Sequence record: NC_031127.1
Strand: one strand, 5' to 3'
Length of the DNA: 64,000 nt
Position numbers and translations under genes: made by a program. The notes under the pieces are model-generated. The model was not told the DNA's origin. It did not search any database and was given only the letters and a program-made list of their open reading frames with translations. This document shows positions 1 through 64,000 of this stretch, in pieces (within the stretch, counting starts at the first letter, position 1; each line of letters begins with the position of its first letter).

Positions 1-474
1 ATGACCACGATTGCGTACGACGGGAAAACGCTGGCGTCTGATAGCCAGACGACCCAAGACGGTATTCGCCTGTCGAACTCGGCAGTGAAAATCTTTTCAG
101 CCACACATCGTGACTGGGCAGTCGAGGGGAAGCGCATTGTCGCTTTCGGTGTAGCCGGTAATCTCCACGCCGCTAACGACCTCCGCAACGCAATGGAAAC
201 GTTTGCTGGCCACAAAGCCGGTGACCCGTTTGCCAAAGGTGTGACGTTCGCGTTCATCGCGATTGCCGAAGACCGTACCGTGTTTGTTGGCGGGAAGTAT
301 TCCGATGACGACCGTTCGTGGGTCGTACAAGCTGAATCTCCCGTTGCTGTTGGCAGTGGCGGTGATTTCGCCATAGGTGCCATGGCCGCAGGGGCCAAAG
401 CCGAAGACGCTGTGAGGATTGCATCGAAGTTTGATGTGAACACCAACGATTCGGTTACCTCCATCGATTGTTAG
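1..474 (+). CDS. HslV/proteasome-beta-like Ntn-hydrolase peptidase
   Basis: N-terminal M-TTIAYDG (Thr1 nucleophile after Met removal), DSQTT, a conserved Lys (AVKIF) and the VAVGSGG motif; the ATG is at base 1, so no RBS is visible. Confidence 0.7.
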   Translation: MTTIAYDGKTLASDSQTTQDGIRLSNSAVKIFSATHRDWAVEGKRIVAFGVAGNLHAANDLRNAMETFAGHKAGDPFAKGVTFAFIAIAEDRTVFVGGKYSDDDRSWVVQAESPVAVGSGGDFAIGAMAAGAKAEDAVRIASKFDVNTNDSVTSIDC

Positions 475-486
475 GGAGTTTCACAG

Positions 487-825
487 ATGTCTTCTCACGA
501 TAAACCGCTGATGCTGATTTACAATATCCAGTACACGCTGGATGAAATCGCCAACGCGTTGGGTAACACCCGGATTCCCAATATCCCGATTCTGAAGGAA
601 GTTGTTAGCAACGTTCAGATTCACCAATGGGATGGGTCTAACCACTGCACCGTAGCCGTCGTTACCACCCGCGGTCATATCTGCACGATGGATACATGGC
701 AAGAACCTAACGCAGAAAACCTGCACCGTGTTCTGAACGGTGCGTTGGAACACGCGTTGAAGAATGCAGCTCGGGCGTGGCTCGGTTCGCAAATCAACGG
801 TCTGTCCGACAACGTAGCGTTCTAA
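487..825 (+). CDS. hypothetical protein
   Basis: 112-aa ORF with AGGGAG SD upstream; codon usage like its neighbours. Confidence 0.75.
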   Translation: MSSHDKPLMLIYNIQYTLDEIANALGNTRIPNIPILKEVVSNVQIHQWDGSNHCTVAVVTTRGHICTMDTWQEPNAENLHRVLNGALEHALKNAARAWLGSQINGLSDNVAF

Positions 826-859
826 AAAAGTCTAATTACAAGAATACCTTGTGATATGC
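826..859 (+). promoter_or_regulatory. phage promoter for tRNA-Trp/Cys unit (AATTAC...TATG)
   Basis: AAAAGTCTAATTACAAGAATAC (826-847) is identical to 3997-4018; TATG follows at 856-859; resembles phiKZ middle (AA..TTAC) and late (TATG) motifs. Confidence 0.55.
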
Positions 860-882
860 TGAGAAGCACGTAAATGAATTTT

Positions 883-959
883 GGGGGAGTAGTTCAATTG
901 GCGAGAGCGTCGGATTCCAAATCCGGTTGTTGCAGGTTCGAGTCCTGTCTCCCCTGCCA
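883..959 (+). tRNA. trnW: tRNA-Trp (CCA)
   Basis: Cloverleaf; anticodon loop TTCCAAA, T-loop TTCGAGT, encoded 3' CCA. Confidence 0.95.
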
Positions 960-1022
960 AATTTAGCCAGCAAGAATGTGAGAAACCGCGGAAGACCAAA
1001 TAGTCAATCGCTGGAGAATCTC

Positions 1023-1250
1023 ATGAACCTGTATTTGCTAGAACGTCAAGACGATGTCGGTTACGACGAGTTTGATTCCATAGTCGTTGCAGCTCCTTCG
1101 GAAGCTGTAGCGCGCGCAACGAAGCCCGGCTGGCGAGGGCGTTGGACTGATGTGTATTGCGACGAAGACGGAGTAATCCTGAGATGCGAACTCATTGGTA
1201 CCACGCACTTAGAGGCTGGGGTCGTCCATGCATCGTTCAATGCAGGCTGA
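1023..1250 (+). CDS. small hypothetical phage protein between tRNAs
   Basis: GGAG SD before ATG 1023 (MNLYLLERQDD...); the track's upstream extension overlaps tRNA-Trp and is spurious. Confidence 0.7.
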   Translation: MNLYLLERQDDVGYDEFDSIVVAAPSEAVARATKPGWRGRWTDVYCDEDGVILRCELIGTTHLEAGVVHASFNAG

Positions 1251-1280
1251 ATACCGGTGGGCTTCGGCCCACCACACCTT

Positions 1281-1354
1281 GGGGCGCTGGCCGAGTGGTT
1301 AGGCGCTGGATTGCAAATCCTGTTACCGCGGTTCGATTCCGCGGCGTCCCTCCA
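1281..1354 (+). tRNA. trnC: tRNA-Cys (GCA)
   Basis: Acceptor GGGGCGC/GCGTCCC, loop TTGCAAA, T-loop TTCGATT, discriminator T, CCA. Confidence 0.93.
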
Positions 1355-1395
1355 AATCTTCTGTCTCGCCCGACAGATATACTTTACAAAAAAAC

Positions 1396-1447
1396 CCGTA
1401 GAGCCTTTCGGGGGTGAAGCTAGTTGGAGTGGTTGTTCACTCTACGG
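1396..1447 (+). promoter_or_regulatory. structured leader upstream of terB
   Basis: CCGTAGAG/CTCTACGG 8-bp stem enclosing a CC-TTTCG-GG hairpin and a TGAA/TTCA helix. Confidence 0.35.
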
Positions 1448-1496
1448 TCTTCTACTCCTGGGCGCTGGCTCACCCACCTAAAGGATAAAAAGAATT

Positions 1497-1922
1497 ATGT
1501 TCGGTCTTTTCAAAAAACGCGCTAACCGTGCTATGTCTGAAATCAAAAAATTCGACAAACGTGACCTGGCAGAAGCCGTGGTTAACGCCGCTTACCTGAT
1601 TGCGTACGCGGATGGCGAGCTGGAATCTTCTGAGAAATCGAAAATCGATCAGGTGCTGCGTGCCAACCCGGTACTGTCTAACTTCCAGTCCGAGCTGAAC
1701 ACAATTGCTTCTACAATCATCGCTCAGCTGGAAGCGGACATCGACATCGGTCGTCGTGCTGCCCTGCGCCAGATTGCTGATGTGAAAGGCGACCAGCGCG
1801 AGTGTGAAGACGTTCTGGACGTTGCTGTGGCTATTGCCCGTGCTGATGGCGAAATCGAACCGGCAGAAGTTGAAATGCTGAAACAGATCGCCGAAGCGCT
1901 GGGTCTGCGTTACGACGCGTAA
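1497..1922 (+). CDS. terB: TerB-family (tellurite resistance) protein
   Basis: Two A.ADG.....E motifs (IAYADGELESSE, IARADGEIEPAE) and C-terminal LKQIAEALGL, typical of TerB. Confidence 0.88.
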   Translation: MFGLFKKRANRAMSEIKKFDKRDLAEAVVNAAYLIAYADGELESSEKSKIDQVLRANPVLSNFQSELNTIASTIIAQLEADIDIGRRAALRQIADVKGDQRECEDVLDVAVAIARADGEIEPAEVEMLKQIAEALGLRYDA

Positions 1923-1925
1923 GCC

Positions 1926-2108
1926 ATGAAGCTGAAAACCAAGTTATACATCGGGGCCGCGTTGCTACTGATGCTGCTTGGCAACTTCGTTGGGCGAGCC
2001 TTTACGTTAATCGCCTACGTAGCTGTAATCGGCGTAGTAGCCTATCTGGCCTGGCCTGTCATCAAGAAGTTTGCGGCGAAGTCGCAGGCGAAGGTGAAAG
2101 GCAAGTAG
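1926..2108 (+). CDS. small membrane protein (2 hydrophobic segments)
   Basis: 60 aa, hydrophobic core with Lys-rich ends, directly after terB. Confidence 0.7.
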   Translation: MKLKTKLYIGAALLLMLLGNFVGRAFTLIAYVAVIGVVAYLAWPVIKKFAAKSQAKVKGK

Positions 2109-2114
2109 TAATTC

Positions 2115-2151
2115 GGTGCGGGGGTCGTTCCCTCCGCACCACCCTTTTATT
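2115..2151 (+). terminator. intrinsic terminator
   Basis: GGTGCGG/CCGCACC stem followed by a T-rich tract. Confidence 0.55.
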
Positions 2152-2174
2152 CTCATCTAAAAATAGGTATAACC

Positions 2175-3014
2175 ATGAGAAAGGTGCTTTTCGGAATACT
2201 TGCAGCGTTGACGTTTAGCATGTCCGCAGTCGCGGCAGACGAAGTAGTGATTACCACAGGACAGCAGGGCCTGACCTATAACTCGGTCTATGGCGTTAAT
2301 CTGGCCGGTGCCATCAGCGAGTTCGGTACTCGTGCACGGGTCATCCCGTCGAAGGGGTCGTTAGACAACCTCGATAAAGTTGCCGCCGGTGAAGCCCAGA
2401 TTGGTTTCACGCAGGCAGATGCTTTCCAGTTCTGGCGCGCTAAGCACCCGAACGAAGCGCAGAACGTTGACATCGTCGGTCAGCTGGCCCGTGAATGTGT
2501 CTGGGTCGCTGTCAAGAAAGATGGCAAAGTTAAAGATGCGAAAGATTTAACCGATGGCGTGAAAATCGCAGTCGGTGAACCGGACTCTGGCTCCTACGCC
2601 AGTTGGCAATATCTGCAACAGTTGGTGAAAGAGTATTCCAAAGCGGAAACTTACGCCAAGGGCGGTATCCGTTCGTTGTCCAAAGTGGCAACGGGTGAAT
2701 ACGACGCATTCCTGTGGGTATCTGCGCCGGATAAAAGCAACAAATTCCTCGAAGCGGTCAATCAAGACAGTTCTGGTTTAGAGCTGATTGACATGAGCAC
2801 ATGGAACGTCAACGACAAACTGCCTAACGGCCAGTCTGTGTATACGAAAGAAACGGCCAAGACAGACAAGACCGCGTTCTTCGGTAAGAAAGTTGATGTT
2901 CCGTGCACCACCACACTCGTCGTGGCCAACACTGACGCTGGTGATGATCTGCTCGAAACCGTTTCTACCATCCTCCTGAAAAACAATTCACGAGTGATGG
3001 GGGACAAAAAATAA
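2175..3014 (+). CDS. TAXI-family TRAP transporter solute-binding protein
   Basis: Signal peptide (…SAVA-AD), ITTGQQG..Y, SKGSLDNL, IGFTQAD and VGEPDSGS motifs. Confidence 0.82.
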   Translation: MRKVLFGILAALTFSMSAVAADEVVITTGQQGLTYNSVYGVNLAGAISEFGTRARVIPSKGSLDNLDKVAAGEAQIGFTQADAFQFWRAKHPNEAQNVDIVGQLARECVWVAVKKDGKVKDAKDLTDGVKIAVGEPDSGSYASWQYLQQLVKEYSKAETYAKGGIRSLSKVATGEYDAFLWVSAPDKSNKFLEAVNQDSSGLELIDMSTWNVNDKLPNGQSVYTKETAKTDKTAFFGKKVDVPCTTTLVVANTDAGDDLLETVSTILLKNNSRVMGDKK

Positions 3015-3020
3015 AAATAT

Positions 3021-3650
3021 GTACTGACCCAGTGCATCTTTTCGGGCTGGGTAGGGTTAATGTCCCTACCTGCGCGGTGTTCGTTAAGGCTGGTAACGTT
3101 CGCTAAGACCTATCGCATACCCGTAAGTCGATAGCAGCCGGTTACACAAAGAACTATCCATGTGGTAGGTAACCGACCGTTCACGATCTCATTAGGTGAG
3201 CAAATAATCTATGCAAGGACTTCTAGGATTTGTGCTCGACATGATGGGCAGCTTACGCCGCCTCATCAAGCAGTTACGAATCTGGAAGCTTGCCCATTAC
3301 TGGTTTACAGGCGAAAAGGCATCTCGTGAGAGTGTGCCATGCAAACTGCGTATTTACATTAGTATGTTCACTGCGGTGAGCATAGGTCAAGCCCCGGAAC
3401 GATAAGCCGGTCAGCTACGCCTGTAAAATACAATCTGAAAATCATAATGGGATTAAGTTCCCAGATTTGAAAAGGCGACTGTGTGTCGTCGGCGATAACC
3501 CCCCGTCGTGGACTCGGTTATCCCAAAGGTAATGTGAAAGGGGTTGGTGCTTGGAGGCGCTAAGACCGGCGGATACGCTGGCTCAGAAGAAGAAGAAGTC
3601 CATCAACCCCGTTCTCACCTGAGTAACACCCTTTACAAGGCGTTACTTAT
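3021..3650 (+). ncRNA. candidate large (~630 nt) structured non-coding RNA
   Basis: No credible ORF; more than 12 helices, including long-range TTTACAGGCG/CGCCTGTAAA, ATGGGCAGCTT/AAGCTTGCCCAT and GGGGTTGGTG/CATCAACCCC; begins at the G of a TATG. Confidence 0.6.
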
Positions 3651-3671
3651 ATATGCGAAAGCGAGGTGAAC

Positions 3672-3998
3672 ATGGGAATGTATCGTGAAGGCCCTGAAAG
3701 CACGGTGACTCACCGTAATCATGATTACTCTGTGGATGCATTGCTGGATATAGCGGAACGTCATAGCCTCGTTCAAATTCCAGTGTCTAGAATAGAATGG
3801 ATTTTAAACGAGACTACGCTCGATGATGAGCGGGTTAAGAATGCAGATACGGATTATCCAATAATCGTGCTGCACGAAGGAAGTTTGTATATTGTATTAG
3901 ACGGTGCCCATCGCCTTGCGAAGGCGGTAGCCGAAGGCAAAGACACCATCGCAGCCAAGATATTGGTGCCTGCGAATTTACCGAAACCGGTACGATAA
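3672..3998 (+). CDS. stand-alone ParB/Srx-like N-terminal domain protein
   Basis: PIIV...IVLDGAHRLAKA motif; GAGG SD. Confidence 0.72.
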   Translation: MGMYREGPESTVTHRNHDYSVDALLDIAERHSLVQIPVSRIEWILNETTLDDERVKNADTDYPIIVLHEGSLYIVLDGAHRLAKAVAEGKDTIAAKILVPANLPKPVR

Positions 3999-4029
3999 AA
4001 GTCTAATTACAAGAATACACTGTATTATG
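3997..4029 (+). promoter_or_regulatory. phage promoter for the main tRNA/ncRNA operon
   Basis: 22-bp exact copy of 826-847 followed by TATG (4026-4029). Confidence 0.55.
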
Positions 4030-4108
4030 TCGGAAACCCGATTTGATGTTGCACAGAGCGTTACGCTGCGGCGTTTGCTGGTGTGCAGGGTTAGGTCGGG
4101 ATTCTGGC
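4029..4108 (+). ncRNA. 80-nt rod-like hairpin RNA at the operon 5' end
   Basis: GTCGGAA/TTCTGGC, CCCGA/TCGGG and TGCAC/GTGCA stacked helices. Confidence 0.45.
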
Positions 4109-4116
4109 ACCTATTT

Positions 4117-4202
4117 GGCGGGTTACTCAAGCGGTCAACGAGAGCAGACTGTAAATCTGTTGCCTTCGGGCTTCGTAGGTTCAAATCCTTCACACGCCAC
4201 CA
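4117..4202 (+). tRNA. trnY: tRNA-Tyr (GTA), with stem mismatches
   Basis: Loop CTGTAAA, long variable arm, CCA end; G-A mismatch in the acceptor stem and T-T in the T stem. Confidence 0.88.
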
Positions 4203-4208
4203 AACAAT

Positions 4209-4428
4209 GGTACCTGTCACAGCAGCCCTTGAGGCTTACGCGATGATGACTGGTCGCCCATTTTACCGGGTAACACATTCCTGCCAGCGCGCTATTGCCG
4301 CGAAGGTTTGCCCCCGGTGTTGTGCGTTATTCGGGTCTACCCACCATCTGCGGATGGTGCGTTGATGTCTCGATATACGCCATAGGGACGCCTTGAGAAC
4401 TCCGTGAAATTCGGAGAGGTACCACCCA
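4209..4428 (+). ncRNA. ~218-nt tRNA-like RNA (acceptor stem + T-arm with large insert)
   Basis: GGTACCT/AGGTACC acceptor, CTCCG-TGAAATT-CGGAG arm, ends ACCCA; internal helices. Confidence 0.55.
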
Positions 4429-4495
4429 TTCTTGTGTTTCCTTATCCTGAAGACATTCCTAAGACAAATTCATTCATGGTCGAGGAAACACAGAA
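4429..4495 (+). ncRNA. hairpin with conserved 37-nt loop, copy A
   Basis: 13-bp stem TTCT(T)GTGTTTCCT/AGGAAACACAGAA; loop similar to 5579-5615. Confidence 0.55.
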
Positions 4496-4503
4496 CCTAT
4501 TCA

Positions 4504-4579
4504 GGTGCTATCGTCTAGTGGCCGAGGATACTACCCTGTCACGGTAGAGACCGGAGTTCGATTCTCCGTAGCACCGCCA
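4504..4579 (+). tRNA. trnD: tRNA-Asp (GTC)
   Basis: Cloverleaf, loop CTGTCAC, CCA. Confidence 0.95.
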
Positions 4580-4587
4580 TTTTCAAA

Positions 4588-4663
4588 TGCGTCTTAGCTC
4601 AGTTGGTAGAGCGCACCCCTGATAAGGGTGAGGCCACTGGTTCAAGTCCAGTAGATGCAACCA
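4588..4663 (+). tRNA. trnI: tRNA-Ile (GAT)
   Basis: Cloverleaf, loop CTGATAA, CCA. Confidence 0.95.
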
Positions 4664-4670
4664 GTATTGC

Positions 4671-4747
4671 ATTCCCGTCATCTAGTTGGTCCAGGATACG
4701 ACACTTTCACTGTCGGTACACGAGTTCAAATCTCGTCGGGAATACCA
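4671..4747 (+). tRNA. trnE: tRNA-Glu (TTC)
   Basis: Cloverleaf, loop CTTTCAC, CCA. Confidence 0.95.
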
Positions 4748-4752
4748 TTTGT

Positions 4753-4843
4753 AGAGAATTGACTGAGTTGGTTTAAGGTGCTCCCCTGCTAAGGGAGTGT
4801 ATGCGAAAGTGTACCATTGGTTCGAATCCAATATTCTCTGCCA
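4753..4843 (+). tRNA. trnS: tRNA-Ser (GCT)
   Basis: Loop CTGCTAA, long variable arm, discriminator G, CCA. Confidence 0.93.
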
Positions 4844-4844
4844 T

Positions 4845-5018
4845 GTTCTCTTGCTGTGGGAAATAGAAGCGAACGTAGAAACGCCGGTTAGCTCAAAGCT
4901 TAGAGCGTCTCATCTTCGGATGAGAAGGTTGGGGGCGCAACCCGAAATCCCTATCGGCAACGGCCTGCTTGTCAGGATTAGAAACATCTACGTGGATGGG
5001 TACTTCTACAGCAAGAAC
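4845..5018 (+). ncRNA. multibranch RNA enclosing a tRNA-like module (4883-4959)
   Basis: Outer stems GTTC..TTGCTGT/ACAGCAAGAAC and TAGAAG/CTTCTA; inner D-arm-like AGCTC..GAGC and an anticodon arm capped by cUUCGg. Confidence 0.5.
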
Positions 5019-5042
5019 AAAACAGTGGGAGCATTGTCCACT

Positions 5043-5151
5043 GTGACACCGGCAAAGGTTTCGACCTTGCGGGTTGGGCGGAAGCCCGATGTTCCCCCGA
5101 ACGCTGGCCTTCTGGCCAATACAGTGAAAGCTTACCCTTGCCGATGATCAC
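5043..5151 (+). ncRNA. multibranch structured RNA
   Basis: CGGCAA/TTGCCG and GGGT/ACCC close four tetraloop hairpins (TTCG, GGAA, CCCC, TTCT). Confidence 0.45.
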
Positions 5152-5224
5152 CTCTTCTGCTGCTGCCAACACACTGTATAACCAGAATCAGTCCTGCCTT
5201 AAATGGCAAGCGTTCACCCTTTAC

Positions 5225-5302
5225 GTTTCCTCAAGGCGGCTTGGGGTGTTATCTCTCGGCTCTGTTGGGTAACATCGTGGTTCAACTCCATGGGAAACAC
5301 CA
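5225..5302 (+). tRNA. aberrant tRNA-like RNA, anticodon unassignable
   Basis: Acceptor GTTTCCT/GGGAAAC + A + CCA, T-arm CGTGG-TTCAACT-CCATG; 4-nt D loop; 9-bp anticodon-position stem with a 14-nt loop. Confidence 0.55.
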
Positions 5303-5308
5303 AACAAT

Positions 5309-5400
5309 GGCTCCGTAGCTAAATCGGTAGAGGCAGACTTTAATTAGTTCTCCAACGATTTTATAATCGCGTGGTGTAGGTTCAAGTCCTACCGGAGCAA
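5309..5400 (+). pseudogene. degenerate type-II-like tRNA (possibly derived from Leu-TAA)
   Basis: GCTCCG/CGGAGC acceptor, GTAGG-TTCAAGT-CCTAC T-arm, long variable arm; 6-nt anticodon loop, no CCA. Confidence 0.5.
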
Positions 5401-5474
5401 GAGCACTGCTGTTAAGTTGGTTAACACCCGACCCATACTCGGATATTCGCACGTTCGATTCGTGCCAGTGCTCG
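5401..5474 (+). tRNA. atypical tRNA with CAT anticodon (Met or Ile2)
   Basis: GAGCACT/AGTGCTC acceptor, loop CCCATAC (C33 instead of U33), T-loop TTCGATT; CCA not encoded. Confidence 0.65.
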
Positions 5475-5484
5475 CCCTTATTTA

Positions 5485-5560
5485 GACTCTGTAGTTCAGT
5501 TGGTAGAACGGTGGACTGTTAATCCATATGTCGCAGGTTCGAGTCCTGCCAGAGTCGCCA
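5485..5560 (+). tRNA. trnN: tRNA-Asn (GTT)
   Basis: Cloverleaf, loop CTGTTAA, CCA. Confidence 0.96.
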
Positions 5561-5566
5561 CATTTT

Positions 5567-5626
5567 GCATTGCCCGAGTCCCGAATGACATTCCGGAAAA
5601 ATATCATCCATGGTCACGGGCAGTGC
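5567..5626 (+). ncRNA. hairpin with conserved 37-nt loop, copy B
   Basis: 10-bp stem GCATTGCCCG/CGGGCAGTGC; loop similar to 4445-4481. Confidence 0.55.
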
Positions 5627-5831
5627 AGAACCAAAATCCCAGCCTTCGCAGAAAAAGCTTACCTGCATTAGCGGTCCCCTGCGGGGGTTGGGTACCACCT
5701 TTGTCCGTTTTGTTTTTTTCTTTCAATTGCCTGGCGGTATTGGTGGGAACAAAACGGGTAAAGCCCTAGCGGGGGAAAAGCCGTTAACAACAACAGAAGC
5801 AGTAAAAACAGAAGTAAAAGCAGGAGTAGTT

Positions 5832-6644
5832 ATGTTTACTATCTTACGCAAAATCAATGGTAACCGCACACCAACCGAACACGAATCCCCTACGCTGGGT
5901 GATACGAAGTCACAAGTGTTCAAAGATGCGATGTCGCTTCTTACCGAATCCAATAACGTGCATAACTGCATGGATTCTGGGATGGATGCGAAGCCGTGGA
6001 TTAACGGCAAACCCAAACCGATTGAGGAGTGGGTAGAGCGCTTTAAGAAAGCGTACGGCGCGACAGACTCAGACAACCAAGAACTGGTTTCTCTGGTCAG
6101 TGAACTCGCACCGGGAATGTTTGACAAAGCCAATGCGCGTTTTGCATCGGACTTTGGTCAACTGGAAGAAGCCTTCCTGAAAGATACCGGGCAAACTATC
6201 ATCTGGAAATGTCCGAACGGACTCCCGATTGATATCCAGTTCCAAAACATTCCCCGTCAGTCTGTTGAAACACTACATACCACGCTCGATTTCATCGAAG
6301 CGGATGAGTTGAAGTTTGCGGTGTTCAACAGCAAGGCGTTGTGGGATGGGTATAACTCCGCTGAACTGTTTGGCGGTGAAGCCACCGAGATTTCCTCGGT
6401 AGAACTCCAACACGTTTACTTTGACGATACGGCCATGCCGCAAGAAGCGGTGCTCAAAGCCAACCGTCGTGGTACCCGCACTATGGAACAGGTCATCGGG
6501 GTGCTTGCTTATGGCAGCTCCGAACAACCCGACCCAACCACAGGCAACGTGCCGGTCACAGTGATGACCTACGAGTTTATCTACCAAGGCGATGAAGTCT
6601 ACATTACGAACCGTCACGGTAAGACCGTGGACTCCATCCGTTAA
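5832..6644 (+). CDS. hypothetical protein
   Basis: AGGAG SD before ATG 5832 (MFTILRK...); the track's start at 5610 overlaps structured RNA. Confidence 0.8.
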   Translation: MFTILRKINGNRTPTEHESPTLGDTKSQVFKDAMSLLTESNNVHNCMDSGMDAKPWINGKPKPIEEWVERFKKAYGATDSDNQELVSLVSELAPGMFDKANARFASDFGQLEEAFLKDTGQTIIWKCPNGLPIDIQFQNIPRQSVETLHTTLDFIEADELKFAVFNSKALWDGYNSAELFGGEATEISSVELQHVYFDDTAMPQEAVLKANRRGTRTMEQVIGVLAYGSSEQPDPTTGNVPVTVMTYEFIYQGDEVYITNRHGKTVDSIR

Positions 6645-6746
6645 GCATTAGCATGCTCGCTAATACCCGCCCTGAGGATTGGCCTCCTCATGCTTGAAGG
6701 GCGACTCTCCTGTAGTACGCTTTGTAAGTCGACGTAAATCGGTACG

Positions 6747-6789
6747 CCCTCTCCCCGAAAAGGGAGAGGGTAGTATCGTATATTTTTTT
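6747..6789 (+). terminator. intrinsic terminator
   Basis: CCCTCTCCC/GGGAGAGGG stem with a downstream T run. Confidence 0.55.
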
Positions 6790-6794
6790 GGATA

Positions 6795-6810
6795 TATATT
6801 ACCTAGGTGA
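6795..6810 (+). promoter_or_regulatory. early-type phage promoter KATATTAYC-N3-GTGA
   Basis: TATATTACCTAGGTGA; one of six copies; contains the phiKZ early motif TATATTAC. Confidence 0.65.
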
Positions 6811-6859
6811 GATTAAACTATAATCTTTTACCCATCATTAGACTTTCGAGGATAAACTT

Positions 6860-7840
6860 ATGCGCATCACCCCAATGTCAGCCCATGAAACTTTCGCTAT
6901 TCGTGGCTACAGCCCCGAAGAAGGCAAACGTATCCGCGGCTATCTCCCGCGTCGCTTTGGTGACATCAACAATGCACTGCCACTAACGAACGCCGAGTTC
7001 TGGTTGGCGTACGAGTGCATGAAACATTACAATGATAATTCCAGTGACCGTGGTCGTTTTTACAGCGTCGGGCCGTTTAGCTTCCAAGCCAACGGTAAAG
7101 TGAACTACCGCTCTGAGAAGTTAAACGAAGATTTCTCCATGGTGGAATTCATTCGTCACTTCGGTGACACGGTCTTCACTGACTTCGATGCTGAACTGGG
7201 TATGAAGGTCCCACGCACTAACGCAGACGGCTCGCTGGTAATGAAGAACCGCATGGTCGTCACTCGTCTGGTAGAGATTGAGAAGCAAGCTCAACCGAAA
7301 GAAGATTATTCCAGTTGGCACACCAACAGCTGGATGAACTTCCCGGTGGGGTCACTCTCCTTACCACCGACTGGGATGATATCGCCGGAAACTATCCTGA
7401 TGGCATCCTTACATGGCGAGATGGCGCAAGAGTATGCCAATACGCAGAGCGGTCGTATGTTCCATCCCACGATTGATTACAAATGGGTGGCAACGTACGT
7501 TTACCTGAAGCGTTTATACCATGCACGCGACCGCGAGTTCGGTCAGGATTATTACTCTGTTCGCTCATCCATTGAAATGAACCTGCGTTTCCGTTCAAGT
7601 AACTCACTCTATCCGAGCGATGTCATGACACCACCTCACTTCTTCCACATTGATGGGGATCGTGTCATGTCCAAGAACGGCATCATTAACTGTCCACGCA
7701 TCAACAACATGAATCCGATGGGGTTCTACGAAAGGCTTTATCGCTTCAACAACAACGGCCATGTTTCTGCTATCGCAACCATCCCCACTACACTCTTCGA
7801 AGAGTACAGTGAAGAGGAATGGAAAGCAGTCTTAGCATAA
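6860..7840 (+). CDS. hypothetical early protein
   Basis: 326-aa ORF, GAGGA SD, flanked by promoter and terminator. Confidence 0.85.
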   Translation: MRITPMSAHETFAIRGYSPEEGKRIRGYLPRRFGDINNALPLTNAEFWLAYECMKHYNDNSSDRGRFYSVGPFSFQANGKVNYRSEKLNEDFSMVEFIRHFGDTVFTDFDAELGMKVPRTNADGSLVMKNRMVVTRLVEIEKQAQPKEDYSSWHTNSWMNFPVGSLSLPPTGMISPETILMASLHGEMAQEYANTQSGRMFHPTIDYKWVATYVYLKRLYHARDREFGQDYYSVRSSIEMNLRFRSSNSLYPSDVMTPPHFFHIDGDRVMSKNGIINCPRINNMNPMGFYERLYRFNNNGHVSAIATIPTTLFEEYSEEEWKAVLA

Positions 7841-7846
7841 CCTTAG

Positions 7847-7877
7847 AGCGGGGGGTAAAACCCCGCTTTATTTTTTT
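7847..7877 (+). terminator. intrinsic terminator
   Basis: AGCGGGG/CCCCGCT stem + T tract. Confidence 0.7.
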
Positions 7878-7912
7878 ACTTGAATACCTGATTTATATAG
7901 GAGGGTAACATC

Positions 7913-8353
7913 ATGAAATCCAATTTGGCTTACAGCTTTAACATTATTCCATTCTATCAACCCATCGAAATGACGCGTGCGTTAACCGACGGTATTTTAC
8001 CTGAGACGTTTATACCGAAAGGTCGTTACGATGAAATGTTGCTGGAGACGCTGTTCCCCATCATCATTAGTCATCCATTATTCAGAGAGTTTTCATCTAA
8101 GCTGACACCCCAAGAAGGGTCGGGTTTCCGTAAGGGTGATGACGTGCCGGTAATTACCACCACGTATAACATCTCACGAGAGGAAGCGAAAGCCATGGCG
8201 CGCGACCCGGATGTTTTCTTCCGGTTCATGAAGTCAATGGCAGAGGCTTTAGATAAACGTGCCCTGCCGTTTGAGGAAATCTTCGCTGTGCTCCTCGACG
8301 CCATCTGTGCAAGTGACTATGCCATGTTCCACAACACAGACAGTCTGCACTAA
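7913..8353 (+). CDS. hypothetical protein
   Basis: 146 aa, AGGAGG SD. Confidence 0.8.
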   Translation: MKSNLAYSFNIIPFYQPIEMTRALTDGILPETFIPKGRYDEMLLETLFPIIISHPLFREFSSKLTPQEGSGFRKGDDVPVITTTYNISREEAKAMARDPDVFFRFMKSMAEALDKRALPFEEIFAVLLDAICASDYAMFHNTDSLH

Positions 8354-8419
8354 AAATTACGCCAGAGTCCCTCCCTATAGGGAATCTGTGCCTGTATAGA
8401 TTCCAATAGGAGATGAACC

Positions 8420-8806
8420 ATGAAGACGACACTGCGTCCGATGGACGTGATTCTCGCTCACCCCGACACGCTCAGCAAAATCGCACCACAGTCAGAACTC
8501 GACCGCCGGTTATTAGAAAGCCTAGAATGGGGATTTACCCTCCACCCAGATGAGGTTTCCAACACACGCGTTCTTGATGTCTCCGACACCGTGGTGATTG
8601 ACTGGACTGAACGTGAAGGATGTGACGATGTGCGAGAGTACGTGGCGCAAGCAACGGTACCTCCACGCGTACCCATCGCCGGACTGGCTGAACACACCAT
8701 TTCTCTGCGCCGTTTATGCAACGCTCAAGATGAGATTGTTCGCAACGGTGAAGCGTGGAGTTATGGTACTGCCAGTCACCTGAAGAACGTGCTGCTTCAG
8801 GCGTAA
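8420..8806 (+). CDS. hypothetical protein
   Basis: 128 aa, AGGAG SD. Confidence 0.8.
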   Translation: MKTTLRPMDVILAHPDTLSKIAPQSELDRRLLESLEWGFTLHPDEVSNTRVLDVSDTVVIDWTEREGCDDVREYVAQATVPPRVPIAGLAEHTISLRRLCNAQDEIVRNGEAWSYGTASHLKNVLLQA

Positions 8807-8861
8807 AAAAAGAAAAGAAGATAACCCCTGCCGAAGCAGGGGTTGGTCTTTCTTTTTTTGT
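8807..8861. terminator. bidirectional terminator between convergent genes
   Basis: A tract, AACCCCTGC/GCAGGGGTT stem, T tract. Confidence 0.75.
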
Positions 8862-9674
8862 CTACGATTTGAAACGACCACCGGACATGTAGTTGTAACG
8901 GTTTCCGATGTCGTCGTTGTGAACCAACGCGCGCTTCATCGCAGGTAGGGTGTCATCAAACATCTGCCCCGCATCCGAATAACTTTCCACCACGTTACGG
9001 AAGGCACCGAACTCCATACCGTTCTCAATCTTACCGGAATCCATATCGAAGATGAGTTGGTTATAGATGTATTGCTTCGTGGCAAAGACCGCCAAGTCAG
9101 CCACACGCGGATAGAATGGCGTCTTGATTTCGTTCAGTTCTTCACTGAGCTTATACATGATCGCAATCTTCGTGGCGTAGACAAACATACCGGGATCTTT
9201 AATCTTGATGGTGTTCGGTCCCAGTACACGCACCTCAGGTGAACTGATGCGCGGTAAAGCAGAGTTCGAATCCACCACTAACTGCGTCGCAGCGAGCGCA
9301 CCGGTGGTGGCCCCATCCAAATACGAGCCCGCAGGCGGGAGTGTATACGCCTGACCGGCCACCGGCGTAACTGCGATGTGCGCTTCGAGGATTTCGCGGC
9401 CACCCGTTTTAAATTCATTGATGTGGTAAATGCGCGAGTAGTAGTCTTCCGTATCGTTCTCATAGGGCAACCCCTGCAAGTCAAGTTCGGTATATTGCCC
9501 CATACGGGACACTTCGGGAATCACATACTCACGAATCACTTTATCCATGATTTCGTTTTCAATGCTACTGGCCACGCCTAACATCCGGAGGTTCTCTGGT
9601 GTAAAGGCGACTTTCAGCAGCGGTAAAGGAATGTCTCGCCGGATTTTGCGGAGACAATAATCTATCACGTTCAT
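8862..9674 (-). CDS. conserved jumbo-phage protein, probably virion-associated
   Basis: 270-aa ORF with GGAG SD; isolated minus-strand gene before the early block, as in SPN3US-like phages (synteny inference). Confidence 0.7.
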   Translation of the reverse strand: MNVIDYCLRKIRRDIPLPLLKVAFTPENLRMLGVASSIENEIMDKVIREYVIPEVSRMGQYTELDLQGLPYENDTEDYYSRIYHINEFKTGGREILEAHIAVTPVAGQAYTLPPAGSYLDGATTGALAATQLVVDSNSALPRISSPEVRVLGPNTIKIKDPGMFVYATKIAIMYKLSEELNEIKTPFYPRVADLAVFATKQYIYNQLIFDMDSGKIENGMEFGAFRNVVESYSDAGQMFDDTLPAMKRALVHNDDIGNRYNYMSGGRFKS

Positions 9675-9794
9675 TTTGGGCTCCAGAGTGGCGTTAGGCA
9701 GCTTTCATAGCATGGGTGGTGGGGTAGGATAGGTTATAGTAAAAAATACGCTATATGGCTATTATGTGCGTACCACAGTCTAATTAATTTGACA

Positions 9795-9812
9795 TAGATA
9801 TTATCTTTGTGA
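9795..9812 (+). promoter_or_regulatory. early-type phage promoter
   Basis: GATATTATCTTTGTGA upstream of the 9837-13899 operon. Confidence 0.65.
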
Positions 9813-9836
9813 CGAAACCATAAGGAGTATCTACTC

Positions 9837-10109
9837 ATGACGCGGGTGTTCTTTGAACTGAACTTGAAAACCAAGCGCGGTTACATCGGTCCCCACTGGA
9901 TTATCATCAACGCGATTCAAGAACTCATCTATCCGGGAACGTTCAACCTCGAGAAACGTTTACTGGAACGGGCCGAGGAATATTTCGGCACAGATGCATG
10001 GTACATGATTGCGAAGTTGGGTCCGAACCACCGTCATCCATTTATTTACCACAACGGGGTTGTAGAAACATGGTCAAGCTATACATCAAACCAGCTGATG
10101 TGCATGTAA
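9837..10109 (+). CDS. hypothetical early protein
   Basis: AAGGAG SD, first gene of the operon. Confidence 0.8.
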   Translation: MTRVFFELNLKTKRGYIGPHWIIINAIQELIYPGTFNLEKRLLERAEEYFGTDAWYMIAKLGPNHRHPFIYHNGVVETWSSYTSNQLMCM

Positions 10110-10723
10110 GCTTTTGGGGTGAGGCAGACAAGACGCCGTATGTGCAAGCATTACGCATGTCTGAGATGCAACGTCAGGAGGTGACAGTCCAGCTCCTCCA
10201 CACCGCATTAGAACACATCTTCCTTTCGCTCGAGGAGATGCCTTTCGCACAGCTGCATGACCACCTTGAGAAGTATGTTGATCAGGTGCTGCTGCATAAG
10301 CTCCTGCATCAAGACAAGAAGTTGGAAGAACCCGAGGTTATTCGCGGGCGAACCCGTATTGTAACAGAGACCATGTTCGGTAATGATATCCTCGATACCC
10401 GACTGGTTGACCGCGTCGTTTATGCAACTATCCGTGAACTGATTGATGTGGCGTTCGGCGATATCTTCAACAAGTTCGTTGATCAGATTGAATCGGTGAT
10501 TGAGGAATCGTGCAAACTGTGTAAGCGCAAGTTCAACCGTTACGCGATTGTGACTATCACACCGAGACTGGGCGTTCGTGCGAAGCTTGTTTGTTTGGAA
10601 CTCGAACTGGGTGATGATATTCGACATGTCTACTTCAATCAGCGTTTCCCAACCGGGCGGTATTGTTCAGATAACGATGATAAAATTCGTGACCTGCAAA
10701 GCCTACTTCCGAATATTGGCTGA
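10070..10723 (+). CDS. hypothetical early protein
   Basis: Start reassigned to ATG 10070 (MVKLYIKP); overlaps the previous gene. Confidence 0.7.
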   Translation: MVKLYIKPADVHVSFWGEADKTPYVQALRMSEMQRQEVTVQLLHTALEHIFLSLEEMPFAQLHDHLEKYVDQVLLHKLLHQDKKLEEPEVIRGRTRIVTETMFGNDILDTRLVDRVVYATIRELIDVAFGDIFNKFVDQIESVIEESCKLCKRKFNRYAIVTITPRLGVRAKLVCLELELGDDIRHVYFNQRFPTGRYCSDNDDKIRDLQSLLPNIG

Positions 10724-11045
10724 GGAGGAAGGACTTAGCAGTTACGATGTGCAGGTCTTGCTCAAGGATATTATCCTCGACTTGTTCAACTATCTGTTAT
10801 CCGGCTTTAACCCCACGGGTTCATGGGACGGCACTGCGGTGACAGTCATTGTGCGTTCTACACGTCCAAAGACCACAACGCATCAGGCCAACAATTGGGC
10901 GCGTCATGTTCGTCGTGCAATTTGCGAAGAACTGAATGTTCCCGCTAAAGGGTATCGGTTATGGTTGAATGTGACCGATGAGTTTATCCGCTTCATCCCG
11001 TATAAGGATCAGGACTATGAAAACGCTTTACTTCGAGTTTCCTGA
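10677..11045 (+). CDS. hypothetical early protein
   Basis: Start reassigned to ATG 10677 (MIKFVTC); start position uncertain. Confidence 0.65.
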   Translation: MIKFVTCKAYFRILAEEEGLSSYDVQVLLKDIILDLFNYLLSGFNPTGSWDGTAVTVIVRSTRPKTTTHQANNWARHVRRAICEELNVPAKGYRLWLNVTDEFIRFIPYKDQDYENALLRVS

Positions 11046-11406
11046 AACTTATCGCGAGATTAATCGGGTGCTCGAGAAATTTACAAATAAAAACTATTTT
11101 GATGACCCGGACACCATCGATCATTACATCGAGTTGCTCGTTCGCATGGAAACTCATCGGCGCTTGTACAACGCGGATATCGGTTCCCTGAAAAAGTGGA
11201 TGCGTAGTGAAATGGTTCGATGGCCGGTTTCTGCCGACTATTTCTCCAATAACACGGTGCAGTTATACATTATTGAGTCTTCGGATCTTTGGGCTGCGAT
11301 AGACAAAGAAATGACCATCACGCCCAATCCCGATTTCATCATGTGGCATGTCGAGCGTGGTGTGTGGAAAATGATCACTTCAGGAGTCAACCTTTATGTT
11401 AAGTAA
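11017..11406 (+). CDS. hypothetical early protein
   Basis: AGGA SD before ATG 11017 (MKTLYFEF). Confidence 0.75.
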   Translation: MKTLYFEFPETYREINRVLEKFTNKNYFDDPDTIDHYIELLVRMETHRRLYNADIGSLKKWMRSEMVRWPVSADYFSNNTVQLYIIESSDLWAAIDKEMTITPNPDFIMWHVERGVWKMITSGVNLYVK

Positions 11407-11902
11407 CACCTATTGCCTCATTCCCGATTACCAAGAGGTGGCGGGACCGTTAACCGAGTTTGACCCTGCATCTGTTCTCCGCGAAGTCAACGAAGACATG
11501 AACACGATCATCAACCGCGCATTTACATTTGTTGAGTCGGGTCATTTGGACGGCTCGCTCGAGTTCAGCATGAGGAATACTTTCAACTACGTGGCGACCG
11601 AACTGTCTACCCGTGGGATTGTGTTGGATAATGAGTCGACCGTGGTCTATGCGAACGCCATCCAGAATGTCGGTAAAGCATTCATGGTGGCTATCTCCTC
11701 CTCCCCTTACTGGTTCACCCGTTACGGTAAGTGGGTCGGTGCGCGTTATAGCCCGACGTGTATCGGTGGGGTTGATGTGTACCTTGACCATAACCAGCAT
11801 AAATTGCCGCAGTTCGAATCCGCTGAACAGTATCAGGCTATCACGCCGCGATTACTGACCGTGGTTGACATGCTGATTGGTAATCTGGGGGGTCGCCTAT
11901 GA
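11396..11902 (+). CDS. hypothetical early protein
   Basis: AGGAG SD, translationally coupled. Confidence 0.8.
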   Translation: MLSNTYCLIPDYQEVAGPLTEFDPASVLREVNEDMNTIINRAFTFVESGHLDGSLEFSMRNTFNYVATELSTRGIVLDNESTVVYANAIQNVGKAFMVAISSSPYWFTRYGKWVGARYSPTCIGGVDVYLDHNQHKLPQFESAEQYQAITPRLLTVVDMLIGNLGGRL

Positions 11903-12471
11903 AGGTCTTTTACGATGTGTCCTCACGGGTTGTGGAGTTCGGGGCTACGCGCTTCTATGAACACGTCCGCGAACACATCTCCGCGATACTGACGGAGTGC
12001 CAGTTAGAGGTGACGAATGAAACCGTCGATAACCTTTACCATCTCTATCAGCGTTATGCCATGGCATATGTCATTGGGGTAACGACGCGGGACGCCGGTA
12101 AGTTTATCGAGAATTTGGTTGATGAATTTGCCGAGGGTGATGACGACAGTTACACCCTAGCAACTGATCGCTCAGGCTATGAGCTTCGACAACAGGGGTT
12201 ACTACTTGACCAAGCATTCGAAGACATTGTGGTGGATGAGTTACCGCTCATCTCGTCGATGATTGCACAGTTCCCCGGTTGTTCGGGTACGCAAGAGGAG
12301 CATGAGAAAGCGATCAACATGGCCGCCGCTTTGTTCTTAGATGAAACCAGCACGGAACTGATGGGCCTAGCCAGCGTTATCGGTTCTGTGTGTCCGGGGA
12401 AATATATTGAACACTACGGCGATGATTTCAAAGGGTTAGTGGTGGTTTGCGAGCATGAAACTCTATTTTGA
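11899..12471 (+). CDS. hypothetical early protein
   Basis: ATGA overlap with the previous stop. Confidence 0.8.
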   Translation: MKVFYDVSSRVVEFGATRFYEHVREHISAILTECQLEVTNETVDNLYHLYQRYAMAYVIGVTTRDAGKFIENLVDEFAEGDDDSYTLATDRSGYELRQQGLLLDQAFEDIVVDELPLISSMIAQFPGCSGTQEEHEKAINMAAALFLDETSTELMGLASVIGSVCPGKYIEHYGDDFKGLVVVCEHETLF

Positions 12472-12889
12472 CCTCAATGATATCTGCGATGTTCCCGCTA
12501 TGCTTGACCGGGTTAACCAAGACAGCAACCGCTTCACGGAAGACTCGGCAAAAGCGTTTTACGCATTCACTGCGATGTATGCAGCCTACTCGCTCCGGTC
12601 TATTATTAATGGCGCAGCAGGAAATAACTTTGTTACTTATGTACCCGTTAAGGCCGCCAGCGTGTTTTCGAACATGACCAAAGTGTGGTCGCATGACACC
12701 ATCATCGACTTGCGTGTGTGTTTCGACACCATCGATATGGATAACGTGGTGCGCTTTAACAATGTGATTGCTACCGTGGACCATGCGTTGTTAAGCGAGG
12801 GCAAAACGTTCGAATCAATAAAAGACGCCAGTCACATACACATCGACCTGACAAACCCAAAAGGGACGGTGGTGTGTCTGGAGTGTTAA
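12455..12889 (+). CDS. hypothetical early protein
   Basis: Overlapping operon gene, 144 aa. Confidence 0.75.
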   Translation: MKLYFDLNDICDVPAMLDRVNQDSNRFTEDSAKAFYAFTAMYAAYSLRSIINGAAGNNFVTYVPVKAASVFSNMTKVWSHDTIIDLRVCFDTIDMDNVVRFNNVIATVDHALLSEGKTFESIKDASHIHIDLTNPKGTVVCLEC

Positions 12890-12898
12890 GGAGTTGCG

Positions 12899-13495
12899 AT
12901 GGTCTACAAAGTGGTAGCCTACCACACCTGGAGCATGCATTTGGGTGTGGTGGAGTATCTGACCGGCAGTGAGGCATTTTCAGAACTGGTGACACGAACC
13001 GTTGAATCGTTTCCCAAGATGAAGATTGCACTCCCCGTAGGTCCGTTGGAAGAAGACGCGATCTTCGCCGCGTTGCACAATACCATGCCCTCCTATCTTC
13101 AAGCCTTCATGCTCACCATGACACGGGCCGAAGAATCTCACGTTAAGAGCTTCCTGAAATCGCTCGATAAAGAATATCGTCGTTGGAAGTTTGGCACGGA
13201 AATGGATTCGGGTTCAGTTGACGGCGTGTTGGAAGATCTGGTTCCGCTGATTAAGCTCTACAAAGCAAACAACGCCGAAGGGGCAACCGTGACCAAGACC
13301 TTATTGGATTACTCGGTTGAAACATTGGCACAGTTCTTTGCCGGAGCAATTGTGGAAGAGTTCCGTGAAGCCGTGGATATGTTCCTGACGTGTCATTGCG
13401 GAAAGGTACAGTCCCTGAGTGTGGTGCTGAACTTCCCGCAATGTCAGTATAACCTCATGGATATGAGGCTATTAATTGATGTGTCGGAGGAATGA
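12899..13495 (+). CDS. hypothetical early protein
   Basis: AAGGAG SD, 198 aa. Confidence 0.8.
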   Translation: MVYKVVAYHTWSMHLGVVEYLTGSEAFSELVTRTVESFPKMKIALPVGPLEEDAIFAALHNTMPSYLQAFMLTMTRAEESHVKSFLKSLDKEYRRWKFGTEMDSGSVDGVLEDLVPLIKLYKANNAEGATVTKTLLDYSVETLAQFFAGAIVEEFREAVDMFLTCHCGKVQSLSVVLNFPQCQYNLMDMRLLIDVSEE

Positions 13496-13899
13496 TGTTT
13501 GACGTGAAGAGTCTGGAGGAGGGGAGCATCGTAAACATCGTTTATGATACCCCGATGCTTCAACCCGAAACGCGTGTGACGGTGTTGGGAACCTGCGGCT
13601 ATGAAATGGCACGCAGTATTGAAGATGTGACGGTGAAGCAGAAGAATATCTTCTCAACCATCGTCTCCCAACCAGAGAACAACGTAGCGAAGTACCGCTA
13701 TCTGATGTTCAAAGGGGCGGACGGTAAAGCCCATGTGGCTGCCGACGCGTGGATTCGTAGTGTGTCGGTTATCAAGAACCTGCAAGTGCGGTTCATGACG
13801 ATTGTGGACAACCGTGAGGAGATTGATTTAATCACCAAAGCGTTGGCCGACCGGGGCATTAACGATGTCACGTTTGAAATCGTTGACAACACCAACTGA
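13492..13899 (+). CDS. conserved jumbo-phage protein (possible SH3-like beta fold)
   Basis: GGAGG SD, beta-rich sequence, directly upstream of the DNA polymerase gene. Confidence 0.7.
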   Translation: MMFDVKSLEEGSIVNIVYDTPMLQPETRVTVLGTCGYEMARSIEDVTVKQKNIFSTIVSQPENNVAKYRYLMFKGADGKAHVAADAWIRSVSVIKNLQVRFMTIVDNREEIDLITKALADRGINDVTFEIVDNTN

Positions 13900-13900
13900 A

Positions 13901-13937
13901 TACTCTCCTCGCTTCGGCGGGGAGGTTATTTTTTTTG
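13901..13937 (+). terminator. intrinsic terminator
   Basis: CTCCTCGC-TTCG-GCGGGGAG + T tract. Confidence 0.7.
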
Positions 13938-14000
13938 ATCTTTTTTCACGTCAGTGGGTAATGTTATAGATGAAGATCCCGCGACCCACAGGAGTACAGC

Positions 14001-16313
14001 GTGGAATATAACGAACCCTTTCGGCTGTCAAAAGACGAGTACAATCGTGACATTGATGTCATTGATGCGTACTTCGAACAAATGACGCTGTACATCTGGC
14101 ACCAAACCGATCACAAGTACAGCAAAGAATTTATCCGTGCACAACTCGATGAGATGTTTGCGGAAGATGGCGAACTGGCTCACACTTACCCGAGTTGTAA
14201 GCTGTGGGTGCGCGACCAGCAAACGGGTGACCGTAAAGAGAAGTTCACCACCGTGGACAAGCTGCTGCGTGTGGTCATCGATAAGCAGATTATTTCTGCT
14301 CCGTCACTGACCTTCTATTTACCTGAGCATGTCAAGCGTTCGAAGCTCGCGGAATTCACCGCAGAGAACGTGCGTAAACGTGCGGTCATCAAAAACGAGA
14401 TGTACGAAGCGGCAGCAGCCGGTAACGACGTCTTAAAGACCAACAAGAAGAACGAACAGAACGCCGTTAAGACTCTGAACAACGGTATGTCCGGTGCGTT
14501 CTCTTCCCCGTATACTGTTATCTTCAACCAGTCGTCACACTCCGTACTGACCTCCACCTGCCGAACAGCGACGTCGTTTGGTAACGCAGGTAACGAGCGT
14601 CTGTTGGGTGGTAACCGACATTACGATACGCCAGCGCGTGTCATTGAGCACTTCCTCAGCATCGGTACCCTTACCGACTTTGCAGAATTCAAACGCTGTG
14701 TTGAGAAGTACAACCTGCATATCCCAACCGTCCAAGAAACCATGGACGTCATCAACTACTCTGCTAACCTGTACTGGCGTTCTGCCGTTGGGTCAGAGAA
14801 AGTTGAACACTACGTGTCCCGCGTCAGTGAACTCGAACGTGCGGCCTTCGTCTACATGGGTGACTTCTTCCATCTGGCGAAGTACAACGACAAGTTCATG
14901 CGTGGTTTCATCGGTGCACTGATCTCCGAAGAAGAGTTCGGCGATTGCGCCCATTGGACAGACGCTGATTGGTCAGCTGCTGAGAAAACCATCGACGGCG
15001 ATATGAAGATTGTGATTGCTCAGTTCCGTACCGATGTGGTACCGCTGGGTAAATCATTTGGGGATGTGAAGCTCAAAGATGAAGAAACGGAGAAAGCCTT
15101 ACCGTGGAGTGAACAGGCCAAGTATAAAGAACTGATTAGCACCGCGATGTACTTGCAGCGCACTATCGGTGAATACGCTTGTCTGATTCGCAACGTCCTG
15201 ACCACCAAAAACCTGCCAATCAACATTGCCCGTATGCCGGACATGATTCGTCGTGTGGGTGTGGTATCCGATACGGACTCCACCATGATGACCGCGCAGT
15301 GGTGGGCACAGTGGTATACCGGTCAGCATTACGGTCGTGAAGCCACCCGTGTGTCAGATGCAATGATTTACATTGCGACTCAGCACCTGCGTCACCTCAT
15401 GGCCAGTATGTCAGCGAACATCGGTGTGGCGAAAGAACGCCTGTTCCTGTACGCGATGAAGAACGAGTATAAGTTTGACTCGTTTGCACTGACCACGAAA
15501 GCGAAACACTACTTCTCCATTATTACCGGACAGGAAGGTCAGCTCAAGAAAGACCCAGAGTTGGAAGTAAAAGGTGTATCTCTGCGTACATCGAACATTC
15601 CACCGGTTATCATGAAGGAATTCAAGAAAACGATTCGTGAGCTGTGCATGATTGTTGCACGCGGCGACCGCATCGAAATCGTTCCACTGCTGGAGAAAGT
15701 GGCGGCTATCGAGCACAACGTTGTAGACTCACTGCGTGCCGGTAATGCTGGGTACCTGAAAACGACCAACATCAAATCCCGTGATGCTTATCAGGGCGAT
15801 GAGAAATCGTATCACTACCACCGCATGTACAACGCTATCTTTGGGCCGAAATATGGGTATCTGGAAGAACCACCGTATGATGCGGTGAAGCTGCCGGTGA
15901 ACCTCGGGTCTAAAACCGCCATGAAAGATTGGATTGAGTCTATCGAAGACCCAGTCATCCGTAATGGTGCGAAGCAGTGGTTTGAAGACACCAATGGCCG
16001 CACTTACGCAACCTTAATCCTGCCGGAATATCTGGTAGAGAACCACGGTATCCCACCGGAGCTGATTGCCGCGGCAGACTTACGCCGTACTGCGTTTGCC
16101 ACGGTAGAACCGTATTACCACGTTCTTGAGTGCTTGGGCGTCTTCATGATTGATAAGAAGCGCACACGTCTGCTGTCAGACTACTACGGTGAAACACTGG
16201 ATGCCGAAGAAGTGTTGCCAGAACTGAAAGATGTGAAGTACATCAAGAAATCTGAACGTGATGCGGAAGAAAGCGAGGAAGAAGAAGATGGTGAAGAAGA
16301 TGCAGCTGAATAA
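14001..16313 (+). CDS. split family-B DNA polymerase, subunit carrying motifs B and C (phiKZ gp50-like)
   Basis: KTLNNGMSG (motif B), VSDTDS (motif C), TTKAKHY; GTG start with AGGAG; acidic tail. Confidence 0.88.
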   Translation: MEYNEPFRLSKDEYNRDIDVIDAYFEQMTLYIWHQTDHKYSKEFIRAQLDEMFAEDGELAHTYPSCKLWVRDQQTGDRKEKFTTVDKLLRVVIDKQIISAPSLTFYLPEHVKRSKLAEFTAENVRKRAVIKNEMYEAAAAGNDVLKTNKKNEQNAVKTLNNGMSGAFSSPYTVIFNQSSHSVLTSTCRTATSFGNAGNERLLGGNRHYDTPARVIEHFLSIGTLTDFAEFKRCVEKYNLHIPTVQETMDVINYSANLYWRSAVGSEKVEHYVSRVSELERAAFVYMGDFFHLAKYNDKFMRGFIGALISEEEFGDCAHWTDADWSAAEKTIDGDMKIVIAQFRTDVVPLGKSFGDVKLKDEETEKALPWSEQAKYKELISTAMYLQRTIGEYACLIRNVLTTKNLPINIARMPDMIRRVGVVSDTDSTMMTAQWWAQWYTGQHYGREATRVSDAMIYIATQHLRHLMASMSANIGVAKERLFLYAMKNEYKFDSFALTTKAKHYFSIITGQEGQLKKDPELEVKGVSLRTSNIPPVIMKEFKKTIRELCMIVARGDRIEIVPLLEKVAAIEHNVVDSLRAGNAGYLKTTNIKSRDAYQGDEKSYHYHRMYNAIFGPKYGYLEEPPYDAVKLPVNLGSKTAMKDWIESIEDPVIRNGAKQWFEDTNGRTYATLILPEYLVENHGIPPELIAAADLRRTAFATVEPYYHVLECLGVFMIDKKRTRLLSDYYGETLDAEEVLPELKDVKYIKKSERDAEESEEEEDGEEDAAE

Positions 16314-16617
16314 AATTACAGCCCGCTTTATTTCTAACCAACCGTATAAAACCATTAACAACATTATCATACCCCCCAACCAAACCATTGGGCCGGTACC
16401 GGCGGGTTCGACGGCGTCCTACCCTAAGCAGGAAGTAGCCCCTCTCGTTCTTTGGGAGGGTAAGGCTTCTGACATTGACCCGCAGCATGAGCAGGTGGAT
16501 TTTATTCTGCGGACGTGGGTAGGGGTGTGTTTGCAAGAAAAAAGCATCGAACAGGTGCAGGCTGAGGAAGACGCTTATCGTGCACGATACCCTAAGCGGT
16601 TTCCTCCCAGACATTAA
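16300..16617 (+). CDS. hypothetical protein
   Basis: Start reassigned to ATG 16300 (MQLNKIT), overlapping the polymerase stop. Confidence 0.65.
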   Translation: MQLNKITARFISNQPYKTINNIIIPPNQTIGPVPAGSTASYPKQEVAPLVLWEGKASDIDPQHEQVDFILRTWVGVCLQEKSIEQVQAEEDAYRARYPKRFPPRH

Positions 16618-16622
16618 GGTGG

Positions 16623-16805
16623 TTGGTCGTGTACCATGACATCAAATCGTCAAACGAGCGTATCGCTGAGATACGCCGGGAGTACACCGAAAAGGGGTAC
16701 GAAAACATCACGGTCTGGCGAGCAGGGGAGCGGATACACATTCAGGCATACGACCCGAAGCGGAAACGCGACATTAACTGCTACGCCATTCCCAATCCAT
16801 TGTAG
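16623..16805 (+). CDS. small hypothetical protein
   Basis: 60 aa, TTG start, fills the gap in the operon. Confidence 0.5.
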   Translation: MVVYHDIKSSNERIAEIRREYTEKGYENITVWRAGERIHIQAYDPKRKRDINCYAIPNPL

Positions 16806-16813
16806 GGATTCCC

Positions 16814-17398
16814 ATGGAACAGATATTGTTGGAAAGGTTTAAACAGTTCTGCCGCAATGAACGCCTAAAAAGGATGCGGGAGAATCTCCGTGCAAGCATC
16901 TTAAAGATGGTAAATGATACAAACGAAAAGTCTGGGTATAACGAAGCCCTTCATCGTGAACTCGATGACGACAAACTGATCCCACACTTTCGGATGCCGC
17001 AGGCGAATAAGATTTATCAGCCCGGTGGTAAAGGCTCCACGTTGGTTGTGGAGATGAACCCGAACTGTACGCTCGCCAAACGTCTGCTGAAAGAAGCCCA
17101 GTACCGTTACTTCGCTGTCTGGGATTTCGAAGAGATTGAGATGGACTACGGTTTAGCCGGGCACTGCCGTGTGACCGCATTGGCGGGGTTCCTCAATCGT
17201 TTTCCGGGTTTGAAGGGTAAAGTGTCTGTGGGTGAAGACACCCGTGGTCCAACATTGAATGCACCGAACGATGTGGTTGAGTTGGACTTCGTGGTGATTG
17301 CCCCCGATGGCAAGTATCATCTCCAGCGTTTTACCAACGACAACGTAGGGCATGTGTGTGCGCAATTGCACATCAGCTACTACCAGTCAAAAAAATAA
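16814..17398 (+). CDS. hypothetical protein
   Basis: 194 aa, AGGGA SD. Confidence 0.75.
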   Translation: MEQILLERFKQFCRNERLKRMRENLRASILKMVNDTNEKSGYNEALHRELDDDKLIPHFRMPQANKIYQPGGKGSTLVVEMNPNCTLAKRLLKEAQYRYFAVWDFEEIEMDYGLAGHCRVTALAGFLNRFPGLKGKVSVGEDTRGPTLNAPNDVVELDFVVIAPDGKYHLQRFTNDNVGHVCAQLHISYYQSKK

Positions 17399-17432
17399 AA
17401 TGAGGTAATTGCACCCTTTCGAGTGCAATTAC
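17390..17432. terminator. terminator between convergent genes (main polarity minus)
   Basis: GTAATTGCAC/GTGCAATTAC 10-bp stem with an A tract on the left. Confidence 0.65.
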
Positions 17433-17488
17433 AAGTTATTCCCTATTATATGTAAACCGGAATGGTTTACGGGGGAGGGAGTAAATTC

Positions 17489-18553
17489 TCATTTTTCAGC
17501 ATGGTCTAACAAGGGCTGAATCAGGGTTTGCCGGAAGTGGTTATAGACCGCCTTTGGCAACTTGTTTAAGACCTTGGTATCTGAGTAGCGACCGATCTCA
17601 TACGAGACGTCCTTCAGGTACGCATCCATGTGACCTTTGTTGTACTGGAGACAGTGCAGCATCCAATGCCAGTTGACCAACGTCAGATGCCACGAGCCCT
17701 GGAATGTTAATCCGGGGTCACGGTGAACGATGCGGTCAATCGCACTCCGGTCTCCATCTAATGGAAACTGGAATGGCTGGATGACGTGTGCCAATACGAC
17801 CCCCGGTATTGGATTCCCCGTCAATAGCGACTGACGTGTCTGGGTGGCGTTGCGGATAGCAATATCGCGCAACGGCGGAACCGGAATCGTTCGCAAAGGT
17901 TGATCCGTCTCTATATCTTGACCTGTCGCGACAAAGCGATGGATGTTAAGTAAAGAGATATCCATATAGCTCGGTAGCATACGGCTGATAACGTGTCGCC
18001 AGATATACGTCGGGCTGGTCACTACTTCGTTGGAACGGTTGTAATAGGCAAATGCTTTAACGTGTTGCCACAGCAGCTCTACGAGATTGATCTCGATAAT
18101 ACTCACCCCACGCGGCTTGCCATTCCCGAGTTGCCAGTTTAGATTGGTGTACTCGTGATACAGGTAGCGGGCCGGTGCGTATTCGCGAAAGGATAACTCA
18201 GGATCGATTGGGCGGGCCACGAGCGAGATGATCTCATCTTGGCCTTCGATGAACATACCGTTGAAGACTTTTCCGTATTCACCCATCGAGGTTAAGCGCT
18301 CGGCGTTGCCGATGCCAATCAACCGTCGACGACATGCCCACTCTACGGTTTCGTAGTCGGGGTCTGTTGAGTAACCGATGGCTGAGATTAACTTCGCGAT
18401 GAGGTGGCCGGATTCTACACGGGTCTGTACCGAGTCAAAGTAGTTGCGAATACGTTGGTGGTTATTTTTTACAAGAGCTGCCAATTGTATAGCGGTAGGG
18501 TCGACGTTATGCCCTTTGATTTCCACTTGCTTTAATTCGGCTTGACTGAACAT
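17489..18553 (-). CDS. conserved protein divergent from chimallin (phiKZ gp53-like)
   Basis: AGGAG SD before ATG (MFSQAELK); position is the conserved chimallin neighbour. Confidence 0.7.
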   Translation of the reverse strand: MFSQAELKQVEIKGHNVDPTAIQLAALVKNNHQRIRNYFDSVQTRVESGHLIAKLISAIGYSTDPDYETVEWACRRRLIGIGNAERLTSMGEYGKVFNGMFIEGQDEIISLVARPIDPELSFREYAPARYLYHEYTNLNWQLGNGKPRGVSIIEINLVELLWQHVKAFAYYNRSNEVVTSPTYIWRHVISRMLPSYMDISLLNIHRFVATGQDIETDQPLRTIPVPPLRDIAIRNATQTRQSLLTGNPIPGVVLAHVIQPFQFPLDGDRSAIDRIVHRDPGLTFQGSWHLTLVNWHWMLHCLQYNKGHMDAYLKDVSYEIGRYSDTKVLNKLPKAVYNHFRQTLIQPLLDHAEK

Positions 18554-18599
18554 GATTCTCTCCTGTGTTACCACATAGGAACTAGGTCGTAGTCAAAGA

Positions 18600-18717
18600 A
18601 ATTACAGATGTATATTATCATTGTGACGGTTCCGGTTATTCTTTCTGTTATGTGTTATTCATTAGGCGACGGCTTAACTGTATCCCACAAATTTACAGAT
18701 TGATATTATCACTGTGA
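18600..18717 (+). promoter_or_regulatory. tandem early-type promoters for chimallin
   Basis: TTACAGATGTATATTATCATTGTGA (ends 18626) and TTACAGATTGATATTATCACTGTGA (ends 18717). Confidence 0.7.
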
Positions 18718-18756
18718 ACTTACTCGTACTAATTATCTTTCAAGGATTATATAACC

Positions 18757-20568
18757 ATGGTTAAATATGTTGGCGAAAATAACACTCACGTTGAAGCTCA
18801 AGCTGCTGCTGCGGAGTCTGTAAACGTAACTCAGAACACCACCAAAGCTGCACCGGCTGCTGACTACAGCACTGGTAACCACGTCGATTCTTTCGACCAA
18901 GCGTTTGACTGGTCTTCTTCTTCTTCTAGCGCAAACGACTTCGTGCGTCTGCTGAAAGAAGCCGCTGAGAAAAACGAATACCTGTCCCGTTTCCGTTACG
19001 GTCTGGTAAAAGGCATCTCTGCCGAAATGGGTTCTGCCGCATACGTTGCTGGCGAACTGAACGGCGCATGGCTGTACGGTCTGGTCTTCTTCGAGAAGGG
19101 CCAGTCTATCCGTATCTACGAAACCACCAACCGTCAGGAAGATTACTTCACCCTGTCTAGCCTCATCAATAAAGATGTGCTGGCGAAGGTGTCTGAGTCT
19201 ATCCGTGAAGACCACGGTATCGATAACGTCCACTACATGATCACCAACTGTGTGCCTGACTTCTCCGGCAACGTGGTTGACATCAACTGGGCGAAGTCTC
19301 TGATGGGCCAGCTGCTGCTGGGCGTGTTCGGTCGTGCGGTAGGTTACTTGGGTACCATCGTGCTGAAGAAAACCGATCGCTTCGTAGCGAACGTTGCAAC
19401 TCCGGAAACGGGCGTAGCAACCGACGTCAACGGTCACCCGAACCGTGCGGACATCGCTGTGTACGTTGAGCATACGCCGACCAATCAGGAAAGCGATACT
19501 CCAACGCTGCTGAGCGATAGCATCCCAACTGCGTACCCACCGGTTCGTAGCTGCGGTTATCCGAACCTGCGCTTCACCGGCCTGAAAAAGGCAGTGGACG
19601 GCGTACAGGATCTGAAACAGCTGCAAGGTGAAGTTGTTGTGTCACTGATTGACTCTCAGGCGAAAGGCTCTAAGGCCCCGCTGGAGCGTCAGTTCATCGC
19701 ATTCGGCGCGTTCGCGGATATCGCACAGAACGGCGGCTGGCGTGACCTGTACATCAACACCCTGAACAAACAGGATCGTAAGTTCTCCGCACTGGCTTCT
19801 CATCTGAGCTGGGGTGCAGAGCAGGCTCCTGACCTGGGTAAACTGGATAGCTCTCGTGAGCTGGTTGACCGCGCACTGCGTGTGTTCGCACCAAGCTCTG
19901 CTGCGCTGGTAGTCCGTCATCGTGCGGGTAACGGTGTGGGTGGTCTGTCCAACATGTTCGCTGAGATTGCTCTGCGTAACACCAACACCCTGGGTCAGCT
20001 GCTGAACGTTCTGAACAGCATGTTTGGCGATGTTGATGGTGTGAACTTCACTACCTACCTCGGTCAGCAACTGGGTGTATCTACCATCACCTGTGCACAT
20101 ATCGTTGCAGCCGCAGTGCCGACTCTGGATGGCGTGTACACGTCTACCGCAGCGCATCGCTCACTGCAAGATATGGACCTGACCTCTGTTGCTACCCACC
20201 TGGGTGACAAACAGCAGGAAATGTACCGTTACATGCACGCCCAGTCTTACGCTAACCGTGAGCTGGAAGGTCATGCTCAGCGCATCTACCTGGCTAAGCT
20301 GGCTTCTGCAATGTACGGTAACCGTTCACTGCGCTTCACTGGCGAATCTCTGGATATGGCAATCCATCCGGTGTTCGCACGTTGCGTACTGGATAAGCTG
20401 CGCCAGAAAGCAAGCTTCCAGGTGAACGGCGTCAACGCCAACAACGAGCTGGACAACTCCCTGTTCTACAACCAGGGTGGTGAAACGTTCGTGCTGTCAG
20501 GTAACGGCCAGACTGGTGGTATCGACACATTCGGTCTGGGTGTAACCCTTACCGACTACAAACTGTAA
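18757..20568 (+). CDS. chmA: chimallin (phage nuclear shell protein)
   Basis: 603 aa; extreme high-expression codon bias; double early promoter; immediately upstream of nvRNAP beta'-N, the conserved chimallin locus. Assignment rests mainly on synteny and size. Confidence 0.78.
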   Translation: MVKYVGENNTHVEAQAAAAESVNVTQNTTKAAPAADYSTGNHVDSFDQAFDWSSSSSSANDFVRLLKEAAEKNEYLSRFRYGLVKGISAEMGSAAYVAGELNGAWLYGLVFFEKGQSIRIYETTNRQEDYFTLSSLINKDVLAKVSESIREDHGIDNVHYMITNCVPDFSGNVVDINWAKSLMGQLLLGVFGRAVGYLGTIVLKKTDRFVANVATPETGVATDVNGHPNRADIAVYVEHTPTNQESDTPTLLSDSIPTAYPPVRSCGYPNLRFTGLKKAVDGVQDLKQLQGEVVVSLIDSQAKGSKAPLERQFIAFGAFADIAQNGGWRDLYINTLNKQDRKFSALASHLSWGAEQAPDLGKLDSSRELVDRALRVFAPSSAALVVRHRAGNGVGGLSNMFAEIALRNTNTLGQLLNVLNSMFGDVDGVNFTTYLGQQLGVSTITCAHIVAAAVPTLDGVYTSTAAHRSLQDMDLTSVATHLGDKQQEMYRYMHAQSYANRELEGHAQRIYLAKLASAMYGNRSLRFTGESLDMAIHPVFARCVLDKLRQKASFQVNGVNANNELDNSLFYNQGGETFVLSGNGQTGGIDTFGLGVTLTDYKL

Positions 20569-20586
20569 TCCGTTTGTAGTGTAGTC

Positions 20587-20628
20587 GGGGTGGGAGCAAA
20601 TGCTCCCACCCTACCACCATCTTTTTTT
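20587..20628 (+). terminator. intrinsic terminator after chimallin
   Basis: GGGTGGGAGC/GCTCCCACCC stem + T run. Confidence 0.7.
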
Positions 20629-20641
20629 GGTTGAGGTAAAA

Positions 20642-22234
20642 ATGCAGGCACCAAAGTTTTATGGAATCTCAGGACGATTAGAGGCACAGGATCATTATCT
20701 GCGTGACCTCCTTATCGAGGCCGGAGCGAAACAAATTAAACCTCCGACCATCATCAATGACTTGGCCATTGGTGGTGACCCCATCAAAGTGGCTGAGCAG
20801 ATTGACCTGCTGGTGCAAAACCGCATTATTGATGAACAGCTCAACTCTGCGCCAATTTGTAGCATCACTTGCGATAACCCGATCGCCCACCGTTACAATC
20901 TCGGTAAGCAATGTCCATGTTGTGGATATCGTGTCACCGAAAACCGTATTGAATCAGACGTGTGGTTGCGTGCGCCAGATGAGATTGAGTATTTCATCAA
21001 CCCGCGCTTCTGGGCGATGTTCAATGCGTTCTTTAATAACAACAAGAAACCGCGCAAGTTTGATCGGACAAAAGTTGCCATCGGTAACGGATCTGATCTG
21101 ATGATGTGGTTCCTTGACCCGTATTACCGTGCCGATGAGCCAGACTCAAAACGTGCGGCTGTTGTGAAGCGAATCATGGAAGAACATGGTGTCCGTCGTG
21201 GGATTCATTATTTCACCGGCCACTACAAACAAATCTTTGATATACTTACCCGGCCTGACAACTGGCGTGAGATTTATCCACCGCAACGCAACAATGCGAG
21301 TGAAAGCGAAATCCTGCGTACCCAATGGGTAGAGCTGATCGAAACCCAAGGTAAGGCTATACTCACCAAACATCTGCCGATTATTTCGTCGAAGATGATT
21401 GTGTCCGAGGAAGGTCGCCGTGGTGTGGTGATTGACCCTATCTTCACCGCTGCCATTGACTCGGTGAAAAACATTGCGCAGTTGTACACCCGTAAACGCA
21501 GTATGGAATCACGCTTTGTTATCAGTAAGGCACTGAAAGCAAACCGTCAGTTGACGTATTTCCATATTGACTTCCGTCGTGAGACACTGGAACAAAAGCC
21601 GGGCCACTATCGTGCGAAAGTATCTTCAACGCATGTGTGTAACTCCGGTCGTGCAACAATCTCACCAATTGCCTCTCCGCATGATGCGTGGAAGTTGGTG
21701 GCACCATGGCGTTGGTCAGTTGGCTTGCTCAGCGTAGACATCGAGTCGAAACTGTTGCAGCGTGGCTTCTCCTCACGTCAGTGTGAACGTATTGTTGCAA
21801 AAGCAGCGATGCAGTATGATCCGTTGGTCGATGAAATCTTCAAAGAGCTGATTGCGGAGTCACCGGGTGGCATGGGTATCCTTGTCCTACCACTGCGTAA
21901 CCCAACGTTGGTTCAGCTGTCTGTACAGGCGCTGTGGATTGACCAAATCATCACGGATGTTGACCAGTGTTCGATTCGTATCTCTGACCGCGTCATTAAG
22001 ATGGCTAACGCCGACTTTGATGGTGACCAGCTCATGGTTTACCGTCCGACCGATCAAATCGAAATCGATCTGGCGATGGCGTTCCGTCCAGACAACGGGT
22101 TCATGTCGTCTACCAAAGTCAATGAGGTAGAAAGAGGCATGATTTTACATAGCGAACTTATCAGTATGCAGAACAGCTTCCTCTTAGAGGCCGAAGAGGA
22201 TGATGAAGTAGGTTTAGCACTCGAAGACTTATAA
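20642..22234 (+). CDS. non-virion RNA polymerase beta' N-terminal subunit (phiKZ gp55-like)
   Basis: Zn-binding C..C/CPCCG, SGRATISP, LRNPTL and catalytic NADFDGD; GAGGT SD before ATG 20642. Confidence 0.92.
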   Translation: MQAPKFYGISGRLEAQDHYLRDLLIEAGAKQIKPPTIINDLAIGGDPIKVAEQIDLLVQNRIIDEQLNSAPICSITCDNPIAHRYNLGKQCPCCGYRVTENRIESDVWLRAPDEIEYFINPRFWAMFNAFFNNNKKPRKFDRTKVAIGNGSDLMMWFLDPYYRADEPDSKRAAVVKRIMEEHGVRRGIHYFTGHYKQIFDILTRPDNWREIYPPQRNNASESEILRTQWVELIETQGKAILTKHLPIISSKMIVSEEGRRGVVIDPIFTAAIDSVKNIAQLYTRKRSMESRFVISKALKANRQLTYFHIDFRRETLEQKPGHYRAKVSSTHVCNSGRATISPIASPHDAWKLVAPWRWSVGLLSVDIESKLLQRGFSSRQCERIVAKAAMQYDPLVDEIFKELIAESPGGMGILVLPLRNPTLVQLSVQALWIDQIITDVDQCSIRISDRVIKMANADFDGDQLMVYRPTDQIEIDLAMAFRPDNGFMSSTKVNEVERGMILHSELISMQNSFLLEAEEDDEVGLALEDL

Positions 22235-22249
22235 CAGGAGCAAACGAGT

Positions 22250-22837
22250 ATGTCGATGTGGAAGAATCTCTCTACCGCGTTTACGAAACAAGAAACCGGT
22301 AGCGGCTTTCATGATTTCTTTGAAAGCAAATTTAACATCGACCTGATAGCCCCCGACATGCGTGATAGCGTGTTGGAGCATCGTCGTGAGTTAGCGAATA
22401 TGGAAATCTTCCGTAAGACCACTGCGGCCGTACGCAAACTGCGCCATTCCGATGGTACAGAATGCATCCGCCAGCTGGAAACTATTGGGGAATTCCAACA
22501 CGCCAATCCACTGCTGCAACCGTTCTTGGTCGCCATGCCTGAATACCGTAAACCGTATAACGAATTTATGGCATCAGGCTATGAGAAAGGTTTCTCCGAG
22601 CTGGATATCTTCCGTGGTAATGCGTATATGCACACGGACGATAACTATCGTGAGATGACCACTGACGTCTCTACCGAATACGATGAAGATCGTATCTGGC
22701 ATTGGGTAACCAATGAAGACCGTCAGTACCGTCCGGACGCTGTCGCGAAGGTCGAGTTAAATATCAACCGCGTGAGAATGCGAGACTTTGATTGGGAAGA
22801 TGCAGATCCTTGCTCCCAATTCAACGCCTCGATGTAA
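22250..22837 (+). CDS. conserved hypothetical protein
   Basis: 195 aa, AGGAG SD. Confidence 0.8.
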   Translation: MSMWKNLSTAFTKQETGSGFHDFFESKFNIDLIAPDMRDSVLEHRRELANMEIFRKTTAAVRKLRHSDGTECIRQLETIGEFQHANPLLQPFLVAMPEYRKPYNEFMASGYEKGFSELDIFRGNAYMHTDDNYREMTTDVSTEYDEDRIWHWVTNEDRQYRPDAVAKVELNINRVRMRDFDWEDADPCSQFNASM

Positions 22838-22841
22838 TAGA

Positions 22842-22876
22842 AGAAGAGAGGGAGATAAGCACCCTCTCTTTTTTTC
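22842..22876 (+). terminator. intrinsic terminator
   Basis: AGAGAGGG/CCCTCTCT stem + T tract. Confidence 0.65.
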
Positions 22877-22922
22877 TTCTGTCAGCGCCCAAATCCTATG
22901 TCAGTAACTGGGGAGATTAAAA

Positions 22923-23309
22923 ATGGTCGTTGCAGTCGGAACACTTTCTACGCGGGGTTGGGCAAAAACAACCGGCGATATGATCACGGAACTGATGAAC
23001 CACTATACCGAAGCCGGGTATAGCCAGTCAGTGATTTACCGTGGGAATATCAAATCATTCTCTTTCCGCTGTGCTGCGTTCGCGCAAGACCCTGAGGAAC
23101 TGGCATCCAAAGTCCAACAAGACTTGGTGTCCTTATACGGGGGTGTGTTCACAGCCGGAGTAGAGGTCGAGTGTACTTACGAGTACCTTAACGATTCAGA
23201 CATACGCTACCGTCTGATCATCAGCCTGCGGGTGTTACCAGCAGTGGGCGGTGATTGGGTTGACGCCATGCGTTATGTGAATGTAGATAAAGGAGCTTAC
23301 GGTGGTTGA
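22923..23309 (+). CDS. conserved hypothetical protein (possibly virion)
   Basis: 128 aa, GGGAG SD. Confidence 0.75.
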   Translation: MVVAVGTLSTRGWAKTTGDMITELMNHYTEAGYSQSVIYRGNIKSFSFRCAAFAQDPEELASKVQQDLVSLYGGVFTAGVEVECTYEYLNDSDIRYRLIISLRVLPAVGGDWVDAMRYVNVDKGAYGG

Positions 23310-23973
23310 CGAACCGATTAAGTTTGAAAACAACGCCATGTACGACCTGAACAAGATGGGGCCACAGGAAGTCTTCGAGTTTAACCGCGCGATGGATATC
23401 GAAGCGGAGATTCGTGATAACCTCGACCCGTACGCTCGCTTTACCGAGAGCATGTTCCGTCGTCAGGCATTGCCAATTCTCAGCGGTCTGCTGGATGGGT
23501 CATTTGATGACAATGCGTACATCAACTGCATTGGTTCTGCGATGGTACCGTTACAGGTAGTGCAGGACGAAGATCCGACCAAACTGATGTTCACCATTCC
23601 ACCGTTGTTCTTTACCGGACAATCGTTGCTGCATGTGGAAGGACAACAGTCCCTGACCGATGAAGCGCTGGAGATTTCGTCGCGTGCGGAAATTCTGCCG
23701 ATTCTGGGGCCACGCGCCAAACACGATCTCATTGTCAATACGCTGGACGGTATTGAGATGGCGTCGTACGAAACCAATCGTCGTCGCGCTAAGCAAACGA
23801 TTGATCTGCTGAACTGGGTGTTCAAGCGTTATAAGCTGAATGGCCAGATTGCGTATCCTGCGGGCATGGAAGATTTGATCCAAGCCGACGGTAAAGCTGC
23901 TGCACCTGCGGCGGTTGTACAACGCCAGCCGATTATCTCAGACGATGGTATTGAAGATGGTGAAGACCTCTAA
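23302..23973 (+). CDS. conserved hypothetical protein
   Basis: 223 aa, AAGGAG SD, GTG start. Confidence 0.8.
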   Translation: MVDEPIKFENNAMYDLNKMGPQEVFEFNRAMDIEAEIRDNLDPYARFTESMFRRQALPILSGLLDGSFDDNAYINCIGSAMVPLQVVQDEDPTKLMFTIPPLFFTGQSLLHVEGQQSLTDEALEISSRAEILPILGPRAKHDLIVNTLDGIEMASYETNRRRAKQTIDLLNWVFKRYKLNGQIAYPAGMEDLIQADGKAAAPAAVVQRQPIISDDGIEDGEDL

Positions 23974-25126
23974 ATCCTCCATGGCCCGTGCCATTGAGAA
24001 GATTTACAACGTCCCACCGAAACCACTGGATGTGAAGCGCATTTTAGCGTTGAGTGATTTGCACCTGTTGCATAAGCGGGTGCCGACATGGCACTTGGTT
24101 AACGTGACCAAAACACTCATCCTGAAAGCCGGAAATACCCTCGATGCCATTTATATAGCAGGCGACCTCTTTGAGGATTCGCGACAACTTCGTCAGACCG
24201 ACTCCCAAGAAGCAATGGGTTTCCTGTCGTGGTTGTTACAACATTGTAAAGCGAACGATATCGCCTTGCGTGTTGTCGAGGGTACACCATCACACGACCA
24301 TGGCCAATCCAAGGTCATCGTGGAACTGAACGAAGCCATTGGCGCAGATGCGCTGTATTTAGATGGCATCGGCATCTTCTACGACCCGGCGATTCAAGCC
24401 ACAGTGGGTTGGGTGCAAGACGAGTACAAAGACCGTATTGCGGCGAACACCGAAGCTGAGATGGCGGAACTGATGGCAACGCGTGGACTGGAGAAGGTTG
24501 ATTTCTTCTTCATGCACGGGTGCTTTACGTTCCAGCTGCCGGTGGAATCTCCCCGTTCGTTCAATGAAAGTTTTTGGATTCCACGAACGCGTCTCGGTAT
24601 TTATATCGGACACGACCATCGTGAGAAGTTCTTCGACCTGATACGCGTTACGGGAAGCGTTGATAGGTTGTCACAAGGTGAGGAAGAAGACAAAGGGATG
24701 ACCCTTATCGATTTCACACCGACCTTAGCAAGGAACTATTTCCTTGTGAACACGGAAGCCTGTCCACAGCGCTCTGTGGCAGCAAGCTTAGACCATGAGG
24801 CGCAGTACGCCAAATGTCTGGCTGCGTTGGAGTATATCGATACCCACGTCTCATCGGCAATCGGCCGGTTTAAAGTGGAATACTATCGAGACTCTCCTAT
24901 CGAGGAGCACATCAACCGCTGGAAGCGTGAGTACCCATTCCACATCGAGGGAGTGCGTATTAACACCGACGAGGAAGAGAAGGCACTCGAAGCTGTGTTC
25001 TCCACAGAAACAGTTGCGGATGAACGCATCGGCCCCGATAATGTTGAGGCCGTGATGTTGAACGGACTCGAAGGTCAGCAATATGACCTAGAGGTTGTAT
25101 CCGACGTCATTAGGAGCATTGCATGA
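23957..25126 (+). CDS. SbcD/Mre11-like metallophosphoesterase nuclease
   Basis: SDLH, AGDLFE, GTPSHD, FMHG and IGHDH motifs; exact start uncertain (23945/23957/23981). Confidence 0.87.
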   Translation: MVKTSKSSMARAIEKIYNVPPKPLDVKRILALSDLHLLHKRVPTWHLVNVTKTLILKAGNTLDAIYIAGDLFEDSRQLRQTDSQEAMGFLSWLLQHCKANDIALRVVEGTPSHDHGQSKVIVELNEAIGADALYLDGIGIFYDPAIQATVGWVQDEYKDRIAANTEAEMAELMATRGLEKVDFFFMHGCFTFQLPVESPRSFNESFWIPRTRLGIYIGHDHREKFFDLIRVTGSVDRLSQGEEEDKGMTLIDFTPTLARNYFLVNTEACPQRSVAASLDHEAQYAKCLAALEYIDTHVSSAIGRFKVEYYRDSPIEEHINRWKREYPFHIEGVRINTDEEEKALEAVFSTETVADERIGPDNVEAVMLNGLEGQQYDLEVVSDVIRSIA

Positions 25127-25968
25127 GAACCCCAATAAGCGTTGATCGTGTATTTGGGAACTATCAGATGTCAATCGCCACTTCACTGGCGATGGAAGGT
25201 TTACTCCATACGGGCGAATATGCCGACTGGAAAGGCAAGCTGCCCATCCATGAGTATCAGGAAATTTATCTGAATCTCCGTACGTTGTTCCGTAATGCAT
25301 TTTACGCATTCGAAGATAATCGTGAAAGATTAACTGCTGAAGTTTTAAGAACTTGTGTCGAAGAAGATATAGAACAATTCACTGCCACCGCTGCGGCGGT
25401 GGCCCCCACGGTGGTATGTGTCCCTTATATCTGTCTGTACAAATCGGCCAATAAGCAGTTCCCTCTCGCGAAGTTCCGTAATGCGTTAGGTGGCGACGAA
25501 ACAATGACCCCGAATCAGGCGTTCTTCAATTCCGTTGAGCAGGATTTGTATCACATGCTCACGAACGAAGAGACGGGGATGGAAAACCTTCTGGCGTTTG
25601 ATGTGTTTCCAAAGAACAACAAAGACACCCTGTTGTTAACGCACTATCCGGCCGATCTTATCCACAAAGAGCGGTTCCCGAAACTGGGCCTGCTTGAATC
25701 CCACAGCGGGAAGGTAAAGAAACAACTGGAGTGGTACACGAAGATGTACAACAAGCCGAAGCAGATACCGTTTAACAAAGCGTTTCTGACTCTGTTTGGT
25801 GACCAGTACATGTTCGCGCCACAAGACAGAAAGATTCGTAACGTGTTACTGAAAACGGCTGAGAAATACAACTGGGATCAGACCACGTCGATGGACCGTA
25901 TTTACAACTGCCTGAAGTTGGTCAACGAACCGCACGTTATTGATTACCTGCGCAAATTGAGCCACTAA
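25123..25968 (+). CDS. conserved jumbo-phage protein (phiKZ gp66 position)
   Basis: 281 aa, AGGAG SD, ATGA coupling. Confidence 0.75.
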   Translation: MRTPISVDRVFGNYQMSIATSLAMEGLLHTGEYADWKGKLPIHEYQEIYLNLRTLFRNAFYAFEDNRERLTAEVLRTCVEEDIEQFTATAAAVAPTVVCVPYICLYKSANKQFPLAKFRNALGGDETMTPNQAFFNSVEQDLYHMLTNEETGMENLLAFDVFPKNNKDTLLLTHYPADLIHKERFPKLGLLESHSGKVKKQLEWYTKMYNKPKQIPFNKAFLTLFGDQYMFAPQDRKIRNVLLKTAEKYNWDQTTSMDRIYNCLKLVNEPHVIDYLRKLSH

Positions 25969-26030
25969 CTTTTTACACCACTGGGGTATCCTTTGAGGAT
26001 ACCCAAACATTTTAATTGAAGGACGCCAAC

Positions 26031-26693
26031 ATGGCCATGATCAACAAAGAACTCTTTAACGACAAATGGTGCTACCCGCAGACCGAGCCTGATAATCAGG
26101 GCAACACACGTAAGCTGGGTATCGAGCCGAACTTCTTTAAAGACTCGCCCGATTGCGAAGGTCTGAAGTTCAGCTACTCGTTCGGTAAAGGCGAAGGCGT
26201 TTATTACAACCTCGGCCCGACCATGTGTCAGGTGCTGGTTGATGCTCTGCAAGACATGCTGAAGAAGTCTGAAAAAGACGTTCTCAGTCTGCCATTCTCC
26301 GGCGGTAATAAAGGTACCATTACACTGTCTGTCGGCCGTGGCGATGACCTGATCCCGTTCATGGCGATTGGTGGTGAAATCAATGGTCAGCGTCGCACGA
26401 AGAAGTTCTTCTTCACCACACCGAAAGGTTACGGTATTGTGCGCAACGGTACGCCGGTGTCTGATCTCGAAAATGCGGAACGCATGTGTCGCGCCTTTAT
26501 TGGTCGCTTCCATAAGTTCCAAGAGTGGCTGGATGATAGCTACAAGAAACGCGAATGGAATCAGAATGGCGGCGGTCGTCAGGGTAGTGGTGGTTACAAT
26601 CGTCAAGGCGGTGGTAACAACAACAACTATCAAGGTGGCGGCAACCAGCAGTCTGCTCCGGCAGCAACGGACAATTTTGACGACTACGTTTAA
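26031..26693 (+). CDS. chmC: ChmC-like nucleic-acid-binding protein with Gly/Asn/Gln-rich tail
   Basis: C-terminal NQNGGGRQGSGGYNRQGGGNNNNYQGGGNQQ; directly upstream of the sigma-like nvRNAP subunit; GAAGGA SD before ATG 26031. Confidence 0.65.
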   Translation: MAMINKELFNDKWCYPQTEPDNQGNTRKLGIEPNFFKDSPDCEGLKFSYSFGKGEGVYYNLGPTMCQVLVDALQDMLKKSEKDVLSLPFSGGNKGTITLSVGRGDDLIPFMAIGGEINGQRRTKKFFFTTPKGYGIVRNGTPVSDLENAERMCRAFIGRFHKFQEWLDDSYKKREWNQNGGGRQGSGGYNRQGGGNNNNYQGGGNQQSAPAATDNFDDYV

Positions 26694-26812
26694 CTAAAAT
26701 AATGCCCACGGGACAACCCGTGGGCTTAGGATGATTATGTGCTCCGGTTGCATTCGATTCCTTTTTAGATAGATTTTATCGTCGTGCTAATAACAATCGG
26801 GGTTTCGCGATA

Positions 26813-28438
26813 ATGAAAATTGTAAAGAACAAAGAGATTATTACTATCAGCCACAATGGGGAGGAAGTACGGTTTGACCAGATTCCAACCCAGCGTAAAC
26901 GGCAGGGTCCCGAGCCGCGTGATAGTAAGGGTGTCGTGTTAACAGCAGACCGTTTGCTGTTCAGTGAACTGAATCGTTATTGGGGTACGCTGACTGAGGC
27001 GGAACAAGACGAGTTGTTCGGGGCTTATACGTTGTTGTCGGAATTAGCAGTAGAAGGCGATGAGGTTATAAGCGAACATGCACCGAAGGTCATGGAAATC
27101 ATCGCGAAACACCACAAAGCCGAACGTTTCAGAGAGCTGTATCCGCTGAAGAACGTGTTCATTCCGCAGAAGCTGCATGCGTCGATTGCAGACATGTCAC
27201 CGAACTACACGGAGTCCATGACGTACTTTGTCCCGGACTATTATCATCTGATGATTTTGACGTTGTTAATCAAACCGTTTATTCCGGTGTTTGCGGTGCT
27301 TGGGGCATACGTGGCAGGTAAAGGTATCTCGCAGGAAGCTAAGCGTAAGGTTGTGTACAAAATCAACCTCGCGTTCGACCTGCTGTCCGATACAGAAATC
27401 CGCCAGTCCGAAGCTGTTCAGAAGCTGGAGTTGTTCTTACCGAGTCTGGTAGAGAAGTTCCAGAAAGAGATGAGTAACCGTGGCTCAGGTACCAGCCTGT
27501 CAATCCTGTCATCCGTTATGGGGTACGGGTCTGACATGATGGATGAATACCTGTTGTCGTTGACGATTGTTCGTCTACTGGCGCTGCGTCCGTGCTATTG
27601 CGATTTCCCAGACGGGTCACTGGAAGACAGTTCTATCGTCTCCAGCATCTATTTCGGTATTCGCACCGAAGTGGAATCCGGCTTTGCAAACCGCATCGCA
27701 GGTCAGCAGGTTATCTTGAAACAACATCCGACTGCCGTGGTGTTTAATGGGGAAAAGGGGAAGGTCAGTGCCATCGACTTAGTACAAGGTCGTAGCCCTG
27801 CACCAATAAAGGAATATGTGCGTCCAGGCATGACGTTTAAGGATTACCGCCGTTTCATCAAAACGACCGGTTATGATATTGCGCCTGCCAACGCGAAGTG
27901 TCTGATTGATTCGCAAATCGTCAATCACACGGGGCCGACGTACGAACTGCATGAGTGGCTTACCGCCGCGGCTCTGCATCGCTTTACTGACCATCGGTCA
28001 TTCAAAGATATTGATCCAGACAAGTTCCCGTATGGGGTTGGTCTTGCTCAGGCCATTTACCTGTACTACGGAATGCCGCAGTTAGCACAACTGCTCAGCT
28101 GTGAAATGTTGCCGGGGAATATCAGTGGTTATCCGATCGAGCCGATCGATAGCGAACTGAAAATATCTACAGATAGATATTATCCTCAGGCATACCGTTC
28201 ACCCCGTAACGAATCACAGGAGAGTATCGTTCGCACATCGTTAGAGTTGTTGGTGCGTAATCACCTGAACCCGTATCACTTCCATCTCAAAGCGTCTCCA
28301 GAAGCCGCAGAGCTGTTGAAGTGTGAACCGGATATTCCGAACTATCGACCATACGGTCGTATCCTCACGCAGTTAACTGAGTTCCTCGCGATTCAAGCTC
28401 GCCAGAAAGTCAGTGAAGTAAAATGGTTTAATTCATAA
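26813..28438 (+). CDS. non-virion RNAP specificity (sigma-like) subunit (phiKZ gp68-like)
   Basis: 541 aa; size and synteny (between ChmC- and PicA-like genes); no diagnostic motif verified. Confidence 0.62.
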   Translation: MKIVKNKEIITISHNGEEVRFDQIPTQRKRQGPEPRDSKGVVLTADRLLFSELNRYWGTLTEAEQDELFGAYTLLSELAVEGDEVISEHAPKVMEIIAKHHKAERFRELYPLKNVFIPQKLHASIADMSPNYTESMTYFVPDYYHLMILTLLIKPFIPVFAVLGAYVAGKGISQEAKRKVVYKINLAFDLLSDTEIRQSEAVQKLELFLPSLVEKFQKEMSNRGSGTSLSILSSVMGYGSDMMDEYLLSLTIVRLLALRPCYCDFPDGSLEDSSIVSSIYFGIRTEVESGFANRIAGQQVILKQHPTAVVFNGEKGKVSAIDLVQGRSPAPIKEYVRPGMTFKDYRRFIKTTGYDIAPANAKCLIDSQIVNHTGPTYELHEWLTAAALHRFTDHRSFKDIDPDKFPYGVGLAQAIYLYYGMPQLAQLLSCEMLPGNISGYPIEPIDSELKISTDRYYPQAYRSPRNESQESIVRTSLELLVRNHLNPYHFHLKASPEAAELLKCEPDIPNYRPYGRILTQLTEFLAIQARQKVSEVKWFNS

Positions 28439-28449
28439 GGAGAATCAAG

Positions 28450-30147
28450 ATGTTATTACGCGACTTACAGTTATTCCCAGTACGTGAAATCCCACAGCAG
28501 TACCGTCGTCGTATCGCGTTCAACGCCACGACCGGTGCATTAGGCGAGTTGTCTGAAATCATCGAAGAAAATGGCCAATCTGCTTCGGGTACGCAAGCGT
28601 ACCAAGATTCACTCAGTAACATCGTGGGCTTTGATGGTACACCGGACGGTTTCGAACGTCCGTTGGTCAACATCTCCGGCGATGACAAAAAGATTCAACC
28701 TTTCCAGTACGAAAGCCGCGATACTGGTCTGTATAACTTCGTGGCCGTATTGGTGGCAAACCCGATTAACGACACCCGATCTCAGGAGCTGCGTTATATC
28801 GTAACCGGTTATACCTCACAGGCGGAGCAAAGCCTGTTTGGTAATCTGCCGAACGACATGGTGTTGTACATCAACGAAATCTACGGGATGCAAACGGTCT
28901 ATGACCGTACGCCTCTGGGTGAGCGGGTTATCAACCCGAACGGCTTTAAGATGGTGGATAACCTTGTCCTCTCGCGTGCTCTGGCAACGCAGGGTTATCA
29001 TGAATCCAGCATCAACGCCATCACCATCAGCAAAACCGCTGACATGATTAAGAAGATGAACCTCAACCCGGATGAGAAGTTCATGCCGAACGAGGATGAG
29101 ATTTATGCGCCAACTGCCACAGCAGCACCATCGCTGTTGGCAGGCCAACTTAGCCAACCTGAGAACTTCGTGACCGCTATCTCGAACTCTTATCTCCGCA
29201 CTATGGGGATGGACAACGAGTTAACGCAAGTCGAAAGTTTCTTCGAAGGCACCGGCGGTAGTAATGTTGAGAGTGATCTCAACTCACTGGGTGTGGTGCG
29301 TAACTTCTCGAACTACGACCTGATTAAAGCGTTCCGTCAGGCACTGACCAACTCATTGGGCAGCTCAGCTGACGCGTACAACGTGGCATCACGGGCGCAG
29401 TTCCGTCTGGGTGATCTCAAAGCCGCCGTGGCTAACCCAGAAGAAATCGATCGGCAGATTGTGGCATCGCTTGATCTCGCCCGCAAGCTCGGCCTGGGTG
29501 AAATCGAACAGACTGACCAGTGGATTGGCCATAACGGTTATTCCACCATGGGCTCTCTGGTGTCGTACGAACTGGCCATGCAGCTAGGCGCGATTCTGTC
29601 GCGTAACCTTGTGAGCCGTGTGAGCTTTGACTTCGATAACCGTCACAGCGATTTCTTGACCCCGGCGCAGTTGACCGTTCACAGTGATTCTATTTACTCA
29701 CTGAGCGACCGCCAGTTACCGCGCATTCTGGCAGAACGCTTCGAACGTGATATTCATGCGATGTTTGTGAAGGTGACTAAGCACAACCATATCCGTTGTG
29801 CAGTCAGGGTACATGCTCTGCTGGGTACCGTAACGCGTGTGGAAGTGCTCATGGATGGTGAGACGTCCAAAGAGTTCTTCACTTACGCATCGTTCATGTC
29901 TTCTCGTCTGCATAACGGTAACACCACCAGTCTCGCCTATACGGGTCGTCTGGCGAATGATACTTCGAAGCTGATGAAAGCCATCGAGACGGGTTTTCAC
30001 GGTCACACCACCGCCAGCAATCGTAGCAACATCATCACCTCCGCACCGTCATCACCAAATGCGTTCCGCACGGGGAACTCATTGTTAGATGATGATACCC
30101 CGGCAGCAGGCATTCGCCTTGGTACCGGCAACAGCCTGTTAGATTAA
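28450..30147 (+). CDS. picA: PicA/Imp1-like nuclear import factor (phiKZ gp69-like)
   Basis: 565 aa, AAGGAG SD; assigned by synteny only. Confidence 0.58.
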   Translation: MLLRDLQLFPVREIPQQYRRRIAFNATTGALGELSEIIEENGQSASGTQAYQDSLSNIVGFDGTPDGFERPLVNISGDDKKIQPFQYESRDTGLYNFVAVLVANPINDTRSQELRYIVTGYTSQAEQSLFGNLPNDMVLYINEIYGMQTVYDRTPLGERVINPNGFKMVDNLVLSRALATQGYHESSINAITISKTADMIKKMNLNPDEKFMPNEDEIYAPTATAAPSLLAGQLSQPENFVTAISNSYLRTMGMDNELTQVESFFEGTGGSNVESDLNSLGVVRNFSNYDLIKAFRQALTNSLGSSADAYNVASRAQFRLGDLKAAVANPEEIDRQIVASLDLARKLGLGEIEQTDQWIGHNGYSTMGSLVSYELAMQLGAILSRNLVSRVSFDFDNRHSDFLTPAQLTVHSDSIYSLSDRQLPRILAERFERDIHAMFVKVTKHNHIRCAVRVHALLGTVTRVEVLMDGETSKEFFTYASFMSSRLHNGNTTSLAYTGRLANDTSKLMKAIETGFHGHTTASNRSNIITSAPSSPNAFRTGNSLLDDDTPAAGIRLGTGNSLLD

Positions 30148-30156
30148 GGATAAACA

Positions 30157-31527
30157 ATGCACATCATTAAGTTTTATCAATCCATGTTGGAATCGCTTGG
30201 GTTCAATCGTGACGGTGACCTGATGGTCTATGCGGACGATGGCACTCCGGCGTATTTCACGTACAACAAAGAGAAGCGCCGTCTGGTGCTTCCTACCAAT
30301 GCCATGATTAAAGCGGGCATGGAAGATGCGAACGGCAAAGAATGCCACGCCTTCCATCCGCTGTGTGAATCCGTACTGACCGGGGAATCGGGCACCATCC
30401 GTTTCCTCAAACGTGCGATTCGCATGCGTCTGTGGATGAACAGCTTCGATCTCATCGATGCGATTCTTGACACGGCAGCAGAAGGCAAAACCATCAAGCA
30501 GGCGTCTTACAAGAAGTTCATGACGGATGTTATCTGTCAGGGCATCAAAGATCCGAAGCTCGATGATAAGCTGCGTGCGGCGTGGGTTACTCTGCGTAAC
30601 CACATGATGGAAGTGGAGAACAAGAAGCAAACCAACTTGTTCATTGCCTCCGACATGTCCATCGAAGGTGTGAAGTATGTCCGTGTGGCAAACTTCAAAC
30701 ACATCTTTGAAGAAGAGTCGTACGACGACACCGCAACCTACTTCGGGGTGAAGTTACCGCGTAAGCAGGATAAGGTGATTCTGCATCGCCTGCTGATGAC
30801 CGTGTTCGGTTGGTATCCGAGTATGTGTGGTTCCAATGACAACCGTCCGTACTTCGGCTGTCTGGCACGCGGTTGGGCACAATGGGTCATGAACTACAAC
30901 AACGTAGTGAAAGCCTTACGTGAACACTGCGCGCTGAAACCACTGAGCGATGAATGGATTGGTCAGCTGGATGAACTCCAGCAATACGACAACGTGATTC
31001 AAACGCTGCCGTATAACACCGGTTCATCATCCAAAGACCCGGAACGTGATACCACCGCGCGTGAGTATAGCGTAACGCCAACCACCACGAGTCGTTCAGT
31101 TGATCTGTTAGCCTCCGAGCAGAACAAGCCTGAGCAAGGTAGTCTGGAAGCGTTCTTCGACAAAGCACTGCCGAAGACAGTTACCTCTACCGGACTGGAC
31201 ATCAGCAAGCTGACCCCTGCCCAGCAGAAGTCGCTGCGCGAGAACGGACACCTTAACGGTACGTCTGACCAGTCCATCGTGGGCAAATCTCTGTCTGAAG
31301 CCATGGGCCAAACACCACGTAACCCGTTGGGTCTGACGTCTGAGATTGATCGCCGTAGTCTGCTGTCGACCAGCACTGCGAGTGGATTGTCCAGTAGCGG
31401 TAACTCGTTGCTGAATGATGCCCCGCCGCGTCTGGGTGGACTGGCAGGTCTGGGTGGCGAGACGTCAAGTGGCCCACGTCTGGGTGGTATCGATCCAACG
31501 AAACCGAAAGACGGGTTCCACTGGTAA
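30157..31527 (+). CDS. conserved nucleus-associated block protein (phiKZ gp70-like)
   Basis: 456 aa with a Ser/Thr/Gly-rich low-complexity C-terminus; synteny. Confidence 0.6.
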   Translation: MHIIKFYQSMLESLGFNRDGDLMVYADDGTPAYFTYNKEKRRLVLPTNAMIKAGMEDANGKECHAFHPLCESVLTGESGTIRFLKRAIRMRLWMNSFDLIDAILDTAAEGKTIKQASYKKFMTDVICQGIKDPKLDDKLRAAWVTLRNHMMEVENKKQTNLFIASDMSIEGVKYVRVANFKHIFEEESYDDTATYFGVKLPRKQDKVILHRLLMTVFGWYPSMCGSNDNRPYFGCLARGWAQWVMNYNNVVKALREHCALKPLSDEWIGQLDELQQYDNVIQTLPYNTGSSSKDPERDTTAREYSVTPTTTSRSVDLLASEQNKPEQGSLEAFFDKALPKTVTSTGLDISKLTPAQQKSLRENGHLNGTSDQSIVGKSLSEAMGQTPRNPLGLTSEIDRRSLLSTSTASGLSSSGNSLLNDAPPRLGGLAGLGGETSSGPRLGGIDPTKPKDGFHW

Positions 31528-31568
31528 AAAAATAAAAGAAGGAAGGGACCGAAGTCCCTTCTTTTTTT
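31528..31568. terminator. bidirectional terminator
   Basis: A tract, GAAGGGAC/GTCCCTTC stem, T tract. Confidence 0.75.
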
Positions 31569-31569
31569 G

Positions 31570-31893
31570 TCAGGTGGTAATGGTGTTCAAAACGTTCTCC
31601 ACAACCACCGGCGATGGAATACGTAGCACCGGATATTTCTCCGGCGTGAAATCCATCGGGTTCGATATCCCATTAATGAGCATAATGGGGTAAACTTGAT
31701 TATCCTGAATCTCGGCAAGTTTGCAGTATGCATAGAAGCTATGTATTTCTGGCCAAGCAAACTCCGCCTTTGTCGGGACATCCACAGTCTCTGGATGATT
31801 CCTAAAGTATTCAGTGTAGTCTTGCATTAGTTTGCGACGTTGACTATCGAGCGAAGGTACAACTTCACCGAGAGTGATCGAGCTGATAAGCAT
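31570..31893 (-). CDS. small virion-like protein, T4 gp53/LysM-like
   Basis: MLISSIT... 107 aa; YPIMLINGISNPMDF resembles the W.ILL.N.I.NP pattern of gp53/LysM-type baseplate proteins. Confidence 0.5.
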   Translation of the reverse strand: MLISSITLGEVVPSLDSQRRKLMQDYTEYFRNHPETVDVPTKAEFAWPEIHSFYAYCKLAEIQDNQVYPIMLINGISNPMDFTPEKYPVLRIPSPVVVENVLNTITT

Positions 31894-31921
31894 GAGGTCT
31901 CCTTGAAAAGATCTACGAATA

Positions 31922-31937
31922 TATATTATCTCGGTGA
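31922..31937 (+). promoter_or_regulatory. early-type phage promoter
   Basis: TATATTATCTCGGTGA upstream of nvRNAP beta-C. Confidence 0.65.
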
Positions 31938-31963
31938 AGTAACCAAGAAGGAGTATTAAAGTA

Positions 31964-34177
31964 ATGAGCATGCCCGTACAATTAGTCGGCACCCACGCCG
32001 ACCGTGAGTATTTGATTCGTAACCAATCGGGTGCGCGTGCATCGATGGTAGGTGGCCATATGAAATCGGCTGCACCCATTGACCACCCAACCCCGATGTT
32101 CCATTTCACAGGTGCGGATTCAAACTACCACGACGTCCTCTTCAACGACATCGTTGAGGATTCAGGTAGCGTTTGTATCTATAACGATAATGGCACACAC
32201 AAAAGAGCGGTGTTCACACGCCATGCCCAAATCGGCAGTGGCTCTCCGCTAGAGCATGCAATCTTCTTTCGTCGTAGTGAAACCAGTCCCGGCATGCTGA
32301 ACAAGCCTGTCATGGATGTTATTGAAATAAACCACTATACTTCGCACGATAACGTCTTCACATCTGAGAAGCGTATCACCGATAAACTTCGGGCGATCTT
32401 ACGTGGTGAAACCACCGTGTTGGAAAAGGATGAAATCCTGACCGAAATGAACTCCATGATGAACGGGGAATTTGTTGACGGTGTTGCACTGCCAACAGTG
32501 ACCATGTCGCATCCGGATATCATTGAGGATTCCTACACGATCTCAAAAACCGCCGCCGCGTTAATGCATGCCTATGGTTTCAAAGAAATCTGGATATCGT
32601 TACGCGAAGACGAGTTCTTGCTGGATACTTACGGTTACGACACACCCAACGGTCGTGTGCCGCAGTATTTCCCGAACGTGGGACAAGCAATCCGTGATGA
32701 TGGTTTGGTAATCGCCACGCGTCAATTCGACCCGTTGTACGCGGCTATCAATGCTTCTATCGGTGAGCTACAGCATGTCTCGCCACACTTTGACCACTGT
32801 GAATACGTTGACGCTGATCCGAAGCACTATGAAAACCCAACGGATGAAAACGGTTCACGGGTGATTGACATTCAGGTGTGGCGTGATGATGTTAGCTTTA
32901 GCAATGGTAACAACAACATCAAAGCCACCGAAGAGAACAAACGCGTTCTTGACTCGTATGCTGTGGCGTTGAAAGACTACTACCGCGAAATCGTTCGCTT
33001 CTACTTCCTCGTGAAAGATGATGTGGTGTGGTCACCGAAAGCCTGTGAGTTCTTAGAGAAAGCGTTCGCCTCTGAAACTCATGAAGTGTATCAGGAATTC
33101 CGCGAAGAGATTCGTGGTGTGGTTGAAGCAGCGGTACGCCGTGGTGAGTATAAGAAAGACACCATGGAAACCAAAATCATCAACCGTATCAACCGTCCAG
33201 TGGAACGTTCCCTGCGCGACCCTATCAACACGTACACCATTAAGCTTGTGGTGCGCTATCCGATCCCGGTCACTGTCTCGTCCAAGATTACGGACTTGTC
33301 AGGTACGAAAGGTATCGTTGGCGAAGTGAAAGAAGACGAAGACATGCCACTGAACGAATTCGGACAACGCGTCCATTCAATTCGTTCGATGAATGCTGTG
33401 GTTCGTCGCTCAACGTACTCTGCTCTGTTCCACATGTACTGGTCAGCTGCATCTGAACAACTCAAGATGCGCTTAAAGCCAATGTTGGATGCAGGCAAGG
33501 TGAATGAATCGTGGAATGTCCTGATGGATTATCTCGCACGGTACAATCCCGATTGGGCAAACTGTCTGAACGTGACGCACGATACGCATCAGAAGCGACT
33601 GGAACTCTTCAAAGAGATCTACGACTTCACGATTCGTATCTGGCTACCGCATGAACTAGACAATACGCCGATTGGTATCACCAAAGCGTTGGGTGAATTT
33701 GCACCGAAGAAGTCCCGTCTCCAGATCACCAACTACCAAGGTGAGAAGGAGTGGACGAAGAATGAATTCTACGTGGGTAATGTCATGACCTTGCGTCTTG
33801 ACAAAACCGGCCGTGAGTTCTCGTCTATCTCTTCGATGCACACGAACTATCTGGGCTGTATTGATGCATCAGGACAAGGGCGTGGGTCATATCCCATTAA
33901 CTACAGTCCGAAGAAGTGGGGTGGTGAAGCAGAGCACCGACTGACGGATGGCTACGGTCAAGGTCTGTTCGATGAAGCGCATAACCGTTCCAACTGTCCA
34001 GATGTCCATCGTCAGATTGTTGAAGGGAAGTATGCTTCCGATACCCCAAGTAATCCGGGTGTGTTGGTTGACCGTGAACGTTACCCGCTGGGTGAATCGC
34101 AAGTGGATAAGATGATTGACAACATACACCGCTGTGAAGGGTTTGTGTTAGTGCGCCCCACTCGGGAGGATAATTGA
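31964..34177 (+). CDS. non-virion RNA polymerase beta C-terminal subunit (phiKZ gp71-73-like)
   Basis: SSKITDLSGTKG (GDK..RHG.KG equivalent), LRLDK, KKWGGEAEHR (G.R.GEME equivalent). Confidence 0.88.
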   Translation: MSMPVQLVGTHADREYLIRNQSGARASMVGGHMKSAAPIDHPTPMFHFTGADSNYHDVLFNDIVEDSGSVCIYNDNGTHKRAVFTRHAQIGSGSPLEHAIFFRRSETSPGMLNKPVMDVIEINHYTSHDNVFTSEKRITDKLRAILRGETTVLEKDEILTEMNSMMNGEFVDGVALPTVTMSHPDIIEDSYTISKTAAALMHAYGFKEIWISLREDEFLLDTYGYDTPNGRVPQYFPNVGQAIRDDGLVIATRQFDPLYAAINASIGELQHVSPHFDHCEYVDADPKHYENPTDENGSRVIDIQVWRDDVSFSNGNNNIKATEENKRVLDSYAVALKDYYREIVRFYFLVKDDVVWSPKACEFLEKAFASETHEVYQEFREEIRGVVEAAVRRGEYKKDTMETKIINRINRPVERSLRDPINTYTIKLVVRYPIPVTVSSKITDLSGTKGIVGEVKEDEDMPLNEFGQRVHSIRSMNAVVRRSTYSALFHMYWSAASEQLKMRLKPMLDAGKVNESWNVLMDYLARYNPDWANCLNVTHDTHQKRLELFKEIYDFTIRIWLPHELDNTPIGITKALGEFAPKKSRLQITNYQGEKEWTKNEFYVGNVMTLRLDKTGREFSSISSMHTNYLGCIDASGQGRGSYPINYSPKKWGGEAEHRLTDGYGQGLFDEAHNRSNCPDVHRQIVEGKYASDTPSNPGVLVDRERYPLGESQVDKMIDNIHRCEGFVLVRPTREDN

Positions 34178-36276
34178 TGGATGCTCGCCAAGTACACGTA
34201 CGCGATCTCCGTAACCTGAACTCGGATCAGGTATGGCGACTACGCGGACGTTATGATGTAACGTTTGATGATGGTGTGACTCAACCGATGTCGGGTCGCC
34301 ACATCAAACTCAGTTGGCCGTACTGGGGCATCTCTCGATTCTATCCGCAAGTACCGACGCCTTCCACGATGTGTTATCGTCGTGGAGGTGAGTGGGCAAC
34401 GGATGATCGTCACATCGACCTGATGTCCGAAGCTGCTGTACTCGCCCGCAAAGCGGGCATTGATTTAGCCGATACCCGTTATCTGTTAAGTCAGCACATC
34501 TATGCTGATGCGTTCAACCTGACAGTGAAGAACTTGCTGTCTTATTGTACGACCATCGACATCGATACCATGATGCAGATTTACGACCATCCTGATTATC
34601 AGATTATCCACGAGTGGGCAAAGCAATACCCAAGTGGTTATGATGAAGAAGGGGTCGATAAGGTTAACGAAGCGTACGAGATTATCGAGCGCATCATTCG
34701 TTCACCTGAGCTGTCAGACAACCCGGTGGCAATGTCGGTACTCGACAAAACCATCAAGATGGATCAGGTACTCCAAGCCTACGTGCGTGGTAAAACCTCT
34801 GAAATCGATTCCCGTGTCTATTCGAATCAGGTATGGGAAGGGTTCTTCGGTGGTCTGAACTCGGTTATCAGCCGACTGAAAGAATCGGGTGCAACGTCAC
34901 GTTCGCACCTGTACAACACCGACAAGATTGCGGAAGCAGAATACGGCTCCCGTAAACTCCAGCTCGCTGCAAACGTGCTGACCCACTTCACCTTAGATGA
35001 CTGTGGTACCGAGCACGCTCACGAACATACGTTTCGTGACACCAAAGAAAGCCAGACTCAATACGACGCCATGGTCGGGATGCGTTTCCGCTTCAACGGT
35101 GAAACGGGGCCGTGGCGCGTGTTCGAGAAAGGCCGCTTCGAGGATGTGGTTGATAAGCCGCTCCTGTTCCGATCTGCCATGACCTGTCGCCATATGGCGA
35201 AACAGGGTATTTGTGCAGTCTGTATGGGCGACTTGGTGTACAACCTGTCGGAGAAAACCTCACCGGGCCACTTGGCATCCACCTCCATCTCGGAGAAGGG
35301 TACCCAAGGGATTCTCTCAACGAAGCACCTCGACTTCCTGCGTGAACTGTTTACGCTGGTTATCGGTGGGCGCATCAAAGGCTACTTCCGTGGCTATGAG
35401 AAAGGGTCAGAGAAAGGTCTGCGTTTACTCGACAAGCCGGAGTTCGGTACGTGGAGTGAATACTCACTGGTAGTATCTGAGAAGATGCACTCTGAGCTGA
35501 GTCAGGTGGCGTACTACGACAACCTCGAAGACATTGATGAAACCTCTCTGCCAGATGTCACAGACGTTACGTTTGTGCGTTTGAATGCAGATGGCGAACC
35601 GTGTGGCGGGGAATCACTGGATGTCCGTATGGGCGTCTGCGGGAACTTCTCGAAAGCGTTCTTGGCGTACTTCCTAAAAGTGCGTGACGAGATCCAGTTC
35701 ATCCGCAAAGGTGAGATTCGTATTCCAATGAGTGGCTGGAAGCCGAAAGCGCCGTTCCTCATTTATACTAACCGTTCTGAATCCATGGCAGAGTTCGTTG
35801 CCGGTCTTGAGACCAAGCTGCGTTCTGTTGCTGCGGACAAGAACGAAACACCGATGGACTTCACCACGGATGCCACGGTGAAAATGAGTAAAGATGGTAA
35901 AGTTAAGACGCTTACCTTGGTGGAGATGGGTGGGTCTACCGAACGTCAATGTACCTTTGCGATGTTCGATACCTTCCGCTACATTAACCGTAAGCTGAAA
36001 GGGATTCCGATGACACACATCGGCATCATGCTTGCCATTTCTCGTGTGGAAAGCCCCATCAATCCGTTCCCAGCGGTAGGGTTTGATAAGGAAACTGCCA
36101 TTGATGGTATGGGTAAACGGTTCTTAGACCACAATACGCTGATTGCGATTCGTAGTGCTGCCCCGATGTTGTTCTTCCAAGGTCAGCAAGACAATCTCAA
36201 CCGCGTAGGGTTCTATACCACACGTAAGATTCCGGCGTCGTTGTATGACGGGTCATTCAAAACACGGTTGCATTAA
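34174..36276 (+). CDS. non-virion RNA polymerase beta' C-terminal subunit (phiKZ gp74-like)
   Basis: Bridge-helix-like SRSHLYNTDKIAEAEYGSRKL, RSAMTC..GICAVCMG, trigger loop ASTSISEKGTQGILSTKH. Confidence 0.9.
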   Translation: MMDARQVHVRDLRNLNSDQVWRLRGRYDVTFDDGVTQPMSGRHIKLSWPYWGISRFYPQVPTPSTMCYRRGGEWATDDRHIDLMSEAAVLARKAGIDLADTRYLLSQHIYADAFNLTVKNLLSYCTTIDIDTMMQIYDHPDYQIIHEWAKQYPSGYDEEGVDKVNEAYEIIERIIRSPELSDNPVAMSVLDKTIKMDQVLQAYVRGKTSEIDSRVYSNQVWEGFFGGLNSVISRLKESGATSRSHLYNTDKIAEAEYGSRKLQLAANVLTHFTLDDCGTEHAHEHTFRDTKESQTQYDAMVGMRFRFNGETGPWRVFEKGRFEDVVDKPLLFRSAMTCRHMAKQGICAVCMGDLVYNLSEKTSPGHLASTSISEKGTQGILSTKHLDFLRELFTLVIGGRIKGYFRGYEKGSEKGLRLLDKPEFGTWSEYSLVVSEKMHSELSQVAYYDNLEDIDETSLPDVTDVTFVRLNADGEPCGGESLDVRMGVCGNFSKAFLAYFLKVRDEIQFIRKGEIRIPMSGWKPKAPFLIYTNRSESMAEFVAGLETKLRSVAADKNETPMDFTTDATVKMSKDGKVKTLTLVEMGGSTERQCTFAMFDTFRYINRKLKGIPMTHIGIMLAISRVESPINPFPAVGFDKETAIDGMGKRFLDHNTLIAIRSAAPMLFFQGQQDNLNRVGFYTTRKIPASLYDGSFKTRLH

Positions 36277-36277
36277 T

Positions 36278-36305
36278 ACAGAGGGGCAGATGCCCCTCTT
36301 TTTTT
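36278..36305 (+). terminator. intrinsic terminator
   Basis: AGAGGGGC/GCCCCTCT + T tract. Confidence 0.6.
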
Positions 36306-36317
36306 GTAGAGGGGTAT

Positions 36318-38024
36318 ATGCAGCAGATTAACATCACGCACACCACCATGGGGGTGCGAATTGAAGTTCCTATCCGACCCGTTGAGATTGCTATCAAGAC
36401 ATGGGCGGAACGGAATCTGCACGCCCCGAAAATGGGAAAAGAGCGCGGCAAGATTACCGTGGAACAAGGAGATGGCTACTACGCCCACATGGAAGGCGCA
36501 CGTAGCTTTATCTTTCACAAAGCCCACCTTGAGGAAATCCTCTCCATTATCAAGAACGCTATCATTGAATACCGTCTTGAGGCGGAGGTTAAGCACCACA
36601 AGGTCGAGCGGGCGGAGCCTTACCGTTGCACATTTGAAAACTTCGGCACGCCGATGGTAGTGGACGATCCTGAATCACGCTTCTATTACCAGAACGATGT
36701 GGTAGAGAAAGCGCTTGATCCGAACCGTCTCCAGACCATCTTTGCCATCGATACTGGCCGCGGGAAAACGAAGTCGTTGCAAAAGGTGATGGTGCGTAAG
36801 CAAGTGCGTACTGCCCTCATCATGCGTCCGACGTACGTGGACAAATGGCTGTTCGATATCTGCGAAGACCCGACTGGGTTGCAGATTGACAAAGACAAAG
36901 TTCTGGTCTGTCGTGGCGTCCAAGGGATTATTGAAGCCTACGAGATGGGTATCAGTGGGGAGTTAGACCGTCGGGATATCCGGGCGATTATCTTCCCAAC
37001 CGTTTCGCTGCAATTGTTCCTGAAAGAGTACATCAACACCGGCCACTCAATGGGGATTGACATTGAGCGGTTCTACGATGTGATGGGTGTGGGTCTGATC
37101 GGAATGGATGAGGTGCATGAGCATTTCTATTTGGTGTATCTGGCTGGGATTATCCTGAACCCATGTGCATCGATTGAAATGTCAGCCACCTTAGAACCGG
37201 GTGCCGCGAAGACGTTTATCATCGCGCGCTATCTGGAACGTTTCCCAGTCGACTTACGGCTGTCCGTTGAACGTATTAAGGTTGTTGATATCCGCGCGTT
37301 CTACTACACGCTGGATGATAAGAAGTTGGCGTGGTGGGCGACAAAGATGTCCCCGTACAACCACAAGTTGTTTGAAGGTAAGTTGATTCGCGAAGGCTTC
37401 CACGTTTCGTATTGTGAGATGTGGTGGAATCTGATCGAGAAGGTGTATCTGTCCAATTACCAACCGGGACAGAAAATCATCATCTTGTTCTCAACCGTTG
37501 ACATGTGTGAGTTCTTTACCCAGTTCCTGCATCAGAAGCTGGCGGGGAACGAACAGTTCAGCGAGTTGATGGTGGCGAAGTATAACGGTGGCGATTCGTA
37601 TGATGACTTCATCATGGCGGAGTTTGGTGTCTCTACGCCGAACAAAGCCGGTACCGCGATAGACAAACCGGGTATGGTCCACATGATTGTGACAGTGCCA
37701 GTTGATGACCAACAGCTGAACTTACAGATTGCCGGACGTCCACGTCCTGTGCGTGAGGTGTTCGGTTGGGACATGAACCCAATTGTGTGGTTCGGGCATT
37801 GCATGAACATTGCTAAACACGGTACGTACCTGAACTCACGTATGCGTTCGCTGCGCGACACGGTATTGTCATTCAAGGTTGCGACTTCCCCTTATGTTGT
37901 AAGGAAAACGTATGATAACGCCCCCACTTCCAGCCGCCCCAACAGCCCCTTACGCCGGATTGACGTTGGCAGACTTTCTCGTAAAGGTTCTAAGGGCCTA
38001 TCCCGGCGCAGAAAGCGCCGCTAA
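36318..38024 (+). CDS. SF2 (DExH) helicase
   Basis: Walker A TGRGKT, DEVHEH, SAT, QIAGRPR. Confidence 0.9.
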   Translation: MQQINITHTTMGVRIEVPIRPVEIAIKTWAERNLHAPKMGKERGKITVEQGDGYYAHMEGARSFIFHKAHLEEILSIIKNAIIEYRLEAEVKHHKVERAEPYRCTFENFGTPMVVDDPESRFYYQNDVVEKALDPNRLQTIFAIDTGRGKTKSLQKVMVRKQVRTALIMRPTYVDKWLFDICEDPTGLQIDKDKVLVCRGVQGIIEAYEMGISGELDRRDIRAIIFPTVSLQLFLKEYINTGHSMGIDIERFYDVMGVGLIGMDEVHEHFYLVYLAGIILNPCASIEMSATLEPGAAKTFIIARYLERFPVDLRLSVERIKVVDIRAFYYTLDDKKLAWWATKMSPYNHKLFEGKLIREGFHVSYCEMWWNLIEKVYLSNYQPGQKIIILFSTVDMCEFFTQFLHQKLAGNEQFSELMVAKYNGGDSYDDFIMAEFGVSTPNKAGTAIDKPGMVHMIVTVPVDDQQLNLQIAGRPRPVREVFGWDMNPIVWFGHCMNIAKHGTYLNSRMRSLRDTVLSFKVATSPYVVRKTYDNAPTSSRPNSPLRRIDVGRLSRKGSKGLSRRRKRR

Positions 38025-38292
38025 GGCATTGTGTCAGGACCCGGTGATTAACCGGGCCTTTCACTATTACACGATTACGGAACACTTCACATCCTGCTTT
38101 ATCATGCAGCGTGGGTTAACGTATTTCGTCACTCGTACGTCCAGTATTCGTGGTACTGCGGCGTACGAACTTTATTCTTACGAACTGTGGAACAACAATC
38201 CCGCAGGGAATACCGATGAAAACCCGAAGGTGGCCTACCGCCTCTTCTCGGACAAATGGCATGATTGGGTGACTGTACCACATAACGGTTAA
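37912..38292 (+). CDS. hypothetical protein
   Basis: AAGGA SD; overlaps the helicase 3' end by 113 nt. Confidence 0.6.
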   Translation: MITPPLPAAPTAPYAGLTLADFLVKVLRAYPGAESAAKALCQDPVINRAFHYYTITEHFTSCFIMQRGLTYFVTRTSSIRGTAAYELYSYELWNNNPAGNTDENPKVAYRLFSDKWHDWVTVPHNG

Positions 38293-38346
38293 TTACACGG
38301 TTAGTGTATATTGTGTAGAGTCACTTTCATTAATAAGGAATATCCG

Positions 38347-38958
38347 ATGTCTCGTCGTAAAAAGCAGCCTGGTTTTAGCCCGCGTGAAGCAGCACGCGAA
38401 CGTGTCCGTAGCATCATGCGTGGCATGAACACGACTGAGAATGTTTTCCTCGGTCATTCGAAAACGCACGCCGAGAAAATCGACCGTGAGTTTGAACGTA
38501 TCAACTCGCTGATGGGCGAAGACCTGAAAGCGTATTTGACGGAGTGGTTAAAGCACTCACAGGCTGCCTTCTTGGGTGCCATGCACGACTTCAAAACGCG
38601 CCTGTTTGCGGTGCGTACTGATGCCGATGCAAAGGCAACCAAACTGATGGCGGTCATCGACGGCCACAAGTGGGACGAAATCAAAGATGTCGTGATTGTG
38701 GCTGAGCTGGAACTGGCGGACTTTGACATTCAGGTGGACAACGTGGCACAGGAAACCCTGCTGTCTATCGTTGAAGCCGGTGCGGCGTATGAACAGCGTC
38801 GTGAATGTGTCCGCGTGGGCCTGAACAACAACTGGACCCATGAAGCAATCCTGACCAAGCTGCGCGAGCTGGATGCCCAAGCTGCCGCCGAAGCACTGGC
38901 AGCGGCAGAAGCAACAGCTGAATCTGTAGTAGAGCAAGAGGAACCTGCGAATGTCTAA
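38347..38958 (+). CDS. helical/coiled-coil hypothetical protein
   Basis: AAGGA SD before ATG 38347 (MSRRKK). Confidence 0.8.
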   Translation: MSRRKKQPGFSPREAARERVRSIMRGMNTTENVFLGHSKTHAEKIDREFERINSLMGEDLKAYLTEWLKHSQAAFLGAMHDFKTRLFAVRTDADAKATKLMAVIDGHKWDEIKDVVIVAELELADFDIQVDNVAQETLLSIVEAGAAYEQRRECVRVGLNNNWTHEAILTKLRELDAQAAAEALAAAEATAESVVEQEEPANV

Positions 38959-40975
38959 CGATCCGCGTCCGTCGTTCGGTGCTGCCGAACCGGAAACGGC
39001 TGAGGTGCGACTTCCTCCGCGTGACACCCTTGTGGGTAAGTCCGCGGAAGAGGTGGCCTTCGAGCTGGTAAAACTCAATCCCACTTTTTCTTTTGCCGAA
39101 GCAACTGAACGCGCGAAAAGTCTGGTGATGTTAAATGCCCCGGTAGAAGATACCCCACCCCCTGTGGTGGATGTACTCGATCAACCGATGATTCGTGAAG
39201 CGTCACCAGAAAACCTGGCGGCCCTGCAAAGCACTGAGAACCAACTGGAGCAGCCGGTCAAACTTGACCTGTCTCAGTCACAATCTCAGCCTGAACCAGC
39301 GCCTGCGGTGCAACCGCGTGCGGAACCCATCGCAAGCATTCCTGCTGCAAGTGCGGAGAATTTCCCTAAGCCTCAGCATGTTCCGGTTAAAGCGGAAGTG
39401 ATTCCTGCCCCAGCGCTCGATGCCGAAGATACTCCGGCTGACCGCGATGAGCAGACGCCGAACCTCTCAAAAGAGAAACGTCGTCAGATTGATTTCGGGC
39501 CAGAACCGCACCGTGCTGAAATTGCCAGCATGGACCCGGAAGACCCACATCGTGTGCTGACTCAAAGTGATGAGCTGGTCGGTACTACATTGCCGCTGGC
39601 AGGTGAGCAGGAAGTCATGCAGTTCTTCGCCAGCATCCCACGTAATCGTGAAGGGCGTCCGATGTTCCGTTCAGCCGCCGAAGAGGAGCGTTATCAGAAG
39701 CTCTTTACGGCGCTGGAACTGACCCCGCCTATCATGATTAACAACCGCGCTGCGTTTGACATGGCGTTGGAGCGTGAAGATACGTCGTGGCAACAGACCA
39801 TCCAACTGTCGAACGGTAAGTATGTCTCTGCGGTCACCGACCGTGGTGCAAATGCCCAAGGTGCGATGGCTGCCCTGCGTCGTCGTCGTGGTTCCGGTTC
39901 TCCGGTCTCAGTGTGGTTGCCTGCAACCGGTATCTTTGTCGGTTTCCGTGCCCCGCATGAAAACGACATGTGTGACTTCGACATTCGTATCACGTCAGAA
40001 CAGTCGAAAATCGGGATGTTCACTTACGGTCTGCTGTTGGCCTCGTCTTCGGGCGTGTATCTCCAGCACATGATCGAACACTCGCTGAACTTTGCGGTGG
40101 ACACCACGTACGACTGTCAGGGTCTGGACATTAAGACCGCCCTGATGGACATCGTGGATGTGGACGACTACTGGCTGCTGGTCATTGGCCCATTGATGGC
40201 GAAGTTCCCAGCGGGTATTCCGTGGAAGCTGCTGTGCCCTAACCACGAATGTGGTCATGAGCGTGAAGTGCGTCTGAATCTGGCCCGCTGTATCCGTATG
40301 GCAGATGGCCTGTTCTCTGACCTACACCGTTCGCTCTGGCTGCGCCAGCGTGGTAAAGGCCCGGATGCAATTATCGGCAACGCCGAGTATCTGGAATACC
40401 GCAAAGAGCTGCCGAAGTCCAAAGCCGCCCGTTTCCATTACGAGCAGCTGGGTATCACGGTAGAGTTCGGTCGTTCGACCATCGGTCAGTTCATTGACAA
40501 CACCAATGCGTGGGTAGAGAAGATTAACAGCTCTGCCACCAACGCACTGGCGAACCATGCAACTGAAACCGAGCGCTCGCAATACATCCGTCTGGCTGCT
40601 GAGAACCGCCGCCTGACCCGTTATGCGACGCACGTTAAAGCCATCATCGTTGAAGAGACGGTGAAAGGTGAACCGGTTGAGACCCGCGAAGAAGATCCAG
40701 ACCGTATTTTCGAAATGTTAGAAGAACTCTCTTCTGACCGCATGTACGTGCTGGCATTTGAAAACGCGCTGTCCACTTACAACGAAGAATCGCGCATGGC
40801 CGTGTTTGGTTACATGGGTCACGCGTGTCCGAGCTGTAAGACCGGCGAGGGTGAAGAAGACGGTCCGTTCCGTGGTATTGTTACCATCAGCCCGGACAAG
40901 GTTTTTTTCGCGCTATCTCGTGTGGTGTTCGAGATACAGAGAGTCTACTTACAACAATTCGAAAATATTGGATAG
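38951..40975 (+). CDS. putative tail/baseplate-hub assembly chaperone (T4 gp26-like C-terminal half)
   Basis: Disordered Pro/Glu-rich N-terminus; DYWLLVIG...WKLLCPNHECGHEREVRLNL and CPSC Zn motifs resemble gp26-type chaperones. Confidence 0.55.
   Translation: MSNDPRPSFGAAEPETAEVRLPPRDTLVGKSAEEVAFELVKLNPTFSFAEATERAKSLVMLNAPVEDTPPPVVDVLDQPMIREASPENLAALQSTENQLEQPVKLDLSQSQSQPEPAPAVQPRAEPIASIPAASAENFPKPQHVPVKAEVIPAPALDAEDTPADRDEQTPNLSKEKRRQIDFGPEPHRAEIASMDPEDPHRVLTQSDELVGTTLPLAGEQEVMQFFASIPRNREGRPMFRSAAEEERYQKLFTALELTPPIMINNRAAFDMALEREDTSWQQTIQLSNGKYVSAVTDRGANAQGAMAALRRRRGSGSPVSVWLPATGIFVGFRAPHENDMCDFDIRITSEQSKIGMFTYGLLLASSSGVYLQHMIEHSLNFAVDTTYDCQGLDIKTALMDIVDVDDYWLLVIGPLMAKFPAGIPWKLLCPNHECGHEREVRLNLARCIRMADGLFSDLHRSLWLRQRGKGPDAIIGNAEYLEYRKELPKSKAARFHYEQLGITVEFGRSTIGQFIDNTNAWVEKINSSATNALANHATETERSQYIRLAAENRRLTRYATHVKAIIVEETVKGEPVETREEDPDRIFEMLEELSSDRMYVLAFENALSTYNEESRMAVFGYMGHACPSCKTGEGEEDGPFRGIVTISPDKVFFALSRVVFEIQRVYLQQFENIG
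40903..40936 (+). promoter_or_regulatory. candidate -1 ribosomal frameshift signal
   Basis: In-frame T TTT TTC heptamer, 4-nt spacer, TATCTCG/CGAGATA hairpin; -1 frame open into the next gene. Confidence 0.65.
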
Positions 40976-41013
40976 ACGCCGACGACGTTCCAGCCGAAGC
41001 TATTATCACTGCC

Positions 41014-41382
41014 ATGAAGCTGGACACCACCTCGCTGTTCAAACGGCGAGACAGTCGACCTATCACGTATCAAGAAGCGCATGACGAGCTACTCTCCACG
41101 TACGACGGGATACTCGGGTTAGAGACCGGTGAGAACAACATCAGTGTCTCTGACTTCGAGAACCCTATCAACCAGAGCTTGTATGAAATCTGGGCGACCA
41201 CGTACGTGCGTGAAGGTATCAAGGAACTGTTTGGTTACGACCTTGATACTTGGCTTGATAGGCCGCGTTGGAAGTTGATGAAGCATCTGGAAATCGCAAA
41301 ACGTCGTCGCGCTGAGCTAGACAATGCTAAGAAAGGCGCAATCCCGCCAGAACTTGAGAAAGAACTGAAAGGGCGCATCTAA
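41014..41382 (+). CDS. tail chaperone 'T'-like segment, probably expressed as a frameshift fusion
   Basis: No SD before ATG 41014; frame open back to 40855; LDTWLDRPRWKLMKHL resembles gpE/gp51-type chaperone tails. Confidence 0.65.
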   Translation: MKLDTTSLFKRRDSRPITYQEAHDELLSTYDGILGLETGENNISVSDFENPINQSLYEIWATTYVREGIKELFGYDLDTWLDRPRWKLMKHLEIAKRRRAELDNAKKGAIPPELEKELKGRI

Positions 41383-41410
41383 GGGAGCTTCGGCTCCCTT
41401 ATATTTTTTT
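41383..41410 (+). terminator. intrinsic terminator
   Basis: GGGAGC-TTCG-GCTCCC + T tract. Confidence 0.75.
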
Positions 41411-41441
41411 GTTGTTATGAGACTCATTTTAGGAAACCGTC

Positions 41442-42296
41442 ATGACTGACTTATACGAAGACTATGCCGACACACTCGGTCTGGTGAGACAAGAAGGCCG
41501 TCTGGCCCCGGTGTTAGACTTAGTGTCGTTAGCTATCGAGTATGGTTACGATACGACGCTGATGGACATTTATACCGGTCAAATCCCGGACATGAACGAA
41601 GAGTGTCTGCGGCTGGAAGCGCTGATTAACCGTTGTGCCTGTGCATTGGCGCAGCGTCTGGGTGTGGGCTTGAACCCACAGGTGGCTTACCGTAAACCAA
41701 AAGAAGTCGTGCGCATCCTTCACGGCCTGACGTCTGCCTTCGAAGAGTTCGAAGACACCGATACCCTGTACGGGATTCTGTTGTCGGGTGAACCGCCTGC
41801 GTACATTCTGGAAAACATGGTGCGTTATGTGTACGGGGATAATGACATCCACTTCGAAGACCTTATTGTCGTGGTGGAGCCGCGTGTCATGAACGTGATG
41901 CGCAACTTCCTTGCAGCTACGTCTGCTGAACAGCAAGCCGAAGGTACCGATAACCCACGCACCCAACGTGTGGTGCAATACCTGCGTGTGTATCCGCAGA
42001 ACCCGTCGGCTTACGTGTTCCTGAACCTGAGCGACACCTCTGACATTAATAGCGTCATCAGTGCGCTGGATTTCAGTGAAGAGGGTGGTGTCGGGGAAAG
42101 TGAACTGCTCACCATCTACGCGGTAGGACTATCCATCATTGAGAACGATACCTTTGATGAAGCCTACGCAGCGCTGGAAGGGATGCTCGAGCTGATTAAC
42201 AGCGATGAAGCCCCAGAAGACCCTATCCTGCGGGATGGCTTAGCAGGCTTGAAATCAATTTACGGGGAAGAGGAGCAAACTGATGAACCGGATTGA
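41442..42296 (+). CDS. conserved acidic protein, probably virion-associated
   Basis: 284 aa, AGGA SD, coupled to the vRNAP gene. Confidence 0.7.
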   Translation: MTDLYEDYADTLGLVRQEGRLAPVLDLVSLAIEYGYDTTLMDIYTGQIPDMNEECLRLEALINRCACALAQRLGVGLNPQVAYRKPKEVVRILHGLTSAFEEFEDTDTLYGILLSGEPPAYILENMVRYVYGDNDIHFEDLIVVVEPRVMNVMRNFLAATSAEQQAEGTDNPRTQRVVQYLRVYPQNPSAYVFLNLSDTSDINSVISALDFSEEGGVGESELLTIYAVGLSIIENDTFDEAYAALEGMLELINSDEAPEDPILRDGLAGLKSIYGEEEQTDEPD

Positions 42297-43581
42297 GTAT
42301 TTGATTGCTGCGTGTAATGCCGAGGCGTGGCGACGACTCGTCTGGCGTATTGGTTTGTTCAACGTCTGTATCTTTCCCGAAGCGCATGAGCGACCGGAAC
42401 AGTATGACCTGAACTTCATTGAAGGGATGGCGCATTACTGGGACGAGGTGAATGGCCACTGGGAGTGGGTGCCGATTAAGGACGCTGTAAAGGACGCTGA
42501 GCTGTTTGTGCCTGAAATGCGATTCCAGCTACCGGTTGGTGGTTATCCGGGCTTAGAGAGCGCGGTAGAGACGTCTGTGGGGCGTTACGTCCTGAACTGG
42601 ATCGTCATCTATTACGCTTTTGAGAAACGGATGCCGTATCTGGAAACTGGCCACCCGATGGACATCCGTAAAGAGATGTACAGTCGTTGTGTGGACTACG
42701 AGGAAGATGACCCGGAGAACGTGGGTGCTATCCGTCCGAGTATGGTTGACCGGTTCGTTAACGGTCTGGCCGAACTGGCCCCACTGGCCAAAGCGATTGC
42801 CCCGACCGGTACACTACGTTCATGGACGGTTCACCCCGACACGTACAAAATCCGTGATGCCCTGCTTGAGAAACACAAAGACGAACTGGATAACCCGGCC
42901 GTCATCGTGAAGATTGAACAGGCGCTGGATGAGCTCGATAGAGAGTGGTTGTCCGGTGACCAGTCTGTGCAGTATTACTCCTCGAAGAAATCCCGCATGC
43001 GCCGTCGTAAGCTGATGCTGATGTACGGGATTGAATCCGCCTTCCAGGAAGGCGCGGACTTTACCCTGATACCGAATGCGCTGGTTGAGGTGGATAAAGA
43101 AGGGCTCAAGAATTTGGTCGCGAAGTATAACTCGATTCGTGACGGGTCATTCTCCCGTGGTGCAGAAACCGCGAAAGGGGGCGAGCAGGTACGTATCATC
43201 CAGATGATTTTCCAGAACCACAAAATCGTGGAAGGTGATTGCGGCACGAAGCTCGTCCATCAGGTCTTTATCACCGAACTCAATGTGAAGCGTTATCTTG
43301 GCATGAACGCCATGGTCAATGGCAGGCTGACACCGATTACCGACGGCTTCCTGAAAGCCAATCTGGGCAAAATCATTAACCTGCGACGCCCCATCCTATG
43401 TCAGATGGGTCACGTTGACTGCTGCGCGGCTTGTGCCTCGAATGAGAAAGCCAAAGAACCGCGCGCAATTGCCGCCGATATTTCTACCGCGTTCTCAAAC
43501 GTCATGGGTGTGGCAATGGCAAAAATGCACGGTTCTGACACCGTGGTCGTCGAGTTCAAACCCAAACTTCACATCACTTAA
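42283..43581 (+). CDS. virion RNA polymerase beta' subunit segment (phiKZ gp80-like)
   Basis: RDGSFSRGAETAKGG (bridge helix), EGDCGT, RRPILC...CCAACA, AMAKMHG. Confidence 0.85.
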   Translation: MNRIEYLIAACNAEAWRRLVWRIGLFNVCIFPEAHERPEQYDLNFIEGMAHYWDEVNGHWEWVPIKDAVKDAELFVPEMRFQLPVGGYPGLESAVETSVGRYVLNWIVIYYAFEKRMPYLETGHPMDIRKEMYSRCVDYEEDDPENVGAIRPSMVDRFVNGLAELAPLAKAIAPTGTLRSWTVHPDTYKIRDALLEKHKDELDNPAVIVKIEQALDELDREWLSGDQSVQYYSSKKSRMRRRKLMLMYGIESAFQEGADFTLIPNALVEVDKEGLKNLVAKYNSIRDGSFSRGAETAKGGEQVRIIQMIFQNHKIVEGDCGTKLVHQVFITELNVKRYLGMNAMVNGRLTPITDGFLKANLGKIINLRRPILCQMGHVDCCAACASNEKAKEPRAIAADISTAFSNVMGVAMAKMHGSDTVVVEFKPKLHIT

Positions 43582-43592
43582 AAGGATATATC

Positions 43593-44102
43593 ATGTCTCA
43601 GCCAGTTAAAGACACGAGCACCCAAAATGCTGCGCGTCCTGAAACCCTTTCCGTCACCGGTCCAACGTATGGCAACGATGAACAGAGTCAAGTTAAACTG
43701 ATTGCCGATATGCTGGACACTGCTGGTAACACCGTTGGCCGTAACAAGTCACCGAGTGCACAGAAGAAAGCGGAAGCGTACGGTCAGCTGCACAATGCGT
43801 TCCGTAACCTGTTCAAACTGCGTGGCCAAGCGTTCCTCGATGGCTTCGCATGTTTCGTAACCGCCGTGAACAAATACCCGGACGGGATTTTCTATCTGCC
43901 ACTGGTTAACGAAAACCTGTCAGACTTCAGCAATCAGGCTGAGCGTGAAGTGTTCATGATCTTCATCAACAACACCGTGCGCTTCGCGCGTTCTGCGAAC
44001 AAAGCGAGCTTCGGCCAGCTTAGCAACATCGATCGTCTGACCTCGCGGATGTCTGACCCGGAACTGCGCAGCTTGCTGCGTGCTGCGTTCCTCGTCGAAT
44101 AA
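43593..44102 (+). CDS. conserved hypothetical protein
   Basis: 169 aa, AAGGA SD. Confidence 0.8.
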   Translation: MSQPVKDTSTQNAARPETLSVTGPTYGNDEQSQVKLIADMLDTAGNTVGRNKSPSAQKKAEAYGQLHNAFRNLFKLRGQAFLDGFACFVTAVNKYPDGIFYLPLVNENLSDFSNQAEREVFMIFINNTVRFARSANKASFGQLSNIDRLTSRMSDPELRSLLRAAFLVE

Positions 44103-44145
44103 AAAATAAAGCTACCTACTCCCGATGGAGTAGGTAGTCTTTTTA
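44103..44145. terminator. bidirectional terminator
   Basis: A tract, CTACCTACTCC/GGAGTAGGTAG stem, T tract. Confidence 0.75.
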
Positions 44146-45924
44146 TTAAAACCCTTGTGCGTATTCTTCAGCAGGTTCACTGTTGGCCACACGACGGTTA
44201 AACACCTCCAACACGTCATCCTTATCCGGTAACAGGAAGAAGGTGTTGGCAATGTCCATGGCATTCACACGACCGGCTGTCAGGTTCACACCGGTACGAC
44301 GACGTACCTCTTCAGACACCCCATTGATGAACAGCAGTTCAAAGATGGTGGTTTCACGAGACTGGTTCATCATGTTGGTCGCTGACGGATAAGCCTGTGT
44401 CAAGTCCGCATCTGCCGTCTGACCACGGAAGGCAGAATAGAACTGTGGCAGCTCCTTCAAGACATCCAACCCGTTCTCGGCATTCATACACGCCGTTAAC
44501 GTGACGATCCAACCGTCTGTCCCGATAACCTCCTCATCGTAGTTGTTACGCATCTCTGCACCCACACTGCCCGCCACGTAGCCTTGGGCTAACAGGTAGT
44601 AGGTGAAGGCGATACAGATACGCTTCGGTAACGACGGGAAGATGTCGTACATCGAGTAACCGGCCAAAATCGTTATCGCTGAGGAAAGGTCGTTGGTTTT
44701 CTTATCCAACAAGACAATCATCAGGTTATCGAAGATGTTATAGACACAATATTCCAACGGGAACTCTCGTTGGGCTTTTAAGTGCCAATCCAGTTTCTCC
44801 TCGTACGGCAATCCCGGTATGTCAAGTTTGTTCAGGCCCAGCTCTGAATCCAGAATCGCATTCAGTTTATAGCTGGGTCGCTGACCCTCATGCACACGCA
44901 GGGAGCGGAACAACACCATGGCATCCACGCAGAAGAACGACGCCATACAGTACAAGACGTGCCACTGCTGGCTCGGTGCTTTGGTAAGCGACTTGGACTC
45001 CGTCTTCTTCGACGCCAAATCTTTCTTGAACCACACCTTACGGTACTGCCTTGGCACATCCGGGTGACAGAACACGTCTTCCGGCTCGATACAGCCACGC
45101 TCTAACGCTTCCATCATACGGGTGATATCGAACTCGTGGTTCCATGCCACTAACAGGTCAGGCAGACGTGGGTGAATCTCTTCAAACATACGGACGATAC
45201 ATTGCGCCGAGTCTAAGCACTCGTAAGTGAAGATTTTGTAATCGGCAATGACGTTCTTCACTTTGACTTCGGTTTCGCCCGTCTTTTTATTTTTTTCTCT
45301 GAACTCAATCTTGCTCAGCAGTTCCTGCGCTTTGGCAACCAGGCGGTTATCCCAGTTCTTGCCGATACGCGCCACGTAATCCTTCGTGCAGAACATGTGA
45401 ATTTCATCGTCCAGTACAAAGGACATGATCCACGGGTCACGCGATTTGTCTTCTTCGCGTGTTTCTACGTCGTAGACACAGATGCGGTTCGGTGTGGTGC
45501 AGTCTTTGTACTTCGCCATGTACTTCTGTTTAATCCAGCTAGTGACCGGTAAGTCCGCCAGATAAACAAACGGGCTAGTACAGACCTGACGAAGACGCTT
45601 CTTCGGATCAGGGAAACGGGCACCCAGACCCATTTGCAATGTCTTGGCCATTAACGCATCGGTCGTCAATAACTCCTGACAACGCGACTTCAATTCGAAC
45701 TCTTTCTTTTCCTTGTGATTACGGTACGGCTCTTGCGTCACGTACACCGGACGCTTCACATTTTCACGCAGCTGAATACGCGGAATAAGCCGTCCATCCT
45801 TAGTATGGATGACCTCTTTAATGAGGACTAAGTCGTTTTCTCCGCTTTCGTCAGTGGCATAAGCGACGTGCTTACACTCCTTCGCTATGACGTCATCGGG
45901 GCTGAAATACATGTTGGTTTCCAT
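44146..45924 (-). CDS. split family-B DNA polymerase, 3'-5' exonuclease + motif A subunit (phiKZ gp82-like)
   Basis: ExoI YDVETRE, ExoII AWNHEFDI, ExoIII YNIFD, motif A DADLTQAYPS near the C-terminus. Confidence 0.88.
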   Translation of the reverse strand: METNMYFSPDDVIAKECKHVAYATDESGENDLVLIKEVIHTKDGRLIPRIQLRENVKRPVYVTQEPYRNHKEKKEFELKSRCQELLTTDALMAKTLQMGLGARFPDPKKRLRQVCTSPFVYLADLPVTSWIKQKYMAKYKDCTTPNRICVYDVETREEDKSRDPWIMSFVLDDEIHMFCTKDYVARIGKNWDNRLVAKAQELLSKIEFREKNKKTGETEVKVKNVIADYKIFTYECLDSAQCIVRMFEEIHPRLPDLLVAWNHEFDITRMMEALERGCIEPEDVFCHPDVPRQYRKVWFKKDLASKKTESKSLTKAPSQQWHVLYCMASFFCVDAMVLFRSLRVHEGQRPSYKLNAILDSELGLNKLDIPGLPYEEKLDWHLKAQREFPLEYCVYNIFDNLMIVLLDKKTNDLSSAITILAGYSMYDIFPSLPKRICIAFTYYLLAQGYVAGSVGAEMRNNYDEEVIGTDGWIVTLTACMNAENGLDVLKELPQFYSAFRGQTADADLTQAYPSATNMMNQSRETTIFELLFINGVSEEVRRRTGVNLTAGRVNAMDIANTFFLLPDKDDVLEVFNRRVANSEPAEEYAQGF

Positions 45925-45996
45925 CGGTTCTCTCTCATCGATCCGCCTCTATATTGATCGGTGGTGACGTAAAAACTTTTTAAAGGAACGTCTGAT

Positions 45997-47355
45997 ATGG
46001 GCTACTGGTCTAAGCACGCACAGAGCGTGAAAGAACTCAAGCGTGTTGCCGCTGAGTCAATTAAGTTTCAAGATAAGAAAAAACTGGCATCACTCGCCGA
46101 TATCGTTGCTAAGTTCCAGGCTGCGGGGGATTTCTCCGTGGCTGCATACGACACCTCCGGTATCAAAGAGTGGATTCAGAAAAACCACGGCATTGGCGTC
46201 GTCTTCACAAACGGGGCTGAACTGGGTCTGGAGTCGGAACTGTTTGCGGCGATTCAACCGCCACAGATTGATGCCAACAACCCGATTGTGGCGCAATTCC
46301 ACCGTGTGGTGTATCAGGGCAATAAAGACCTTGACCTGTACAGCAAGTTTATCAAAGACAACGAGCTGAATGGCGAGTTCGATGATAACAACGCGGTACT
46401 GAAAGGCGACCTGTCGAAAATCACCTCACCGCTTTACGTGACCCCACCGATCTTCAATGGTCGTGCCGAACTGACCGCGTATGAAATCGCCGCCATCATT
46501 CTGCACGAAGTGGGCCACGTCTACTATTACCTGCGTACGCTGATGCGTGGTGTGATAGTGAACCTGTTGGCGGATGCCGCGGCAAACCGCATGATGGAGA
46601 TGGATTCACCGCAAGAGAAACTGCGCGTAGTCAAAGACGTTGAACGTATCCTCGATACGAAAATCAACCAGCCGGAGACTATCTGTGACTCGTTCAAAAA
46701 AGAAAACATCTACATGCACCTCGTTACCCAGACACTGCTTGAGCGTCCGAACATCACCGGCGGTAAAGGGTTTGGTAACCGTAGCTGGGAACGTGCTGCC
46801 GATGACTTCTCTGCCCGAATGGGTGCTGCGCCTTACCTTGCGTCCGCGCTCTACAAGATGGAAATGAGCCAGTGGTGGATTCTGCGTCATAACTCGTACA
46901 CCAACATCTATACGCACCTGTTTGGCGAACTGCTGAACATGGCGGTGTTGATTGTGGGTGCAACTACACCATTCGGTATTGTGTATGCCTCGGTGATGGT
47001 TGCGTTCGGGTTAATCATCAACGACCCGGAAAACACCATTTACGATCCACCGCAGGAACGCTTCGAAACGCTGCGTCGCAATCTGGTCGAGGAACTGAAT
47101 GTCCTCAAAGGGTTGAACACCAAAGCCGCGAACGAACAACGTCAGCGTTGTTTGGACGGTATTGCCGGGCTTGACCAGATTCTGAAGACGGTCAAGGATA
47201 AAGATAACATCTATGCCTTCATCATGAAAACCTTGACGCCTGCGGGTCGTAAGGAACGTGCCGCGGTAGACTACCAGCGTGCCCTTGAAGGCTATATGTC
47301 CAACGACCTGCGTGTTGCCTCTGCGAAGATGTCTCAGCTGGCCAACGCTAAATAA
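45997..47355 (+). CDS. virion protein with an M48-like zinc metalloprotease motif
   Basis: ILHEVGH (HExxH), ERAADDFSARMGAAPYLASALYKM, hydrophobic segment. Confidence 0.7.
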   Translation: MGYWSKHAQSVKELKRVAAESIKFQDKKKLASLADIVAKFQAAGDFSVAAYDTSGIKEWIQKNHGIGVVFTNGAELGLESELFAAIQPPQIDANNPIVAQFHRVVYQGNKDLDLYSKFIKDNELNGEFDDNNAVLKGDLSKITSPLYVTPPIFNGRAELTAYEIAAIILHEVGHVYYYLRTLMRGVIVNLLADAAANRMMEMDSPQEKLRVVKDVERILDTKINQPETICDSFKKENIYMHLVTQTLLERPNITGGKGFGNRSWERAADDFSARMGAAPYLASALYKMEMSQWWILRHNSYTNIYTHLFGELLNMAVLIVGATTPFGIVYASVMVAFGLIINDPENTIYDPPQERFETLRRNLVEELNVLKGLNTKAANEQRQRCLDGIAGLDQILKTVKDKDNIYAFIMKTLTPAGRKERAAVDYQRALEGYMSNDLRVASAKMSQLANAK

Positions 47356-47379
47356 CTTGATTACTGACAAGGTAAAATC

Positions 47380-47820
47380 ATGACGCATAAACTTTCTCTG
47401 AATTCCCTCGTGCTCGACTTCAAACGCGACAACGAAGGGAAAGGTGTGCAGGGCTCACAGGCACTGACCGCACTGGTGGCTTTCACGTTGGCTTACTCCG
47501 TCCGTTTGCCGGACAACGGCGCATACGGCTCTACAGAAGCCGCACAGGCGTTCCTCGTACCTATCATGAAGAACATCGTCTCGGATGTGAACGAGTTGTA
47601 CTGCGTTGACCTCGGTACCGTGCTGGACTTGACCTCTGCACTGTACTGCAACCGTTACGACAACGTCTGGGGTGGTCGCCGTGCGCTGGATGCGTTCTCA
47701 CCGAAAGCCGTCATTGACGAAGCGTACGGTGTGGATTGCTACCCGACCGTTCAACTGTGGGCTGAGCGTTTCTTCGAAACCGTTGGCTTCTACATCAGCG
47801 AAACAACTCAGAAGGCGTAA
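47380..47820 (+). CDS. probable virion protein
   Basis: 146 aa, AAGG SD, in the structural operon. Confidence 0.7.
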   Translation: MTHKLSLNSLVLDFKRDNEGKGVQGSQALTALVAFTLAYSVRLPDNGAYGSTEAAQAFLVPIMKNIVSDVNELYCVDLGTVLDLTSALYCNRYDNVWGGRRALDAFSPKAVIDEAYGVDCYPTVQLWAERFFETVGFYISETTQKA

Positions 47821-47823
47821 ACC

Positions 47824-49581
47824 ATGACCAGCATGACCGAAGTAGGTGGGCTGGTCTCTACCGCCCCACAGTGGCGTCTCGGTGAAATGGGCAACCTGCT
47901 CCAAGAGCACATGAACCACAAGATTGGCAGCCTCGACCAGCTAAACTTGTACATGCAGCGTAACGACGCTGACTTGCTCTACGGTAGCCGTATCCTTGCG
48001 CAGGTGGAAGCCATTCTGGATGATGTCCGCCGCCATGGGATTTCACGCGACCTTGCGGTTGCCGTGGAGTCTACCCGTCCGGGCACCATTCCAAAGAACG
48101 TGCAGAAAATCCTGACTTCCAACTACACCGGTACCCATCAACAGGAAACGGTTGCGGCACTGGAGTCGTGGAAAGAAGCCGGGCGTATGGGCCTCATTAT
48201 TCTGGTACTGACCGCCATCCTGAAAATCATCAGTTGGATTGTGGAGTCGGGCAAAGGGTATAAAGGTAACACCAACCCGAAAACTGCCGCAGACAAAGTC
48301 GAAGAATACAAAACCAAGACTGACGAGAAATGGCAAGCCGCCGCCGAAACACCTCCTCCGGCTCCGAAGTCCGTTAAGCCGGATGACTGGAAGCGTGAGT
48401 ATGAGTCGCTGGCAGATACCCTGACCTGCGCGTCTGTCAAAGCCGCGTATCTCGACGCTACCAAAGAGCTGTCCAGTCGTAGTCTGTCACAACTGACTGC
48501 GGCCGCACTGCGTTACGACGCGTTGATTAAGAACGCCAACGCAAGCGATTACGTGGACACGGTGACAGCGGTCTCTGGCCGTAACCCTATCGTACCCCTG
48601 CTGAAAGACGTGGCTTCGGGTGAGAAAGGGGCCGGGTCTGTCGGTGGTCTGGTCGCTGAACTGCTGCGCATGAACGTATCCGAAGGTATCTTCACACCGC
48701 AGGCTGCGGCGAAAGCATATTCGATGTTGCCAAAAGGCATGCACGAAGCAGGCGTTCGTATTCCTAACGAATCTGTCTTCCGCATGATGGCTAACCGTGC
48801 ACCAGAACTGAACAACTTCTTCCAAGCTGCCGGTAAAGGGTTCGATGCGCTGTCTTCGATGATGTCGCAGAAGCACGAGCAGAACAAATGGAATGACGAC
48901 GACCTGCACAAGCCGGGAACGGAATTTGCCCACGCGATGCGTTTCCTCAACGACTACCTTGCTACCGTAATTCCGGTCGTGAAAGGCGGGAAGTTCACTG
49001 CGGAAACCTCCCCGACAATTGCTGTGGTTGGCACACTGTCTGGCGGTGGCTTAATCGGTTACGACGAGCCTACGGAATTCCTCGGTAACACGGTGTTGGT
49101 GTGCGCGCAGTACGGTGCCTACCTGAACAGCAGCTTCCTCTCTTCCTACACAGAACGCCGTGGGTTGAACGATGACGAGGCAGGCGGTGTCTTGCAGGCA
49201 TTGGTGGTCATGGCCAACGGCCTGTCAACGAACAGTGGCGTCACAAACTTCAACGCGTACAGCAAGATGGAAGGTGAGGTGAAGACCCTCATCGACCGTA
49301 TTCAGTCGTGGGAGAAGTCCATGTCCCGTAGCCGTGAAGGCGCACATGCGTTGCAGGTGATTGGCGCAGGTCTGCTCAGCGTGATGATGGAAGAACGTTC
49401 CGACAGCCTGAATATGGGCCGTGAACTGTCAGCGGATTACAAAGACCAAGGCTCCGGTGATTTCTGGATGGGTCTGCGTAAGAACCTGAACTACATCCGT
49501 CGTATCTGCATGGGTACGGTTGGGATGCAGAACATCATCAGTAAAAGCCAGAACAACCCGTTCATCAAAGGCAAAAATTAA
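47824..49581 (+). CDS. probable head/ejection protein
   Basis: ALES-WKE processing-like site followed by a hydrophobic helix, as in jumbo-phage internal head proteins. Confidence 0.65.
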   Translation: MTSMTEVGGLVSTAPQWRLGEMGNLLQEHMNHKIGSLDQLNLYMQRNDADLLYGSRILAQVEAILDDVRRHGISRDLAVAVESTRPGTIPKNVQKILTSNYTGTHQQETVAALESWKEAGRMGLIILVLTAILKIISWIVESGKGYKGNTNPKTAADKVEEYKTKTDEKWQAAAETPPPAPKSVKPDDWKREYESLADTLTCASVKAAYLDATKELSSRSLSQLTAAALRYDALIKNANASDYVDTVTAVSGRNPIVPLLKDVASGEKGAGSVGGLVAELLRMNVSEGIFTPQAAAKAYSMLPKGMHEAGVRIPNESVFRMMANRAPELNNFFQAAGKGFDALSSMMSQKHEQNKWNDDDLHKPGTEFAHAMRFLNDYLATVIPVVKGGKFTAETSPTIAVVGTLSGGGLIGYDEPTEFLGNTVLVCAQYGAYLNSSFLSSYTERRGLNDDEAGGVLQALVVMANGLSTNSGVTNFNAYSKMEGEVKTLIDRIQSWEKSMSRSREGAHALQVIGAGLLSVMMEERSDSLNMGRELSADYKDQGSGDFWMGLRKNLNYIRRICMGTVGMQNIISKSQNNPFIKGKN

Positions 49582-49628
49582 AATAAAAAGACCTACTCTC
49601 CTTCGGGAGAGTAGGCTTTCTTTTTTTA
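49582..49628. terminator. bidirectional terminator
   Basis: CCTACTCTCC-TTCG-GGAGAGTAGG flanked by A and T tracts. Confidence 0.78.
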
Positions 49629-52574
49629 TACCGGCGCAGTATCGTGACGGTTGTAGCTTGCAACAATGTCGTCTTTCAGACCGACACGGCCGTTAGCCTC
49701 AATCACCAACTTCTTACCGACAGTGACCTGTGTGGCATCGGACATGACCGTAAACAGACGCATGTCTTGGTCAGGCCCCATCCCACCCACTACCACACCC
49801 AAGATGGTGTCTTTTAACGCATCTTGCAGGGCTTCACCCAACGCCACCGCAGACACGGTGCTGTTGTTAATCAGGTACTGACTGATAACCTCAGAGGTCT
49901 TCTTCTGGATGGCTTTAATCAAGTCCGCATTCTGACGGTTCACCGCAGTCAGGTAATAGCTTACCGTGAACTGTTGCTCAGCAGGGATTGGTGTAATGGC
50001 ACCGTTCTCCGTGCGGGCATCGATGTACCCCATGGTGGTGATAGGCACGAAGTACGCATCGGTACGCTCCAACAGCAGCGGGGTCAGTTGTGGCATGTTC
50101 ACCGTGATTTGGTTGATCATGTAATCAACCACCGATTGGCGGTACGCCGCCACTTCATCACTGTCTGCAAACAGGTAACGGGCATCAAAGACCGCCATCT
50201 CGTTACGGAACCGGATGCTGCGTGGACGGTCAATCACGGAGTTACCGTCACTGTCCTTCACCAACGTCCCTTTCTCGTGCAACACTTCCTGTACCCCGTT
50301 ATCATCAAGCACCGGGTCACCTTTACGGTGTTTGTACGTCAACTGCAACGGCGGTGTTTTGGCTGCGTCGTACGTGTACTCAGGCACACCACGCTCGTTC
50401 GTCTTCACCACATCCGCCTCGTAGAACTTCAGCACATCGGCTTCGTAATACTTGTAGTTGATGCTGTCGGTGATAGGACGGGCTTTACGCCAGTATGCGG
50501 TTAAGGCTTTACCCAGTTCGATTTTGAAAATCTCATGGGTGATGCCAATCGCATCACGAGACGGAGCCACAATCAGGGTGTCCATGTTCGCCCGTTCGTA
50601 GTTCTTCGGATAGTACCCTGTACAGCCATAGAAGATGTTGAAGTCTTCAGTCAGGCTAACCGGGATATTCACCGTTGACGACGACGTGGTGCGGGTGTTG
50701 GTGATAATCATCTCATCGTTACGGTCAACGTCAAGATTGGTCTCCAACAGGAACTCCCACACACGCTCACTGCCCTGCTTACCAACGAGTGTCCCCTGAA
50801 CCCATGCGAGGCTTTCAGAGTTACGCGGTTGGAAGGAGAGTTGGGCGAACACCTGTCCATCGTCCAGTGCTTGGTACGGGGATTCCGACTTGGTCACTGT
50901 GCGCAGGACATAACCTTGGTCGGTCATCAGAATCTGATAGTCGGCCGTGACCACACTCAGTTCAGTTGTGATATTGGTGCTGATGAAGCGCTTCGACACG
51001 AGGCTCGGACGGTCAAGCTGGTAGATACGCACGTCGATGGAGTTGTTGTTGATGTCCAGCACGTAATGGAATGGCGTGAAGAGATACGAACCACCATTCC
51101 CCGCATTCACCAAATCCTCTTTACGCATGGTCTTCAACAGTTCCGTCATCGTGGTTTCCACCGACAACGTGCTACCGTCAAACTTGTACAGCGTATTCGG
51201 CAGTACGGTCATACGGTTATCATTGATACGCACGGTCGAGAGATTCGACAACTCATCCCAGCTGAAGTACAACGCCGATGTCACCGAACCAATCGGCGAG
51301 CTGACGTTCTTCAGGGTGGACGCCGGTAACGGGGCTGACATCAGATACGTACGACTGGTGACATAGTCGATAGCGTTCTGAAGGGTCAGGTTGAAGTCGG
51401 CCGCCACGGCGGTCAGTTGCTTCTCCGTAATCGGTGCTTGACGTAAGCCCACGGCGTTATTCACCACACGGTCGCGCAGTTCCGTAAACGGCAATTCTGC
51501 TCGTCCGCCAGACGTCACACCCACACCGCTCTCTGCCACTATCTGGAAGATAGAGAAGTTACGCAGGGGGTTCACGTAAGACGCGTCGTATTCCCCGTTC
51601 AGGTCACGGAAGTCCCATGAGAACTGGTCAGTGGCATAGCTGGACAAATCCACTCTCAGCACACCCATGGTGGTGTAGACGTCCATACGCACTTCACCTG
51701 ATACCAAACCGGTGGTCAGGTAAATAGAAGGAATGGTACAACGAATGTTCTGGCCCACAACCTGAATGACCGCAGTGGCCACATTCGGGTCATACACGTC
51801 ACGGCTGTGCGTGTGCGGAATCTCCACCCAACCGGTACCAGCAGCATCACGTTGCCAGACACGGGCGTAAAAGAAGCTGTTGGTGAAGCTGCGGATGATT
51901 TGCAGTTCGTTCGTCCCGACGGTGGTGTCGGTGTGGCTCTTGACGTCGTACTGCTTCACCGGAATCTTGATACGCAACAGAATCGAGTTAGTGGATGGGG
52001 ATGAACCCAAGTCCCATTCGAGGGCGTTGGTAGAAACCGGAGCAATCGGTGATTGTGTCTCGGTAATCCACAGCACTTCGAAAGCCGGGTTGTCCGGTGT
52101 CCCGTATGGCAACACACGAATCTCAATCGGGTATTGAATCGAGAAGGTGTAGCCGGACACTTTGAAGACGGTGTCGCGTGGGATAACCAGTTTGCGCACA
52201 CCGGCGTAAACCAGCGGCATGGCTTTGCTCAGTAACGAGTCCACGTCGATAATCAACTGGAGTTCGGCACCCGACGGCTGTGAGAACACATCGACGTAAT
52301 CCACATCCGACATGTGGCGGAAGAGGTCGTCCATGGTCTGAGCCTGAGACGGGTATGTTTTCGGTACTGTTGCCCGACACCCTTCAATCGCAGTGTGTGC
52401 CAACATCACACCGGCTTCGGCTAAGAAGACCACGGGGTCAGTTGGGCTGCGAAGGGTAATGGAGGCGGCGTTGTCGCTGACGTTTTGGAGCTGCTTTAAT
52501 AACAGCGTCTGCATCGCGGCGGGGTTATGCGCCAACAGCAACATATTCGATGCCAGCTTATCATAAGTGTCCAT
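49626..52574 (-). CDS. large virion structural protein, probably baseplate wedge (phiKZ gp87-like)
   Basis: 982 aa, beta-rich; ELRDRVVNNAVGLRQAPITEKQL resembles baseplate-J/gp6 patterns; synteny. Confidence 0.6.
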   Translation of the reverse strand: MDTYDKLASNMLLLAHNPAAMQTLLLKQLQNVSDNAASITLRSPTDPVVFLAEAGVMLAHTAIEGCRATVPKTYPSQAQTMDDLFRHMSDVDYVDVFSQPSGAELQLIIDVDSLLSKAMPLVYAGVRKLVIPRDTVFKVSGYTFSIQYPIEIRVLPYGTPDNPAFEVLWITETQSPIAPVSTNALEWDLGSSPSTNSILLRIKIPVKQYDVKSHTDTTVGTNELQIIRSFTNSFFYARVWQRDAAGTGWVEIPHTHSRDVYDPNVATAVIQVVGQNIRCTIPSIYLTTGLVSGEVRMDVYTTMGVLRVDLSSYATDQFSWDFRDLNGEYDASYVNPLRNFSIFQIVAESGVGVTSGGRAELPFTELRDRVVNNAVGLRQAPITEKQLTAVAADFNLTLQNAIDYVTSRTYLMSAPLPASTLKNVSSPIGSVTSALYFSWDELSNLSTVRINDNRMTVLPNTLYKFDGSTLSVETTMTELLKTMRKEDLVNAGNGGSYLFTPFHYVLDINNNSIDVRIYQLDRPSLVSKRFISTNITTELSVVTADYQILMTDQGYVLRTVTKSESPYQALDDGQVFAQLSFQPRNSESLAWVQGTLVGKQGSERVWEFLLETNLDVDRNDEMIITNTRTTSSSTVNIPVSLTEDFNIFYGCTGYYPKNYERANMDTLIVAPSRDAIGITHEIFKIELGKALTAYWRKARPITDSINYKYYEADVLKFYEADVVKTNERGVPEYTYDAAKTPPLQLTYKHRKGDPVLDDNGVQEVLHEKGTLVKDSDGNSVIDRPRSIRFRNEMAVFDARYLFADSDEVAAYRQSVVDYMINQITVNMPQLTPLLLERTDAYFVPITTMGYIDARTENGAITPIPAEQQFTVSYYLTAVNRQNADLIKAIQKKTSEVISQYLINNSTVSAVALGEALQDALKDTILGVVVGGMGPDQDMRLFTVMSDATQVTVGKKLVIEANGRVGLKDDIVASYNRHDTAPV

Positions 52575-53842
52575 CAGATGAGACCTGCCCTTTTCAGAAT
52601 GCGTTGGTAATCAGATTGGTATACCCACCACGTCAGTTTCCGGCGTACCGGGTCGATGTGGGGGTAACCGTAATAGTTGAACAGTGGGAGGAACTGTGGA
52701 ATGACCTGCACCAACTGGTCGCGAGCCGTCGGTACGAAGTTACCGGTTTGCAGACTCTCTGGGGTCGGTGACATATCCGGGTTAAAGTAAGACACGGTGG
52801 CGTTAAACATCTCCATGTAAAGCGGGTCGTCGTAACGTGCCCCGATACACTGCCACTGCAACGTGATGTTGGTGTCATCGTTGCTCATCGGTTTGGAGTT
52901 ATCCACCTGTGCCTGTTGCCCGGCGTTGTTGTTCATTGGCCATGCCACGCACGCTGTCCAGAAGCGGGTGATGTTCCCCATGGGGTCGTACTTCATCCCG
53001 TACATGCGGGTTTGGTAATCGATACGGCGTTGAATCGAGTTACGAATCTTCGGCATGAACTGACCACGACGCACCCCAGACATGTACTCCAGCCACACAC
53101 TGGCCATGCGCATAATCGCATTACCGTACGGGTTGGTTAAGGTCGAGGACATGGTGTAGCCGTAGTTCACAAGGTTCGTGGAATCGACCATCCCCCACTG
53201 CTCACGTAACAGCCCCTCGTCCGACATCCAGTTATCCACGGACTCATCCGGCATCCCCGACAAGCTAATCAGCTGTGTGGAAAGCAATGGTATGAAAGCC
53301 TGTAAATTATCGAAGGGGATATCGGGCAGGAACGGGGTTCCCAACCGGTTCTTTCGTAATCCCCTTGCGGTAAGCGGCGAGTCGGAAAACCCCAGTTCGA
53401 AATCAGGGTCGAGGGCTGCCAGAATCGAATAGTCGAGAGACGACTTCGGCTGCATTGCCATGTTTGACATGCGGCGTGAATTCGAAATGTTGTCGTAGCT
53501 AAGGTTAAAATCCGGTCGGGTAAAGAAGGTCATCCCCCCGTATTCCCGGTTCACCGGCACGGGGTTGTTGGCCATCATATGGTTGAACCCCATCAAGGGG
53601 TTGGTCATACGCTGCGCAGCGATACCTAGACCGACTGACAAGCGAATGCGGTCTGCCCACACGGATAACTCATCATCGAAACTCTTCTTTTGAGTGGGAG
53701 CTGTCGATGAAGAACGACCGTCAATGTAACCCGCTAACGAGGGAACGGCATCGGAATTGTTCGGGTTTGGGACGGTATAGTCGATATCCGTATTAGGGTC
53801 GTAACCGGGATCTGTATTCTTCTTTTCAGTCTCGTCACTCAT
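52574..53842 (-). CDS. virion structural protein, tube-like baseplate component (phiKZ gp88-like)
   Basis: 422 aa, GGAG SD; WLEYM...AWP...ITLQW pattern suggests a tail-tube fold; synteny. Confidence 0.55.
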   Translation of the reverse strand: MSDETEKKNTDPGYDPNTDIDYTVPNPNNSDAVPSLAGYIDGRSSSTAPTQKKSFDDELSVWADRIRLSVGLGIAAQRMTNPLMGFNHMMANNPVPVNREYGGMTFFTRPDFNLSYDNISNSRRMSNMAMQPKSSLDYSILAALDPDFELGFSDSPLTARGLRKNRLGTPFLPDIPFDNLQAFIPLLSTQLISLSGMPDESVDNWMSDEGLLREQWGMVDSTNLVNYGYTMSSTLTNPYGNAIMRMASVWLEYMSGVRRGQFMPKIRNSIQRRIDYQTRMYGMKYDPMGNITRFWTACVAWPMNNNAGQQAQVDNSKPMSNDDTNITLQWQCIGARYDDPLYMEMFNATVSYFNPDMSPTPESLQTGNFVPTARDQLVQVIPQFLPLFNYYGYPHIDPVRRKLTWWVYQSDYQRILKRAGLI

Positions 53843-53871
53843 GAAATTTTTACTCCGGAGTAAAGTATAAA

Positions 53872-55113
53872 ATGGCAGAAAAAACTGTTGAGACGAGTGT
53901 CATCTCGTTTCTCTCTAAATTCCCAGACCTGTTTCGGCAGCGTGCCGACTCGCTGGAAGAGTTCAACCAGATTCTGTATAACGAATACACTACGCTTGTT
54001 GAACAGTCGCTTTTAGGCGTTGATTACCTGCCAGGCATTCTGGATAAGTTGCAGATACTGCTGGCCGCTAACCAATTAACTGCCATCTCCCTGCTGATTG
54101 GCGTGCCTGAGGTGGATGTTATTGGAACGCTGGACAAAATCTCCACGCGCCGTAACAGCCTCGATGCCGCCGCCCGTAGCGGTTCCCGTCTGGCCACAAT
54201 GGCTATCGGCGAACGCCGGGGTCGCTTTGGTTTACCGTCATACGATAGCCTCGCCATCGCGGTGGGTGAATCGAGCCGTCGTGGTAGCCGACCGGTGAAC
54301 CAGAACAACCAGTTCAACGGAAACACCGAGGTTACCAACAACAACGACAACAGCCGTACTGAGAACTTTAACTCGACCACCAACAACTACGACAGCAAAG
54401 CGGGTAAAGTGGCCTCTACGCTACCGACCAACTTCATGAAGCAGATGATGGAGCAGGAAGGTCTGGCGGGTGGTAAGGTGTTCAGCGCGACCTTTGAACG
54501 TAACGGGAACAAAACCGAAGTGCCGATGCGTCTGCGCCTCGATGTGAAGTCTGTGCCGACTGACGGCATGGAAACCCTGATTGCGTTTGCCTCCGAACAG
54601 AAAGACTTCTGGGAGCGTTACATCCGTCTGCAACACAAAGGCGATCGTAACGGGGGTTGGCTGGATAAACTGGCGGCTGCAAAAGACCTCGCGTTCTCTA
54701 ACGACCTGATGGAAGAGTACCGTAAGAATCGCTACCGCGATAAGACGGGCTACTACACCAAGATGATGGAGAAGCGCAACGGTAACTGGCTGTCTGGTCT
54801 GTTGACCCTGTCGCCGTCTATCAACAACGCCTCTGGTGTGATGGTGGTCTCTCAGGAAACCATCGATGGTCTGGAAGCACAGCTCGGCGGTAGCTTCGAA
54901 GACTTCAACGTGCGTCAGCGCGTGTTCCAAGATACCCTGACCGTTTACTACGTCGTGGTTGATACAACGTGGAACCGTGTGACCATCTACACCCGTGGCC
55001 TGAACGGCTCGCAGGAACTGGATAAGTCTGACTTCTCCAAATCGAAATCTGGTGCGGCTGATGTGAACAAAATCATCGAAGCCTACCGCTCTGGCGCACA
55101 GCCGGTTCTTTAA
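53872..55113 (+). CDS. virion (head) structural protein
   Basis: 413 aa, GGAG SD, AVGES site, Asn-rich linker. Confidence 0.7.
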   Translation: MAEKTVETSVISFLSKFPDLFRQRADSLEEFNQILYNEYTTLVEQSLLGVDYLPGILDKLQILLAANQLTAISLLIGVPEVDVIGTLDKISTRRNSLDAAARSGSRLATMAIGERRGRFGLPSYDSLAIAVGESSRRGSRPVNQNNQFNGNTEVTNNNDNSRTENFNSTTNNYDSKAGKVASTLPTNFMKQMMEQEGLAGGKVFSATFERNGNKTEVPMRLRLDVKSVPTDGMETLIAFASEQKDFWERYIRLQHKGDRNGGWLDKLAAAKDLAFSNDLMEEYRKNRYRDKTGYYTKMMEKRNGNWLSGLLTLSPSINNASGVMVVSQETIDGLEAQLGGSFEDFNVRQRVFQDTLTVYYVVVDTTWNRVTIYTRGLNGSQELDKSDFSKSKSGAADVNKIIEAYRSGAQPVL

Positions 55114-55124
55114 GGGGTTTAGCA

Positions 55125-56060
55125 ATGCCTATTCCAAATATGCTGTCGGTGCTCTTACCGAGCTTCGAAGCAACGAATCTGAAAAACACGCTGAACGCAA
55201 ACTGCGACGCCATCAGTGAATCACTGCTGCCACAGTTTGAAAACCTGCGTGACCTGGTCGGTACTGAACAGGGCAAACCATTCATCTCCAAGCCGGTGCA
55301 AACACTGAGCGAAGAGTTGGTAAAAATGTTGCGCAGCTCTGGCCTCGAAGTCAAAGGTCTGCGTGACCCATCCGCACTGGAATATATCGTCGCTGCCATG
55401 CGTAACACGCTGGAACTGCGTCCGTTTATTGAACAGTGCATTAACCGTGACATCGGTAAGCAGGTTGTGACTGCTTCACTGACGTTCAACAAATCCACGC
55501 TCCTTCAATTACTGGACCTCATTAACTTCTTTGTTCTTTACAGCGGTACGCTCGTAAACTACATCACCGCCGAAGAACTCGGCGCGGTGAAAGACTCGAA
55601 CATTGCAGTGAAAGGTATCGGTCCAAACGATTTGCAGTACCTCCATGTTCGCATGGTAACGTACGGCATCGCTTGTCGTGTTCTGGCTACGCCTCAGTCG
55701 AAGCTCAAAGCAGACTATGCGGAAATCCCGGAAGCGGTATTTGATGAAGACACCTACAATGATCTGGTTAAGTCTTTCGGCTCGAAAGCGACCGATCCGT
55801 TGGGTCTCTCCGCAGTACCATTCCCGCTGACCATCATTTATCGGATTAATCTGTCGTGGAACGAATGGCAGATGGACAACTACGATGAAGTGTGTGAAGC
55901 GGCGAAAGCAGCCGAGTACCGTATCTTACTGTTCAAGAAACAGCAAGCGGAAGGTAAAGGCGACGCGGCGTTGGAAATCCTTATCGAGAAACACGAGAAG
56001 CGTCTGGATTCCCTGAAACGCAAACGCGAACGTCTGGCGAAAAAGAACGGTCTCGAATAA
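55125..56060 (+). CDS. virion (head) structural protein
   Basis: 311 aa, C-terminal coiled coil, structural operon. Confidence 0.7.
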   Translation: MPIPNMLSVLLPSFEATNLKNTLNANCDAISESLLPQFENLRDLVGTEQGKPFISKPVQTLSEELVKMLRSSGLEVKGLRDPSALEYIVAAMRNTLELRPFIEQCINRDIGKQVVTASLTFNKSTLLQLLDLINFFVLYSGTLVNYITAEELGAVKDSNIAVKGIGPNDLQYLHVRMVTYGIACRVLATPQSKLKADYAEIPEAVFDEDTYNDLVKSFGSKATDPLGLSAVPFPLTIIYRINLSWNEWQMDNYDEVCEAAKAAEYRILLFKKQQAEGKGDAALEILIEKHEKRLDSLKRKRERLAKKNGLE

Positions 56061-56075
56061 CAACAGGAGAGACTG

Positions 56076-56636
56076 ATGAACCCGATTAACAATCCCGACT
56101 TTAACGTGGCCGAACGCCTCGTTAAACGTTACATGGCCAAACTGTCCGAGAACCCGACAGAAGTCCATGATGATGACCTCATTCATGAGACGCTGACCGC
56201 GGCAGCCGTTATCCTGCCTTACTTCCGGCTCTTAGCCGCGGAGTCTGTGCAACAGGTATTATATGACGAATTTCCACAAATCGGTTTTACGTTTAATACG
56301 TTTTACAATGAAACAGTTGCGTTTGTTGTAGACGGAAAGAAACGTCCAACCAATGTCGGTACCTGGTCTGTGCTGATGTCGACGTACATGAATGATGTAC
56401 ACGGCACCAAATACGTTCAGGAGAAAGGCAGCTTGGGCTCGCGTATGATGTCTGCCGCTTTCGGTCAGGCTGGTAAAGTTCGTAACATGGGCACGCAACA
56501 CCAATCCATGCAACCGGATACTCGCCTCTTATCTTATGCAGACCACGAACTGCTTGCGCGGTGGATGACACGTACTAACGGATTGTCCGATATGATTATG
56601 TCGCTGGCAGTATTCTTGAAAATCGCACGTCCCTAA
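56076..56636 (+). CDS. probable virion protein
   Basis: 186 aa, AGGAG SD. Confidence 0.7.
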   Translation: MNPINNPDFNVAERLVKRYMAKLSENPTEVHDDDLIHETLTAAAVILPYFRLLAAESVQQVLYDEFPQIGFTFNTFYNETVAFVVDGKKRPTNVGTWSVLMSTYMNDVHGTKYVQEKGSLGSRMMSAAFGQAGKVRNMGTQHQSMQPDTRLLSYADHELLARWMTRTNGLSDMIMSLAVFLKIARP

Positions 56637-56693
56637 GGGGGCCCCTTTCTAGGGGCGTGTAATTCGGTTATAACCAAACAGGAACTAGAACAA

Positions 56694-58022
56694 ATGGCAA
56701 ATTTTGCACAACGCAGAGCTGCTCGTGAAAGCATCGAAAACACCGAACCGGGTGAAATCGACGGCCTGTCTAACGTAGAACCGGGTGTAGAAAACCTGGA
56801 TACCCAACTGGCTGAAATGGCATCGGAAGATGCACAGCTGGAAGGTCTGGCTGGCGATCAGGATACCCTGGGCGCGGACACCGCACGTACTGAAGACGCT
56901 ATCGACGATGCGCAAGACGCAATCGATAACGGCGAAGAACAAGCTGAAGAGTCTATTGCCCACACCGAAGTGGCGCAAGAGTCTATCCGCCGTCGTTGGG
57001 GTATCGACCGCACCAAACTGGCACGCGAAAGCTTCCGCCGTGGTCGTGGCATGACTGCCGCTGCGCAGGAAGGCTGGAAAGAAACCCTGAAAGATCTGTG
57101 GAAACGTTTCCTTGAGCTGATCAAGTCAATCGTTAACAAGATCAAAGAGCTGAAACTCAAGTACATCAACGTGGGTAAAACTGCGCAGAGCCGTGCTAAG
57201 AAGTATCAGGCTGCAATCAAAAACCTGGGCAGCAAAAAGACCAAAGATGAAATCGGCGGTAGCTGGATCAGCAAACTGTCCATCGAAGGCGCTTTCAACG
57301 TTGACGGTTCTATCGGCATCGCGAAAGAAGTTACTCAGGGCAAAGCCAAAGGCGCGATCGCTGCAATGACCAAACAGGCCGATGCAGCTGCAACCTACGT
57401 CGTGAAAGCGGCTGACGGTGAAGTGTCTGCGTCTAAAGCCTCTGGCGGTTCTTCTGCTTCTGGTCCGGGTGTAATGCTGGCGTCTGACGCACCGACTTAC
57501 GACAAAATCGAACTGTTCGGTACTGCGGCTACCAAACTTCAGAATCTGGAAGAGTTCGCCGATGGCGAATACCAGAAACTGCAAGCCCTGCCGGGCAACG
57601 CCTACATTCAGGCCGGTAACAAGAAACTGGCTGGCGGCGTAGACTTTGCTGCTATCGGTTTCATGACCACTGGCGATGCGACCGAAGACAAACAGGTTGC
57701 AACTCCTGAGCTGGGTAAACTGACTGCCGCTGCACAGGGTCTGGATGCGATCGGTAAAGGTTTCGAGAAAGTCCTGCAAGACTTCCGTACCTTCGATAGC
57801 GAAGTTGAGAAACTGCAACGCGCTGCTGAGAAAGCATCTGGTGCTGTAGATAAAGCTGACGACGCGAACCGCGAAGCGCTGCAATCTGCACGTACTGCTG
57901 CTGACCAGTCTGTGAAGAACTATCAGGTTCTGAACCGCGCTGTGGCTTACGTTGCTAACACCGTAATCGCTGGCCTGAACGGCTACATCGGTGCTGGTAT
58001 CGGTGCGTACGGTAAGAAGTAA
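56694..58022 (+). CDS. abundant internal head/ejection protein (SPN3US gp53 / phiKZ gp93 family)
   Basis: Acidic propeptide with A-x-E sites (ARE, AQE), then GWKETLKDLWKRF helix; strong codon bias. Confidence 0.8.
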   Translation: MANFAQRRAARESIENTEPGEIDGLSNVEPGVENLDTQLAEMASEDAQLEGLAGDQDTLGADTARTEDAIDDAQDAIDNGEEQAEESIAHTEVAQESIRRRWGIDRTKLARESFRRGRGMTAAAQEGWKETLKDLWKRFLELIKSIVNKIKELKLKYINVGKTAQSRAKKYQAAIKNLGSKKTKDEIGGSWISKLSIEGAFNVDGSIGIAKEVTQGKAKGAIAAMTKQADAAATYVVKAADGEVSASKASGGSSASGPGVMLASDAPTYDKIELFGTAATKLQNLEEFADGEYQKLQALPGNAYIQAGNKKLAGGVDFAAIGFMTTGDATEDKQVATPELGKLTAAAQGLDAIGKGFEKVLQDFRTFDSEVEKLQRAAEKASGAVDKADDANREALQSARTAADQSVKNYQVLNRAVAYVANTVIAGLNGYIGAGIGAYGKK

Positions 58023-58098
58023 GCCTTCTTAACCCGTAAACGACCCGACGTTAATCATTGAGGTGGGGCACGCTGCCCCACCTAGAGGAAAAGTGAAA

Positions 58099-59379
58099 AT
58101 GGCAAACTTTGCACAAAAACGCGCTGCTCGCGAATCCATCGAAGGCACCGGTACTGTTGTTCCGGATGGCCTGGAGCTGCCAGCAGAATCGGTTGAAGGT
58201 ATTCTGGCCGAGCTGGCTGAGAAAGAACGTGATATCGATACCACCGACTCTGAGCACGATGTGCTGATTGAAGATGGTAACGAAACTGATGCGCAGCTGG
58301 ACGCGGTAGACGCGGCTGACGACGCAGCAGCAGAACCGGCCGACGACAAAATGGAAGCGGAAGAAGACATGCCTGACGAAGCAGCGGAAGCGCTGGACGT
58401 TGCGCAGGAATCTATCCGTCGCCGTTGGGGCTTCGACCACCGTACCAGCGTAGCGCGCGAAAGCTACGGCAGCCGTAACCGTCGTAGCGTAGCCCGTGAA
58501 AGCCTGTGGGAAGACATCAAAGCCTTCCTGAAGCGTGCGTGGGAATGGCTGAAAGAGCAGGGTCGTAAGATCAAAGACCGCTGGCTGAAATTCAGCAACC
58601 AGGGTAAATCTGTTCAGGGTCGTTCTAAGAAGTTCGGCGAGCAGATCAAAAACCTCGGCAAGCAGAAGTCTGGTAAAGACAAACTGTCTGGCGGCTTTAT
58701 CAAAGATCTGACCATCGCAGGTAAATTCGAAGGCACCAACACTGCTGCTATCGATGCTGTGTTTACTAAACACGGTGACTACGCGAAACTTCAGGACGGG
58801 GTTCTGGGTGAGATGACCAGTGCGGTTGATGAGATGGCCAACGCGTCTGAAGCTGACTTCGCCAAAACTGGTAAGACTGCGAAAGAGCTGGCTACCCTCA
58901 TGTCCTCTGATATCAAAGGCGAGCAGCAGCTGTTCGGCAACCAGGTCTTCAAAGTGGACGTCGAAGTGTCTGATGAAGGTGAAAGCTTCGAAGTGAGCAC
59001 CACCGTTGTTGAAGCTGATCACAGCGTAGAGAGCGATATCTCTACCCCGTCTGTTGCTCAACTGTCTACAGTCAACACCTTCTTCAACAAAGTCGGTGTG
59101 GAGATCGAGAAGAAGGTTAAAGCGTATCACGCAACTAACCAGAAACGCGATCGCTACGAAGCGGCCATCGAGAAACTGCTGAAGAAAGTCGACGGCGTGA
59201 AAATCGATGCTGAAAACGGCGAATTCTCCAAGTGTGTCCGTCTGATCCGTAAGATGATCGGTGCGACTAACCAGTTCCTGGGTGCTGCTGAGCGTGCCGA
59301 TGCTTCTAACACCAAGAACATCGTCTCCGGTCTGAACGGCCTGCTGGTTGCTGGTATCGCGGCTTACGAGAAAAAGTAA
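58099..59379 (+). CDS. internal head/ejection protein paralog (SPN3US gp54-like)
   Basis: MANFAQKRAARES and AQESIRRRWG shared with the upstream gene; GAGGA SD before ATG 58099. Confidence 0.8.
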   Translation: MANFAQKRAARESIEGTGTVVPDGLELPAESVEGILAELAEKERDIDTTDSEHDVLIEDGNETDAQLDAVDAADDAAAEPADDKMEAEEDMPDEAAEALDVAQESIRRRWGFDHRTSVARESYGSRNRRSVARESLWEDIKAFLKRAWEWLKEQGRKIKDRWLKFSNQGKSVQGRSKKFGEQIKNLGKQKSGKDKLSGGFIKDLTIAGKFEGTNTAAIDAVFTKHGDYAKLQDGVLGEMTSAVDEMANASEADFAKTGKTAKELATLMSSDIKGEQQLFGNQVFKVDVEVSDEGESFEVSTTVVEADHSVESDISTPSVAQLSTVNTFFNKVGVEIEKKVKAYHATNQKRDRYEAAIEKLLKKVDGVKIDAENGEFSKCVRLIRKMIGATNQFLGAAERADASNTKNIVSGLNGLLVAGIAAYEKK

Positions 59380-59400
59380 GTTAGTGTGCTGACACAGATT

Positions 59401-59434
59401 ACCCTACTCCTTCGGGAGTAGGGTTTTCTTTTTT
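59401..59434 (+). terminator. intrinsic terminator
   Basis: ACCCTACTCC-TTCG-GGAGTAGGGT + T tract. Confidence 0.8.
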
Positions 59435-59456
59435 TATTTTAAAAAGTTTTCAGATA

Positions 59457-59472
59457 GATATTATCCTAGTGA
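59457..59472 (+). promoter_or_regulatory. early-type phage promoter
   Basis: GATATTATCCTAGTGA. Confidence 0.65.
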
Positions 59473-59505
59473 CTATTCATCCTATTCACCTTTAAGGAGT
59501 ATCAA

Positions 59506-60138
59506 ATGCAGAAAACAAACCGCCACACCCTCACCGTAAATATTGGCGTGTACCAGAATCCCAAAGTGCGCTATAACCGCCGTGAAGATAAAGTCTCAGT
59601 AACGTCTGGCAAGGCGGAGTTCGTGTGTAGCTATCTCGAATTCTACGCGTTGCTGATGTGGGCACGTCTGTGCTACCACGAAGAAGAACAGATGGCCTTC
59701 GTTGCCGGTAACACCCGTTATGAATTAGACCCGCCGTACGGCACCACACATCGTGACCGTATCAAAGGTCTGCTGGACGCTGCCAAAGGCTTCCTGCCGA
59801 TGCCAACGGATGAACCCGCAACGTATACGTGGGATGACGAAATCATCTACGGTAGCGATTTAGAGCACCTCTATCTGCGTAAGTCGGTCGACTCATGGCG
59901 TCCGGTGTTTGCGCTGCGTGTCACTTTACCGAAGACCCTGAAGCGTGACGATGGTTTAGCCCTGTACCATCAGGCGAAAGAGACCATCAACGAAGGGCGT
60001 GCCCTGCCCGCCGGTACCGAAGACATCAGCATCATCTACCCGAAAGAAGATGCGAAGTCGCCGACATACCGCGGCATCAATAACCGGAAAATCTTTGAAG
60101 AGTTTTCTGGGGTACCTGTGCCAAACGCACCGGTCTAA
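59506..60138 (+). CDS. hypothetical early protein
   Basis: 210 aa, AAGGAG SD, own promoter and terminator. Confidence 0.82.
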   Translation: MQKTNRHTLTVNIGVYQNPKVRYNRREDKVSVTSGKAEFVCSYLEFYALLMWARLCYHEEEQMAFVAGNTRYELDPPYGTTHRDRIKGLLDAAKGFLPMPTDEPATYTWDDEIIYGSDLEHLYLRKSVDSWRPVFALRVTLPKTLKRDDGLALYHQAKETINEGRALPAGTEDISIIYPKEDAKSPTYRGINNRKIFEEFSGVPVPNAPV

Positions 60139-60143
60139 AAGGC

Positions 60144-60177
60144 TACCCCACCTTCGGGTGGGGTGCTCTTTCTTTTT
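60144..60177 (+). terminator. intrinsic terminator
   Basis: ACCCCACC-TTCG-GGTGGGGT + T tract. Confidence 0.75.
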
Positions 60178-60303
60178 TACAAATCCCCTTTTGGTTATGC
60201 GAGGGGGTAGGCCCTTTTATGTCTTTGGCCGATCGATCGGCGCTTGTCGTTCAGACAAGCTGCCTTATTGCTGTTGACCTTTATCGAGAATCGAGGAACA
60301 CGT

Positions 60304-60669
60304 ATGTTGGAAACAACCAGCTTTGCTTTTAAAATGGAAACCATCATCCACCCGGTGATGGTATTCAAATCGCCTACCCGCCCCCAAATCAAGCTGTTTG
60401 TCATGCTGGAAGATTTGGAAGCGGCACTCCTCGAACTGGGGAGTCGTGATTATCGCGGCCCTATCACTATCCGACTGGCTACGCCGTTCTACGGCAAGGA
60501 GACGTACGCCAACAGTCGAATGGATGGGATTGTGTTCGATGTGGAACACCGTACCGTTTCCACTGCGGTGATTACTGACAGTGTTGAGCTGTTTACATTC
60601 TCCCGCAGAACGTTCACCACGTACCTGCGTGAACTTATCAAAGAAATCAATAAGGATAAACAATCATGA
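60304..60669 (+). CDS. hypothetical protein
   Basis: GAGGA SD before ATG 60304 (MLETTSF). Confidence 0.7.
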   Translation: MLETTSFAFKMETIIHPVMVFKSPTRPQIKLFVMLEDLEAALLELGSRDYRGPITIRLATPFYGKETYANSRMDGIVFDVEHRTVSTAVITDSVELFTFSRRTFTTYLRELIKEINKDKQS

Positions 60670-61208
60670 AGTTGAGTATCATTGCTGCGACCGACCGTAA
60701 GAACGCCATTGGTAAAGAGAACACGCTCCCGTGGCGTTTACCGGCTGACCTCAAGAACTTCAAAGCCTTGACCGACGGCAAGCTCATCATCATGGGGCGT
60801 AAGACGTGGGAATCGCTCGGTTCCAAGTCCCTGCCCAACCGCCAGTCCATCGTCATTACCCGTGACCATACGCGCGTAACGGAAAACAGTCCTAACAACG
60901 AACGCGGTGTGATTATCGCCCCTAACCTTGCGGATGCGATTGGTTGTGCAGAAGCACTGGTCAAACAAGGGACGTACCCGGACGAAGTGTTCATCATTGG
61001 CGGGTCTGAAGTCTATCACCAGACCATCAAAAAAGCTGACCGCATTTACGTCAGTCGGGTGGACACGGTGGTGGAAGGGGCAGATGCGTTCTTCCCGGAT
61101 ATCGACCGTGATTATTATCAGCAGTCTATGTCGGTTCGTCACCTGAAAGACGATGCAGGTAACACGTACGACTGGCATTACCAAATCTGGGACAAGATTA
61201 GGGGTTAA
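60666..61208 (+). CDS. folA: dihydrofolate reductase
   Basis: IGKENTLPWRLPADLKNFK, IMGRKTWESL...LPNRQSIVIT, IIGGSEVY, DAFFP. Confidence 0.96.
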   Translation: MKLSIIAATDRKNAIGKENTLPWRLPADLKNFKALTDGKLIIMGRKTWESLGSKSLPNRQSIVITRDHTRVTENSPNNERGVIIAPNLADAIGCAEALVKQGTYPDEVFIIGGSEVYHQTIKKADRIYVSRVDTVVEGADAFFPDIDRDYYQQSMSVRHLKDDAGNTYDWHYQIWDKIRG

Positions 61209-61228
61209 TTACAAACCCTTCTAAAAAG

Positions 61229-61258
61229 TGGGGAGCTTCGGCTCCCTGTTTTTTTTTT
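61229..61258 (+). terminator. intrinsic terminator
   Basis: GGGAGC-TTCG-GCTCCC + long T run. Confidence 0.78.
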
Positions 61259-61326
61259 GCATTTGCGTTCAGTGATATGTATAAGCACAAGCAATGGCCA
61301 CCATGTGGACGGCCTGAGGGGATGAA

Positions 61327-62853
61327 ATGCAACAGTATTTCGAAGTGCCGTCACTTGATGTGACCATCCGCAAGGCGGTTATTGACGGCATCGTCTATCG
61401 ATTATTAAACGAATCGGGGATGGACAAGTCCGACGCAGTCTTCTTAGACTCGTTCAACACAGCCCACCAACCCGGCTCGACGCTCGGTGATGCAACCGAT
61501 GTGGAATACGCCTCGACTGACCGCGTCTATGTTGAAGTGGACGAAGAACGTGATGAAATGGCACGCATCAATCGCGGTGTGGGTCTGAACATTGAACTGC
61601 CGTTCTTCCACGATGAAACCAACGGTATTAAAGCGTGGCCGATTCGTACCAAATACAAAGTCACCATCACCTTCCGCCGTAACGCCCAGTCTGAGGACGA
61701 ACTGTTACGTTGGACAAACCGTTTGAACAGTTTACTGGACATGGGTCGCTATTCATTAGTGACGGAGTCCGAAGCTTACTTCGTGATTCCCAAACCCCTG
61801 TTCAATCTGCTGAATGCCTGCTGGGTCGCTTCTGAAACCCGTGTGCCCGCGTATCCTACATTTAAGGAATATCTGGCCGCCAACTTCGAAGAGACGGTTG
61901 GGGTAGTGGCCAACGACAGTGGCGGCCAGCAAACGCTGATGGTGCGGTATTCACCGACCCGCGTCGAGATGGTGTACGATGTTAACCCACCGGCATGGAG
62001 TAAGGAAGATAATCACTACGAAGCCACAATGACCGCGAGCTTCGAATATGACCGCCCGGAAGAAGTCGGGTGTGTCTATCCGTACATCATCAATCAGACA
62101 CCGTTGCCGGATGCCTACTTCCCGCAAATCGATCCGCCGTGGATGGAAAACGAAGACGGTGTCGAACGCAGCGAAGTGCAGACATCCTTTGACGGTACGT
62201 GGTGGCAGAATGAACGCCGTCAGTTGATTCGACTGCCTTACCTGTTGTGTCCACCAGAACAACTCCACCGTGTCCATTCGCCGTTAGAGGCAAAGCTTCT
62301 GCGGATGTTCGGTACCGATGTGTGTTTCGGTGAGGAGAACATGTCGAACCCGGTGGTGATGTCAACCTCTGACTTGCCGTATGAGTGGAACCCGGTACTG
62401 CTGCCGTACATCGAGCACTGCCGCACGATTGACCCGACGGGGATGACGGGTGTGTTCCGTACCGAGCTGTTTGAAAACGGTTTACGTATCGAACCCCGGT
62501 TGTACCACTGGCAGGATGATGAGTTCTCCTTAACCCGTGAGATGGATGTGCACAAAGCCTACTTCCTGACCGAGTCAGTGATTTACGACTGGCGGGGATT
62601 AGACCTCTGGCCGCTCCAGAAATACCCGAAGGCCGCAGAGCTGCTCATCAAGTGGTTGTTCCCGAATCTGGACTTCCCGGATTGGTGGTGGGACTTACCG
62701 ACGCTCCCGCCGAGTGCGTGGGAAGAGATAGAAGACAAAACCACCCAAGACGAGACCGGTGCAGGCACCAACCGCAAGCATTTGCTACTGACTGTCTTTA
62801 ACACCACCATCATTGCAATACGAGGTACTTCGAATGCTGCAAGCGAAGGGTAA
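61327..62853 (+). CDS. virion structural protein (possible neck/head-tail completion)
   Basis: 508 aa, GAGG SD, preceded by TATG; function inferred from context only. Confidence 0.55.
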   Translation: MQQYFEVPSLDVTIRKAVIDGIVYRLLNESGMDKSDAVFLDSFNTAHQPGSTLGDATDVEYASTDRVYVEVDEERDEMARINRGVGLNIELPFFHDETNGIKAWPIRTKYKVTITFRRNAQSEDELLRWTNRLNSLLDMGRYSLVTESEAYFVIPKPLFNLLNACWVASETRVPAYPTFKEYLAANFEETVGVVANDSGGQQTLMVRYSPTRVEMVYDVNPPAWSKEDNHYEATMTASFEYDRPEEVGCVYPYIINQTPLPDAYFPQIDPPWMENEDGVERSEVQTSFDGTWWQNERRQLIRLPYLLCPPEQLHRVHSPLEAKLLRMFGTDVCFGEENMSNPVVMSTSDLPYEWNPVLLPYIEHCRTIDPTGMTGVFRTELFENGLRIEPRLYHWQDDEFSLTREMDVHKAYFLTESVIYDWRGLDLWPLQKYPKAAELLIKWLFPNLDFPDWWWDLPTLPPSAWEEIEDKTTQDETGAGTNRKHLLLTVFNTTIIAIRGTSNAASEG

Positions 62854-64000
62854 GGGTAAAACCACATTCGAGCCGGTTAAGACGGAACCCGAATACCTGA
62901 ATCAAGCTCAAGACGGCGTCAAGGAAAAAACCAACATCGTCACAGAGCCCACCAGAACGACCGTAGTCGATTTAGAGCGTACGCCTGCCGTTAACCTGCT
63001 TCCTGTCGTTGAAGGCTCCTCGTGGCCGCTGCTGGCGTATTATCGACGGTTAATGGGCAAGAACGACCCGAAGATGCTGTTCGACCCGAAACAGGACACG
63101 CCGGTACAGCAATACGACTGCATCCACTATCTGGAGCTGCGGGTTAACAGTCCCTTGTCGCGTGACCAAGACGGGGGCAACAAAACCTTCACCATGTCGG
63201 GCAGTGCCACCATGGCCACGTCCGTGGTACCGAACGAAAACGATATCTTCACGGCCTCCCTTGGAGATAACCGTGTCGGTATCTTTAACGTCACCACTAC
63301 CACCCGTAATTCGAACAACAAGGTTGCCACCTATTCCATTGAGTACACCTTACTCTTTGAAATGTCACCTGCCCACAAAGCCATACTGGACAAGTGTACG
63401 GCGCATGAGTTCTATTACGTTAAGGAACGTGCGTATACGGGTGGTGACACCTTACTCACCCCGAACGAGTACAACGCGTACTTGGCACTCGGTGAGCATG
63501 TCAAGGGGATTGAGGAGACGTACCTGCGTCGTTTCTTTAACGAGGACGCGCAAACGATTCTCTTCCCGGATGACCGTTACGGGTATGCCTACGATGTGTT
63601 CTTGGCGCAGTTCGTCCGGGACATTGGCCTGCGTATGGTGGGTAAAGATGTGCGTATCTATCCGCACCCAACCAAACCGATTCGTGATATCGAAACGCTG
63701 TTCACGGTCATCATCGCCCAACAACCCCTGTTCCTGCAAGATGTCAATCGCAAGAACAAAGGGTTGTCGGTGCGGTCGTTCCGTACCATGCAGACGTACA
63801 ACAACGTGGGTTGGTCGAAGATTGCAGTAACGCGCTACTTCTCTGACGATGCGCCGTTGCGTCAAATGCCTGCGGAATGGCCGAAGTTCGATGACTTTAC
63901 CAGCATAGATGTGTTGCTGGAAGGCTCGAACGAAACGGTGCCGGGCTTCCTGCCGTTAACGTACACGCCATACCTGCTGACTGACGTGTTTTACAACGGC
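62834..64000 (+). CDS. virion structural protein (possible neck/adaptor), truncated by the window end
   Basis: GAGGT SD, ATG 62834 (MLQAKGKGK...), open to the end of the window (389 codons); absent from the ORF track because it has no stop. Confidence 0.7.
   Translation, partial: MLQAKGKGKTTFEPVKTEPEYLNQAQDGVKEKTNIVTEPTRTTVVDLERTPAVNLLPVVEGSSWPLLAYYRRLMGKNDPKMLFDPKQDTPVQQYDCIHYLELRVNSPLSRDQDGGNKTFTMSGSATMATSVVPNENDIFTASLGDNRVGIFNVTTTTRNSNNKVATYSIEYTLLFEMSPAHKAILDKCTAHEFYYVKERAYTGGDTLLTPNEYNAYLALGEHVKGIEETYLRRFFNEDAQTILFPDDRYGYAYDVFLAQFVRDIGLRMVGKDVRIYPHPTKPIRDIETLFTVIIAQQPLFLQDVNRKNKGLSVRSFRTMQTYNNVGWSKIAVTRYFSDDAPLRQMPAEWPKFDDFTSIDVLLEGSNETVPGFLPLTYTPYLLTDVFYNG

Follow-up and report, generated by a model that had tools for sequence, protein, structure and literature searches.

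What is the short sequence that occurs twice in the tRNA array of Erwinia phage vB_EamM_Huxley, and in what form does it act? The window analysed here comprises 64 kb of this SPN3US-like jumbo phage. A sequence-only reading of it had described a loop sequence of 37 nt located at 4445-4481 and again at 5579-5615, and a check against the sequence confirmed both positions. Several results indicate that the two copies are real. The 64 kb contain the shared blocks GACATTCC...CATGGTC exactly two times, whereas 0.01 occurrences would be expected; a covariance model built from relatives scores highly at the two sites (85 and 83 bits) and finds no further credible match in the 64 kb; and the hairpin folding of both regions beats 200 of 200 shuffles (Table 1). 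A chance repeat is disfavoured by this expectation and by compensatory changes found across four genera.

Table 1. Features at and around the two copies of the hairpin (HP1) in the Huxley window
Feature	Coordinates	Strand	Remarks
tRNA-like unit	4209-4427	+	219 nt; directly upstream of copy A
HP1 copy A	4429-4498	+	type-1 apex; covariance model 85 bits; fold z = -3.4
Copy A basal helix	4429-4443 / 4482-4495	+	U4433 bulged
Copy A apical domain	4445-4481	+	CCUAAGACA in terminal loop
Copy A tail CCU	4496-4498	+	
tRNA-Asp(GUC)	4504-4579	+	8 nt past end of copy A basal helix, 5 nt past CCU
tRNA-Asn(GUU)	5485-5560	+	last tRNA of array; ARAGORN, Rfam
HP1 copy B	5563-5633	+	type-2 apex; covariance model 83.2 bits; fold z = -4.0
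Copy B basal helix	5563-5576 / 5617-5630	+	followed by internal loop AGU / UCA
Copy B apical helix	5580-5613	+	terminal loop CCGGAAA at 5594-5600
Copy B tail CCA	5631-5633	+	
Second hairpin module	5638-5692	+	variable 14-bp stem, conserved loop (..UACCUGCAU..); fold, 11-phage alignment
Conserved linker UACCACC	5693-5699	+	after second hairpin module
Third hairpin	5699-5763	+	fold, alignment, inverted repeat
Small conserved stem UAGCGG / CCGUUA	5767-5786	+	

Each copy forms a hairpin of about 70 nt, called HP1 here. It is a single long irregular hairpin, i.e., a basal helix is followed by a 3x3 internal loop with a conserved U / UC, by a second helix and by a terminal loop, and the two helices together amount to about 25 bp. 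The closing stems of 13 and 10 bp that had originally been described are real but too short: the 5' UUUUG (UUCU-U-G in copy A) pairs with the 3' CAGAA, giving 14-15 bp here, and the length of the basal helix among the phages is 12-15 bp. Nor are the two stems unrelated, as had been claimed; they are homologous and differ by compensatory changes, and the stems of relatives (GUGUUACCC, GUGUUGCCC, GUAUUGCCC, GCAUUGCCCG and GUGUUUCCU) bridge the gap between them. Similarly, most of the supposed 37-nt loop is a paired second helix, consisting of CC/GG, a bulged U, GAAUGA/UCAUYC with a C that is never paired, and AUU/AAU, which leaves an A-rich terminal loop of 7-9 nt. In the type-2 apex this loop is CCGGAAA, 7 nt long and closed by a U-A pair.

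When the basal helix was compared among phages, 97% of its cells were paired and both sides had changed in 8 of 11 pairs, values that none of 500 shuffles attained, and slid pairings fell to 35-52% paired. This helix contains 33 G-U/U-G cells, and every one of them is read on the + strand, which argues that HP1 is an RNA made from the strand that carries the tRNAs. The apical helix is 83% paired as counted on a structure specified by hand, after MAFFT/RNAalifold on the mixed set had misaligned the 3' halves of the Wellingtonvirus copies. Covariation in this helix includes the change of GAAUG/CAUUC to GGUUG/CAACU in L147 and of AUU/AAU to GUU/AAC in phiEaH2 and L147. The proposal that selection acts on RNA structure together with sequence is thus borne out by strong covariation in the basal helix and by some in the apical helix.

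Two or three allelic types of apex are distributed as a mosaic among genera, and the Huxley clade has one copy of each of two. The invariant nucleotides of HP1 are located in bulges, mismatches and loops, namely the U before CC, the bulged U, the never-paired C of GAC, GGUC and CAUUCC, and in the Wellingtonvirus copies an unrelated bulge of 12-14 nt stands in place of the CAUGGUC block. No pseudoknot in HP1 is backed by covariation. Pairing of GGU with the ACC tail shows no consistent covariation, and an HDV-like P1, in which the U-rich 5' flank would form a pseudoknot with the A-rich loop, was rejected because the flank pairs with CAGAA and because in copy A a C-G replaces the U-G.

Homologues with variable stems and conserved loops do exist, as the sequence-only reading had anticipated, and Rfam 15 yields no match to HP1, even at E<=10. 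No tRNA or tmRNA was called at either HP1 site by ARAGORN or by Rfam RF00005. The earlier opinion that the element is neither a hammerhead nor HDV-like also stands, given that a CUGANGA-like box is not kept and that the 5'-most strand pairs with the 3'-most strand. The CUGAAGA of copy A is there by chance, most homologues having CCGAAGA, CCGGAGA or CCGAAUGA instead, and the hammerhead was further rejected on the unbranched fold and the lack of an Rfam match at E<=10. For an HDV-like or theta ribozyme, the covariation just mentioned extends over 11-15 bp, which the HDV double pseudoknot cannot accommodate, the room available upstream is 0-2 nt, and no HDV-type model in Rfam matches. Searches for twister, twister-sister, pistol, hatchet and hairpin ribozymes gave no match at E<=10 over 3950-5850 or at E<=0.05 in eight relatives, and the Rfam models of GOLLD and ROOL matched neither in the window nor in eight relatives. 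A riboswitch was rejected since no Rfam match was found and copy A lies ahead of a tRNA instead of an ORF. As for a mimic of a CRISPR repeat, the sole CRISPR-DR match (E<=10) lies away from HP1, at 4723-4763 on the minus strand, and we take the resemblance of GUGUUNCCC to the start of a type I-E repeat to be superficial.

The location of each copy just 3' of a tRNA or tRNA-like unit, which had been noted from the letters of the window, was confirmed. Copy B begins 2 nt past the CCA of tRNA-Asn, the spacer being nothing but the dinucleotide CA (5561-5562), and copy A follows a tRNA-like unit and precedes tRNA-Asp. This unit has a 7-bp acceptor-like helix (4209-4215 / 4417-4423, an inverted repeat) and a T-arm-like hairpin (4400-4416) followed by A-CCC, and it contains a structured insert of about 180 nt. 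Neither an ARAGORN call nor an Rfam match was obtained for it; its 3' part is kept in six other phages, and its end is A-CC(C/U). In other genera tRNA-Asp lies directly 3' of the tRNA-like unit and, judging from this sequence comparison, copy A is a clade-specific duplicate inserted between the two. It is restricted to the clade of Huxley, Parshik, pSal-SNUABM-04 and SNUABM_6/10/43.

In nearly all phages examined, the basal helix starts 0-2 nt past the CCA of the preceding tRNA. At its other end, 24 of the 27 distinct HP1 sequences have a CC no more than 2 nt (0-2) past the helix, typically with a purine before it (R-C-C), while the two distinct sequences of phiEaH2 and SNUABM_11 show CAC at this place. 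The A of the terminal CCA is variable after HP1, i.e., CCA, CCC or CCU is found. Copy A lies mid-array, spaced from both of its neighbours as a tRNA would be, and so behaves as one of the genes in the array. HP1 is retained in Salmonella phage 1252 although its upstream tRNA is replaced there by an HNH endonuclease gene, which suggests that HP1 is more than a trailer for that tRNA. HNH homing endonuclease genes are present in the tRNA arrays of relatives, and these arrays are highly rearranged between phages.

HP1 is present in every SPN3US-like jumbo phage examined, in all four of the genera sampled, and was not found in other phages. About 42 records contain it, and a gp21 homologue is found in 52 of the same SPN3US-like group. 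Among 185,579 bacterial and archaeal genomes the type-2 pattern had 77 matches, 0 of which pass the covariance model. A loose pattern (GACATTCC N8-25 CATGGTC) was found at no fewer than (at least) 119 IMG/VR loci, none of which scores with the model, and these were dismissed as chance matches; tighter patterns of the type-2 and type-1 apex retrieved nothing but SPN3US-like contigs from IMG/VR and metagenomes. Neither an earlier description of HP1 nor a transcriptome of SPN3US-like phages was found in the literature.

Past copy B, several conserved modules lead up to gp20 (Table 1). In the predicted structure, CCC at 5764-5766 possibly pairs with GGG as a pseudoknot, and the small stem is followed by a CA-rich leader, a Shine-Dalgarno site and the start of gp20. 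Comparison with relatives, which annotate their start at the equivalent position, makes ATG 5832 the probable true start of gp20 and contradicts the annotated start at 5610. Annotations are wrong here, as the Huxley gp20 start is placed inside the hairpin and, in SPN3US, an ORF is annotated across HP1. We rejected HP1 as coding sequence: the ATG of CATGGTC opens an ORF in both copies, but these are out of register and not conserved. The proteins gp20-gp23, gp11 and gp17 match no Pfam family and belong to PHROGs of unknown function. A scan for sigma-70 promoters and terminators gave background level only, and no terminator was reported at either HP1 copy, with CCAAAAUCCC found downstream of copy B and CCUAUUCAGG downstream of copy A. 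Since no T-run follows the hairpin, HP1 is not an intrinsic terminator. In the 64 kb, sites antisense to one or the other apical loop were no more frequent than expected by chance.

Among the functions proposed in the sequence-only reading, namely an aptamer or decoy, a processing signal and a small ribozyme, the position and flanks of HP1 favour a link to processing, and its role is probably tied to that of the tRNA transcript; the conserved apical domain, in turn, points to something further, e.g., binding. The reading we prefer, and put forward tentatively, is that HP1 is a tRNA-sized hairpin of the array with a base that mimics an acceptor and would be cut by RNase P, and with an apex that would bind a partner. 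The basal helix and R-C-C would imitate the acceptor/T-stem stack and the 3' end of a tRNA. A cut by host RNase P would then fall near the invariant UUUG, where the helix begins on its 5' side. This one cut would both release HP1 as a stable RNA of tRNA size and free the upstream tRNA, whose remaining 0-3 nt of trailer would be trimmed by exonucleases. The conserved apical domain would be the functional part, most likely a platform that binds a phage or host protein.

Hairpin substrates of RNase P include precursor 4.5S RNA and the C4 RNA of phages P1 and P7. HP1 has the form of such substrates, i.e., a helix of at least about 12 bp (here 12-15) and then a single-stranded R-C-C(A). RNase P pairs with the two C residues of CC(A), so the variable A of HP1 fits recognition by this enzyme better than a need for aminoacylation. 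Counted against the RNase P reading was a geometry that is only loosely that of a tRNA, with a distance between helix end and CC that varies over 0-2 nt, a basal helix that varies over 12-15 bp and two lineages without CC. RNase P needs no conserved apical sequence, and the model therefore leaves the most conserved part of HP1 functionally unexplained. A further point against this reading is the kinship of SPN3US-like phages with nucleus-forming phages, which bears on where and when host RNase P would meet the transcript. Conservation of the UUUG/CAAA-CC frame may also have a different cause, e.g., RNase E sites or pairing with the downstream modules.

A close comparison is offered by E. coli, in which the terminator hairpins that follow the last tRNA in the valU, lysT and leuX transcripts are removed by RNase P, with a cut between U and G that lies 2-7 nt past CCA (PMC4176162). 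Like HP1, these trailers form a stable hairpin a few nt past the last CCA, and its helix has a U-G step at the 5' base. The E. coli trailers are terminators, whereas HP1 is without a U-tract, has an apical domain conserved across genera and is found mid-array as well, and its cleavage is a prediction.

RNase III might be the processing enzyme instead. RNase III signals of the T7 R1.1 type consist of two helices with a small internal loop and lie between transcription units. HP1 shares this architecture, its stems vary in sequence with their length roughly held, and copy B sits between the tRNA array and an mRNA leader, where a single cut would split the two and leave protective hairpin ends. 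Nevertheless, we regard such a signal as unlikely, because RNase III sites need no, and usually lack, sequence conservation as strong as that of the HP1 apical helix and loop, because the conserved R-C-C tail is an extra that would be left unexplained, and because copy A lies between two RNA genes, with no mRNA to separate.

A role as a decoy or sponge seems unlikely as well. HP1 would here be a rod-shaped mimic of an acceptor end or anticodon arm, titrating a host tRNA-binding factor such as a tRNA-targeting defence nuclease or a CCA-modifying toxin. Its tRNA size, its place in a tRNA island, its acceptor-like base with R-C-C tail and the 7-nt, U-A-closed type-2 loop would suit such a mimic, and the mosaic apical alleles, both kept in the Huxley clade, form a pattern expected of arms-race determinants. 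However, no similarity to a specific tRNA was seen beyond general shape, and HP1 is limited to one phage clade.

We consider it quite unlikely that HP1 has no role as a free RNA and instead opens, as the first module, a long structured 5' leader through which expression or stability of the downstream gene is controlled (gp20, or the gp21 homologue in phages without gp20). In every case copy B leads into 250-550 nt of conserved hairpin modules, along with the possible pseudoknot, the CA-rich, enhancer-like tract and the Shine-Dalgarno site, and the phage group that has HP1 is also the one with the gp21 homologue. Yet the next gene after copy A is a tRNA, the start codon is 200-500 nt away from HP1, the gene that follows the leader differs among genera (Kwan and Asesino are without gp20), and HP1 showed no complementarity to the ribosome-binding site.

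Less probable still is that HP1 represents a new class of small ribozyme, which would cleave itself at its 5' end and so trim the 3' trailer of the upstream tRNA, and nothing speaks for this specifically. Theta ribozymes sit within +/-5 nt of phage tRNA 3' ends (PMC10879173), and HP1, 0-2 nt past CCA in nearly all phages, shares this genomic logic and a plausible part in tRNA 3' end formation; variable stems combined with invariant nucleotides in bulges, mismatches and loops would also be in keeping with a ribozyme. In contrast to the nested double pseudoknot of theta, HP1 is an unbranched hairpin without an identified catalytic C, without a covariation-backed pseudoknot and without a match to the HDV model or any other Rfam ribozyme family at E<=10. 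For a tRNA with encoded CCA and 0-2 nt more, a 2',3'-cyclic phosphate would be an obstacle to exonuclease trimming, and the swap of CAUGGUC for a 12-14 nt bulge in Wellingtonvirus is hard to square with a catalytic core.

Finally, action as DNA, be it as a site for recombination or for an endonuclease or as an origin-like hairpin, is highly improbable, and so is a mere chance repeat: the arrays of relatives are rearranged and hold homing endonuclease genes, one directly upstream of HP1, but the G-U wobbles would be A-C mismatches on the opposite strand, the minus-strand fold is not shared by the two copies, and conservation with compensatory changes across four genera, like the low expectation for the shared blocks, speaks against both.

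Phage tRNA islands have repeatedly been found to hold RNAs that are not tRNAs: species 1 and 2 of phage T4, GOLLD, ROOL and the theta ribozymes. The T4 species (rnaC and rnaD) are structured RNAs of 120-140 nt that are matured by the tRNA-processing machinery, and HP1 resembles them as a small structured RNA in a phage tRNA cluster, a likeness of setting, with no similarity in sequence or structure to be expected. GOLLD and ROOL are likewise structured non-coding RNAs of phages near tRNA islands; they are multi-pseudoknotted, 500-800+ nt long and form cages, whereas HP1 is a hairpin of about 70 nt. A more far-reaching reading, which appears doubtful to us, is that HP1 founds a class of array-embedded, trans-acting RNAs released by tRNA processing, to which the tRNA-like unit and the downstream modules would also belong. 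HP1 itself would then be a new ribozyme class or an acceptor mimic that titrates a host tRNA-directed factor, with the allelic apical loops as specificity determinants.

HP1 adds to the phage tRNA islands a compact, covariation-backed and easily testable motif, in a phage group for which genetic tools exist (SPN3US in laboratory hosts of Salmonella and E. coli). If its base is a handle for RNase P, this would explain how the last tRNA is matured and detached from the downstream mRNA, and if its apical domain binds a factor or is catalytic, HP1 would represent a new functional class of RNA.

Both copies of the 37-nt stretch reported by the sequence-only reading (4445-4481 and 5579-5615) were confirmed, and each forms the apical domain of a ~70-nt RNA hairpin, here called HP1. 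The region is 100% identical, at equal coordinates, to KX397368, the record of vB_EamM_Huxley (genus Machinavirus), an SPN3US-like jumbo phage in whose tRNA island the HP1 copies lie. The motif GACATTCC...CATGGTC occurs exactly twice in the 64 kb, against 0.01 occurrences expected. The hairpin fold of both regions beats 200 of 200 shuffles, and the copies share the flanks CA-UUUUG upstream and CAGAACC downstream.

With either Huxley copy and four diverged variants as blastn queries, HP1 was found in ~42 phage records, all SPN3US-like, from the genera Machinavirus, Erskinevirus, Wellingtonvirus and Seoulvirus (hosts Erwinia, Salmonella, E. coli and Proteus). We retrieved 22 tRNA regions and built a covariance model, R1, on 21 HP1 copies. 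In the window, copies A and B reach R1 scores of 85 and 83 bits; the hit ranked after them (E = 0.5) is the reverse strand of copy B. R1 finds 40 copies among the retrieved phage and IMG/VR loci, and none among ~120 chance pattern matches from IMG/VR. Pattern scans followed by R1 returned only SPN3US-like contigs from the IMG/VR and JGI/ENA metagenomes and no cellular HP1 from 185,579 bacterial and archaeal genomes. A tblastn search with gp21, encoded downstream of copy B, gave 52 phage records, all of the SPN3US-like group. No HP1 family was detected in Rfam 15, for Huxley at E<=10 or for eight relatives at E<=0.05. Literature searches retrieved no account of HP1 and no transcriptome for SPN3US-like phages. 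In Salmonella phage SPFM1 (LR535901; locus L141, 2440-2640), the order of the HP1 halves and flanks is permuted, apparently an artefact of assembly or of circular permutation at this site.

The basal helix is strongly supported. Across 27 distinct sequences, 97% of its cells are paired and 8 of its 11 pairs have changed on both sides, values reached by 0 of 500 shuffles, and pairing falls to 35-52% when the partner strand is shifted by 1-3 columns. The closing stems of the two Huxley copies had been read as completely different; given the covarying bridging stems of relatives, they are instead the two ends of one continuum of homologous, compensated stems.

Basal helix strands of HP1 in Huxley and relatives
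HP1 copy	5' strand	3' strand
Huxley B	GCAUUGCCCG	CGGGCAGUGC
Huxley A	GUGUUUCCU	AGGAAACAC
SPAsTU	GUGUUAUUCC	GGAGUAACAC
Kwan	CUCUGAGA	UCUCAG
SNUABM_11	GGGACAAUCA	UGAUUGUUCC

The 33 wobble pairs of this helix read G-U on the + strand; the opposite strand would have A-C mismatches in their place, and the folded molecule is therefore RNA of the tRNA strand. The helix extends outward by pairing of UUU(U)G with C(A/G)AA(A); in copy A, UUCU-U-G pairs with CAGAA, with a C-G pair where others have U-G.

Nor is the 37-nt stretch an unpaired loop, as had been supposed, since most of it is base-paired. The apical domain comprises CC/GG pairing beside a bulged U (a 12-14 nt bulge in Wellingtonvirus), GAAUGA/UCAUYC and AUU/AAU pairings, one C (of GAC) that is never paired, and a terminal loop that reads CCUAAGACA in type 1 and CCGGAAA in type 2; Seoulviruses have a longer loop variant. 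Among 11 type-2 sequences, 83% of apical cells are paired, and compensatory changes are seen in three pairs. An IMG/VR contig (L147) has GGUUG/CAACU for GAAUG/CAUUC, and GUU/AAC has replaced AUU/AAU independently in phiEaH2 and L147. Support for the apical helix is moderate, given how little the region varies.

Huxley carries one copy of each apical type. At the tRNA-Asn position, SNUABM_4, Caitlin and Asesino have a type-1 apex and their near kin ChrisDB, SNUABM_9 and phiEaH2 type 2, so the apical types are mosaic with respect to genus. In nearly all phages, 0-2 nt separate the HP1 helix from the CCA of the tRNA upstream, which is usually tRNA-Asn, the final tRNA of the array. In SPN3US, the tRNA directly 5' of HP1 is a homologue of Huxley tRNA(CAU) and ends in CGCCC, not CCA; the annotated ORF SPN3US_0003 runs antisense across this HP1. 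Salmonella phage 1252 keeps HP1 but has an HNH endonuclease gene in place of the upstream tRNA. A C-C lies within 0-2 nt of the helix 3' end in 24 of the 27 distinct sequences, with A, C or U as the next base; CAC stands at this position in phiEaH2 and SNUABM_11.

Copy A is confined to the clade of Huxley, Parshik, pSal-SNUABM-04, SNUABM_6, SNUABM_10 and SNUABM_43, where it stands between a tRNA-like unit and tRNA-Asp. In six other phages, the unit adjoins tRNA-Asp without HP1 between them; from this comparison of arrays we conclude that copy A is a paralogue inserted there. In the unit, a 7-bp acceptor-like helix is combined with a T-arm-like hairpin (CUCCG-UGAAAUU-CGGAG) and an A-CCC tail, and a ~180 nt structured insert stands where the D and anticodon arms would be. 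Its homologues in SPAsTU, Asesino and phiEaH2, each with tRNA-Asp directly 3', and in SNUABM_29, SNUABM_11 and Kwan carry inserts of 60-150 nt. The last A of CCA is variable in the unit, as in HP1.

Features of the Huxley tRNA island and HNH genes in the arrays of relatives (L-numbers are retrieved loci)
Feature	Coordinates	Detail	Basis
tRNA-Tyr, Asp, Ile, Glu, Ser, 94-nt 'Ile(aat)', Asn	4117-5560		ARAGORN + Rfam
tRNA-like unit	4209-4427	conserved in relatives; uncalled by ARAGORN and Rfam	
HP1 copy A	4429-4498 (+)	type 1	
tRNA(CAU)	5402-5473		permissive Rfam scan only, 38.9 bits
HP1 copy B	5563-5633 (+)	type 2	
Hairpin	5638-5692	loop ..UACCUGCAU..	alignment/fold
Linker UACCACC	between hairpins 5638-5692 and 5699-5763		
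Hairpin	5699-5763		fold
Small conserved stem or possible pseudoknot	within 5638-5831, 3' of hairpin 5699-5763	GCCCUAGCGGGGGAAAAGCCG	
HNH gene	L140:1957-2496	Salmonella phage 1252	
HNH gene	L133:2634-3170	SNUABM_29	
HNH gene	L123:3421-3939	SNUABM_6	

Huxley tRNA(CAU), absent from the ARAGORN calls and the GenBank annotation, is a clean cloverleaf with anticodon CAU whose 3' end is CGCCC, with no NCCA. The 'tRNA-Ile(aat)' at 5308-5401 has an odd insert and reaches only 31 bits (ARAGORN, Rfam), and may be an intron-bearing or degenerate tRNA. A cloverleaf-like RNA is predicted at 4883-4960, its 'anticodon' arm a 7-bp stem with a UUCG tetraloop in place of an anticodon loop; because it falls inside gp17 (4851-5147), that annotated ORF may be spurious. 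The stretch 5225-5300 is predicted to fold like a degenerate tRNA, with a central arm of 10 bp and the 3' terminus ..GGAAACACCA; the 13-mer CACCAAACAATGG follows it and also tRNA-Tyr, at 4198. HNH (HNH_3 / NUMOD4) homing-endonuclease genes lie within the tRNA arrays of three relatives, and such endonucleases have probably driven the extensive rearrangement of these arrays.

The 200-500 nt between copy B and the next gene hold more modules with variable stems and large conserved loops, ending in a CA-rich leader and a Shine-Dalgarno site. Other genera have partial counterparts of those at 5638-5831, which are conserved throughout Machinavirus. For Huxley gp20, the annotation places the start at 5610, an ATG within copy B; in most close relatives having a gp20 homologue (SNUABM_6, 10, 43 and pSal-SNUABM-04), the gene begins at the equivalent of 5832, behind a GCAGGAG Shine-Dalgarno.

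HP1, then, folds on the tRNA strand, is restricted to one clade and sits at a fixed spot at a tRNA 3' end, with an R-C-C tail. Bacterial RNase P recognises such an arrangement, a helix of 12-15 bp with R-C-C behind it, in acceptor/T-stem stacks and hairpin substrates. In E. coli, the valU, lysT and leuX transcripts carry hairpins behind their last tRNA, and RNase P removes these by cutting at a U-G step 2-7 nt past CCA (PMC4176162). With the A of CCA variable in HP1 and the tRNA-like unit, and CCA encoded in every true tRNA of the array, RNase P docking fits better than aminoacylation. RNase P would cut at the 5' base of HP1, leaving a short trailer on the upstream tRNA and freeing HP1 as a tRNA-sized RNA. 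This RNA, or its apex, would be functional in itself, most simply by binding a protein. The apex is conserved and exists as allelic types, a paralogue sits mid-array, and HP1 persists where the tRNA was lost, all of which point to a function of its own. We put forward this composite of RNase P release and an own function tentatively, as a realistic possibility. We regard it as unlikely that HP1 is an RNase III site of the T7 R1.1 type, or a decoy for host factors directed at tRNA, and a leader element acting only in cis seems quite unlikely. A new ribozyme cutting its own 5' end, theta-like but of another fold (PMC10879173), is improbable, and a DNA-level element or chance repeat highly so. 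Defining features of hammerhead and HDV-like ribozymes are lacking (fold, Rfam), as are those of an intrinsic terminator, riboswitch, tRNA or tmRNA, GOLLD/ROOL and CRISPR-repeat mimicry.

As an RNA family HP1 is new, but its general kind is known: the structured non-tRNA RNAs of phage tRNA islands, among which T4 species 1 and 2, theta ribozymes and GOLLD/ROOL also belong. Its distribution is narrow, yet it is well supported and easy to test.

Follow-up and report, generated by a model that had tools for sequence, protein, structure and literature searches.

Genomic context of the structured segment

The window, i.e. the whole stretch of DNA that was analysed, is the first 64 kb of the genome of the Erwinia jumbo phage vB_EamM_Huxley (KX397368, genus Machinavirus), and its coordinates are identical to those of the phage record. 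As delineated with ARAGORN and Rfam, a same-strand array of tRNA genes occupies 4117-5560 on the plus strand and encloses a structured RNA segment: A gap of 464 nt, bounded on its 5' side by tRNA-Ser(gct) and on its 3' side by an odd 94-nt tRNA, holds a non-coding, folded segment of about 460 nt (4844-5303) within the tRNA operon (Table 1). No promoter-like or terminator-like sites stand out around this gap.

In Huxley and its relatives, the start of the structured element always lies immediately 3' of the CCA of a tRNA or a tRNA-like unit. In pEa_SNUABM_43, a different CCA-ending tRNA-like unit replaces tRNA-Ser and the element again begins directly past the CCA. At the opposite end, the CCA of unit B, the last module of the segment, is followed by the spacer AACAATG, the same spacer as is found 3' of tRNA-Tyr.

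Table 1. Features of the structured segment and the preceding tRNA gene, with coordinates in the window
Feature	Position	Strand	Support and remarks
tRNA-Ser(gct), encoded CCA	4753-4843	+	ARAGORN and Rfam; structured RNA begins at the very next base
Outer stem P1, 13 bp	4849-4861 with 5004-5016	+	MFE, RNAalifold; 12 pairs invariant, one changes from U-A to U-G
Second long-range stem P2, 7 bp	4873-4879 with 4987-4993	+	MFE, RNAalifold; invariant in all relatives
Cloverleaf	4883-4958	+	MFE z = -2.65; D-arm motif; compensatory pairs in arm; no tRNA call
Closing stem of cloverleaf, 6 bp (GCCGGT/ATCGGC)	4883-4888 with 4953-4958	+	
D-like arm (GCTC/GAGC)	4891-4894 with 4903-4906	+	loop AAAGCTTA (RNA AAAGCUUA, palindromic) at 4895-4902
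Capped arm, 7-bp stem	4908-4914 with 4919-4925	+	UUCG at 4915-4918
Irregular fourth-arm hairpin	4928-4947	+	loop CGCAAC
Small hairpin CCUG-CUUGU-CAGG	4964-4976	+	in three-way junction above P2; MFE, RNAalifold; invariant
Domain 2a, second cloverleaf-shaped four-way junction	5027-5096	+	MFE z = -2.77; two compensatory pairs in pEa_SNUABM_6
Domain 2b, multi-branch	5099-5215	+	RNAalifold; closing stem GAACGCU 5099-5105 with AGCGUUC 5209-5215
Unit B, tRNA-like	5225-5302	+	ARAGORN only at 80% thresholds; compensatory changes in acceptor and long stem

Domain 1: a cloverleaf enclosed by nested long-range stems

The 5' domain of the segment (4845-5018) had been described in an earlier note as a tRNA-shaped module within a larger RNA. 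The elements claimed for this module, namely an acceptor-like stem, a D arm, a UUCG-capped stem and a non-canonical T-like hairpin, were all found where the note had placed them, whereas its account of the surroundings needs refinement: the long-range pairing of 4845-69 with 5003-18 does exist, with P1 as its exact extent, and of the "two extra hairpins" one is the small hairpin at 4964-4976, while the other is actually the long-range stem P2.

This architecture is recovered at several levels. The cloverleaf is the minimum-energy structure of the 77-nt piece folded alone, with only one of 200 shuffles folding equally well, and folding of the 174-nt stretch recovers the nested structure with z = -2.82. 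RNAalifold applied to five relatives yields the same seven helices, i.e. P1, P2, the closing stem, the D-like arm, the UUCG arm, the irregular hairpin and the hairpin at 4964-76. Across 4844-5303 as a whole, the folding z-scores of the individual modules range from -2 to -2.8.

Domains 2a and 2b and the tRNA-like unit B

The closing stem of domain 2a has 9 bp, and the other elements are a 3-bp hairpin, a long arm with a UUCG loop (5060-5063) and a hairpin capped by GGAA (loop 5080-5083). Domain 2b includes a C/U-rich loop, a second copy of AAAGCUUA (5127-5134) and, from 5185 onwards, a block of some 35 nt conserved throughout the genus; the closing stem of the domain is retained in the ChrisDB-type phages, with a compensatory A-U to G-C change in Caitlin. 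The C/U-rich loop contains GAUCACCUC (5146-5154), which is identical in sequence to the start of the 3' tail of the 16S rRNA (the anti-Shine-Dalgarno region); it is invariant in relatives that have the domain and occurs once in the 64 kb against an expectation of 0.5, a number that is not significant alone.

Unit B has an acceptor stem of 6 bp, a short D-like hairpin containing GG and a canonical T arm (loop UUCAACU) followed by A and CCA; the anticodon and variable arms are replaced by a stem of 7-10 bp with a 14-nt loop. The anticodon stem that ARAGORN proposes for it at 80% thresholds conflicts with the covariation. Its homologues in all examined Machinavirus members show 6-7-nt non-canonical loops and no CCA. 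The elements common to all examined Machinavirus are the closing stem of domain 2b, the block from 5185 and unit B. Between the RNA at 4845-5303 and the other candidate RNAs at 3021-3650 and 4209-4428, no internal paralogy was detected.

The overlapping gp17 annotation

In the GenBank records of Huxley, Machina and Parshik, the 5' part of the segment is annotated as a hypothetical protein, gp17, a 98-codon open frame at 4851-5147, while the five Korean relatives bear no annotation over the gap. That this frame is a protein-coding gene is very improbable. Its sole support beyond the annotation is an end-to-end match to a PHROG family of unknown function, which, having the equal length of 98 positions, we take to have been built from the gp17 annotation itself; Pfam offers no match. 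Among six sequences, the substituted columns are distributed over codon positions 1, 2 and 3 as 16, 12 and 11, i.e. with no third-position bias, and nearly every change is non-synonymous. In four of the six sequences, the frame is shifted by a 1-nt indel at 5063/5064, in the UUCG loop of domain 2a, so that the C-terminus is unrelated and the length differs between phages. Further, the start is a TTG codon located 8 nt past the tRNA, without a ribosome-binding site. The annotation of the three records is thereby corrected, in that the gp17 entries of Huxley, Machina and Parshik do not represent a protein gene.

Conservation, covariation and strand

Over the segment, RNAalifold on five relatives predicts 134 consensus pairs, of which seven show compensatory double changes. 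Standard pairs occupy 98.7% of the pair cells in domain 1, where the double compensatory changes are confined to the UUCG arm. This arm is rewritten in pEa_SNUABM_43 and pEa_SNUABM_42, where three of the seven pairs are changed (two on both sides), CUAGC replaces the UUCG loop and the linker is one base shorter; yet all seven pairs are kept and the same cloverleaf is the minimum-energy structure. It follows that the stem of the arm matters, while its UUCG cap does not. The earlier note had staked its reading on the conservation of both the cap and the outer stem: the former proved replaceable in these two phages, but the outer stem, like the stem of the arm, is conserved.

Outside this arm, the stem substitutions are all wobble-compatible on the plus strand only (G-U to A-U, C-G to U-G and U-A to U-G, as well as G-C to G-U in the metagenome relative). 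On the other strand they would amount to C-A mismatches, which supports the plus strand as the one that folds. By energy, the minus strand folds about as well, and energy alone is not decisive; the plus strand is chosen for its tRNA context, tetraloops and G-U pattern. P1 and P2 are based on thermodynamics and conservation, with one U-A to U-G change in P1 and none in P2. The lack of covariation in these outer stems reflects the shallowness of the clade, whose members are all at least 94% identical.

The identity of domain 1 reaches 98-99% in three of four compared relatives and is 89% in pEa_SNUABM_43, on account of the rewritten arm; the adjoining gp20 coding sequence is 89-95% identical in three relatives where aligned.

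Four sequencing runs, all available as contigs and hence not informative on RNA ends, strand or level, were compared with the locus. A hint of expression is given by a wastewater metatranscriptome, which contains a 211-nt contig on 4870-5080 with variants of the pSal-SNUABM-04 type, for which DNA carry-over is possible; the same run has no depth on 4253-4507, 4763-4864 and 5120-5476. Two runs listed as "RNA?" contain a pSal-SNUABM-04-like phage across the whole tRNA array. Within the array, tRNA-Ile(gat) (4595-4650) and tRNA-Asn (5487-5560) are matched at 85-97% by contigs from many unrelated sequencing runs, indicating that they are close to widespread bacterial tRNAs and that the shares of runs matching here are inflated.

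Phyletic distribution

Domains 1 and 2a are found only in a Machina subgroup, consisting of Huxley, Machina, Parshik, pEa_SNUABM_6, pEa_SNUABM_10, pEa_SNUABM_42, pEa_SNUABM_43, pSal-SNUABM-04 and one metagenome contig. BLAST searches against 50,697 phage records recovered the full element in only 10 records, all of Machinavirus, five of them 100% identical. Pattern scans of IMG/VR returned only ChrisDB, a metagenome scan gave one near-identical relative, and a scan of bacterial genomes no homologue. A covariance model of domain 1 detects a single copy in Huxley and none in the whole genomes of ChrisDB, pEa_SNUABM_9, Caitlin, SPN3US and pEa_SNUABM_29. The existence of ChrisDB-type relatives without domain 1 implies that it is dispensable for that lineage.

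Relationship of the cloverleaf to tRNAs

The cloverleaf is linked to tRNAs by its D arm. The pattern TTAGCTCA-N5-TAGAGCG occurs at only two sites in the 64 kb, against a chance expectation of 0.01: one is the cloverleaf and the other is the D arm of tRNA-Ile(gat) (4594-4613), situated 294 nt upstream of the cloverleaf copy. As the pattern is otherwise restricted to tRNA-Ile(gat), the module at 4883-4958 most likely descends from a tRNA gene, judging by the sequence of this arm. A global alignment of the cloverleaf to 115 tRNAs of these arrays does not rise above shuffles (z ~1.5). A possible resemblance to a host tRNA was also considered and found unsupported, as BLAST of the cloverleaf against E. 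coli genomes gave no match.

The D stem and its flanks are of tRNA type and match tRNA-Ile(gat), while the other features expected of a tRNA are missing. On the stretch 4845-5018, the Rfam tRNA model (RF00005; gathering threshold 29 bits) has no match at E<=10, and ARAGORN calls no tRNA even at 70% of its thresholds. The counterpart of the acceptor is a 6-bp stem, both strands of which run on into the larger RNA, and is followed by ACGG instead of CCA. The D loop AAAGCUUA is devoid of GG, and the fourth arm has a CGCAAC loop on an irregular stem rather than a UUCRANY T loop; thus, the tRNA elbow cannot form in the cloverleaf. In place of a 5-bp anticodon stem with a 7-nt loop there is a 7-bp stem with UUCG (CUAGC in pEa_SNUABM_43 and pEa_SNUABM_42).

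The elbow, the free acceptor end, the CCA and the anticodon loop are the features read by RNase P, the CCA-adding enzyme, EF-Tu, synthetases, the ribosome and anticodon nucleases. Since they are absent, we do not classify the cloverleaf as a functional tRNA mimic. The description "non-decoding tRNA mimic" in the earlier note hence holds in so far as the module is non-decoding, cloverleaf-shaped, related to tRNAs through its D arm and embedded in a larger structured RNA; it fails with regard to a working mimic, given the lack of an elbow, free ends, a CCA and a model score. Set beside tRNAs (RF00005) and mascRNA-type units, the module has in common with them the cloverleaf shape, the same D stem as a real tRNA of the array and a likely origin from a tRNA gene, and differs from tRNA in the closed 6-bp "acceptor", the missing CCA, D-loop GG and T loop, and the tetraloop in place of the anticodon loop.

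Palindromic loops

The motif AAAGCUUA contains the palindrome AAGCUU and forms both the D-like loop of domain 1 and a loop of domain 2b. The window has four copies of it against 1.0 expected, two of them inside the RNA, and both loops are invariant among the relatives. ChrisDB, which is without domain 1, also lacks the motif in the gap between tRNA-Ser and tRNA-Asn. In single-sequence ensembles, the AAGCUU of the D-like loop is predicted to be accessible and the copy in domain 2b is ambiguous, so that accessibility is half supportive of a contact. These sequences could engage in a 6-bp loop-loop contact, either intra- or intermolecular, that takes the place of the lost contact between D loop and T loop.

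Palindromes or repeats related to the domain 2b loop were also noted at other sites. The start of the gp20 coding sequence (5649-5663) repeats 13 of the 15 bases of the loop segment at 5122-5136, including a third AAAGCTTA. In domain 2b of ChrisDB (positions 2455-2490 of the locus L006), two palindromes, one of 8 nt (ATTTAAAT) and one of 10 nt (TAGCATGCTA), are present where Huxley has the loop with AAGCTT, and Caitlin and pEa_SNUABM_4 have ordinary hairpins at this site.

Comparison with known RNA families

Scans with Rfam at gathering thresholds and at E<=10 found no match on the plus strand of 4845-5303, and searches of the literature yielded no account of it. For tmRNA and RNase P RNA, in particular, there is no Rfam match and no default ARAGORN tmRNA call, and at relaxed thresholds ARAGORN returns spurious permuted calls that span real tRNAs.

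The earlier note had pointed to the bacterial Y RNAs, with which the present RNA shares the general plan of a closing stem joined to a tRNA-like module; in addition, one relative infects Salmonella, which has Rsr. In YrlA, the 5'/3' terminal stem leaves from the position of the anticodon stem, and an elbow like that of tRNA is imitated by the T and D loops. The present RNA shows the reverse topology, its terminal stems being extensions of the closing, acceptor-like stem, and it has neither an elbow nor a T-loop mimic. The YrlA model (RF02553) has no match on 4845-5018 at E<=10, its only weak matches (E ~0.005) falling on real tRNAs at 5447-5509, and no TROVE/Ro60 domain (PF05731) is encoded in the 240-kb phage genome, the control genomes being positive. 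This largely refutes the Y-RNA-like reading, and an RNA that tethers a Ro60/Rsr protein is exceedingly unlikely at this locus.

A closer likeness is offered by GOLLD and ROOL. Both are located close to phage tRNA islands and assemble into RNA-only cages, and the linker of GOLLD sometimes carries tRNAs (10.1101/2024.12.08.627333). The parallel consists in a large, intricately folded non-coding RNA of phages or prophages next to or in tRNA islands, with a tRNA-shaped unit inside the larger RNA. However, the present RNA is shorter (about 460 nt versus about 580 and over 800 nt), its embedded unit is a degenerate tRNA relic and not a working tRNA, and the models of GOLLD (RF01998) and ROOL (RF03087) have no match in 2900-5700 at E<=10. 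A further comparison is with RNAC and RNAD of T4, which are shorter, at about 120-140 nt, have no curated model and are likened to our RNA by description. They derive from the T4 tRNA region, are co-transcribed with phage tRNAs and have an unknown biological role (PMC3014915). What the present RNA has in common with them is to be a non-tRNA RNA in a phage tRNA region, on the same strand inside the tRNA array. In sum, the RNA has the setting and ornate character of the RNAs of phage tRNA regions, matches none of the models and is undescribed.

Mechanistic interpretation and alternatives

We favor, with a probability of roughly 60%, the interpretation that the tRNA operon includes a non-coding, highly folded RNA of about 460 nt with 4845-5018 as its 5' domain, and that the cloverleaf of this domain is a tRNA-derived, rigid structural junction. 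The RNA would be transcribed from the plus strand together with the tRNAs of the operon. Its cloverleaf would represent a tRNA gene of which only the four-way junction is left: in the D loop, the palindrome AAGCUU would have taken the place of GG, a stable cap that of the anticodon loop and an unrelated hairpin that of the T arm, with the acceptor ends fused into the two outer stems. Such a module is predicted to act as an architectural junction of the larger RNA, and neither as a decoder nor as a bait for known tRNA-binding factors. The tRNA-processing enzymes of the host probably free the RNA, with the 3' maturation of tRNA-Ser generating its 5' end; RNase P acting at unit B might produce an RNA of about 380 nt and a 78-nt CCA-ending tRNA-like RNA, or the two might be left joined. 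By analogy with T4 RNAC/RNAD or ROOL/GOLLD, it may accumulate as a stable RNA in infection, and the two palindromic loops, identical in sequence, may contact each other intra- or intermolecularly.

A bolder version, which we regard as doubtful, would make the 460-nt segment a new class of ornate phage RNA built from exapted tRNA genes and comprising a multi-branch domain besides three cloverleaf relics. The two invariant AAAGCUUA loops would hold its fold or self-association, and in infection it might serve as an RNA-only scaffold, as proposed for ROOL and GOLLD.

If the cloverleaf were instead a working tRNA mimic or decoy, it would bind or titrate a tRNA-recognising factor of the host or phage, and its tetraloop would render it undecodable and uncleavable in the anticodon loop. 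Its shape, its tRNA-type D stem and its location among tRNAs, in an operon with other anticodon-less units such as unit B, are what one would expect of a mimic; but with the elbow of GG and T loop, the free acceptor end, the CCA and the anticodon loop all gone, no score with the tRNA model, a cap that is freely replaceable and a global similarity to the array tRNAs within the range of shuffles, we consider this unlikely. On another view, the segment would consist of decaying tRNA pseudogenes or spacer with functionless leftover structure. The tRNA arrays of the genus gain and lose genes quickly, sister lineages do without domain 1 and unit B of pEa_SNUABM_6 is broken in its T arm, all of which would fit decay. 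Yet domain 1 is better conserved than the adjoining coding sequence in three of four relatives, the stem changes are compensatory or wobble-only, the loops that were replaced carry stable UUCG or GNRA caps, and the tRNA remnant has acquired additional long-range stems that enclose it, making mere decay quite improbable.

The stems and tRNA-like units might also be no more than cleavage signals for RNase III, E or P that mature the adjoining tRNAs, the excised RNA being functionless. rRNA operons have long processing stems, which P1 and P2, jointly about 20 bp with an internal loop, resemble, and a CCA immediately precedes the element, while another terminates it and is followed by the AACAATG spacer also found after tRNA-Tyr. 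Nevertheless, an ornate structure of 460 nt with stable tetraloops and invariant single-stranded stretches exceeds what a cleavage signal needs, and the same neighbouring tRNAs are processed in the ChrisDB-type phages, which have neither domain 1 nor domain 2a; hence, a pure processing cassette, too, is an unlikely account.

If the structural-junction interpretation is correct, it would suggest a possible route by which such RNAs originate: a tRNA gene loses its decoding and recognition features and is reused as a junction in a bigger fold. The large folded RNAs of phage tRNA islands (T4 RNAC/RNAD, ROOL, GOLLD) are unexplained, and an undescribed example is added here, in a cultivable jumbo phage of the nucleus-forming type with a laboratory-tractable host. 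Natural variants are at hand in the swapped arm of pEa_SNUABM_43, the broken unit B of pEa_SNUABM_6 and the ChrisDB-type phages devoid of domains 1 and 2a.

Other unusual tRNA-like genes of the arrays

Several neighbors of the segment are themselves unusual. The 94-nt tRNA directly downstream (5308-5401) is called by ARAGORN as Ile(aat) and attains only 31.4 bits with Rfam; it has a 36-nt insert with a hairpin past the anticodon region. Its counterpart in the metagenome relative receives a "???" call with a two-base anticodon, and the sequence differs in pEa_SNUABM_43 and pEa_SNUABM_10. It is followed at 5402-5473 by a tRNA with a CAU anticodon (38.9 bits with Rfam; ARAGORN only at 90% thresholds), which is absent from the GenBank annotation of Huxley and is annotated as tRNA-Met or tRNA-Ile2 in relatives.

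The unit that replaces tRNA-Ser in pEa_SNUABM_43 (1388-1500 of the locus L003; about 105 nt) combines an acceptor GCCGGT/ACCGGC with a canonical T arm and ACCA, and the Rfam tRNA model does not score it. It represents a further tRNA-like RNA devoid of an anticodon, with an acceptor similar to the cloverleaf's closing stem. In the ChrisDB-type phages, unit B is directly followed by an unannotated tRNA-like gene whose anticodon loop has CAU and whose variable arm is a long hairpin (about 2611-2712 of both L006 and L008). In pEa_SNUABM_6 (about 1940-2710 of L005), unit B is broken inside its T arm and followed by about 780 bp with two annotated open reading frames (2001-2519 on the plus and 2489-2707 on the minus strand), which occupy the place of the odd tRNA and tRNA-Met and may represent a mobile insertion into a tRNA-like gene.

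Follow-up and report, generated by a model that had tools for sequence, protein, structure and literature searches.

A conserved, previously unannotated −1 recoding site in core gene cg18 of nucleus-forming jumbo phages

The window analysed comprises bases 1–64000 of Erwinia phage vB_EamM_Huxley (NC_031127.1; 64,000 nucleotides) and contains, on the plus strand, an open reading frame (ORF1, Huxley gp56; 38951..40975) whose zero-frame product is 674 aa long. Its gene neighbours encode a helicase, two hypothetical proteins, an RNA polymerase beta subunit and a DNA polymerase, and the same gene order is found around the ORF1 homologs of relatives. The first 200 aa or so of the protein are variable and disordered, and they are followed by a conserved body with four near-invariant cysteines and an invariant Phe-Phe pair (F652-F653). 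This pair is encoded by a run of seven T (40902..40908, plus strand), and the ORF1 codons at this position read AAG GTT TTT TTC GCG. A slippery heptamer of the X_XXY_YYZ type, T_TTT_TTC (40903..40909, plus strand), encodes K-V-F-F in phase with ORF1 and is the proposed site of a −1 shift. From there, the −1 frame extends for 157 codons plus a stop (40909..41382, plus strand), a stretch proposed to be read only after the shift. Its first 22 codons form a dual-coding overlap with the 21-codon zero-frame tail and stop of ORF1 (40909..40975, plus strand), and its final 122 codons correspond to the annotated downstream gene (ORF2, gp57, 122 aa; 41014..41382, plus strand), which has an ATG start. 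The −1 frame is free of stops from 40855 up to the TAA at 41380–41382 and runs directly into ORF2. An intrinsic-terminator-like hairpin of 9 bp with a T tail is located directly 3' of the −1 frame stop (41380..41411, plus strand), and the transcription unit probably ends there.

An initial annotation of this DNA had proposed that a programmed −1 frameshift on the heptamer fuses ORF1 to ORF2 and thereby generates a G/GT-type tail chaperone pair. The anatomical part of this proposal was borne out: the heptamer is present, with its phase checked against ORF1, the −1 frame is open and continuous into ORF2 as claimed, and the predicted products of 674 aa (unshifted) and 810 aa (653+157, shifted) are correct. 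The programmed −1 shift with two products is strongly supported, whereas the interpretation as the jumbo-phage equivalent of G/GT is not, for reasons given below. The overlap between the helicase gene and gp54 was also considered as a second recoding site, which was rejected because a conserved ATG accounts for the overlap.

Homologs of ORF1 were retrieved by tblastn from 172 phage records, and phiKZ gp077 is named in record notes. By sequence homology, ORF1 is identified as a member of the Chimalliviridae core gene cg18 and as the homolog of phiKZ gp77, PhiPA3 gp074 and Goslar gp081. Invariant positions of the family alignment include W280, G316, G327, G360, F652 and F653. Huxley gp58 and gp59 (a 284-aa protein, then the RNA polymerase beta subunit) are located directly downstream of gp57, and phiKZ gp77 is likewise flanked by a 285-aa protein and an RNA polymerase subunit; gp58 matches phiKZ gp79 only at an E value of 0.059 in BLASTP, and gp55 has no similarity to phiKZ gp78. 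In the part of Table S3 of Prichard et al. 2023 (PMC10299810) that covers core genes cg1–cg58, cg18 is given as phiKZ gp077 / Goslar gp081 / RAY gp267 and described as a hypothetical protein, and the −1 extension is not among these genes. The main text of the same paper does not mention a frameshift, and literature searches and full-text look-ups in the openly accessible literature returned no report of one in cg18.

T7 runs are not rare in the window (23 observed, 13 expected), and the hairpin downstream of the heptamer is no more stable than shuffled sequence, so that the significance of the arrangement rests on its conservation, which is overwhelming. The arrangement recurs among phiKZ-like (nucleus-forming) phages, in some 35 loci that represent at least 14 genera; in these, the cg18 gene (phiKZ gp77) stops shortly 3' of a T-run coding for the invariant Phe-Phe. 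The next ORF lies in the −1 frame in all records but one and stays open for 149–173 codons past the run. The SPN3US-like genomes, which comprise five named genera and metagenomic viral genomes, all share an unchanged heptamer and a run of seven T; the zero-frame stop is always located 66 nt past the shift, and the −1 frame is open for 151–163 codons. Nine phiKZ-like clades were compared (PhiPA3, phiKZ/fnug, Goslar, Ea35-70, RSL2, JM-2012, PCH45, Ea277G and PS119XW). All nine have a T-run at Phe-Phe, a downstream ORF in the −1 frame and the same range of 149–173 open codons, with runs of 5–8 T (5–6 in PS119XW and PhiPA3). Of the 19 lineages, 17 keep T_TTT_TTY in phase, the imperfect ones being PhiPA3 (G_TTT_TTT) and PS119XW (A_TTT_TTC), and the heptamer phase is kept wherever the run comprises 7–8 T. 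The codon preceding Phe-Phe also ends in T in 17/19 lineages, across four amino acids (GTT, CTT, ACT, GGT). In close relatives, the −1 frame contains no stops and the heptamer is never lost. Single-protein scans for further loci added few new lineages. The initial annotation had been concerned with one phage; the site is family-wide.

Homopolymer runs are error-prone, and the arrangement could in principle be attributed to a sequencing error in the run or to a recently broken gene. The SEGD1 record, in which a single 795-aa ORF is annotated, and the RTH11 record, in which the downstream ORF lies in the +1 frame, would agree with this explanation. It is nevertheless extremely unlikely, given that more than 60 genomes and metagenomic viral contigs, each sequenced independently, agree in run length and frame relation, that the T7 run of SEGD1 is the same as that of SPN3US, with the differences located elsewhere, and that both frames appear to be under constraint. 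A search among representatives for natural in-frame fusions yielded, apart from a 312-aa fragment from P0030, only ORF2 called as a short separate ORF, with N-termini at scattered positions. The P0030 fragment was rejected as a natural fusion, since its frame changes upstream of the run and it looks like an error-prone contig. Neither the single ORF of SEGD1 nor the P0030 fragment was counted as evidence.

The initial annotation had further stated that ORF2 is devoid of a Shine-Dalgarno (SD) motif and of an earlier ATG, GTG or TTG. This statement was verified by scanning the −1 frame and comparing ten neighbouring starts: the ATG at 41014 is the sole ATG, GTG or TTG in the −1 frame (40855–41382) upstream of the ORF2 body, and the 21 nt 5' of it do not contain the purine-rich SD-like motif that is present at 10/10 neighbouring gene starts. 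Across the family, a start codon is conserved nowhere, with the first candidate lying 12 to 85 codons past the run, and the annotated ORF2 starts of relatives spread over about 200 nt. The Huxley ATG is replaced by CTG in the Caitlin/ChrisDB clade. In phiKZ, the first start codon occurs 85 codons into the −1 frame, and the Ea35-70 record uses CTG. Altogether, phiKZ, Ea35-70, Ea277G, Caitlin and L028 have no start before codon 60–85, which lies inside the conserved domain of the extension.

The peptide encoded 5' of these starts is conserved. In tblastn searches with the 157-aa piece, the alignment begins at residue 1 in all 60 records among the matches listed, and at least 80% of the piece is covered in 62 of 63 records. 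Homology between the SPN3US-like and phiKZ-like extensions was established with hhalign (98%, E 3e-13), and from the run onwards their register is the same. Stops in the −1 frame occur 4–7 codons 5' of the run in several clades and never 3' of it, and the other two frames contain 5–29 stops over the span in which the −1 frame is open. In the stretch that follows the ORF1 stop and precedes any start codon, the pairwise diversity in the −1 frame amounts to 0.53 for third and 0.13 for second codon positions and thus carries a coding signature. Within the overlap, third-position diversity is depressed in both frames (0.28 and 0.26, versus 0.40 and 0.53 in the single-frame flanks); both the zero frame and the −1 frame therefore appear to be constrained there.

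These observations bear on the possibility that gp56 and gp57 are two ordinary genes, with gp57 translated independently from the ATG at 41014 or by termination-reinitiation and the upstream open −1 frame being incidental. The locus is indeed annotated as two genes in all GenBank records but one, the Huxley ATG is situated only 38 nt 3' of the ORF1 stop, and in several phiKZ-like clades the conserved domain is preceded by a start codon. However, the change of this ATG to CTG in four genomes, its lack of an SD-like motif, the scatter of annotated starts, the conserved −1 peptide with coding-type substitutions 5' of them, the start-less genomes listed above and the near-constant −1 frame relation make separate genes a very unlikely explanation. 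A −1 shift fusing ORF1 to ORF2 is strongly supported, as the slip site, the open frame and the −1 peptide are conserved in start-less relatives. Where a start codon lies 5' of the conserved 100-residue domain of the extension, as in several phiKZ-like clades, separate initiation could add to expression.

A perfect 7-bp hairpin was confirmed 4 nt 3' of the heptamer (40914..40936, plus strand), as stated in the initial annotation. Its stem is formed by TATCTCG (40914–40920) and CGAGATA (40930–40936) and encloses a 9-nt loop. It is also the minimum free energy (MFE) structure of the 50 nt 3' of the heptamer (−7.1 kcal/mol), with a stability no better than that of shuffled sequence (z +0.93). A count over this named structure gave no covariation or compensatory change. 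Its 5-bp core is kept in 12/14 sequences and broken in Wellingtonvirus, and the full hairpin is not conserved beyond Machinavirus. RNAalifold did not recover the hairpin and instead proposed an invariant pairing flanking the heptamer, also without covariation. Downstream folds failed to outperform shuffled sequence in 13 of the 14 clades, the only significant hairpin being that of Goslar, and no upstream SD-like element is conserved across clades. A role of the hairpin as a conserved stimulator was rejected on the basis of its z-score (+0.9), the lack of covariation and the break in Wellingtonvirus. The hairpin is thus probably not a conserved stimulator, although it may help the shift locally in Machinavirus.

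The cg18 site is a genuine −1 recoding site that had previously remained unannotated. Probably, gp56 and gp57 constitute one recoded gene, in which a ribosomal −1 shift would give rise to a 674-aa and an 810-aa form. Briefly, most ribosomes would read 38951–40975 and release the 674-aa protein, while some would slip back one base on T_TTT_TTC (40903–40909), with both Phe-tRNAs re-pairing on TTT. The slipped ribosomes would then decode the −1 frame between 40909 and 41382 and produce the 810-aa isoform, which would share its first 653 residues with the 674-aa form and differ in its 157-residue C-terminus. From the sequence comparisons, we infer the trans-frame product and the ribosomal nature of the shift as well as the production and use of both isoforms and any function they may have.

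The same 810-aa isoform would result if the phage RNA polymerase stuttered on the T-run and generated mRNAs with one additional U, in which case recoding would occur at the RNA level. The conserved element is a homopolymer of 5–8 T rather than any heptamer, and such a run is equally a site for RNA polymerase slippage. A T favoured by selection 5' of the Phe-Phe codons not only completes the heptamer but also extends the run, the search for a conserved stimulatory RNA structure was negative, and these phages use their own, annotated multisubunit polymerases. Efficient slippage by bacterial-type polymerases usually requires runs of about 9 or more, whereas the run has a length of only 7 in all SPN3US-like genomes and of 5–6 in PS119XW and PhiPA3. 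In addition, it lies in heptamer phase wherever it is 7–8 long. Neither of these two points is decisive, and transcriptional slippage is regarded as an unlikely but plausible source of the long isoform.

No Pfam match was obtained at E≤1 for 10/10 members of the ORF1 family and none in NCBIfam, sequence and profile searches against the PDB gave no usable match, and the PHROGs that match ORF1 carry no assigned function. A structure model of ORF1 reached a mean pLDDT of 60 (moderate confidence), while the extension modelled alone reached 42, too low for use. Foldseek searches with the ORF1 model returned no PDB match with E<0.9 and, in BFVD, family members plus one other match at rank 13, a 284-aa 'Baseplate hub assembly protein, T4-like' (E 5e-6, TM 0.22/0.43, with the pLDDT-60 model as query). 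One relative's record is annotated 'T4 gp26 like'. The designation of the protein as a gp26-like chaperone in the initial annotation was not upheld, there being no Pfam or NCBIfam match and a single weak Foldseek match. The sole functional lead for cg18 is a possible distant similarity in fold to baseplate-hub assembly proteins of the T4 gp26 type, which is suggested by this modelling. The gene is situated outside any baseplate or hub gene cluster. Goslar gp81 and gp82 are not mentioned in the preprint on the Goslar virion structure, which fits any non-virion role.

The proposed equivalence to the lambda G/GT tail assembly chaperones can be judged against the same data. Frameshifts have reportedly been described for lambda G/GT and other tail assembly chaperones (Xu, Hendrix and Duda 2004). 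As proposed for cg18, a −1 shift at a heptamer close to the 3' end of the upstream ORF leads to two products with a common N-terminus. The G/GT-type frameshifts, too, show wide conservation, and two genes are routinely annotated in error in their place. The T4-like hub assembly match and the 'T4 gp26 like' record might be added in favour, but they point to the hub and not to the tail tube. The upstream product of tail chaperones comprises about 100–150 aa, whereas the upstream part of cg18 comprises 653–674 aa and is thus about five times larger. Moreover, cg18 is not located between tube and tape-measure genes but next to genes for a helicase and subunits of RNA and DNA polymerases, and no tail-chaperone match was found in Pfam, NCBIfam, PHROG function or PDB. 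Gene position, protein size and family matches all speak against the G/GT interpretation, which fails and is judged highly improbable.

Further parallels to the proposed −1 shift in cg18 are found in other systems. In gene 10 of phage T7 (10A/10B), a −1 shift that takes place a few codons short of the normal stop, at a U-rich site involving Phe codons, generates a minor isoform with a longer C-terminus. The proposed long isoform of cg18 and its U-rich Phe-codon slip site near the stop resemble this case, but the protein family and role are different, the extension of about 157 aa has a conserved domain of its own, and conservation is family-wide across very divergent sequences. E. coli dnaX (tau/gamma) shares with cg18 the homopolymer-type heptamer, the location in a replication block and the common N-terminal body. 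However, the dnaX shift leads to a shorter product, and that of cg18 would lead to a longer one; the dnaX site is also flanked by strong stimulators, with an SD-like element on its 5' side and a hairpin on its 3' side, whereas no conserved stimulator was found in cg18. T4 gp26 is a baseplate hub assembly factor and not a G/GT chaperone. T4 gene 26 encodes gp26 and also a shorter form that is initiated internally; it resembles the proposed cg18 arrangement in its two related products and, possibly, in a modelled distant fold relation. The second product would arise by frameshifting in cg18 instead of internal initiation, and the cg18 protein is three times larger than T4 gp26, has a C4 cysteine motif, is encoded outside the baseplate module and has no sequence-profile match.

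It is likely that recoding is an ancient feature of cg18 throughout the family and that two C-terminal isoforms exist in every member. The extension domain of about 100 residues would then be an unrecognised core component without an initiation codon of its own, which would explain the arbitrary starts in public records. With both C-termini under selection, the shift ratio would set the stoichiometry of the two forms, and the protein may be an assembly factor that is a distant relative of T4 gp26.

Nucleus-forming jumbo phages such as phiKZ, PhiPA3, 201phi2-1, Goslar and SPN3US are heavily studied, and their 68-gene shared core serves as a parts list. One of its members, cg18, appears to be read in two frames throughout the family. 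If this is true, the downstream 'gene' is mis-annotated in at least 172 public genomes, with starts that cut into conserved sequence, and the long isoform is missed by any proteomic database built from those annotations. Knock-out and transposon maps would be misread wherever they count the two ORFs as separate genes. Known frameshift sites would be joined by one that is deeply conserved and has no obvious stimulator, and the cg18 site could separate ribosomal from transcriptional slippage, using data types that exist for these phages.

The window is 100% identical to bases 1-64000 of Erwinia phage vB_EamM_Huxley (genus Machinavirus, KX397368, 240.8 kb), with coordinates that coincide. The genes gp56 (ORF1; 38951-40975, plus strand, 674 aa) and gp57 (ORF2; 41014-41382, plus strand, 122 aa) are both annotated as hypothetical. 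They are preceded by a helicase gene (gp53) and two small genes, and followed by gp58, the gene for an RNA polymerase beta subunit (gp59), gp60 and the gene for a B-family DNA polymerase. gp55 (38347-38958) overlaps the start of ORF1 by 8 nt and corresponds to phiKZ gp78 by position, with BLASTP similarity being absent (E 24); gp58 (41442-42296) gave a borderline BLASTP match to phiKZ gp79 (E 0.059; 284 vs 285 aa). The annotated start of gp54 is a TTG at 37960, but an ATG at 37912 and a conserved peptide in 6/6 relatives checked indicate a 126-aa protein (37912-38292, plus strand), whose first 113 nt overlap the 3' end of the helicase gene (36318-38024) in the +1 frame. Recoding at this overlap was rejected: the start of gp54 is simply mis-called, and the overlap codes in two frames.

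ORF1 contains a run of seven T residues (40902-40908), over which it reads AAG GTT TTT TTC GCG, so that T_TTT_TTC at 40903-40909 is an in-phase heptamer, as proposed in the initial annotation. ORF2 lies in the -1 frame of ORF1, which is open from 40855 to a stop codon at 41380-41382, and a shift at the run would join 653 residues to an extension of 157, giving a product of 810 aa. ATG 41014 is the sole ATG, GTG or TTG codon of the -1 frame ahead of the ORF2 body and lacks a purine-rich, Shine-Dalgarno-like motif in the preceding 21 nt, unlike ten neighbouring gene starts, each of which carries AGGA, GGAG, AAGG or a similar motif. A strong intrinsic-terminator-like element (41380-41411, plus strand; 9-bp GC-rich stem, T7 tail) starts at the -1-frame stop codon, and the transcription unit therefore probably ends with the recoded gene. 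The perfect 7-bp stem described downstream (40914-40920 paired with 40930-40936, 9-nt loop, 4 nt 3' of the heptamer) is likewise present. However, at -7.1 kcal/mol (z +0.93) this hairpin is weaker than the average shuffled sequence, an 88-nt fold of the region gave a z of +0.90, and T7 runs are common in the window (23 observed vs 13 expected). Judged by one genome, the site is thus not beyond chance, and the case depends on the relatives.

For the SPN3US-like group, the locus was compared in 20 GenBank phages and 8 further metagenomic viral genomes, taking in Machinavirus, Seoulvirus (with SPN3US), Erskinevirus, Wellingtonvirus and Derbicusvirus/CR5, with ORF1 identities down to ~40%. All genomes of this set share an identical TTTTTTC, have their zero-frame stop exactly 66 nt past the shift point and keep the -1 frame open for 151-163 codons, so that the heptamer and the open frame both passed the conservation check suggested initially. 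The position of -1-frame start codons is not conserved, with annotated starts lying 36-231 nt past the shift point. The Huxley ATG is a CTG in the clade of Caitlin, ChrisDB, pEa_SNUABM_4 and pEa_SNUABM_9, whose first candidate start is found 60 codons in, within conserved sequence. Zero-frame and -1-frame sequences were analysed separately throughout. When the 157-aa -1-frame piece was used as a tblastn query, the alignment began at residue 1 in 60/60 listed records, and coverage was at least 80% in 62/63 records. Enterobacteria phage SEGD1 (Seoulvirus, KU726251) has a single 795-aa ORF annotated over both frames (1096-3483 of the extracted locus); its T7 run equals that of SPN3US, and the single ORF is due to one frame-changing difference 5' of the run, which could reflect either a naturally fused form or a mistake in the assembly. 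A 312-aa database protein (P0030) aligns with ORF1 over residues 427-619 and, beyond an unrelated 33-residue bridge, with residues 1-80 of the -1-frame piece; since its frame also changes 5' of the run, it probably stems from an error-prone contig and was not counted as a natural fusion.

Codon-position diversity was determined in 15 genomes. Upstream of the site, it peaks at ORF1 third positions (0.40, compared with 0.17 and 0.16 for the remaining two). Past the ORF1 stop, the next 66 nt, which precede the start codon in most of these genomes, are most diverse at -1-frame third positions (0.53 vs 0.13 at second positions), a pattern that marks this stretch as coding in the -1 frame. Within the 66-nt overlap, third-position diversity is lowered in both frames (0.28 and 0.26), as is typical of dual coding; both the zero-frame tail of 21 residues and the -1 continuation thus appear to be used.

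Distant ORF1 homologs (19-24% identity) were found in 172 phage records, whose notes name phiKZ gp077, 201phi2-1 gp136, PhiPA3 gp074 and EL gp47. The family corresponds to the Chimalliviridae core gene cg18 (Goslar gp081, phiKZ gp077, RAY gp267), entered as "hypothetical protein" in Table S3 of Prichard et al. (2023; PMC10299810). The phiKZ-like set comprised PhiPA3, the phiKZ-species phage fnug, Goslar, Ea35-70 and a 63%-identical relative of it, RSL2, Halocynthia phage JM-2012, PCH45, Ea277G, PS119XW and RTH11. Except in RTH11, the cg18 homolog stops 11-45 codons past a T-run, and the ORF that follows lies in the -1 frame, open for 149-173 codons from the run. Goslar, Ea35-70, RSL2 and JM-2012 have eight T residues in the run, phiKZ, PCH45 and Ea277G seven, PhiPA3 six and PS119XW five. 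Stops in the -1 frame occur 4-7 codons 5' of the run in phiKZ, JM-2012, PCH45 and one further locus (L041) but never 3' of it, whereas the other two frames contain 5-29 stops over the span where the -1 frame is open. The first -1-frame start is codon 85 in phiKZ, 68 in Ea35-70 (whose record starts the downstream ORF at a CTG) and 77 in Ea277G. The SPN3US-like and phiKZ-like extensions are homologous (hhalign probability 98%, E 2.8e-13, columns 54-159 vs 56-163) and in the same register counted from the run. The Phe-Phe pair encoded by the run (F652, F653) is invariant in the family alignment, and the preceding codon ends in T in 17/19 lineages; because this T is kept for Val, Leu, Thr and Gly alike, it points to nucleotide-level selection at a four-fold-degenerate site. 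The heptamer deviates in PhiPA3 (G_TTT_TTT) and PS119XW (A_TTT_TTC), between which the -1 peptide 5' of their common ATG is still conserved. Xanthomonas phage RTH11 (OQ790161; 1482-3684 of its locus) is the sole case with the downstream ORF in +1, and its upstream ORF runs on for 68 low-complexity codons in a third frame; this amounts to one frameshift-type discrepancy and may reflect a homopolymer miscount.

Taken from these comparative data, recoding of some kind at ORF1/ORF2 is very probably real. In the simplest reading, two Phe-tRNAs would slip together on T_TTT_TTY, and a ribosomal event appears reasonably likely. The chief alternative is slippage of the RNA polymerase on the T-run, for which the run is short (5-8 T); it gains from the fact that a conserved stimulator, as expected of a classical frameshift, was not found. 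The hairpin initially put forward retains a 5-bp core in 12/14 sequences, but its outer two pairs occur only in Machinavirus, and the hairpin is broken in Wellingtonvirus; none of the 14 sequences has a compensatory change, and RNAalifold did not recover the structure. Instead, it paired the invariant CCGGAC at 40893-40898, 5' of the heptamer, with 40926-40931 inside the hairpin, so that the slip site would lie between the paired segments, albeit without covariation and with both segments coding-constrained. A significant downstream hairpin was detected in 1/14 clades, that of Goslar (3675-3711 of its locus, starting 7 nt after the T8 run; -16.7 kcal/mol, z -2.09), and is possibly a lineage-specific stimulator. 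Since ribosomal and polymerase slippage both favour a longer T-run, the sequence data do not separate them.

No sequence match in Pfam, NCBIfam or the PDB was obtained for ORF1, the extension or the family profile, and the PHROGs matched are families without a function label. An AlphaFold2 model of ORF1 (17-sequence alignment) had a mean pLDDT of 60, with values of 70-89 at residues ~320-630. Roughly the first 200 residues (38951-39550), which are rich in Pro, Glu and Ala, are predicted to be disordered; this region varies in length among relatives and is absent or short in phiKZ-like clades. C429, C434, C626 and C629 are conserved in 9/10 clades and missing in RSL2. The extension folded alone was mostly helical and unusable (pLDDT 42). 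The ORF1 model had no PDB fold match (best E 0.9) and retrieved from BFVD family members and a 284-aa "Baseplate hub assembly protein, bacteriophage T4-like" (E 5e-6, TM 0.22/0.43); one relative's record is labelled "T4 gp26 like". The gp26-like assignment made initially may thus be kept as a lead to a T4 gp26-type relation, not as membership. Its companion proposal, a lambda-type G/GT tail assembly chaperone pair, fails on the defining points of position, size and family. A full-text search of the open-access literature returned no report of a frameshift in the cg18 family. The mechanism is a known one, of which the site represents a new case in a gene family without such annotation, and its unusual features are the lack of a visible stimulator and the depth of its conservation.
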